DNA of 24,178 nucleotides from a virus. Its lineage: Duplodnaviria > Caudoviricetes. Position 1 is the stretch's first letter. Each line of letters begins with the position of its first letter. Below the pieces are notes generated by a model. That model made no database searches. It worked only from the letters and a program-made list of their open reading frames with translations, and was not told the DNA's origin. The stretch spans positions 1 to 24,178 of the IMG/VR virus record IMGVR_UViG_3300008266_000453. One strand, given 5' to 3'. Positions 1 to 24,178 of the stretch are shown piece after piece. The position numbers were made by a program, and so were the translations under genes.

Positions 1-167
1 CCAGCCTGAACGATCAGCAAGGAATCGCTGGTTGTACACGAAGACGCAGCAACCTGGGACGTGATTGCCCCAGGAACCAAAACAGCATTGTTGACGTGCG
101 CATTCAGGTTAACCGCGGTCACCTGCCCACCATCAACGTATGTTACGCCAGCTTGTATCTGTGCCAT
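1..167 (-). CDS. Partial virion/tail protein (N-terminus only; runs off the window edge)
   Basis: ATG at 167 lies 1 nt after the stop of the 730-aa gene. The frame is open to the edge and reads MAQIQAGVTYVDGGQVTAVNLNAHVNNAVLVPGAITSQ... Not in the ORF track. Tail module context. Confidence 0.65.
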   Translation of the reverse strand, partial: MAQIQAGVTYVDGGQVTAVNLNAHVNNAVLVPGAITSQVAASSCTTSDSLLIVQA

Positions 168-168
168 A

Positions 169-2361
169 TTATTCTTCTGTGATCATTGCCCTGTTCGAGT
201 TGATAGCATACACACTGGTGCTTTTCAACGCCGGTCTTCCCAAGTTAAAAACAACCTCTGTCTCAATTGCGACTCCTCTCATTGCAATTCTTGGGCGAAT
301 AGTCCCATCAATTTGAGCCGATCCAGTAAAGACATAGCGCAGGATCTCTTCAGACGAGTCAGGATCGTGAACAGTTACAAAGATTGAGACATCGTCTCCG
401 GTAGTGTTGCTGAAGTTAAACTCAGCCCTACTGAAGCGCTTTGTAAGCTGGCTGCCAAACGTGTACTCCCTTGAGCGGATACGGGCATCAATTGGGGTCA
501 CGATGTAAGAAATATCCGTGAGCGTTGCCGGCAAGTTAAATGGAAGCAGCGGAGATCCGGTTGTGCCAAGGAACTCATCTCCTCCCTCTAGCTCTTCAGC
601 AAGGAAGATGCCTCCGTAAGCTCCGGCCAAGAACGTGGTTGGTTGCCCTGGCTGGAATGGGCCAACAAGCGGAGACTGCACAGGCTTTCCAACGTTTGCA
701 ATAATGAACAACCGGCGCTTGTTGTTGTAGAAGGCGGGGACAAACTTGTCGATGTACATCCCCTCAGGATAGGTGTCTATGCTCTCCCAGGCCTTGTTGA
801 GCGTGTTGTACACCAAAATGGAGTTGTTCTTGATTCCTCCATTAACCGGAAACGCAATAAAGAACCGGTTGTCAAAGTAGATTGCTGTTACCTTTTTGGC
901 GTAGTCAAAGTTGACAGTGTCAAAGTAGTCATCAATAGGTTCACTGAGCGGCATTGTGTTCCCGACCAGTTTAAGGTCAAGCTGCGGAGTCAACATGTGG
1001 ACTCCCTTGCCACTGAAGAAAAAGACAAACTGACCAGCCGGCACGATGCTGTGCCGCGCTAGGCATCCTACTTCTGTGGTAACTACAGTTACTTGGCTTT
1101 GATCTGGAGTTGTCTCATCAAACCTAGGATCAACGTAAGCAACGTAAATTGACTTGGACATGAATACCAAAAATTGGTTTTCAATCCATGGTAGCACTCC
1201 AACGATGCTATCGTTGCCACCTTGATTAATCACAAACGTATTAAGCGGATCGTAATTGTCGCTTAAAATATCGGTTGCAATTATCTCAGTGTTTTTTGTT
1301 TTTACGATTATCCTGTTTTGAAAATACAGGCCAAACTCTCCAGGAGGAAGTGGATAAGTTACGTTGTCTGCGTTGATTCCTGTCTGATCAACAAACGTAA
1401 GTGCGTTTGATACGCCATCCCACAACAGTGGCGGATTTGCCTGCTGCACTTCAAACCCAGTAATGTTTGTGTGGGCTTGAATTGTAGACCCAGTATTATT
1501 GGTAAAAGAAAACGTAAATTGATTTGGGCTTATGATTGAAGCCACAACTACGTTTCTGTGAAAATAATCGTGAGAGTACGGAGCTACTACATCAATTATG
1601 TTTACCTCTGATCCAACCCTAAACCCATTTGGATTAATGGTAGTAACAGTAACAGAAATTGTCTGTCCGGCACTAACTGATGGATTGGTTATTGTTGCTG
1701 AAACAGTGCTGCCAGCAACTCCCCTAAAAATGTAAAGATTGTTGAGTGCCTGTACTATTTCAGGCTGAAAAGAAAACGAAGAAATCAAAAGCGATACTGT
1801 GCCACTTCTGGGTGCGGCACTTTCGTATTCATAAGATATGACAGTCCCGTTTAGCGCGGAAATCGTGTACTCTTGATATTGGAACGTTGGGCTAGTTGTT
1901 CCGTATCCAACCTTGATTTTATCTCCAACGTTTAAGCCGATTGTAGTCTGAACAGAAATGTTGCCAGTGTAAAATCCTGGAGTTGGCGTAGAGGTGTATG
2001 AGGCTTGCTGGGAAGAAAGCTCGCCAACAGTGAGGTAGCGCCCAGTCGGAAACGTGTACTTTTGCGAGAATGTTTTCTTCTGAGTGTTGTACAGCACCAT
2101 TCCATCGCTAAACAGAAGGACGATGTTATCCTGTCCGTTCTTGTCGATGTAGTAGCCGGATCCACTCTGCATCAGTACGTTGTACTCGTCAGAGGTGAGT
2201 CGCTCGCAGCCTTTTCTGGGCTGTGCCGATCCGCGTTGCAGCCTCATGTTCTTTGAGGACTGCGAGTAGCCTGGGCTTAGATTTGAAGGATCAAGGCGCG
2301 AAGAAAAGCCGATAAAGTTGTTATCGGACTCAACTGCAATCTGGCTTTCTTCCTGTGCCAT
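169..2361 (-). CDS. Tail tubular protein B / DNA-stabilisation (nozzle) protein, P22 gp10 / T7 gp12-like
   Basis: 730 aa, beta-rich with propeller-like segments (GCLARHSIV..GQFVFFFSGKGVHML, YFDNRFFIAFP, LVYNTLNKAW). Position in a podovirus-type tail module. Inferred from pattern and synteny. Confidence 0.6.
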   Translation of the reverse strand: MAQEESQIAVESDNNFIGFSSRLDPSNLSPGYSQSSKNMRLQRGSAQPRKGCERLTSDEYNVLMQSGSGYYIDKNGQDNIVLLFSDGMVLYNTQKKTFSQKYTFPTGRYLTVGELSSQQASYTSTPTPGFYTGNISVQTTIGLNVGDKIKVGYGTTSPTFQYQEYTISALNGTVISYEYESAAPRSGTVSLLISSFSFQPEIVQALNNLYIFRGVAGSTVSATITNPSVSAGQTISVTVTTINPNGFRVGSEVNIIDVVAPYSHDYFHRNVVVASIISPNQFTFSFTNNTGSTIQAHTNITGFEVQQANPPLLWDGVSNALTFVDQTGINADNVTYPLPPGEFGLYFQNRIIVKTKNTEIIATDILSDNYDPLNTFVINQGGNDSIVGVLPWIENQFLVFMSKSIYVAYVDPRFDETTPDQSQVTVVTTEVGCLARHSIVPAGQFVFFFSGKGVHMLTPQLDLKLVGNTMPLSEPIDDYFDTVNFDYAKKVTAIYFDNRFFIAFPVNGGIKNNSILVYNTLNKAWESIDTYPEGMYIDKFVPAFYNNKRRLFIIANVGKPVQSPLVGPFQPGQPTTFLAGAYGGIFLAEELEGGDEFLGTTGSPLLPFNLPATLTDISYIVTPIDARIRSREYTFGSQLTKRFSRAEFNFSNTTGDDVSIFVTVHDPDSSEEILRYVFTGSAQIDGTIRPRIAMRGVAIETEVVFNLGRPALKSTSVYAINSNRAMITEE

Positions 2362-2594
2362 TAGTCCTTTGAGATCAGCCTACCAAGCTTTTCCACAACA
2401 CGCTGGAGGTCATCACGGATGTCCATGATTGCCTGCACGTCCATTTCCCCGCCTTCGTCCTCACCTTCTTCTTCCTCTCCGTAGCCACACTCAGGACAGG
2501 TGCCGTTCGACTTCATGTCGCAGCCACAGTCTGGGCAGTATTCTTTTCCAGTTCCTCCCAAAAGGGATCCCAGTGCGATAGTGAGCTTGCTCAT
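2361..2594 (-). CDS. Small Zn-ribbon protein with acidic tract and C-terminal helix
   Basis: CPDCG...CPECG followed by EEEEGEDEGGE. Start and stop overlap both neighbours (translational coupling). Confidence 0.7.
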   Translation of the reverse strand: MSKLTIALGSLLGGTGKEYCPDCGCDMKSNGTCPECGYGEEEEGEDEGGEMDVQAIMDIRDDLQRVVEKLGRLISKD

Positions 2595-3133
2595 GCGATG
2601 TAGTTTTTAAGCTTTTCCAAACGATTGCTCCAGCCATTACTGAACGAAAGTTGCGTGGAATCCAGCTTTGCCAGCAGCTTGTAGAAGTCAATTCGCTGCT
2701 GCATGATGGAGGCGCAGATGGCATCGACACCGATGTCGTTTATTTTGTCCTCCAAAGCCATGATTGTCTTTGGCCCGATCACACCATCGTCACCGGCACC
2801 CACAGCCCTCTGAAGGAACTTTGATGCCTGGCCCACACCAGTGTTAACGCAGCCATCAAAATGAACAGCATAGAGCGGCCAGGGCATCTTGTAGCACCTG
2901 CCAGGTACCCAATAGTCGTTGTAATATATGTCCTCTAGCTCCTCGTCACTGATCTCCTTTACGCAGCGCCGGCTCTCCTGCCGGTTGTCGCGGTACTTGT
3001 CGTACTCACGCTGGAGAATGCCGCGGTTTGTCTTTCCACCCTTGTCGTGTGGGTGGTTGAAGTATCCGCCTTCTACATCGAGCACGAACTTGAGTGCCCG
3101 CTCAAAGTTAGGATTTGCTGGAACGGTGCTCAT
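2591..3133 (-). CDS. Endolysin, glycoside hydrolase family 108 with C-terminal peptidoglycan-binding domain
   Basis: GH108 signature EGGYFNHPHDKGGKTNRGI, plus FDGCVNTG, LQRAVG..DGVIGPKT and F..GW.NRL. Start reassigned to the ATG at 3133 (MSTVPANPNF). Confidence 0.9.
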   Translation of the reverse strand: MSTVPANPNFERALKFVLDVEGGYFNHPHDKGGKTNRGILQREYDKYRDNRQESRRCVKEISDEELEDIYYNDYWVPGRCYKMPWPLYAVHFDGCVNTGVGQASKFLQRAVGAGDDGVIGPKTIMALEDKINDIGVDAICASIMQQRIDFYKLLAKLDSTQLSFSNGWSNRLEKLKNYIA

Positions 3134-3284
3134 TGCGAATGACGTCCACCAAGCCAAAAATGCTGACAACAGCACTTGCGACAGCATTACCAATTCCGAT
3201 GGAATAGATGCCAGCAGCGGCTCCAATTTTAGCAAGGCCAAGCCATGTTGAAGGTTGCCGGAGATAGTTTTTAAGTAGGTTCAT
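3108..3284 (-). CDS. Putative holin (58 aa, hydrophobic)
   Basis: Hand-translated MNLLKNYLRQPSTWLGLAKIGAAAGIYSIGIGNAVASAVVSIFGLVDVIRNEHRSSKS. LRxPSTWxGL start, hydrophobic core, charged tail. Directly upstream of the endolysin, with ATGA overlap with the previous gene. Confidence 0.7.
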   Translation of the reverse strand: MNLLKNYLRQPSTWLGLAKIGAAAGIYSIGIGNAVASAVVSIFGLVDVIRNEHRSSKS

Positions 3285-3445
3285 TTTTGTTCCGTGTGCT
3301 CAAACAATCGCTCCCAAAGCGCTTTACGATCAGCCTCACACTCCTTGATCTTGCCGTACAAGTAGTAGACGGCAACGATGGTGAATGCCATGGACAAACC
3401 CTGGCCTGCCACCTGATCCAGAATGTGGTTGATGAATCGTTCCAT
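3281..3445 (-). CDS. Single-TM small membrane protein (holin/antiholin-like, 54 aa)
   Basis: Hand-translated MERFINHILDQVAGQGLSMAFTIVAVYYLYGKIKECEADRKALWERLFEHTEQK. One TM followed by a charged helix. Starts 4 nt after the previous stop. Confidence 0.65.
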   Translation of the reverse strand: MERFINHILDQVAGQGLSMAFTIVAVYYLYGKIKECEADRKALWERLFEHTEQK

Positions 3446-3449
3446 AAAA

Positions 3450-3710
3450 TCAGCACTTCCAGCGTCTCATGCTTGCCTTGGCTCGCTCTGCCGGCCCCTT
3501 GGCCTTAGCCACAACGCCAGCCATGCGAGCGCAGAAGGACTTCTTGCGACCCTTGTCTGTGTCTGTCTTTGGATTAGGAGCAGGAGCCTTGAGATTGCTG
3601 CCAGTAGCAGCGTTGTACTTGGCTCGTCCCTTGGCGGTCAGCCCTGCTCCTTTAGAGACAGGCAGCTTCTCGCCTTTGGACACAGAGAGGTTGACCTGCT
3701 TTTTAGCCAT
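3450..3710 (-). CDS. Conserved basic phage protein (DUF6321-like)
   Basis: GLTAKGRAKYN..TGSNLKAP...RKKSFCARM...RRWKC pattern typical of a widespread small phage family. Start reassigned to ATG at 3710 (MAKKQV). Confidence 0.7.
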   Translation of the reverse strand: MAKKQVNLSVSKGEKLPVSKGAGLTAKGRAKYNAATGSNLKAPAPNPKTDTDKGRKKSFCARMAGVVAKAKGPAERAKASMRRWKC

Positions 3711-3891
3711 TGGACTCTTCAGGAGGAGGAATGAATGAGCCGTCAGGTTGCTGAATCCAGCCGGGACCACAAGGAATGCCATCGACATTCACAAGAGTGG
3801 TTCCAGCGGGAGGAGTGAAAGGTGTTACCCCGTCCCAGACAATGACGTTTTGCACCACCTTGGTGGCATCATCAACAATAGCGTATCTCAT
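3703..3891 (-). CDS. Small tail-fibre-associated protein
   Basis: 62 aa, MRYAIVD...VQNVIVWDG...GPGW...DGSFIPP. This type of protein commonly follows Gly-rich fibre genes. Tight spacing. Confidence 0.65.
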   Translation of the reverse strand: MRYAIVDDATKVVQNVIVWDGVTPFTPPAGTTLVNVDGIPCGPGWIQQPDGSFIPPPEESNG

Positions 3892-3893
3892 GC

Positions 3894-5201
3894 TTAGAAG
3901 TAGGTTACAACAACAACAATGCCGTCTGCTCCATTCCCGCCAGCGCCAGAGTTTCCAACACCATCAAGCCCGCCACCGCCACCACCTCCACCGCCTCCGT
4001 AAAGTCCTCCATTTCCCCCGTTGCCTGCGTTTCCGGCAACGCTAGAGCCTCCACCTGCGCCTGCGCTGCCACTAGCAGCAAAGCCTACTGTGACACTTGG
4101 AGCAGATCCACCATTGCCCCCAATTGCTCCCCCTGATGCAGTGCCGCCAGTAAACCAAGTTCCAAGCTGCGTTCCTCCCGAGCTGCCAATAAATCCAACC
4201 GTTGCAGAAATTGGAAGCCCTCCACCTGCGCCTCCACCTGCGCCTCCAACAGTTGTATTTGATCCACTAGAAAGGGCTCCTGCGCCGCCCGAGCCAGCTG
4301 ATCCGTTAGCCCCCTGAAACATGGCGCGGGCACTTGAAGAAGCCCCAGCAGGTCCACTTGCGGTTGTTGCAGTCCCAGCACCTCCGCCACCTGTCACTTG
4401 TATCCACGTTCCAAAAGAAGAGTTTCCTCCATTTACCCCAACATTTCCGTTTGTGCTATTAATCGTAACGGAAGCACCTCCAGTTCCACCACTTCCAACA
4501 GTAACAGTTTCAGTTGCCCCCAGTAATGCAGCGGCAATGTTGCGAAAAGAATACGACCCGCCACCGCCACCGCCACCGCCTGATGCCTGAGATCCAACGC
4601 CCGCTTTGCGACCAGAGCCGCCACCGCCACCGGCTGAGATCACAACAACGTCAACAGCCACCGCCCCAGCGGGCTTTGTCCAAGTGCCACTCGTAGTGAA
4701 CGTCTGTACGTTTGTCTGATTTGTCTCAGCAATCGTAATTGCACCAGCAGCGTTGGTGATCGTGATCCCAGTTCCAGCAGTCAAGGCAGCCTTGGTCAGC
4801 GTGTTACCAGTGCTGTTGCCAATGAGAAGCTGCCCATCTGTGTAGGTTGTCTGCCCCGTGCCACCCTTGTTCACGGCCACCGTATTCAGTGTTGGGTTTG
4901 GATACGTTCCGCTGAGATCCCCGCCCGCGGCTCCAGTTGGAACACGGGCATCAGACAGTCGGCTGTCATTGCCTTGAGCGGCCGTGTTAGCTGAAGATCC
5001 GTAGACAACAGCAATAGAGCCGGAGGTGGTAATCGTGCTGCCAGACAAGCCCGTGCCGGCAGTGATGCTGGTAACAGTGCCAGGATTCTTTACAAGGCTG
5101 CGCGCCACCCGTTTAGTAACGCCACCCTGGTTGATCACCAAAATGTCTGCATCGGCAACACTGGTGGCCGGCGGAAGTTGAGAGATTTTAACGTCAGCCA
5201 T
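3894..5201 (-). CDS. Glycine-rich tail fibre / receptor-binding protein
   Basis: 435 aa. Fibre N-terminus KISQLP...INQGGVTKRV. C-terminal Gly-rich domain from FTTSGTWTKPAG..V.V..GGGGG to GGNGADGIVVV. Confidence 0.8.
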   Translation of the reverse strand: MADVKISQLPPATSVADADILVINQGGVTKRVARSLVKNPGTVTSITAGTGLSGSTITTSGSIAVVYGSSANTAAQGNDSRLSDARVPTGAAGGDLSGTYPNPTLNTVAVNKGGTGQTTYTDGQLLIGNSTGNTLTKAALTAGTGITITNAAGAITIAETNQTNVQTFTTSGTWTKPAGAVAVDVVVISAGGGGGSGRKAGVGSQASGGGGGGGGSYSFRNIAAALLGATETVTVGSGGTGGASVTINSTNGNVGVNGGNSSFGTWIQVTGGGGAGTATTASGPAGASSSARAMFQGANGSAGSGGAGALSSGSNTTVGGAGGGAGGGLPISATVGFIGSSGGTQLGTWFTGGTASGGAIGGNGGSAPSVTVGFAASGSAGAGGGSSVAGNAGNGGNGGLYGGGGGGGGGGLDGVGNSGAGGNGADGIVVVVTYF

Positions 5202-5204
5202 AAA

Positions 5205-7475
5205 TTACTGGTAAATCGGAATAAAGGTTGGAGTAGACACTCCTGGTATAATTATTTGAATCCAGCCAGCATTACTACTTGCGTTGCTTGGAGAGCCAGA
5301 GTAGGCGGAAACGTTTAAAACATCCGTAGGAGTCCAATTTGTTCCATTAAAAACAAGCCCCTGCGTAGCTGCTGGAGCAGTTGCAGACACCGCAGTAGAT
5401 TGCAGTGATGTTGCATTTCCATTGCTTGGGTTAGCAACAGGAGTCCATCTGCCAACGGAATCTTCACCTACTACAAGTGACAGGAACTGGCCAGCGCTTG
5501 GAGTAGCTCCAGAAATTGGAGTGGACTGTAGCTGGGTGGCGTTTGTCGAAGCGTCTGCTGGAGTCCAGCGATTAATGGAGTCTTCGCCTGTTACAAACTT
5601 TAAAATTTGCCCAACGCTTGGAGCGGTTGCAGAAATGGGATCCCCCTGCAATTCAACAGCGTTTGCCCCGCTGGGCCTCCATGCATATCCGGATGAAGGA
5701 TTTATCGGATCTTTAAGCCCCCAAGTAAGCACCTGAGACTCTGCCGGAGTAATCCCAGATAGAATTTCAGTGCCTTGAAGTTTGCCTGCATCCGCTAGGC
5801 TTGGAGCATAATTAGCTCCATCGTAAACCAAGCTCTGCCCAGTGGTTGGAGCCGTTGTGGTTACTTCAGTTCCCCGTATAGATGTTGCGTCTGCCCCTGC
5901 TCCTCCAGCAGTTGGCTTCCACTGCTGCAAAGAGTCATCCCAAACAAGTGCATCTCCGTCACTTGGAATGTTTGAGCTTACATCGTAGCCCTGAAGCTGA
6001 AATGCGTTTGCTACAATTGGACTCCAAAATGAGTTTGAAATATTGGGCTGGCTATCTGTGTTTTGAATAACGCAAACCCAAGCCGGATCTGAGCTTGAGG
6101 TGGTTACAATCTGCCCAGGCTCGTAAGTGGTAGTAGAGTTCCAAATTGTGGAAGTTCCGCCTCCAGAAACCACAGAGGGCTGCCATTCTGAGCCGCTCCA
6201 AACCAAGGCATTCCCAGTGTCAGGAGCATTCCCCGAAACAGGCCGGCCTTGAATGGCAGTTGCGTTTGCGCTGCCACCAGAGCTTGGAATCAATCTTCCA
6301 ATGCCATCAAACGCCAATACTTGGCCGGCAGTTGCCCCCACAAGATCAATTGGCAAATTTAAACCTGGCCTAATTCTCCAAGAGTTAAATGAGACTTCAC
6401 CAGTTGGAAAACAGGAGGTAACATTAACCTGTACAGAAGATGCTGACGAACCAACAACAAATCCAGACATCCACCTCTGCCCGTTTGTTGCTGTTATTGT
6501 AACAGGTTGAGTAGAAAAGTATGGATTGACTCCTGTGTTGTTTGAAAACGCAAAAGTCTTTAATCCGTATCCAACCGCAACATTTGTGCTGGATTCCTTT
6601 TCCACTGGAAGCACGATAGTCGATTCACTTGCAGATCCAATCCGCCCTTTTGCATCAACTGTGATTGATCCAACTTTGCCAGTGGATCCATAGCCGTAAG
6701 TTCCAGCAGCAACTCCAGAGGCAGACAACTGCGCAGACACGGCCCCAGGTCCAGTGGCAATAACATCACCTGTCAAAGAGGTGATTGCAGTTTGGGGATT
6801 TGCAATTGCCGTCAAGCTTGTCACACGGCCTTTGGCATCAACACTGATCTGGGGAATCTGATTGATTCCACCAACATTTGTCTGAGCAGAGGTAATTGAA
6901 ACAAGCGAAGCGGTGATTGTCTCAGCCCCAGATCCAACAACGTCACCGGTAATGCTGGTGACTGCTTTTGGATGCGAATGATCTGCTCGCGCAAAATCTG
7001 TGCTGGTTCCGATAACCGGAGAGTTGGAATCTGGAGATGGGTTCAGCGTACTTGCTTCTGGAATGGTGCCAAACCTAGCGTCATTTCCTTGAGCGGCTGT
7101 GCCTGCTGTTGTTCCATACACAACAGCCAAAGATCCCGTTGATGTGATTGGGCCACCAGAAAGGCCGGTTCCAGCCGTCACGCTTGTGACTGTGCCCATG
7201 GTATTCGGGGCGGTGGTTAACCCAGTGACGCGACCCTTGGCATCGACAGAAATGACAGGAATGTCGGTCACGCTGCCAATGGACGCTTGCGCAGTTGTGA
7301 CGGCAGCCAGCGTTGGGTTTGGATACGAGCCTGCCAGGTCACCTCCAGCAGTGCCAAAAGGCCGGCGGATGATTGAGCCAAGAACCTGCTTAGTGGTTCC
7401 TCCCTGTACGATTGGAACAATCTCTGTTCCGTCTACAGCGGATGCTACTGGAAGTTGAGTGATTCTGTCGCCCAT
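5205..7475 (-). CDS. Long repetitive tail fibre protein
   Basis: 756 aa, Ser/Thr/Gly-rich. Three (S/T)VDAKGR repeats and seven NATxLQ...GQxLxW...WxP repeats. N-terminus resembles the adjacent fibre. Confidence 0.8.
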   Translation of the reverse strand: MGDRITQLPVASAVDGTEIVPIVQGGTTKQVLGSIIRRPFGTAGGDLAGSYPNPTLAAVTTAQASIGSVTDIPVISVDAKGRVTGLTTAPNTMGTVTSVTAGTGLSGGPITSTGSLAVVYGTTAGTAAQGNDARFGTIPEASTLNPSPDSNSPVIGTSTDFARADHSHPKAVTSITGDVVGSGAETITASLVSITSAQTNVGGINQIPQISVDAKGRVTSLTAIANPQTAITSLTGDVIATGPGAVSAQLSASGVAAGTYGYGSTGKVGSITVDAKGRIGSASESTIVLPVEKESSTNVAVGYGLKTFAFSNNTGVNPYFSTQPVTITATNGQRWMSGFVVGSSASSVQVNVTSCFPTGEVSFNSWRIRPGLNLPIDLVGATAGQVLAFDGIGRLIPSSGGSANATAIQGRPVSGNAPDTGNALVWSGSEWQPSVVSGGGTSTIWNSTTTYEPGQIVTTSSSDPAWVCVIQNTDSQPNISNSFWSPIVANAFQLQGYDVSSNIPSDGDALVWDDSLQQWKPTAGGAGADATSIRGTEVTTTAPTTGQSLVYDGANYAPSLADAGKLQGTEILSGITPAESQVLTWGLKDPINPSSGYAWRPSGANAVELQGDPISATAPSVGQILKFVTGEDSINRWTPADASTNATQLQSTPISGATPSAGQFLSLVVGEDSVGRWTPVANPSNGNATSLQSTAVSATAPAATQGLVFNGTNWTPTDVLNVSAYSGSPSNASSNAGWIQIIIPGVSTPTFIPIYQ

Positions 7476-7476
7476 A

Positions 7477-7683
7477 TTATTCCAAAATCAAGTTTTCTGC
7501 GCTTTCTGTCGTAAGTCTAAAGCCAGCTTCAGTGTTAAGGTAATCCACACCAACGGGCGCAGAGCTAACTGTCTTTCTGAATTTAAAGGTCTGACTGTTA
7601 CCAGAAACCTGAATTCTGGCAAAGTTTTTATTGATTGCCTTTGCCGGATCCTGATTTCTTTTTCGTATGAATCTGGTGATCAT
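7477..7683 (-). CDS. Small virion-associated hypothetical protein
   Basis: 68 aa, tightly packed between structural genes. C-terminal LNTEAGFRLTTESAENLILE motif. Confidence 0.6.
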   Translation of the reverse strand: MITRFIRKRNQDPAKAINKNFARIQVSGNSQTFKFRKTVSSAPVGVDYLNTEAGFRLTTESAENLILE

Positions 7684-7685
7684 GC

Positions 7686-8882
7686 TTAGTAGCTGTAAAC
7701 CATGTTCATTTTACGGACTTGGCCTTGCTGCCTGATCAGCACATCAATCTGTTGCTGAACTGCAAACTCGGCCATTCCTTCAAGTGTATCAGCCTCTGTT
7801 GCCCTGCCTTCTGATCTGAGAAAGTCAGCGGACACAGCATTCACCAGATACCCCTTAAACCGGAATGGGATACTCACAGCCCTCCAGTTAAAGCTGGGAT
7901 TTGACGGCAGCACACCGATAGCCGCATTTGCGTATGCGTTCCAAAAGTTGCCAGATACAGGCAAATTCTTGTTGGGTGGATTGTACGCCGCACTACCCTG
8001 GCTTGTGTCATAGTACACCTGAGCGCCAGCAGGGTAGGCGATTGTTGCATCAAGCCTTGTGCCAAACAAGTATGGTGCTGTGTTTCGGAGCAGGACAAAC
8101 CTTGTCTCAAATCCAGCAAATCTGAGCACAAACAACTCTTGGCTGAGATTCTGAATAGACACAGCCGTGCTGGTGTCTATGTCCGGCATGTTCTCGACAA
8201 TGTACGAGTCATCCCTGCACCTGGATGTCTTCCGCGGATCATCTGTCCAGCAACCAATGGCTTGGCCCGAAACAACTGTGATTGGCTGCCTGTTGCCCAA
8301 AAACTCCAGCGTAGACCCAATAATGTTAGTCCACTCAGGAGTGCCCCATGGAATCTGAATGGTTACAGAAGTGATGTAGGGATTTGTGTTCTCCTCTGCA
8401 ACTGTGTACTCAAATTCATACTGCGAACTAGCAGAGCTAATCCGTGTTCCGTCTTCCTTGGTGATGAAGAACGGATTAATGATGCCGACGAGCGACTCTC
8501 CAATTGTTCCCTTTTGCCAAGCCTGACTGCCAAAGTCTCGCAGGTAAATTCTTGGGTAGTTTGTGTCAAGTGTCAGAACGCAAGACAACGTGTTCTGAGA
8601 ATTCTGAAAAAGCAAAGAGTTCCCATTTTCCTGCAAAAGCTCCACTTCGTTTTCGGTTAAAACAGGAATAGGAGCCGTTGTGACGTTGGTGATCGGAATC
8701 CCAGGCCAAACCTGAACAACCTCTTGGATGTCGGGCCAATCCTCCCGATCCCAAATCATGCTTAGCCTGCGATTAGCAAAATCGCGAATGGCTGCAAAAG
8801 ACTTGTCATTTAGCGTGTTTCTATCAAGGCCAATAAGCTGGCATGACTCTGCTAGAACTGCGCTAAATGGAACTGTCTTCAT
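7686..8882 (-). CDS. Putative head-tail adaptor / tail tubular protein A
   Basis: 398 aa. Helical N-terminus (ANRRLSMIWDREDWP) and helical C-terminus (IPFRFKGYLV..VSADFL...G) flank a beta insert. This architecture and position suit a podovirus adaptor. Confidence 0.55.
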   Translation of the reverse strand: MKTVPFSAVLAESCQLIGLDRNTLNDKSFAAIRDFANRRLSMIWDREDWPDIQEVVQVWPGIPITNVTTAPIPVLTENEVELLQENGNSLLFQNSQNTLSCVLTLDTNYPRIYLRDFGSQAWQKGTIGESLVGIINPFFITKEDGTRISSASSQYEFEYTVAEENTNPYITSVTIQIPWGTPEWTNIIGSTLEFLGNRQPITVVSGQAIGCWTDDPRKTSRCRDDSYIVENMPDIDTSTAVSIQNLSQELFVLRFAGFETRFVLLRNTAPYLFGTRLDATIAYPAGAQVYYDTSQGSAAYNPPNKNLPVSGNFWNAYANAAIGVLPSNPSFNWRAVSIPFRFKGYLVNAVSADFLRSEGRATEADTLEGMAEFAVQQQIDVLIRQQGQVRKMNMVYSY

Positions 8883-9202
8883 TTGCTAGGTGGCACCCAA
8901 CCAACGTGAATCTCTTTTGTGCCGCCACTATTCACCCTGCACTCTGGATTGTCACGCAGAAACTCGTCCATGAATGCCTTGTCGCTCCAGCATCCATATC
9001 CAAGCTTTTGGCCCCAAAAGTGGTAAGCCGTTGCCGGTATCGTTGCAATCTTTTGACCAAGTCCTTCTACAGACTTATGTCTTTCAGCATTGAATCGAGC
9101 ATTGGATTGAGCGGCAGCCTTAGCTTCAACTTGATTGCGTAACCAGCCGCGGCGCAATTCTGTCTCAAGTTCTCCAACGAGGTTTTCTGGAATGCTGATC
9201 AT
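8879..9202 (-). CDS. Hypothetical phage protein (head-completion region)
   Basis: 107 aa with IATIP..YHFW...W.D..F...FLRDNPE. ATGA overlaps on both sides. Confidence 0.75.
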   Translation of the reverse strand: MISIPENLVGELETELRRGWLRNQVEAKAAAQSNARFNAERHKSVEGLGQKIATIPATAYHFWGQKLGYGCWSDKAFMDEFLRDNPECRVNSGGTKEIHVGWVPPSK

Positions 9203-9435
9203 ACGCGAGCAATAAAAGTAGTTCCGGGTTCGGGAATGCGGGGCAGTCGGCCCTGGGCGTCATAAATGCCACTGTAGGGGCTGATCTTGTCTGACGGCAT
9301 CGCTGACCCATCTGTGCCCTCAGGCCCGCTGCTGGCAGGCTTTCTGTTCGCTAGGGCCACCAAGTTTGCCGGCGCCTGCACGCCAATGTATCGTTGAATC
9401 AGTTCTGGTATTACCGGAATCGGAAGTACAGTCAT
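9199..9435 (-). CDS. Hypothetical Pro-rich protein (78 aa)
   Basis: Start reassigned to ATG at 9435 (MTVLPIPV) because the longer version runs through tRNA-Tyr. Stop overlaps the next start. Confidence 0.6.
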   Translation of the reverse strand: MTVLPIPVIPELIQRYIGVQAPANLVALANRKPASSGPEGTDGSAMPSDKISPYSGIYDAQGRLPRIPEPGTTFIARV

Positions 9436-9440
9436 AAAAG

Positions 9441-9525
9441 TGGTGGGTGGTAGTGGACTCGAACCAATGATGCCCGAAGGCGGGAGATTTACAGTCTCCT
9501 GCAATAGCCGCTATGCGAACCACCC
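9441..9525 (-). tRNA. tRNA-Tyr (GTA), class II with long variable arm, encoded CCA
   Basis: Acceptor GGGTGGT/ACCACCC, anticodon stem GGAGA/TCTCC with loop CTGTAAA, variable hairpin GCC-TTCG-GGC, T loop TTCGAGT, ending ACCA. One T-stem mismatch. Confidence 0.92.
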
Positions 9526-9533
9526 AATGAAAT

Positions 9534-9608
9534 TGGTTGCAAGGGCAGGAATCGAACCTGCGGCCTCCAGCTTATGAGACTGGCGAGCTGCCACTGCTCT
9601 ACCTCGCT
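9534..9608 (-). tRNA. tRNA-Met (CAT), initiator-like, encoded CCA
   Basis: AGCGAGGTAGAGCAGTGGCAGCTCGCCAGTCTCATAAGCTGGAGGCCGCAGGTTCGATTCCTGCCCTTGCAACCA folds as a cloverleaf. It has a 1:72 mismatch (A:A) and A11:U24 as in initiator tRNAs. Confidence 0.93.
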
Positions 9609-9618
9609 TTTGAAAAAC

Positions 9619-9848
9619 GTGCCGGTACTCTCCCGGCTGTCACACCACTGCGGCGACTGAGTAACCCAGTCCGTGCGCGGCGGCATGCAGCCACCGGCAG
9701 GTGTCGCTTCTTTATTTGTGCCCAAGGTTCGCAGCCTGTCTTCAGACAAGACTGCTACAGGCCCTTCGCTTGCACAAAAGTGTCTCCGTCTCTCCGGAGT
9801 GTCGCACCACTTTTGGCCCCGATAAGGTCGAAGCCACGCAGGTGTCGC
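9619..9848 (-). ncRNA. Candidate structured RNA with two homologous modules flanking a central stem
   Basis: Two copies of GCGACACCTGC...GTGGTGYGACA followed by a hairpin with loop GAGAG(T)A (9781-9848 and 9619-9707). Stem sequences differ but still pair. Confidence 0.65.
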
Positions 9849-9857
9849 GGAAGTCAA

Positions 9858-10940
9858 CTAAGCGGCGTTGTAGTTGAACTTGCCAAGGCCCAGCGGGTTG
9901 CCCACAACCAGACCAGCGACAGCTTCAACCAAGCGGCCGGGACCACCACCATTGTCGGTGAGCGGAGTGACCTGAGCGACATTACCGCCATAGCGGATTT
10001 CGATCAAGTTCATATCCAGCACCAAGCCACGGAACGGAGTGGGCGTGTAGGACGTGCCAGACACGGTTCCGATGAACGTGGTGGGGTGGAGGCGGACCGT
10101 TCCGAAGTCACCTTGGAACACATCCAGACTCTGGATGTAGGTGTCTGCGGCAGCGTCACGCTGGAATGTCTGAACCTTGGTGGCGCCAGCTGCCAGAGGA
10201 GCGGCCTGAGTGCCAGCCACAGTCGTCAGGGAAGTGGTCCCCAACAGGCCGGTGAAGGCGCGCTTCAGATCCGTCCCAACGATGCAATCAAACGAGGTGT
10301 AGTGGCCGGTCTGGTCGAAGATCGACTTGAGCAAGCCCTGCACAACGGCGTCCGTCAACGAGGTTCCAAGAGCGGATCCAGTTCCGATGATCGAGGTAGA
10401 AGGCGTCTGGAAGATCGAGGGAATGCCTCCTGGAGTCGGAGTTCCAGCCCCGCCGGTAGCGATCCATGTCTGGGCGCCGGCCGTGCGGTACGGAGTTGTC
10501 TGATTCCCGCTATCTGCCTGGGCCACCTGATCAGACACCATGGTCACTTCCATGTCGCGCTTGATCCCAGTGATGGCCTTGGCGACGTTGTCTGCCAGCT
10601 CGTCACGCACACCAGCAACATCAGCGATGTCCTGAGTGAGCTTGGACACGCGGACTGCGCGGCGGAAGATCTGGGCGTAGTTGGCCAGCTCAGCACGGTA
10701 GTTGACAACGTAGTTATCAACGCCAGTGGAGAGGTTCACGTCAACGCCGTCAGGAGTGCCGCCAACCTGAGGAGCCGGAAGGCTGTCAGACTGCCATCGG
10801 AAGTACATGTTGCCAGGCTTGGAGCCTTTCTTGGCCATGGACGTAAACGGCGTGTCCTTGGCGTCAACCAAGGCAATCATGTCCATGAGATCTTCGCGCT
10901 TGCCGCGACCGGAGAGATTGGGTTCGAGTAGAGTTGCCAT
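9858..10940 (-). CDS. Major capsid protein (SU10/DUF5309-like, HK97 fold)
   Basis: 360 aa. REDL.D.I..V...DTPF.S, W..D.L, NY.QIF...V.VS and KRDME patterns. Directly follows the scaffold gene. Confidence 0.85.
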   Translation of the reverse strand: MATLLEPNLSGRGKREDLMDMIALVDAKDTPFTSMAKKGSKPGNMYFRWQSDSLPAPQVGGTPDGVDVNLSTGVDNYVVNYRAELANYAQIFRRAVRVSKLTQDIADVAGVRDELADNVAKAITGIKRDMEVTMVSDQVAQADSGNQTTPYRTAGAQTWIATGGAGTPTPGGIPSIFQTPSTSIIGTGSALGTSLTDAVVQGLLKSIFDQTGHYTSFDCIVGTDLKRAFTGLLGTTSLTTVAGTQAAPLAAGATKVQTFQRDAAADTYIQSLDVFQGDFGTVRLHPTTFIGTVSGTSYTPTPFRGLVLDMNLIEIRYGGNVAQVTPLTDNGGGPGRLVEAVAGLVVGNPLGLGKFNYNAA

Positions 10941-10972
10941 ATCAAAAAAAATACTGCGGTTGTTGTTGGGGG

Positions 10973-11932
10973 CTAAACAAAGCCCATGTTTTTTACCAAA
11001 TCGCTTAGTCCGTCACGATCTCCTCCGCTTCTGGCAAATTGCTGTTTTGCCTTCTGGGTGGACTGCTGATGTGAACTGGTTGGTGGAGCCTGTCTGACTC
11101 CCGGTTGGGGAGGAGCCTTTTTGATAGGCGCCTGCGTTGTCTTTTTGGATTTCAGATCCGTGTAGGCCTTCAGTCCCAAAACAACAATGCCGGCAACATG
11201 CTTGAAGTCAGCTCTGCGCTTTTTAAGCTCTGGAAATTCACGCAAAATCTGCTGTGCGGCCTGATACTCTTCAGTTTCTGGTTTTCCCCACCAAGGAAAA
11301 TCCTGAACAATTCCATAATCTAATTGAGCCTGTTTTTGCAGGTAATTAAATCTGGCAGGAAGTTCAATTTCCTTGATCCTGAGTGCCCTCATTTTGATGT
11401 CAAGAATGTCTTCATCAGACAGATCAACGCCATTGAGCGTTGCCCCGTTCCGATTCTGCTCGCACCAAAGAATGGCATTCACGGCCCTGCTGTACTCTTC
11501 GTTCACCTGCTCAAGGCTACTCAAAGATTCAACTTCTCCAGAAACCTCTGGTTCGGACTGAGGGGTAGCCTGCCTTGCGGAGGCCAGCTCTCTTTCCATT
11601 TCAGCCAAACGCTGTCTTTGCGCTTCTAACTCAGCTTGAGCGGCCTTCTTTGCAGCAACCAACTTGTTGATGCGCTTCTGGACACCCCTGCTTAAATTGC
11701 TTTCATCACCATCGTGACCTTCAGGTTCATCAATGCCGCTTTCGTCTGTCTCAGACAAATCAGCATCTGTAACCTGCTCCTGTGAGGCCGGAGCGTCCCC
11801 TTGCTCGTCAAGGAAGTTGGATTTCAAGAGAGCACTTAGATCCCTCTCATCCAAAAGACCGAGCTTATCAACAACGGGAGATTCTGCTGCCTCCTGATTC
11901 CCGGCATCAGGCTGTACTTCGCTTTCATTCAT
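10973..11932 (-). CDS. Capsid scaffolding protein
   Basis: Acidic disordered N-terminus, GVQKRINKLVAAKK coiled coil and Pro/Lys-rich C-terminus. Lies between portal and capsid genes. Confidence 0.8.
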   Translation of the reverse strand: MNESEVQPDAGNQEAAESPVVDKLGLLDERDLSALLKSNFLDEQGDAPASQEQVTDADLSETDESGIDEPEGHDGDESNLSRGVQKRINKLVAAKKAAQAELEAQRQRLAEMERELASARQATPQSEPEVSGEVESLSSLEQVNEEYSRAVNAILWCEQNRNGATLNGVDLSDEDILDIKMRALRIKEIELPARFNYLQKQAQLDYGIVQDFPWWGKPETEEYQAAQQILREFPELKKRRADFKHVAGIVVLGLKAYTDLKSKKTTQAPIKKAPPQPGVRQAPPTSSHQQSTQKAKQQFARSGGDRDGLSDLVKNMGFV

Positions 11933-11995
11933 GCGGTTAAGGTCGCAAGTTCCTTTAATTACAATCCAGTAACGCTGGAAGGCCCGTTGATGGCG

Positions 11996-12247
11996 TTATG
12001 CCAAATCTTTCTCTTCAGTCAAGCCATTAAGTTTTAATGCTTCATTTCTTAATGTTAAAAGTGTTGAATAAACCAAGTTCACTCCATCGGCTTGGCCGCA
12101 AGCGTGGATACGATCTTCGCCTTTTACGTTATTGCTAACAGCATTAAGCCAAAGGCTTTCCTGCATCTGCTGGATCGTTTCAATTACTTGATCCCAAACG
12201 TGGTTTTTGCCACCCCAACCGAATGCAAGTCGTTCTTTTTCGGTCAT
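11996..12247 (-). CDS. Small helical protein downstream of portal
   Basis: 83 aa with ATGA overlap with the portal stop. A small gene at this position is common in podovirus-like head modules. Confidence 0.7.
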   Translation of the reverse strand: MTEKERLAFGWGGKNHVWDQVIETIQQMQESLWLNAVSNNVKGEDRIHACGQADGVNLVYSTLLTLRNEALKLNGLTEEKDLA

Positions 12248-14352
12248 TGTTGTTGAATGGGTGATACTCCAATCCTTCCAATCTGAGCGTTCTGTTTCTG
12301 CATCACGCTCATTTTAAGGTTCTTGATGTAGTTCTGGAACAGCTGCTGAAAGTTCTCATCAGACTGCAATGCGGCCTGAGCCTTTGGATTGCTCTGAATG
12401 ACCTGCTGCGAGTATTGCAGCTTGGCCTGAGCGGTCGGATCGTTTTCCTGATACGATGCCTCGTTGCCCAAGAGCATCATAGCAATGTCTGTCTGAACGT
12501 CTTTGAACAGCTTCTGAGAGGCCTGCTGCTCTGTCATAATCAGTTCGGCAGACATCTCCGGAGCAATGGCCTGAATCATCATCTCTGTGAGCCGATTGGA
12601 GTTTAAGACGCCGCCAGAGTCCATCTGCTTGATGCTCTTCAAATACTCAATCTTCTGAGTGATGTATTCCTTGTCTAAATTCATCACATCAAACCTGATG
12701 TTGAAGTCGAACTCGTTGTGGATCTCAGACAAGTTCTGCGGCAACTGGCCTCCGGTGATGCGCTGGATTTCTCCTGGAGCCATGTACTGGCAGCAAAGGG
12801 CAAACATCTGTCGGAAGACAGATCTCCACGACAGCAGCCATGTGTTCACCAGTGCCTGCTGAAGCATCTGGGTTACCTGTGGGGCGACAAACTGATTGGT
12901 GGTCCCAAAGTAGGCCGCGTGTTGCTGTTCCACCCTTTTGATGAGGTCGAACGCCAGATTGGGCGGCCGCGCCGGCGGATCCATGAACGTGTAGTCGTTG
13001 GCGTTGGTAACCGGAAGTTGCACGCCCGGACCCACCTTGTTCATGGCGCCAATGCGCTTCACCACGCGGATTGGAGGAAGCGTTGAAAACGCGGTGCTGT
13101 CCCGAATCGAGTCATGCTGAGCCTTGATTTCGTCCTGATCCGTGCTGGAAAGCTCCGGGATGCCTCGAGTGTCTGTGATTGCCCGGCGAATCTGCTCTCG
13201 GCGGAACTCTACGAAAGGATATTCGCCATGGGCGTAGTCCAAACGCTCATGGATGGCCCAAGAGTCCCCGTCAGACTGCCGATTCGAGGCCGCTTGGGGA
13301 CAGATAACGGTGTAGAAGATGGCTGGGGCGTCCCCATCAAGACTCTTGGTGTAGCAGTACACCACTTCCACCATATTCATGTAGTTCACCCCGTTGTAGA
13401 CCATCATGGTGGTGGTCGGAAGCAGGTTGATGTTGTAGTAGGAGCTGGATTTACCCAGCTGCTGCAAGGCCCGCTCCACCCAGTCCGGATTCCAGCCCTC
13501 AGTCGTGATTTTTTCACGCAATTCCACCTCAGACATCCATGTCCGGCGGAAAATCACGCGGGAACGCTGCAAATCTGCGGTTTCAGGAGGGAAGATGATC
13601 TCGTCCCAAGGCTTCAGTGCGACAATTTCAGGCAGGTTCTTGCTGACGTACTCCTCGTCTCTGGTTGTCTGACCTTTCTCAGCCAGCTCGCGGATCATGC
13701 GCTTGGCATCGGAGTTCTTCAGATCCGGCATGACGGCCTGAAAAATCCCAATGGCCTCCTCGGACTGATCCATGATCATCTGCGGCAGGGCTGCCAGTGT
13801 CTCACTACCAGATTGCTCAGCCATCTGGAGGATCTCCTGCATGTACACAGGTTGCTTCCGGACGCTGATGTTCTGCTGCCAGCCCACAAAGAAGGCACTC
13901 CATCCGTATTGAAGGGCGTACTGGGCGCCAAGTGTGGCCTCCTTGTACAGCTGTTGAGGCATCTTGCAGTCCCGGATCCAGCGCAGAAGTGTGGTGGCAA
14001 CCTGAGACTGCTCAACGTGCGTCATGTTCACGCCATCGGCCCGAATCTCAGCCTTCTGGAAAGCCGAAACCAGCAGGGAAGTCAGTTCGTTACAGGTAGC
14101 GTCAATCAGACGGGCACGAACATCAGAGGCCCCCTCAAATGGCCAAGCAGGATCTCCTTCCGAACGGTTTTCAGAGTGCTTCTTGCCATCATCTGTCTGA
14201 CCGGGCCACCGACAAAACCGAATGTTGTCAAACTTGGTAACAAGATTTCCCTGAGATGAGTTGATCATCGAGCGGTTGTATTCGCTCAAAAGCTCGCCAA
14301 CATGCGGCTCCTTGGAGGCAATGGCCAAAACATCAGTGTTGTAATCGAGCAT
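12244..14352 (-). CDS. Portal protein
   Basis: 702 aa, immediately after terL. WPFEGASD motif, helical body and Gln-rich C-terminal barrel region as in P22-type portals. Confidence 0.85.
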   Translation of the reverse strand: MLDYNTDVLAIASKEPHVGELLSEYNRSMINSSQGNLVTKFDNIRFCRWPGQTDDGKKHSENRSEGDPAWPFEGASDVRARLIDATCNELTSLLVSAFQKAEIRADGVNMTHVEQSQVATTLLRWIRDCKMPQQLYKEATLGAQYALQYGWSAFFVGWQQNISVRKQPVYMQEILQMAEQSGSETLAALPQMIMDQSEEAIGIFQAVMPDLKNSDAKRMIRELAEKGQTTRDEEYVSKNLPEIVALKPWDEIIFPPETADLQRSRVIFRRTWMSEVELREKITTEGWNPDWVERALQQLGKSSSYYNINLLPTTTMMVYNGVNYMNMVEVVYCYTKSLDGDAPAIFYTVICPQAASNRQSDGDSWAIHERLDYAHGEYPFVEFRREQIRRAITDTRGIPELSSTDQDEIKAQHDSIRDSTAFSTLPPIRVVKRIGAMNKVGPGVQLPVTNANDYTFMDPPARPPNLAFDLIKRVEQQHAAYFGTTNQFVAPQVTQMLQQALVNTWLLSWRSVFRQMFALCCQYMAPGEIQRITGGQLPQNLSEIHNEFDFNIRFDVMNLDKEYITQKIEYLKSIKQMDSGGVLNSNRLTEMMIQAIAPEMSAELIMTEQQASQKLFKDVQTDIAMMLLGNEASYQENDPTAQAKLQYSQQVIQSNPKAQAALQSDENFQQLFQNYIKNLKMSVMQKQNAQIGRIGVSPIQQQ

Positions 14353-14373
14353 AATGTATGGAAATCCTTGGCA

Positions 14374-16122
14374 TCAATAGCTGCCACATTTTGATAGTTT
14401 GTCCCATTGTTTTTTCCATATGGGATTACTGGTGTGCATTGGGTGCATCGCTACAAGGTAACCCAAGGCATCAATAGGATCTTTCGATGCACCTTTCTGG
14501 CCATCTTGTCCAGTCCATTCACGCAGGGACCAAATCAAGTTTTGGCAACTTTCATGCACCATTAAGCGTGGATGATTTATTTTAACGTCCAATGGCATCT
14601 CTCTGTCAAAGCACAGCAGGTCGTTGATGATCATCACACGCTCTTCAACAGGGACGCCAGCGGCCGGGATGAAATACAGAGGGTTGTCTGCATCATGAAG
14701 CATATCCAGCAGGGTTATGCCTCCTTCCTTGCTGATCGTCTCTGTACCGGCAGACCTTGGGTCGATGTAGCGTTCGGCGATGTCTTCCGATTTGTCTTTG
14801 TCTGTCTCCAAGGACCAGATCAGGTTTGTGTACTCGTTGATGCCTCTGCCAGCTCCGGACCTCTGTGCCGGACCGGGTTTACCGTCCGCCTTCTCAGAGG
14901 GCAATGCCCACTCTCCGTATGAAGGATCAGGCCACTCCCGGTAAATCCAGACAGTCTCGTACTCATCTACTCTGGCCCAGAGCATGAACCAGTTACGGGC
15001 GCCGGCCGGATCCGCAACCATGTAGTTTGTGCCAGACGGACAGAGTTCCGTAACAGGCTGCGAAAAAATGTTTTGCTCCCCAAACATCGGGAACTGAGAT
15101 CCGGCTGTCTGATCCGCCCAACCATAGGCCCGGATCTTGATGTCATGCGAGCTGCGTCCCTTGAGCGTCTGTTTCATGCGCTCCCAGTTGTTGTATGGGT
15201 TCAGTTTCGAGTGAAACCAGATGCAGCCGTGCTTTCCGTAGACACCCTCTGCCATGTAGGGCATGTGCCCCTTGGGGACAGCCAAGACATTGTTCTCCGG
15301 CAGCAATTCGGACTCCTTCCACTGTGTGATCTTGGCCGTGGTGATGAACTCTTTGACGACTTGCGTGTAGCCAAGGATCGGAGTGAAGGTGACGATCAGC
15401 TTCCCGTTCCGGGTGACCAGACGATAGCGGAGTGTCTCGAGCCAGTCCTGCGGCACCAACTCATCGCACCAGACAACATCGACTTCACCACCTTCCACCA
15501 CCTTGATGTCCTGTGCGTAGTTCAGGAACCAGATCTGATTCTTCATGTACACGGCCGTGTTGTCTGAAAAGCCATTCTTCTGAGTCCATGCCACCTGAAT
15601 CTGTGCGCTGCGCTTGGCCTCCTTCAGCTCCCTTGGGAGATACTTGTGAAAGACATTCTGCTGCATCGAAACGCTCGTCATGTGCGTGGTGTGCAGGCAC
15701 CAGATGTTCAGCCCACGTTTTGCGGATCGCTCCTTCAACCAAGCCGGCATCGTTCCGGCCAGATCCATTCCCACAAAAGCCTGGGCCACCCTCTTCGCTG
15801 CGTACTCTGTCTTTCCTGCACGATTTCCTCCCAAAATAAGGATCTCATTTTTGGTATCAAGAATGCTGTCAGCATCCGGCCAGGCCATCAACTCGTTCCC
15901 GTAGCGGTAAGGATCTTCCTGTTCTGCCCGGATCCGCTGCTCCCTTGCCAAGAACATCCGCATGACCTCCTGTGGCCCCACATTTTCAATCATGCGCACC
16001 CTCTGTTCCTCGTTTGGACAGGGGATGATCGGATGCTCCGCCATAGGAAACCTAAGCAGCTTTTCCACAAGCTTTTCCCTCTGACTCGGAGACAGGTGAT
16101 TTTCTTCTGTTGGCGTTGACAT
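14374..16122 (-). CDS. terL: Terminase large subunit
   Basis: Walker A GGNRAGKT, Walker B VVWCDE, coupling motif TFTP and RNase H-like nuclease acids (VADP, YIDP, KDPIDALGY). Start taken as ATG at 16122 after an A-run. Confidence 0.93.
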   Translation of the reverse strand: MSTPTEENHLSPSQREKLVEKLLRFPMAEHPIIPCPNEEQRVRMIENVGPQEVMRMFLAREQRIRAEQEDPYRYGNELMAWPDADSILDTKNEILILGGNRAGKTEYAAKRVAQAFVGMDLAGTMPAWLKERSAKRGLNIWCLHTTHMTSVSMQQNVFHKYLPRELKEAKRSAQIQVAWTQKNGFSDNTAVYMKNQIWFLNYAQDIKVVEGGEVDVVWCDELVPQDWLETLRYRLVTRNGKLIVTFTPILGYTQVVKEFITTAKITQWKESELLPENNVLAVPKGHMPYMAEGVYGKHGCIWFHSKLNPYNNWERMKQTLKGRSSHDIKIRAYGWADQTAGSQFPMFGEQNIFSQPVTELCPSGTNYMVADPAGARNWFMLWARVDEYETVWIYREWPDPSYGEWALPSEKADGKPGPAQRSGAGRGINEYTNLIWSLETDKDKSEDIAERYIDPRSAGTETISKEGGITLLDMLHDADNPLYFIPAAGVPVEERVMIINDLLCFDREMPLDVKINHPRLMVHESCQNLIWSLREWTGQDGQKGASKDPIDALGYLVAMHPMHTSNPIWKKQWDKLSKCGSY

Positions 16123-16193
16123 TTTTTGAGATTCTGAGATGTTTCCTGTGCAGGCCAATAACCTGCCGCGTACCTACTGGCCAACCTGAAAGA

Positions 16194-16448
16194 TTGGAGC
16201 CACTAGCGAATACATGGTTCCGGGTGTACCTCCTGACCCGGATTAAAAATCACAGGCCTCGCGCCTCTGAGTACTACACAGTCGCCCGCGATAGAGGCAA
16301 TGCTAGGCTGATCGGGTAGCCATGGGCTGAGACTGTGAACGCGATGCGATAGGGCGACTTTTATACGGAAGTCTCTGTGCTTGCTTGAGTACTCCCCCAA
16401 TTCTAGGCGGCCAACGCTCAGTCTTGGGGGTACTCTGCTCAGCTCCAA
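16194..16448. ncRNA. Candidate multibranch structured RNA upstream of terL
   Basis: Closing stem TTGGAGC/GCTCCAA encloses TCCGGGT/ACCCGGA, AGTCGCCC/GGGCGACT and GAGTACTCCCCCAA/TTGGGGGTACTC. No convincing ORF. Confidence 0.5.
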
Positions 16449-16469
16449 AGCTCCTATTGCCGGAAGTGG

Positions 16470-16925
16470 TTAAGCCACAGAAGCTGCTGTGGCTATCATG
16501 CCGGCTTTCCCAAGAACGATAGTACCATCTGATACCAGAATCAGCTGGCCAGTCTTCAGGCCATTACCCTTCAGCCCGCAGAAAACTCGGCCGCAAACGT
16601 CCGTATCCACAAATCTTGGGTTTGGATACTTGCGAGTAATCTTCGCAACCATTGGTGTGCTGGCGCACTCTGGCGCCTTCACCGGGACCACTGTCTGGCT
16701 CCCTGTCTCAGGCTGCACCTCCTCAGGCTGCTGCTTGTGCTCCACCAAGCTCGGATCCACTACATCCGCAACCTCACCCAGAAATCCCTTCCGGAAGACA
16801 ACCTTGAAGCCAAAGCGATTCCTCCTGCGCACGAAATCGGTACCTTCTTTGTACCTTTCCAATGCATAATTTGCTCCATCTCTTTCTTTCACCCATTTCT
16901 CGCTAATTGTAAATACGTCTCCCAT
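16470..16925 (-). CDS. Hypothetical protein (151 aa)
   Basis: ATG start, co-oriented with the late operon, two beta-rich segments joined by an acidic linker. No family recognised. Confidence 0.6.
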   Translation of the reverse strand: MGDVFTISEKWVKERDGANYALERYKEGTDFVRRRNRFGFKVVFRKGFLGEVADVVDPSLVEHKQQPEEVQPETGSQTVVPVKAPECASTPMVAKITRKYPNPRFVDTDVCGRVFCGLKGNGLKTGQLILVSDGTIVLGKAGMIATAASVA

Positions 16926-17143
16926 ATGTGTTCAAAAACCTTACACATTCCTACGGACACCACAACAACAGAAAATGGCGCCCAAAATTCACAAGAATCT
17001 TGGCACATTTAGCTGCAAACTAATCCGCGCTTCCGAAACGGGGCAAGCTCACAACCTGTTGTGGGGCAAAAGCCCGCGCCACTTTTCCATACTGCCAAGG
17101 CACTGTAGCCAAAGGGGCGCCTTGTGGCATTAAAAAATTTTCA

Positions 17144-17198
17144 GGTGGGGGGATGCCTAGGCCTAGAACTTCCCCCCGGACGCTTGGCCGCCCCCACC
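17144..17198. other. Dyad-symmetric G/C-tract element, candidate genome terminus or pac site
   Basis: GGGGGGA-tgc-CTAGGCCTAG-aact-TCCCCCC (17147-17177). An alternative pairing is GGTGGGGG (17144-17151) with CCCCCACC (17191-17198). Lies at the strand switch and composition boundary. Confidence 0.4.
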
Positions 17199-17259
17199 CC
17201 TACTATTCCGATCGGTTTAGTCAGGATTGCCCTTTCTACAGAGTAAAAGCGGCCAAAAA

Positions 17260-17725
17260 GACAAGCCGGAGACAACCGGAACGGCCTTTTCCGGCCTATG
17301 GAGCCTTTGGCCGGCCTTCGGAGCCGGGGAAGGGAAGCCGGCCGCTTGTCTGACAAGCCGGAGACAAGCCGGGAAGGAGCGGAGCCGGAGCGGGGAAGGC
17401 CGGGAGGAGCGGTCATTGCACAAAGCCGGGAGCCGATCGGGGAAACGGATTCCCCAGAACCTAGCCTTTGCCTTGAACCCCGAAGCTTGTCTCCGGGAGC
17501 CAAAGACAACCGGGGAGCCGGGGAGCCGGGGAGCCTATTCCCGGCCGTTGTCTTTTCCTTCCCGGCCGTTGTCCCGGCCTTGCCATGCTCCCGGCCTTTG
17601 CTGGCCTTCCGGGAGCCTCCGGGAGCCGGCTTCGAAGCGGCCGGCGCCGGGAGCCTTCCCGGTTGTCTGAAAAGAAGTGAAGAAAAGAGACAACAAAGGC
17701 TTGTGTCTTTTGCTTGTGTCTTTTA
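17260..17725. repeat. Cluster of GACAA(G/C)CCGG-type direct and inverted repeats in non-coding DNA
   Basis: GACAAGCCGGAGACAA at 17260-17275 and 17352-17367. Palindrome GCTTGTC-T-GACAAGC at 17344-17358. Inverted TTGTC copies further right, tandem GGGGAGCC and tandem GCTTGTGTCTTTT. Confidence 0.7.
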
Positions 17726-17795
17726 CTTTGGGTTCTCGGTCGTCTTTCACAACGGAAGCCGGCCGGCCTTAAACTAAACAAAGAAAGATAGTTAT

Positions 17796-18941
17796 ATGTA
17801 CAACCGAAACGAAACCCTCTCCGGCGCCGAAGCACGTTCTTTTCTCCGGAACTGGCTCCGGGAAGCCGGCGTAGCGTCAAAGCTTGCCGATTCCCTGACT
17901 ATGGCGGAGTTAAATGAAGCTTGGACGGATGAAAGCAACACGGCCTTGTTGGCTTTGGTTAATCGGCCGGAGCCGAAGCCGGCGCCGGTTGTCTCTTCCC
18001 TTTCGGCCGGGAACGAAACGGCGGCCGCTTTGATGATGCAAGCGCTCGCAATGGTTCAACCGAAGGCGCCGGCCTTGGACGAAGCCCGGATCCTTGAGCT
18101 AATCCGGGAGCATGCTCCGAAGCCGGAACCTTCCGTGGTGCATTACAGCTTCACAACGGCCGCCGGGACGGTAACAACGGAACGCCGGGAACATAGCTAC
18201 TTTCCTTTGATTGTGGCCGCCCTTTCAACCCGGACTCACCTTTGGCTTGTCGGTCCGGCCGGCGGGGGAAAGACAAGCCTAGTCGGAGCGGCCGCCGGGG
18301 TTCTGGGGTTGGAACACCGGGCTTTGTCGGTTTGCGCGCAAACTACCAAAACCGACCTTTTGGGCTTTATTGATGCCACCGGGGTTTACCGGGGAACGGC
18401 CTTCCGGGAGGCCTTTGAAAAGGGGTTTGTCTTTTGCTTAGATGAAGCCGACGGCGGAAACCCCAACGTGTTGGCCGTGCTCAATTCCGCTTTAGCCAAC
18501 GGGGAAATGACCTTCCCGGACGCTACGGTGAAGCGGGGAGAAGGGTTTGTTTGTGTTGCTTGTGCAAACACGTTTGGAAACGGCGCCACCGGCGGTTACG
18601 TTGGCCGGAATCAAATTGACGCGGCCACCTTGGACCGTTTCTTTTTCTTGAACCTTCCCTTGGACCAAGGCCTCGAGGCCTCTCTCGTTGGCGTCTCCGG
18701 GGTTGAATCCCCGGCCTTTGATATGGCCGCCGGTGGAACAACAACGGCCGCCGGTTGGCTTTGGTTTGTGCAGAAAGCCCGGGAAGGGGCGGAGAAGCAC
18801 GGTGTTAAGGTTGTTATTTCCCCGCGTGCTACTATCGGAGGGGCAAAGCTTGCGGCCGCCGGGGTTGGCCTTGAATGGCTCAAGAAAGGCTTTCTCTTTA
18901 AGGCCTTGGATTCCCTCTCCGCTGAAAAGCTTCTCTCCTAA
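17796..18941 (+). CDS. AAA+ ATPase, MoxR/CbbQ/CobS-like (AAA_5 type)
   Basis: Walker A GPAGGGKT, Walker B FCLDEAD, sensor I CANT, arginine finger region RNQIDAATLDRF and sensor II ISPR. Confidence 0.92.
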   Translation: MYNRNETLSGAEARSFLRNWLREAGVASKLADSLTMAELNEAWTDESNTALLALVNRPEPKPAPVVSSLSAGNETAAALMMQALAMVQPKAPALDEARILELIREHAPKPEPSVVHYSFTTAAGTVTTERREHSYFPLIVAALSTRTHLWLVGPAGGGKTSLVGAAAGVLGLEHRALSVCAQTTKTDLLGFIDATGVYRGTAFREAFEKGFVFCLDEADGGNPNVLAVLNSALANGEMTFPDATVKRGEGFVCVACANTFGNGATGGYVGRNQIDAATLDRFFFLNLPLDQGLEASLVGVSGVESPAFDMAAGGTTTAAGWLWFVQKAREGAEKHGVKVVISPRATIGGAKLAAAGVGLEWLKKGFLFKALDSLSAEKLLS

Positions 18942-18950
18942 TTCCCGGCC

Positions 18951-19784
18951 ATGGCAAAGACACTCAAACCAAAAACGCTCCGGCTTCAATTCCGGAACAT
19001 CCAAGAAACGCTAGACTATATGGCCAAGTCTCCGGGAGGCTCTTCCGAAAAGGAAAGGTCGGCGGATTCAACCTTTACCCGGCTTCCGAACTGGCCGGCT
19101 TGTGAAAGAGCCATTCAGTTCGGTTGGCCGGAAGGCTTAAAGGCCGTCTCCGGCCTTGTAGAAAGCCTTTCCGCCTTTGTTGGCTCCGGAATGTTAAAAG
19201 AGACGTTCCGGCCGGCCGTCTCCGGCCTCTTCTTTGACGTTGGCCTTGTTCTCTCCGGTGAACCGGAAGCTTGGCTGGAAACAACGGAAACGGAGGAAGA
19301 GACGAAGGGAAGCAAGGTTGTCACCTTAGCCTTAAATTGTACGGTTTCGGGATGCGTTCCGGCCGCCACAATCGAAGCCCGGGGAGCGGCCATGCTAGCC
19401 TTGGCCGTCTTGCTTGAGCGCTCCGGGAGAAGCGTCCGGGTTGTAGTGGGAGACGCAACAACTCGAGACGGGAGTTATTTGTACGCAGAGACGGTAGTTA
19501 AAGAGGCCGGGGAGCCTTTCGACTTGGACAAGCTGGCCTTTTGGCTTGTTTGTCCGGACGTGCTCCGGAGGTGCTTTTTCCGGATTTGTGAAGCTTCCCC
19601 GCTCCGGGAGCACGTCGACGCAAGAATGGGTGGGGGCTACGGATGCCCGGTTGAAAGCTGGACTCCAGAGGGGGATATAACTCTGAAGGGGATCCTTTCC
19701 GAAACCGCTTGGACGCCGGAGGCCTCCCGGCGCTGGATTGTGGAACAACTCAAAGCCCAGGGGGTTCAATTCTCCGAAGCCTAG
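18951..19784 (+). CDS. VWA-like partner of the AAA+ ATPase, with degenerate MIDAS
   Basis: Starts 9 nt after the AAA gene. Strand VVTLALNCTVSG followed by helix RGAAMLALAVLLERSG and strand VRVVV matches the VWA beta1-alpha1-beta2 layout. MoxR-type ATPases usually pair with VWA proteins. Confidence 0.65.
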   Translation: MAKTLKPKTLRLQFRNIQETLDYMAKSPGGSSEKERSADSTFTRLPNWPACERAIQFGWPEGLKAVSGLVESLSAFVGSGMLKETFRPAVSGLFFDVGLVLSGEPEAWLETTETEEETKGSKVVTLALNCTVSGCVPAATIEARGAAMLALAVLLERSGRSVRVVVGDATTRDGSYLYAETVVKEAGEPFDLDKLAFWLVCPDVLRRCFFRICEASPLREHVDARMGGGYGCPVESWTPEGDITLKGILSETAWTPEASRRWIVEQLKAQGVQFSEA

Positions 19785-19886
19785 GAGCCAAGGGAAAACC
19801 CGGGGAGCCTTTGCAAAGGGGCTTCCCGGCCTTCCCTTGGCACAAAGCCGGGAGAACCAAACCAAACCCAAACAAACCCAAACCCT

Positions 19887-20057
19887 ATGCAAACCCGCCT
19901 TGCCCTTTTCGGGGCTTCCCTTGCCCTTTTCACCTTTGACGCTTTGGCCTTGGCAAAGGCCGCCGGAACTCCGGAAGCCGGCCTTTGGGGCGGCCTTGCC
20001 TTGGCTTCGGCCGGCTTGGCCTTTGCCCTTGCAAGGCCTTTGTTTCCGAAGGCTTAA
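19887..20057 (+). CDS. Small two-helix membrane protein (56 aa), not in ORF track
   Basis: MQTRLALFGASLALFTFDALALAKAAGTPEAGLWGGLALASAGLAFALARPLFPKA. The ATG follows an unstructured A/C-rich leader like those of the other plus-strand genes. Confidence 0.65.
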   Translation: MQTRLALFGASLALFTFDALALAKAAGTPEAGLWGGLALASAGLAFALARPLFPKA

Positions 20058-20324
20058 GCCTTCCCGGTGGCCTTCCCGGCTCCGGCCTTGGCTCCGGGAG
20101 GCCTTCCGGCCTTCCCTTAGTTGTAAGGCCTTCGGGTTGAACGGTCCAATTTTTCCAAGTTGTAAAGCCAACAAGGCCAACGCTTTGACGTTTTGACCCT
20201 GCCTGTAAAGAAACTATCTCAAGAAAACTTCACCTTTTTCCTTGCAAGGAAGCACGCAAGTCTGTACCAAGAAATCAGCACCGAGAAAATTTTCGATGCC
20301 AAAAATCCAAACCAAAAATCCAAA

Positions 20325-20687
20325 ATGAAAATCGAAAACCGCAACACAATCTTCGCCCAAATGCCCGAGCCGGAAAACTTTGAGGAAGCCTCAATCGCCA
20401 TCCTTTTGGCCGTTGGCATGAAAGCTTTCAGTCCCGGCAAACTTGTCTGCACTTCGCTCGCCATGGAAACTTTCACCCGTGGCTTTTTCTCACAATGCCT
20501 TTGCCGGCACATTGTCGGGGATAGGGGCGATTTGGACGCTGAAGACACTCAGACAAACGATGAAGCTTTGGACGGTGGCGGCCGGCTTCTCTCGAGCTAC
20601 ACGCACCCCGTTTCGAAGGAACGCCTCTGGATCATTACCGAACATGACCGGAGCGCCACAACCGTAATGCTCCCCATGGAATACTAG
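20325..20687 (+). CDS. 'Plasmid-related' conserved protein of mobile elements
   Basis: RH..GD.GDL..ED...N..AL..GGRLLSSY...WIITE.DRS.TTV.LP.EY pattern, recognised from a family common on plasmids and ICEs. Start reassigned to ATG at 20325 after an A-rich leader. Confidence 0.75.
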   Translation: MKIENRNTIFAQMPEPENFEEASIAILLAVGMKAFSPGKLVCTSLAMETFTRGFFSQCLCRHIVGDRGDLDAEDTQTNDEALDGGGRLLSSYTHPVSKERLWIITEHDRSATTVMLPMEY

Positions 20688-20778
20688 CGGGAAGGCTGCC
20701 GCTTGCCGGTCGCTTTGAGGGCGGCCGGCATCGGGCAGCAATCACGCTGCAACCAAAAAAAATCGAAAGCAAAAAGTT

Positions 20779-21063
20779 ATGTCTGAAACCTACACCAAAA
20801 ACAAACTCCGCGCTCTTGTCGATCGCCTCAACGAACTCACGGGCAGCCCTTCCCATCCCTACGCGGCGCCGAACGGCCAAGGCACTCACGTTCCGCAGGT
20901 CGGAAACTGGCACGTTTCCCAACAGTACGGTGGCTACTGTGTCGCCCGCATCGTCACCGAATCCGGTGGCTGCTCTCACCCGATTTGGGAGGGACACGTT
21001 CCGGCACGGTTGGCCTGTCTTCAGACAATCGCTTTTCTGAAGGGTTTGGAGTTCAGCAAATAA
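20779..21063 (+). CDS. Hypothetical early protein (94 aa)
   Basis: ATG after an A-rich leader, protein-like composition, co-oriented with the cassette. Confidence 0.75.
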   Translation: MSETYTKNKLRALVDRLNELTGSPSHPYAAPNGQGTHVPQVGNWHVSQQYGGYCVARIVTESGGCSHPIWEGHVPARLACLQTIAFLKGLEFSK

Positions 21064-21075
21064 CCTCCAAAAATT

Positions 21076-21333
21076 ATGACCTACAAAATTGAAAACAAAA
21101 AAGACAACTACTGGGAAGCCGGTTTCACGGACGATTGTCCGCTGGTTCTCGAGAAGGTCGGAGACGAGTTTGTCTTTTCGATCTCAACGGCCAATTCATG
21201 CAACTGGGAATGGTCGCAGAAGCTGGCCACAAAAACCAGTGACGAAACTTGGGAGCAATTCTTCTCGAGCTTTTCAGACACTGGTTGGGAATATATCCCG
21301 TTGATGCGCGAGCTTGCCGAGCTGGCAAACTAG
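21076..21333 (+). CDS. Hypothetical acidic, Trp-rich early protein (85 aa)
   Basis: ATG after AAAAATT, 12 nt after the previous stop. Followed by a terminator hairpin. Confidence 0.7.
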   Translation: MTYKIENKKDNYWEAGFTDDCPLVLEKVGDEFVFSISTANSCNWEWSQKLATKTSDETWEQFFSSFSDTGWEYIPLMRELAELAN

Positions 21334-21352
21334 GCGAGGTTTCGTTTAAGGG

Positions 21353-21390
21353 AAAAGCCCGCTCCTGTTTCGGTCAGGGGCGGGCCTTTC
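21353..21390. terminator. Probable bidirectional intrinsic terminator
   Basis: AAAA-GCCCGCTCCTG-tttcggt-CAGGGGCGGGC-cTTTc, located between convergent genes. Confidence 0.7.
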
Positions 21391-21399
21391 ATTGTGCGG

Positions 21400-21639
21400 T
21401 CAGAGTCGGATCCCTCCAACGGTAGCGCAATGGAAATCGAAGGCGCGGATGATGTCTTGTCTGATTTCGTCCGGACACCCTATCAGACGGACTTCCCGCC
21501 AATCTTGAGAGGGAAGCTTTTCCCCTACATGGGTGGTCAGCTTTTGGTTGTTCGGAAGCATTCCCATTCGATGCACTACGCAAGCCCCGTCAAAAGACAC
21601 CTGCGCAACGTAGTCGGCATGTTCGTAAATCACCTTCAT
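21400..21639 (-). CDS. Hypothetical protein (79 aa)
   Basis: ATGA overlap with the upstream gene; ends just before the terminator. Confidence 0.6.
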   Translation of the reverse strand: MKVIYEHADYVAQVSFDGACVVHRMGMLPNNQKLTTHVGEKLPSQDWREVRLIGCPDEIRQDIIRAFDFHCATVGGIRL

Positions 21640-21977
21640 AGGGCAACCATGACTCGCTGACCTCTCCCGGACCTGCCTGGGCGCCGCTCGCCCGTGTCTG
21701 AGACAAAGCCCTTCCGGATCAAGGCGGAGAACCTTGCGGTGATTGAAGAGTACGGGAAGCTCGGGAACATTTCCAAAATGTCGTCCGCGATGGCGCCTTG
21801 TCTCCCAAAATTTTCGATCGCAGAAAACACCATTGATTCAAGGGACGTGGTGTCCACGGACTCGGTTGCCGCCTTGCTTGTGTCTGGACCGTCACTGCGC
21901 GACAGCTTGTGCGCGGGGGTTCCAAAATTTTTCGGATGTTCAAAATCCCATTCAAATTGTTCTGCCTTATGTTTCAT
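21636..21977 (-). CDS. Winged-helix DNA-binding protein
   Basis: R.DGPDTS..AA then G.IADDI......YSSITARFSAL.RKG.V.DTGERR.GRSGR.Q.V, a phage wHTH-like pattern. ATGA overlaps. Confidence 0.7.
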   Translation of the reverse strand: MKHKAEQFEWDFEHPKNFGTPAHKLSRSDGPDTSKAATESVDTTSLESMVFSAIENFGRQGAIADDILEMFPSFPYSSITARFSALIRKGFVSDTGERRPGRSGRGQRVMVAL

Positions 21978-22528
21978 ATTTCGATTGTTTTTTGTTTGTC
22001 TGTCATTGCTGACAAAAATTGGGACTGCAAATCGCTGGCATGAATGTGGAGGTTCATCGTGTTGTTGACCTCCGGTGTCTTTTCCTTGTCCATGGCCAGC
22101 AGGATTTCCATCGACTTAGCCAAGGCCAGCGTGGCGTCCCTTGCCTCCATCTCCGGAAGCAGCTCGGAGATCCGGTCCACACTGTGCTCGGCCGCGTGTT
22201 GAAGCTTCTGTCTGATGTTCACCTTGAACATGGCATTCGCGAACTGAGTGTCTGTATCCAGCGCACGCAACTTCGCGTCTCCGACAACTGTTTTTGACAG
22301 CTTCAGCTTCTCCGCAATGGCAACTATCGTCATCCCGGACGTGTACATCTCCAGGATCTGTTTCCGTGTCTCCTCAGACACGCTGGCCCAGTTCCCCTTG
22401 CCGTTAATTTTTTCGATGCCCGTGACTCCAATCACATGGTCTTCGATGCGGACGCCGGAAAGGCCGGCCAGTTGTCTGGCGCGGCTTTCAGCGGATTTGT
22501 AGACTCTCTTCTTGGCTGGTTTCTTCAT
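21974..22528 (-). CDS. HTH protein, putative terminase small subunit
   Basis: HTH RKQILEMYTSGMTIVAIAEKLKLSKTVV, then helical oligomerisation-like segments and a C-terminal NNTMNLHIH strand. This is a typical TerS layout. Start at ATG 22528. Confidence 0.5.
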   Translation of the reverse strand: MKKPAKKRVYKSAESRARQLAGLSGVRIEDHVIGVTGIEKINGKGNWASVSEETRKQILEMYTSGMTIVAIAEKLKLSKTVVGDAKLRALDTDTQFANAMFKVNIRQKLQHAAEHSVDRISELLPEMEARDATLALAKSMEILLAMDKEKTPEVNNTMNLHIHASDLQSQFLSAMTDKQKTIEI

Positions 22529-22986
22529 AGGAACAGAGCTTTGAAGCGCTGCCACAGGCTTGGCTTTGGATTTGGCATCACAATACCGAAAGTGGGGCCA
22601 AAAACATAGCCGCTACCGGCGCCTCCTCCGGGTGCAGACACCTTCTTTTTGCGCCTCCGTGGCTTGTACGGCCGGCTGGCAACCGGGTTCTCTGCCAGTA
22701 TCCTTTCCACATCAGCGAGGTTGTAAAGCTTACGGCGCCCCACTCTGCGGCCGGTGATCTCGCCCCTCATCTCCCTGTAGCGCAGTGTCTGCACGTGACA
22801 TTCAAGAACCGCGCACGCTTCCCGTCTGGTTATCCAGAATTCTCTTTTCTCGCTGGCGGGCTTTCCAGTCTTTGACTCGTTGGAGCTGAGCGGCCCTTTG
22901 CTCTGGACTTTGTTTTGCTCTCCACTCCCGTGAGCGCTGGCATGCTTGAGCGTTATAAGTTTTTCGGTAGTTGCGGTTCCATTCAT
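22525..22986 (-). CDS. Excisionase/MerR-like HTH DNA-binding protein
   Basis: WITRREACAVLECHVQTLRYREMRGEI..RRVGRRKLYNLADVERIL. The start is uncertain; the nearest in-frame ATG is 22986. Confidence 0.65.
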   Translation of the reverse strand: MNGTATTEKLITLKHASAHGSGEQNKVQSKGPLSSNESKTGKPASEKREFWITRREACAVLECHVQTLRYREMRGEITGRRVGRRKLYNLADVERILAENPVASRPYKPRRRKKKVSAPGGGAGSGYVFGPTFGIVMPNPKPSLWQRFKALFL

Positions 22987-23305
22987 TTTTTCGTTCCTTT
23001 CTTTCTTGTTCACTGAGTGTTGGCTTGCGCCCCGGCTTTTTTCGATCCCGTGGCACAGTGATTGGTCGGACTTTTGGTGTTGGTTCTTTAGGAGCTTTTG
23101 GTTCCTCGCTCTGTTTCTGCTCGAGCTTTGCTTTGGTGGCAATGAACTTGCTTCTGAAAGACATCGAGAGGCCTCGTCTTTTTTCCCAGTCCTTCAGGGC
23201 CTGCATCATGGAACCCAGCTTGTTGTCCATGTTGGGCATGTAGACAGTGCCGTTGGCTGGCAAAATGTCCTGCATCCCCAAAGTTTTTTGTGCAGCAAAT
23301 CTCAT
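22802..23305 (-). CDS. Basic helical hypothetical protein
   Basis: 167 aa, Lys/Arg-rich. ATG overlaps the previous stop (ATGA). Confidence 0.6.
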   Translation of the reverse strand: MRFAAQKTLGMQDILPANGTVYMPNMDNKLGSMMQALKDWEKRRGLSMSFRSKFIATKAKLEQKQSEEPKAPKEPTPKVRPITVPRDRKKPGRKPTLSEQERKERKNEWNRNYRKTYNAQACQRSREWRAKQSPEQRAAQLQRVKDWKARQREKRILDNQTGSVRGS

Positions 23306-23490
23306 TTTAGAGCCTCCCGTGCCTCTTCTCTTATTTTGTACGTTGACCAGTGGTCAAAGTTGACAATTCGTTCCAACGCAAGTTGCAGCATCTCAGCACG
23401 TTTTTCGGCTTCTTTTAACTCTTCTCTGAGCGCCTTGATAATCGAGTCAGCTAGTTCTGGATCTCGCATGTATTTATCTCTCCAAGTCAT
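23302..23490 (-). CDS. Small coiled-coil hypothetical protein
   Basis: 62 aa with ATGA overlaps on both ends. Confidence 0.7.
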   Translation of the reverse strand: MTWRDKYMRDPELADSIIKALREELKEAEKRAEMLQLALERIVNFDHWSTYKIREEAREALK

Positions 23491-23732
23491 TCCGCGCCCC
23501 CTTTCTGTCTGTCTTCCAGCTGTTTTAGACAGGTCTTGGCTACCTCGTAGTTGAACTCGGATCCCTGCGGGGCCTCGAGTAGTTCGAGCAGCATCTTGGA
23601 AACCTTGATAGCCATTTCACGCTCGGCCAGCAAGCGATCCCGGATGAACAGAAGCTGGCTGTAGTCCTGTCTGATCCGAGCAAGCTGGTTTTCCAGCTCC
23701 GGCATCATCACTTCGCATGAAAGGCAGTTCAT
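23487..23732 (-). CDS. Small coiled-coil hypothetical protein with CxxC
   Basis: Start reassigned to ATG at 23732 (MNCLSCEV), which overlaps the upstream TGA. Confidence 0.65.
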   Translation of the reverse strand: MNCLSCEVMMPELENQLARIRQDYSQLLFIRDRLLAEREMAIKVSKMLLELLEAPQGSEFNYEVAKTCLKQLEDRQKGGAE

Positions 23733-23944
23733 TCGGCGTCCCTTTCTTCGTTCAGACAGTTTTCGCACAGACAGGAGGGGTCTATTGCTTCGATGGTCAC
23801 AACGAACTTCATCCCCTCAAATGGACCGTTGTCCACCTGCATCTGGAATTGAGCGCATCTGAGTTCGTAATTGGCCATGATCTCGCAAAGTGTCTTTGCT
23901 GCCTTCGTGGCCCTTGCTTCGTCTTTTTTGTTGGGTGTGTTCAT
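23729..23944 (-). CDS. Hypothetical protein with CxCxxC
   Basis: Start reassigned to ATG at 23944 (MNTPNKK), overlapping the helicase stop. Confidence 0.65.
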   Translation of the reverse strand: MNTPNKKDEARATKAAKTLCEIMANYELRCAQFQMQVDNGPFEGMKFVVTIEAIDPSCLCENCLNEERDAE

Positions 23945-24178
23945 TGAGGTAAAAAGCTGGCCGTGCGGCCGTTGAATCTGAGTGTTGTCTGAACGCCACA
24001 AGGGCCGTTCCGCTGGTAGGGGATGGAGATTGTCCGAAGTTCGGATCCCTCCTCCTCATCCAGCTTGATGGCCATGATACAGGTGGCGTCCTGTTGGATG
24101 GCGCGGCTTTCGCGGGCCTTCCCCTGCTCGTTGAGTTGGGTAATTGAAATCACCAGACAACCCAACTCCAGCCCCAGC
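23941..24178 (-). CDS. dnaB: Replicative DnaB-type (SF4) helicase, C-terminal fragment
   Basis: ELGCLVISITQLN...RESRAIQQDA.CIMAI...YQRNGP.G...L.F matches DnaB motifs H3/H4 (SQLNR, LRESGxIEQDAD, KxRNG). Truncated by the window edge. Confidence 0.85.
   Translation of the reverse strand, partial: LGLELGCLVISITQLNEQGKARESRAIQQDATCIMAIKLDEEEGSELRTISIPYQRNGPCGVQTTLRFNGRTASFLPQ

Follow-up and report, generated by a model that had tools for sequence, protein, structure and literature searches.

What are the two structured RNAs that lie between the major capsid protein gene and a pair of tRNA genes in an uncultivated tailed phage, and what might the phage gain from them? The window, that is, the whole stretch of DNA analysed here, is a virus record of 24,178 bases (IMG/VR record IMGVR_UViG_3300008266_000453; class Caudoviricetes). 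A preliminary description, made from the letters alone, had reported a tandem duplicated motif with a variable insert and a covarying, purine-looped last stem, and had offered several roles for it: a self-cleaving or processing element that releases the tRNAs, a stabiliser of the capsid mRNA, an antiterminator or a protein sponge.

Genomic setting of the units

The late operon lies on the minus strand, in the order terminase, probable portal, scaffold, major capsid and then virion, tail and lysis genes. The capsid protein is distant from those of cultured relatives, the best matches reaching just 25–40% identity. The gap between its stop codon and the next gene consists of the RNA units, tRNA-Met and tRNA-Tyr (Table 1). 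Unit 1 starts 9 nt past the stop codon, and homologues of the 78-aa gene come after the RNA array in relatives. Both copies read as they had been described, and their core pattern is far beyond chance. The third stem that had been placed between them is present and belongs to a family of its own, not to the units; the AC that ends unit 2 is ten bases from tRNA-Met, in agreement with the distance of about 10 nt given earlier. When the post-capsid interval was scanned against Rfam, the two tRNAs were the sole matches. Elsewhere in the window, a small opposite-strand block carries a gene for an AAA ATPase of PHROG 249 (label: porphyrin biosynthesis; 17796–18941, plus strand).

Table 1. Features of the post-capsid region of the window (subparts are given in minus-strand order)
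Feature	Position	Strand	Description
Major capsid protein gene	9858..10940	-	360 aa; PHROG 1328 major head protein, E 5.8e-44; from the ORF list
Unit 1	9782..9848	-	P1 helix with two single-base bulges closes a one-hairpin insert; GUGAC-type linker; P2 hairpin; AC
Unit 1, subparts		-	5' core 9848-9838; hairpin arms 9836-9828/9822-9814; 3' core 9811-9800
P2 hairpin, unit 1	9784..9799	-	5 bp, GAGAGA loop; part of the constant 3' module; short U run behind
Middle stem	9715..9778	-	Long irregular hairpin, not a copy of the unit; arms 9778-9772/9721-9715; z -2.71
Unit 2	9619..9707	-	Same P1 helix closes a two-hairpin insert; P2 with GAGAGUA loop; AC
Unit 2, subparts		-	5' core 9707-9697; hairpins 9696-9678 and 9671-9655; 3' core 9649-9638
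P2 hairpin, unit 2	9621..9637	-	5 bp, 7-nt loop with one inserted U; U run behind
tRNA-Met(CAT)	9534..9608	-	Optional cargo in the post-capsid gap
tRNA-Tyr(GTA)	9441..9525	-	Optional cargo
Next late-operon gene	9199..9435	-	78 aa from ATG at 9435; longer enclosing ORF without PHROG match

Folding of the two units in the window

The 248-nt region folds better than shuffled sequence (z -2.67), with 2 of 200 shuffles equally good. A covariance model trained on 36 hand-picked copies, unit 1 among them, gave two strong matches only in the window: the training copy, unit 1, at 72.2 bits, and unit 2, which was outside the training set, at 47.0 bits (E 1.2e-14). Folded alone, unit 2 is predicted to prefer an alternative fold (-41.4 kcal/mol) over the family fold (-35.4 kcal/mol), a gap of 6 kcal/mol; because this predicted lone fold differs from that of the family, the structure of unit 2 should be taken to rest on covariation and not on energy. 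Both P2 hairpins pass a scan for intrinsic terminators, in which a GC-rich hairpin with a U run behind it is sought. An antisense target of the c4/CI type was also sought, and the longest matches on the late-operon strand of the window (11–12 nt) were in the range of shuffles.

Consensus structure and covariation

The constant part of the family is a 3' module, GUGAC-N-stem-GA(G/A)AG(N)-stem, whose hairpin is P2; it is often preceded by a covarying helix, P1, which closes the variable domain. The general unit may be written 5'-RAC-NNN [variable domain] NNN-GYGAC-N-stem(4-5 bp)-GA(G/A)AG(N1-3)-stem, usually then A. Some 14 near-invariant bases are thus set on freely varying stems, with a minimal unit size near 45–50 nt and inserts that run from 2–3 nt to about 57 nt. 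The spacing from linker to loop is 5 or 6 nt in 112 of 117 cases, and the loop is GAGAGA in 117 of 129 distinct tails, most of the others differing from it by one or two bases. The closing pair of P2 may be G-C, U-A, A-U or U.G.

Covariation was assessed in sets of copies chosen without regard to the pairing being tested. Against shuffles that ignore relatedness and hence overstate significance, P2 pairs 2–4 were held in 52, 48 and 44 of 56 distinct stems from core-selected copies (shuffled means 26.6, 31.9 and 21.9), and an AAC-led triplet was the pairing partner of the trinucleotide just ahead of GUGAC in 95 of 163 hairpin-selected units (shuffled 30.6 +/- 4.1; maximum 43 in 500 shuffles). 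Control anchors were without excess, and a strict Watson-Crick parse found 17 triplet types. In the 36-sequence alignment, 94.7% of cells pair, as against 19–47% in slid controls, the core pairs being preset by the search pattern; within the class of unit found in this phage, P1 is nearly invariant, 4 of its 8 pairs never varying in that alignment. Structured inserts covary internally. The earlier reading of the motif as a covarying structured RNA with a variable insert is upheld. Among pairs in P2 other than Watson-Crick ones, G.U outnumbers A.C by 10 to 1, an asymmetry that fits an RNA on the coding (sense) strand.

Units with a GAAAGA loop have a P1 partner in just 15 of 67 cases (chance 4.2), which makes the 3' module the constant entity. 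Beyond the P1 stem, a comparison of 5' with 3' flanks showed no covariation, pairing by the fixed loop being invisible to such an analysis. A cis pseudoknot of the loop with upstream pyrimidines was considered and dropped, there being no conserved pyrimidine tract. We likewise dropped resemblances to the T-loops of the T-box and RNase P, the ghost hairpin of the glycine riboswitch, K-turns, the sarcin-ricin loop and group II intron ends, since the bases that these require vary in the units.

Distribution of the family

The exact core pattern is present in an estimated 210 or so IMG/VR stretches, with 109 distinct copies among the 120 loci returned. A pattern for the second class found about 920 stretches, chance matches included; a single exact spelling of the hairpin gave estimates of about 730 viral and 1,500 metagenome stretches; and the GAAAGA-loop spelling added 82 further stretches. 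A structure parser recognised 406 distinct units in the collected loci; in 2.8 Mb of reversed sequence from them, it recognised 0. Other cassettes in the same arrays have this common 3' end and a different 5' half; they make up the second class searched for above. Copies are found both in tandem and dispersed, the dispersed ones numbering up to 11 per genome, some of them partial or degenerate. Identical units turn up in differing phage contexts, while copy number and insert type differ among close relatives.

Several cultured phages carry the unit. Phaeobacter phage MD18 has the class seen in the window, between tRNA-Leu genes; phiSHP3 has a unit behind its capsid gene; and in Itty13, IME1369_02 and CS01 it is upstream of the terminase genes. 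In Mu-like contigs, it adjoins head genes. A scan of bacterial genomes yielded 48 loci, a few of which lie inside ORFs and are probably chance matches, in Gammaproteobacteria, Burkholderiales, Planctomycetes, spirochaetes, Verrucomicrobia, Acidobacteria and others. The covariance model finds matches in 40 of 151 genomes of one marine Pseudomonadales family, with up to 11 copies each. A Morganella-phage copy used as query gave one short match in 5,426 genomes of E. coli, and a loose pattern was without excess over control in five bacterial genomes.

Among the checks proposed with the preliminary description were a search for homologues and a scan against Rfam. The search returned hundreds of covarying units from phages and metagenomes. 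No Rfam 15 covariance model matched over a unit, either in the window (E<=5) or in 100 further loci (E<=3 or E<=10), some of which had been chosen for abiF-like hairpins and hold no unit. The literature searched contains no description of the motif, most subscription papers lying outside that scope. We conclude that this is a real, very widespread and uncatalogued RNA module; it may sit unnamed among the 8,495 IMG/VR candidates of Fremin et al. (accessible text of PMC10690425).

What the units are attached to

From the best 80 of 288 capsid relatives, we dropped 10 short and 19 duplicate gaps, leaving 51 distinct post-capsid gaps. Units are present in 51 of these 51, with 1, 2, 3 and 4 units in 13, 24, 10 and 4 gaps, respectively. 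The shortest gap, at 59 nt, holds one bare unit. In 63 of the 66 measurable loci among those 80, the first unit begins 6–13 nt behind a stop codon.

The tRNAs are much less constant: just 7 of the 51 gaps contain one. A same-strand tRNA lies within 300 nt of 66 of the 406 units. For 35 of the 406, a tRNA starts downstream, 33 of them at 2–15 nt and so at no fixed distance, and for 14 a tRNA ends within 60 nt upstream, at 0–30 nt. Among the hairpin-selected units, 16 of 280 have a same-strand tRNA within 70 nt downstream, and 0 of 280 an antisense tRNA nearby. Because all 51 gaps have units and only 7 have a tRNA, release of the tRNAs, the role put forward first in the preliminary description, is not the main job of the element.

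The units are tied, rather, to whatever precedes them. The 302 hairpin-selected units fall into 228 upstream sequence families, and sequence identity collapses within about 5 nt past the P2 hairpin. Among related pairs of units, kinship is confined to the upstream side in 126 (23 groups) and to the downstream side in 21 (7 groups), which puts the unit where conserved blocks end on their 3' side. The recurring upstream families that end in the module number at least 32 (L780-L861, L295-L535), and each is a candidate unnamed RNA family. Going beyond the preliminary description, we regard the motif as a superfamily in which the 3' hairpin module stays constant and is joined to hundreds of distinct RNAs. 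One should keep in mind that upstream-only kinship is equally expected from one RNA family with a variable 5' domain.

No shared partner gene was found when 1,140 flanking ORFs from 281 loci were clustered, the only clusters being those of related phages or of at most 6 loci. Pfam scans of three sets of neighbours (129 from 45 bacterial loci, after 3 of the 48 were dropped; 113 from phages and metagenomes; and 78) found no family in common. Many bacterial copies lie among island or defence genes (integrase, AlpA, restriction and methylase genes, Schlafen and OLD-type ATPase; also transposases), and several face a gene on the opposite strand. A riboswitch was rejected, since the 129 bacterial and 113 phage or metagenome neighbours share no downstream family and some copies face opposite-strand genes. 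A U run follows just 47 of 282 units overall, so that the module is not a general terminator; in this phage family, TTTT is present in 34 of 47 last units versus 14 of 46 inner units.

Companion RNAs in the arrays

The arrays mix classes of unit with the middle stem, tRNAs and abiF-like hairpins. The middle stem was found in 12 IMG/VR stretches (L590-L601), and each of its 6 distinct versions begins just 3' of a unit. Its tip varies, a second variant being present in L704 and L721, and a relaxed form is found in 15 of the 80 capsid-selected loci. It is a separate, small and uncatalogued family of cargo RNA.

Solitary abiF-like hairpins, of which the window has none, were found in 48 phage stretches (L602-L649; 41 distinct; e.g., L609:1501-1539 and L607:1501-1539). 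Although these were selected independently of the unit, 17 of the 41 lie within 400 nt of one. They score 26.6–36.5 bits against RF03085 in 17 of 20 loci, the gathering score being 37, and none of 15 long ORFs downstream of them encodes an Abi_2 toxin. The unit itself is a different motif that does not match RF03085, and a test for a Type III or AbiF RNA antitoxin found no recurring toxin family beside it. Because abiF motifs neutralise the AbiF toxin in cis and in trans, according to the accessible text of bioRxiv 2025.04.15.648962 and of a review (PMC12737573), the toxin-less hairpins are plausible antitoxin-mimic decoys.

Chromosomal copies

Some bacterial copies look promoter-driven and stand alone, with very short inserts, and several have GAC changed to GGC. 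A CYTACA box, noticed by eye and post hoc, lies within 120 nt upstream of 12 of 26 well-conserved copies from marine Gammaproteobacteria, which are not independent (three palindromes include orthologous loci), versus 2.2% of control windows and 1 of 126 phage units. Among held-out, more divergent copies, 1 of 32 has the box. In three copies, a full GacA-type palindrome ends 57–60 nt ahead of the unit; the accessible text of PMC4353343 gives a spacing of 59 nt for the upstream sequence (UAS) of rsmY. At most, this hints that some bacterial copies may be regulated RNAs in their own right. In an uncultured marine Pseudomonadales family (G003, G005 and G002; L563-L577), such palindromes precede both the unit and a gene for a small conserved protein (L568, L575).

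The likeness to RsmY and RsmZ is confined to a few chromosomal copies, which are found in CsrA-encoding genomes and have a GacA-type box ahead of them, spaced much as for rsmY; unlike those RNAs, the unit has at most one GGA in its constant part. CsrA is encoded in 5 of 5 host genomes tested, and RsmY scored above the cut-off in none. We rejected a CsrA sponge as unlikely because GGA is not kept, being lost with a U-A or A-U closing pair.

Some further features of these loci may be recorded. In the same Pseudomonadales family, a GacA-type palindrome also stands ahead of a stretch rich in GGA (L571), a candidate for the Csr sRNA of that family. One locus (L689; G089:C1:1351900-1357100) has three units in 4.2 kb, two of them downstream of genes with a PEP-CTERM-like sorting signal at the end, as judged by eye. 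In spirochaetes (L129, L139 and L166), units are flanked by a tRNA-like remnant (recognised by eye) on one side and a parA gene on the other, and two of these three have a compensatory change from C-G to A-U in the core helix.

Proposed function and alternatives

We tentatively favour, at somewhat less than an even chance, the view that the units are a portable 3'-end tag by which the capsid mRNA is processed or protected, along with cargo RNAs, among them tRNAs and solitary abiF-like hairpins. Of the other roles in the preliminary description, a stabiliser or processing element for the capsid mRNA is, as far as sequence can tell, the one that fits best. The module, presumably transcribed as part of the late mRNA, would mark where that long transcript is cut or trimmed and would shield the RNA upstream. 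The GA(G/A)AG loop and the GUGAC/RAC junction, 5–6 nt apart, could come together as a single compact fold, or as a single site to which a conserved host factor binds; 3' exonucleases would be stopped by that fold, or an endonuclease guided by it. Stabilising the capsid mRNA would fall to the first unit, while further units would release and stabilise the RNA inside or before them (variable inserts, the middle stem and abiF-like hairpins), with the result that the phage could make cargo RNAs at capsid-level abundance. The tRNAs would be optional passengers, their 5' ends being made by RNase P as usual.

An end tag ranks first because it covers the presence of units in every post-capsid gap of the set (even as a bare unit), their location where blocks end, their grouping in arrays and the absence of a partner gene. 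Structures at the 3' ends of polycistronic RNAs are known as stabilisers or processing signals: REP hairpins behind stop codons, T-phi of T7 behind the capsid gene, tRNA-like t-elements and mascRNA. The unit is like these in its tandem copies and in its place, directly behind a stop codon or where an RNA block ends, from which it would protect or define the end of the upstream RNA. It differs in closing a variable structured domain with near-invariant GUGAC and GA(G/A)AG at fixed spacing, in mostly having no U run, in not being tRNA-shaped (no ARAGORN or Rfam call) and in spanning many phyla. A hairpin that only stabilises could have almost any sequence; with GUGAC and GARAG nearly invariant, an end tag would have to rely on a tertiary fold or a factor. 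Two further points weigh against it: the near-invariant P1 of this phage's class exceeds what an end tag should need, and the bacterial copies that look stand-alone would have little to protect, their inserts being very short.

A new class of small self-cleaving ribozyme ranks second, though it is unlikely. The P1 junction and the GARAG loop would dock as an active site that cuts at or near the unit, and both products would be stabilised by the ends left behind, a cyclic phosphate at the 3' end and a hydroxyl at the 5' end. Near-invariant bases on varying stems, fixed spacing, a small minimal size and tandem or dispersed copies all suit such an RNA; the absence of a partner protein among the 129, 113 and 78 scanned neighbours and the cross-phylum range suit one that works without a host factor. 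Phage ribozymes are also typically found in the neighbourhood of capsid, terminase and tRNA genes. Rfam holds models of the known self-cleaving ribozymes, and hammerhead, twister, twister-sister, pistol, hatchet, HDV-like and hairpin ribozymes were all missing from the matches in the window and the further loci, as the preliminary description had supposed for hammerhead, twister, pistol and HDV/theta. This silence counts against a ribozyme, as do the mere two helices in series, the lack of covariation beyond P1 in the flank analysis, the frequent loss of the 5' partner and the change of GAC to GGC in some bacterial copies. A close parallel is the theta ribozyme, a minimal HDV-like RNA that sits 3' of tRNAs; the accessible text of PMC10879173 sets a cut site within 5 nt of the tRNA 3' end as the criterion, finds it within 1 nt in 77% of associated cases and proposes a role in processing polycistronic transcripts. 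The units are likewise small phage RNAs beside tRNA genes, but they do not occupy that position: they are mostly 5' of the tRNA at variable spacing, have a tRNA nearby in a minority of cases and score with no HDV-type model. Self-cleavage could also be the chemistry behind the same end-tag role. A wider proposal, which we also hold to be unlikely, is that the GUGAC-GARAG module is a new minimal self-cleaving or self-acting RNA, used by phages of many phyla as a universal cassette tag that cuts libraries of decoy or regulatory RNAs, antitoxin mimics included, out of the capsid transcript; the array would then be a protein-free counter-defence.

Less probable is a decoy acting in trans, in which the whole unit, made in bulk behind the capsid gene, titrates a conserved host protein or a defence nuclease. 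Pseudo-ToxI and RNA anti-CRISPRs are precedents for decoy RNAs, the same slot holds solitary abiF-like hairpins and tRNAs, copy number and insert type vary in close relatives, GacA-type boxes precede some chromosomal copies, and Tad2-like and Acb2/Tad1 genes make up 2 of the 113 scanned phage and metagenome neighbours. Against this, no cognate toxin or partner gene was seen beside any copy among the scanned neighbours, the promoter box was recognised post hoc in non-independent copies and nearly vanished from the held-out ones, GGA is not kept, and presence in all 51 gaps (best 80 of 288 relatives) looks like a need in cis and not like optional cargo. Doubtful, and placed below the decoy, is an antiterminator or antipause element of the nut/put type, in which the nascent unit would modify RNA polymerase, directly or via Nus factors, for the tail, lysis and tRNA genes downstream. 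The GA(G/A)AG(N) loop resembles the boxB loop of lambda nut (a short stem with a purine, GNRA-like loop), sites ahead of terminase or tail genes and in tRNA clusters would suit, and RNA polymerase is common to all hosts. The put element of HK022 offers a similar layout, two adjacent stems in about 70 nt, and, in the accessible text of PMC9378689, occurs once per operon, either right behind early promoters or 270 nt away from one. The units, by contrast, are in arrays at gene ends, have no boxA and no recurring N-like partner, show kinship upstream and not downstream, are conserved letter for letter across unrelated phages with a second stem of just 4–5 bp, and in some bacterial copies face genes on the opposite strand. 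We consider it highly improbable that the motif acts as DNA, either as a recombination or integration site or as a small non-autonomous mobile element. Dispersed and sometimes degenerate copies (up to 11 per genome), identical units in different phage contexts and bacterial neighbours such as integrase, AlpA, transposases and restriction genes, in the set of 78, would fit, but the excess of G.U over A.C, the covarying inserts and the same-strand bias of nearby tRNAs (16 versus 0 of 280) do not, and the 242 neighbours in the other two sets (129 bacterial plus 113 phage or metagenome) include no transposase or integrase. Lastly, the ncRNA arrays of UG27 reverse transcriptases, with sequence-diverse units of about 135–167 nt tied to the RT locus (accessible text of bioRxiv 10.64898/2026.09.22.753630), are also variable phage arrays of structured units that are gained and lost; they are a different system, no reverse transcriptase being found among the scanned neighbours of our units.

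Annotators gain an RNA signature of 20–25 bases that is widespread yet missing from Rfam. With over 200 distinct sequences ending in it, the module can also serve as bait in the search for unknown phage RNAs. Were it to cleave itself, the known ribozymes would gain a class. Were it to act by blocking nucleases or by binding a host factor, phages would have in it a small, transferable stabiliser of RNA, and it would point to a conserved target in the host that they exploit.

Other elements near the units

A conserved, structured-looking element of about 60 nt lies behind the last unit in 13 of the 80 capsid-selected loci (L714 from 2759, L732 from 2667 and 11 more). In Cronobacter phage CS01 (L292:1643-1675), the unannotated reading ANDDLMLMAA-stop, which we take to resemble a tmRNA tag, is found about 120 nt behind a variant unit, where ARAGORN calls no tmRNA; in another locus (L093), a unit lies just ahead of an Rfam tmRNA match of 44 bits. 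Two metagenome or phage loci have anti-defence genes close by: an Acb2/Tad1 gene upstream of the unit in L338, and in L443 a Tad2-like gene upstream with a TROVE (Ro60-like) gene downstream. An ar14/CcsR-like hairpin pair (L280:449-546; 33.6 bits, below threshold) is located near a unit and a tRNA, and a CRISPR-DR34-like repeat (L637:1827-1862; 30.5 bits) near an abiF-like hairpin.

Follow-up and report, generated by a model that had tools for sequence, protein, structure and literature searches.

In a phage of the Caudoviricetes, a 3-kb segment next to the predicted genome end is written in a vocabulary of short DNA words different from the one used elsewhere in its genome. The site avoidance known from first-injected DNA concerns single motifs; here the whole 3 kb appears to be rewritten, non-coding DNA and codons alike. 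This recoded island is likely the last-packaged and first-ejected 3 kb of the 40-kb phage genome, and its composition was probably shaped by host sequence-specific nucleases that filter the first-entering end, with the abundant CCGG mostly a residue of avoidance. The window is the whole stretch of DNA analysed (24,178 nucleotides, IMG/VR record IMGVR_UViG_3300008266_000453), and its relevant features are as follows.

14374..16925, minus strand: terL (14374-16158, phrog_2) with two small ORFs upstream of it, all running divergently from the island
17134..17207, minus strand: terminus-like signal, with a G-tract (17201-17191), a 10-bp palindrome (17157-17166), a C-tract and an A/T tract
17156..20193, no strand: recoded island, rich in CCGG and GGCC (word counts, change-points, 6-mer census)
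17248..17795, plus strand: non-coding leader, a purine-rich half followed by a pyrimidine-rich half (by eye)
17746..17775, plus strand: Sigma70-like promoter match (9/12, consensus match only) upstream of the AAA gene
17796..18941, plus strand: CobS/MoxR-like AAA+ ATPase, 381 aa (phrog_249, E 3e-43; PF07728)
18951..19784, plus strand: DUF7192 protein, 277 aa (PF23822, E 4e-31)
19785..19860, plus strand: intergenic inverted repeat (by eye)
19887..20057, plus strand: hydrophobic ORF, 56 aa, with homologues in relatives
20193..20260, plus strand: right border, immediately preceding a conserved promoter-like element (~20237), from the change-point and comparison with relatives

Word composition of the island

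The first-pass annotation had described the region as saturated with CCGG and GGCC, and its counts were exact (n = 97 and n = 68 in 17170-20180). The same-composition tetramers are as rare there as it had claimed (10 GCGC, 3 CGCG), other RGCY words are indeed frequent (41 AGCC, 26 GGCT, 7 AAGCTT), and the portal/terL stretch chosen for comparison (12241-15240) holds the 23 CCGG given for it. The skew spans non-coding DNA (28 CCGG in 17170-17795) and the three ORFs (n = 60), where CCGG occupies every codon phase (18/21/21). Selection at the DNA level, as then proposed, is supported by protein-preserving controls: the 60 CCGG in ORFs compare with 13.0±3.1 (maximum 23) in 1000 recodings by genome codon use, and with 34.2±3.2 (maximum 45) when the synonymous codons of the island itself were shuffled 1000 times. 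Under Markov models the CCGG excess stood only in part; a first-order model gave 33±6 of the 97, while a second-order model already reached 88.6±8.9, so that most of the CCGG signal sits at the trinucleotide level.

The stronger half of the signal, missed by the first-pass annotation, is the loss of CAG/CTG (22 against 142.5 expected), ATC (33 against 107) and ATG (32 against 91). GTA, ACT, CAC and AAT are depleted as well, and word depletion is present on both strands. The island contains 970 distinct 6-mers against a mean of 1357 in the backbone (minimum 1256, 33 windows), a vocabulary about 30% smaller. No clear period was found in the CCGG spacing. Among doublets, AA/TT was enriched (1.97). 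The drift of the GC skew has a single direction around the circle, with no mark at the island.

Borders, gene content and the predicted genome end

Composition changes at 17248 and 20193, and the depletion of six words common to the relatives begins at 17156. Composition is ordinary in terL with its small upstream ORFs on one side and in the genes at 20193-21333, after the promoter-like element, on the other. The island starts at the terminus-like signal, which sits between terL and the CobS-like AAA+/DUF7192 gene pair. Around the palindrome, 26 columns are invariant in 5/5 aligned relatives, and in 5/5 relatives the observed/expected ratio of the six words drops at the palindrome from 83-115% to 32-47%. 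The ratio recovers near +3000 in the window phage (W) and in the related loci L004 and L006, and near +2250 in L007; L008 is incomplete. From this signal a genome end is predicted near 17150-17165, with the cut position inferred. Kudefre has a G-tract like that of the signal 49 bp short of its record end, and Aegeus has one 51 bp short of its own; a regular expression for it had no match in phiM5 or Crossroads.

In the four cultured phages phiM5, Kudefre, Aegeus and Crossroads, the AAA gene lies 0.9-1.9 kb from the mapped right end and reads inward, from the end opposite the terminase. With packaging and entry in a last-in, first-out order, this end would enter first. The predicted first-entering position, suggested already in the first-pass annotation, is supported by the conserved terminus-like signal at the border and by homologous genes at four mapped right ends. 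The pair itself, in which the DUF7192 gene comes after that of the AAA_5 ATPase, is homologous over most of its length to Crossroads gp141/gp132 and phiM5 gp64/gp63; in the cluster L mycobacteriophages (Crossroads gp141/gp140/gp132) and in phiM5 these genes likewise run inward from the end opposite the terminase. The last 1-3 kb of Crossroads-type phages and phiM5 are also compositionally deviant, but the skew of the cultured phages peaks in the final kilobase, which is partly non-coding, whereas that of the island runs through ORFs; in Kudefre it is strand-asymmetric (27 against 2), and in the island symmetric. According to the published account, Crossroads genes 122-144 are expressed early, gp132 and gp141 are dispensable in the laboratory, gp141 is toxic alone, and both trigger the Sbash defence (PMC6426596).

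The AAA+ ATPase is 29% identical to Crossroads gp141 over 326 aa. An assignment as cobaltochelatase CobS (TIGR01650) was rejected at 32.6 bits against a curated cut-off of 558.55. Relative to distant homologues, the ATPase core shows a small amino-acid shift (Ile 1.8 against 3.0%, Tyr 1.5 against 3.7%). The DUF7192 protein is homologous to Crossroads gp132 (hhalign P 99.5) and phiM5 gp63 (hhalign P 97.2) and had no sequence match in PDB; its alignment-based AF2 model reached a pLDDT of 82.9, against 38.5 for a single-sequence fold, and its secondary structure suggests a vWA-like fold. Homologues of the 56-aa ORF, 40-56% identical, occur in L011, L014 and six more distant loci. Family searches bearing on a protein that might block restriction of later DNA gave no informative match, and an Rfam search of the leader gave no match. 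The leader cannot be aligned to the relatives, though its flanks are 90% identical. By eye, the form but not the sequence of the intergenic inverted repeat is kept in L004 and L006.

Other dialects for the same genes in related phages

In close relatives, the orthologous islands spell these genes in different dialects, and opposite dialects occur in phages with terminases 94-98% identical. CCGG is nearly absent from several of them (1 in L003/L184, 1 in L004, 0 in L008); the L184 island has 1 against 18.7 expected from its own trimers. This purge is confined to the islands, as the backbones of L004 and L008 contain 73 and 44 CCGG, respectively. The specific role for CCGG and GGCC envisaged earlier is therefore mostly unsupported, although a residual excess over avoidance models remains. 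The L009 island is rich in GCGC/CGCG. Between W and L004, CCG and CTG are swapped, and in L006, L007 and L171 AGCT is up and AACT down. In 9/9 islands 6-bp palindromes exceed the backbone level.

In 3/3 sister pairs the island genes show dS of 0.72-1.53 against 0.14-0.19 for terL/portal, with dN of 0.05-0.10; synonymous divergence is about 4-10 times the backbone rate and evenly spread. Backbone sisters were also island sisters in 3/3 pairs. Among the 43 differences listed between W and a co-occurring strain, one new CAG/CTG was found against 8.0±2.6 expected (P 0.001). Generality of the skew among environmental AAA loci is modest: when shorter or duplicate loci were left out, the AAA window was the most deviant 2.5 kb in 23/59 loci of at least 11 kb, and in 17/53 of those below 55% identity.

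Explanations for the recoding and relation to known systems

Filtering by host nucleases, the probable explanation, would operate as follows. The island end, near 17150-17165, would enter the cell first, and restriction-modification-like defences of the host would act on the island before its early genes are expressed. Selection against short host target words would shape its vocabulary, and the AAA+/DUF7192 pair, or else the 56-aa protein, might then protect the rest of the genome. CCGG and GGCC would be mostly left over once CAG/CTG and other words are removed, since one transition is enough to turn CTG into CCG or CAG into CGG. Target-type words are missing in the islands and present in the rest of the genome, namely CAG/CTG in W and CCGG in L184, L004 and L008. 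Avoidance of 20-30 words alone raises the modelled CCGG from 16 to 69-72 of 96, leaving 24-27 CCGG and 19-25 GGCC unexplained; in a mixed model CCG was chosen first, with a positive sign, and 14 words fit as well as 20 negative ones. Against avoidance, the 85% loss of a bare trinucleotide exceeds the need of a single 6-7-bp motif. Words absent genome-wide, including ACGT and CCWGG, imply that these phages face many palindrome cutters, and the genome-wide-avoided palindromes are kept out of the islands too (0 against 5.7, 5 against 31, 3 against 25 and 3 against 29.5). An exemption of the island from type II cutting, hinted at by a few words, was ruled out by a fuller test. A further point against avoidance is that the purge of other type II words extends over the whole genome, so the backbone cannot enjoy a general protection. 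Generic avoidance of type I motifs gave no signal: the half-sites of 14 published motifs from other organisms showed no depletion beyond that of their reversed forms (0.63 against 0.60 reversed in W, and real above reversed in 6/6 islands). Six type III/IIG/BREX motifs were below expectation in 4/6 islands and above it in 2.

CCGG and GGCC (in relatives GCGC/CGCG, AGCT and TGCA) might instead be positively selected, either as dense methyl or phosphorothioate self-marks from the previous host or for titration of a defence protein, which we consider rather unlikely. The residual excess and the palindromes above backbone level in 9/9 islands speak for it, as do, weakly, the changes in the co-occurring strain, with 2 CCGG and 1 GGCC lost against 3.8-4.2 and 3.2-4.2 expected with avoided words barred, and 1 CCGG and 3 GGCC gained. 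GGCC is a Dnd motif (PMC12914056), and the search for dnd/ssp genes recommended earlier did recover a PAPS-reductase-domain protein encoded by the phage (PF01507, E 1.6e-9, L090:10915-11754), a homologue expected for Dnd/Ssp/BREX-4 phosphorothioation, without a cysteine desulfurase or P-loop ATPase partner in the 21 ORFs scanned; next to it are encoded a CxxCxxCC protein and large ORFs lacking a Pfam match. G003/G004, which differ in dialect, carry this gene at 77% identity, and it had no match in G005, where the island is strong. A phage C5 methyltransferase of the M.SPR type, also suggested earlier, was not found: PF00145 had no match in G001 or G002, the circle being covered by these two together with the window (window 7203-8727 scanned only as called ORFs), and Pfam detected no methyltransferase among 39 called ORFs. 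The CCGG purge in orthologous islands, the aperiodic spacing and the 88.6 of 97 CCGG reached by second-order composition alone count further against positive selection. A self-mark role in this lineage is possible. A two-part host-specific code in phages with a fixed entering end, purging cut words and packing host-marked palindromes (CCGG/GGCC in W, GCGC/CGCG or AGCT in relatives) so that the first DNA passes a modification-density self-test, is likewise rather unlikely; if true, the host's methylome could be read from the dialect of the last-packaged 3 kb, and the AAA+/DUF7192 pair would form a new and widespread machine for pre-early counter-defence.

Local mutation or biased conversion without word selection (error-prone terminal-repeat copying, template switching or Vsr-type T:G repair) is unlikely. 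It fits the elevated, evenly spread synonymous divergence, the short direct and inverted repeats, the AA/TT doublets, the CCG/CTG swap with L004 and the AGCT and AACT shifts in L006, L007 and L171. However, sister lineages move in opposite directions, L184 lacks CCGG with CCG normal, a site-specific loss, and C-to-T change in the enriched words does not yield ATC, ATG, GTA, ACT or CAC. Under Vsr-type repair of CCGG, CCAG should be depleted more than any other CAG context; it is depleted least (11/38, against 1/29 for ACAG and 2/42 for GCAG), which rules out Vsr-driven CCGG enrichment. Very unlikely is selection for single-strand folding, as a Frpo-like ssDNA promoter or a structured RNA: the leader fold scores z -5.4 against dinucleotide shuffles and relatives keep the intergenic hairpin form (by eye), but z is -0.4 against 4-let shuffles (-0.4 to +1.9 over 9 stretches, 12 shuffles each), which largely refutes a Frpo-type promoter, and both the two-strand depletion and the exclusion of double-strand palindromic targets argue against folding. 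The sharp borders and the low identity between this island and those of close relatives could point to recent transfer from a donor of the same signature or to a chimeric assembly, the refuter named in the first-pass annotation, an extremely improbable origin. Independent assemblies bridge both borders, and chimerism is ruled out by two IMG/VR records 99.96-99.98% identical; run X3 adds contigs that cover 16345-19102 and 19230-20518. The same genes lie in the same place in relatives, with backbone sisters being island sisters in 3/3 pairs. The trimer profile correlates at 0.36-0.43 with samples of two candidate host MAGs, and in these two sampled candidate donors 0/224 windows came near the island (minimum CAG/CTG 54, maximum CCGG 41).

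Restriction filtering of first-entering DNA has precedents (PMC10644984, PMC12455610). In T5/BF23, restriction works only if sites fall in the first-step-transfer region, a first-injected end with pre-early genes like that predicted for the island; the T5 region has about 9.7 kb, a terminal repeat and a shown pause, the island 3 kb of a 40-kb genome (PMC10644984). Unlike in T5, the whole vocabulary of the island is rewritten, and its cargo is AAA+/DUF7192. For Murciavirus (Autographiviridae), only leading-region motifs decide type I restriction, and the leading region varies more than any other part of the genome (PMC12455610). Murciavirus loses one 11-base bipartite motif by point mutation, whereas the island shifts dozens of 3-5-mers and, unlike in Murciavirus, sister lineages of the window phage show opposite dialects. 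In conjugative plasmids, the leading region resembles this reading of the island in being first-entering, of higher GC and loaded with anti-defence cargo, but it enters single-stranded, and the island lacks a fold excess and has strong word purging; in that study, type II targets were not generally depleted in plasmid leading regions, which counts against avoidance (10.1101/2025.04.03.647016). A literature search, mainly of openly available main texts, found no paper describing such lineage-specific recoding.

With a border readable to within about 100 bases, the island offers a sequence-only means of finding, in uncultured phages, where the entering end lies and how long it is, and the skew yields a list of candidate host target words. 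The uncharacterised early AAA+/DUF7192 pair, common at phage genome ends, is a candidate counter-defence system, and the island offers a clean test of whether motif enrichment is selected or there is loss only. A search for CRISPR spacers or prophages across the candidate host class (401 genomes) matched 133, nearly all via phage tRNA genes, with no spacer identified. HsdS domains occur in 3/7 genomes of the candidate host family, and a hint to the host is a terL of 73% identity, which lies on a contig placed by binning in a Pedosphaera MAG.

Word usage, borders and gene content of the island

The stretch 17170-20180 contained 97 CCGG, 68 GGCC, 10 GCGC and 3 CGCG, and positions 12241-15240 contained 23 CCGG, exactly as counted by hand in the first-pass annotation, which had proposed DNA-level selection on CCGG and GGCC in a probable first-entering phage region. 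CCGG was present in all three codon phases of the island ORFs, and its excess persisted under the protein-preserving controls named there: the three ORFs held 60 CCGG, compared to 13.0±3.1 expected after recoding with the genome codon use and 34.2±3.2 when the island's own synonymous codons were shuffled. As 88.6±8.9 CCGG were already expected under the island's second-order Markov model, the signal is largely at the trinucleotide level. Word loss was a larger effect than the CCGG/GGCC enrichment. On both strands the island was depleted in CAG/CTG (22 observed vs 142.5 expected), ATC (33 vs 107), ATG (32 vs 91), ACT (31 vs 79), GTA (26 vs 59) and CAC (43 vs 87), and it contained 970 distinct 6-mers, where 33 windows of the remaining genome, the backbone, averaged 1357 and never fell below 1256. 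Change-points were located at 17248 and 20193. The CCGG density of 26-39 per kb, vs at most 11 elsewhere in the near-identical IMG/VR record G001, was unique in the genome. The skew is real, sharply bounded and selected at the DNA level.

The window and G001 closed a circle of 39,918 bp, and both island borders were bridged by contigs of an independent run. The terL, major head protein, tail and DnaB genes matched PHROG families, identifying a tailed phage. Nearly all genes shared one direction; those of the island and three more beyond it had the opposite one, diverging from terL. The island carried:

CobS/MoxR-like AAA+ ATPase
DUF7192 protein
56-aa hydrophobic ORF

A deletable island formed by a MoxR/vWA pair has been described (PMC3357382). 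One of three terL hits, 73% identical, came from a contig assigned to a Pedosphaera MAG (Verrucomicrobiota), a weak hint at the host; trimer profiles correlated with a sample of that MAG at 0.80 for the backbone and 0.36 for the island. Elsewhere in the genome, tRNA-Tyr(GTA) and tRNA-Met(CAT) directly followed the major capsid gene (9441-9608, minus strand), as a tRNA-Met follows the capsid gene in the cultured phage phiM5. The DnaB-like helicase was split between an ORF of 220 aa and another of 199 aa, separated by about 2 kb (window 23941-24178 and L001:14768-18138), both conserved in the relatives G003-G005.

Dialects in related phages

The same island was found at the same place in phages with terL 94-98% identical. 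The numbers of CCGG in island vs backbone were 1 vs 73 at locus L004 and 0 vs 44 at L008, and both islands were CAG-rich. The L184 island had 1 CCGG vs 18.7 predicted from its own trimers, those of L006 and L007 favoured AAGG, AGCC and TGCA, and the more distant L009 island displayed 61 GCGC and 37 CGCG vs 15 and 10. That the relatives' islands purge CCGG or prefer other words rules out CCGG/GGCC as a functional signal conserved in this region. Loss of ATC, ATG, GTA, ACT, CAC and AAT was common to all islands compared, and weaker in distant relatives.

In three sister pairs the identity was 72-87% in the island and about 97% in the backbone. Island genes had a dS of 0.72-1.53 and a dN of 0.05-0.10; dS was 0.14-0.19 in terL and portal, and 0.15-0.38 in the genes just right of the island (two pairs covering them). 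Relative to a co-occurring strain, 1 new CAG/CTG was found vs 8.0±2.6 expected among the 43 differences listed, with 169 and 44 more outside that subset. Seven differences clustered within the AAA gene (18368-18394; runs X2, X4 and X6) suggest recombination between island alleles. At L047, L048, L044 and L027, in phages with terL identity of 78-80%, the same slot beside terL was taken by another AAA lineage with about 36% identity. Local skews were also seen at unrelated environmental AAA loci: GGCC 51 vs 12 (L166), CGCG 34 vs 5 (L168), GCGC 39 vs 14 (L220), CCAG 15 vs 48 (L146/L216) and GGCC 8 vs 1 (L173, with flanks avoiding GGCC).

Restriction pressure and the sign of selection

Restriction pressure on these phage genomes is evident. 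Purging of palindromes extended genome-wide: the window phage avoided ATCGAT, GAGCTC and CTGCAG, G003/G004 avoided ACGT and CCWGG, and G005 avoided CACTG, GGACC and CCWGG. Such words were also kept out of the islands, which argues that the island meets these enzymes as double-stranded DNA; the island-only losses come on top. The backbone of the window phage held 47 CCWGG vs 106 expected, and the 90% identical L004 and L008 held none where 23 and 16 were expected, so that the window phage was likely released recently from a CCWGG cutter. Where 4-5-bp words had vanished from the entire genome (G003, G004, G005, L112, L165), islands were milder (1137-1218 distinct 6-mers in G003-G005) than in the window phage, L004 and L184 (857-970), a possible trade-off. 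G004 encodes a C5 methyltransferase (G004:C1:19058-20491, minus strand; PF00145, 127 bits), and G003 gave a weak partial match; ACGT is absent from both genomes.

Penalties alone, applied to a backbone model, raised CCGG from 16 to 37 when 10 words were penalised and to 69-72 when 20-30 were (observed 96), and GGCC to 42-48 (observed 67). A model free to use both signs picked CCG(+) first, and its 14 words fitted as well as 20 penalties; the sign of selection cannot be fixed from sequence alone. We consider a positive role of CCGG/GGCC rather improbable; in its favour, the both-sign model fits, 6-base palindromes exceeded the backbone level in 9/9 islands, and the co-occurring strain had lost fewer CCGG/GGCC than expected, weakly and in the subset of 43 listed differences. 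Counting against avoidance, published type I half-sites, taken from other organisms, were no more depleted than reversed controls, and no single known motif explained the 85% loss of a bare trinucleotide.

The methylated leader of M.SPR type was rejected on the tests run: a six-frame search for C5 methyltransferases gave no match in G001 or the near-identical G002, and a Pfam scan of 39 called ORFs revealed no methyltransferase of whatever class. A Dnd/Ssp operon was likewise rejected, with no partner cysteine desulfurase or P-loop ATPase among 21 ORFs scanned. GGCC is described as a Dnd motif (PMC12914056), phages are reported to carry PAPS-reductase genes (PMC11437467), and methylation motifs have been described from a lake (PMC6329791). 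A PAPS-reductase-domain gene was located far from the island, amid large late-region ORFs, and was followed by a CxxCxxCC gene (L090:10915-11977, in G001; the two genes 77% and 87-88% identical, respectively, in G003/G004, no match in G005).

A predicted genome end and first-injected regions

The left border was marked by 26 invariant columns in 5/5 aligned relatives, with a 10-bp palindrome at the centre. At this palindrome six clade-depleted words fell from 83-115% to 32-47% of expectation in all five; the depletion lasted to near +3000 in the window phage, L004 and L006 and was shorter in L007. In four cultured phages with mapped ends (phiM5, Kudefre, Aegeus and Crossroads) AAA-type genes point inward from the right end, opposite the terminase. 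The AAA gene of phiM5 lies at 41916-43121 of 44005, beside a DUF7192 homologue (P 97.2). A G-tract similar to that of the window was present 49 and 51 bp from the end in Kudefre and Aegeus, a spacing that would place the end of the window phage near 17150; the pattern had no match in phiM5 or Crossroads. The island is thus predicted to begin at a genome end. This end, opposite the terminase, would be the last to be packaged and the first to enter the cell.

Under avoidance, the more likely reading, the end near 17150 would enter first, with the first ~3 kb exposed and transcribed, and either the small hydrophobic protein or the AAA+/DUF7192 pair might then shield the DNA that follows from part of the host's nucleases. 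Nuclease-recognised words would be lethal only within the first 3 kb, repeated sweeps would recode that stretch, and the different enzymes met by each lineage would give each its own dialect. In this scheme the skew, its borders, the gene content, the dialects and the turnover were observed, and the end itself, its order of entry, the shielding and the enzymes were deduced. The gene set of Crossroads, a cluster L mycobacteriophage, is described as early expressed and dispensable, with gp141 toxic alone and gp132 and gp141 triggering Sbash defence (PMC6426596).

In its proposed mode of working the island would resemble the first-step-transfer region of T5 (PMC10644984) and the region that Murciavirus injects early (PMC12455610), as a putative member of that type. 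In a plasmid study, type II targets were not generally depleted in leading regions (10.1101/2025.04.03.647016). A literature search of main texts found no account of whole-region, lineage-specific recoding. We regard the island as probably a new, extreme form of avoidance in a presumptive first-injected region, with a residual CCGG/GGCC excess and an uncharacterised early gene pair.

The last kilobase was the most trimer-deviant stretch among those fetched in all four cultured phages (G 194, 342, 169, 189), values inflated by its partly non-coding content. The right ends of the cultured Gordonia, Mycobacterium and Sinorhizobium phages (L279, L280, L281, L278) each had their own dialect: GCCCC 51 vs 8, GATC 1 vs 14.5 and CGAG 7 vs 37 in Kudefre, CACA 72 vs 21 in Crossroads and ATTGC 32 vs 6 in phiM5.
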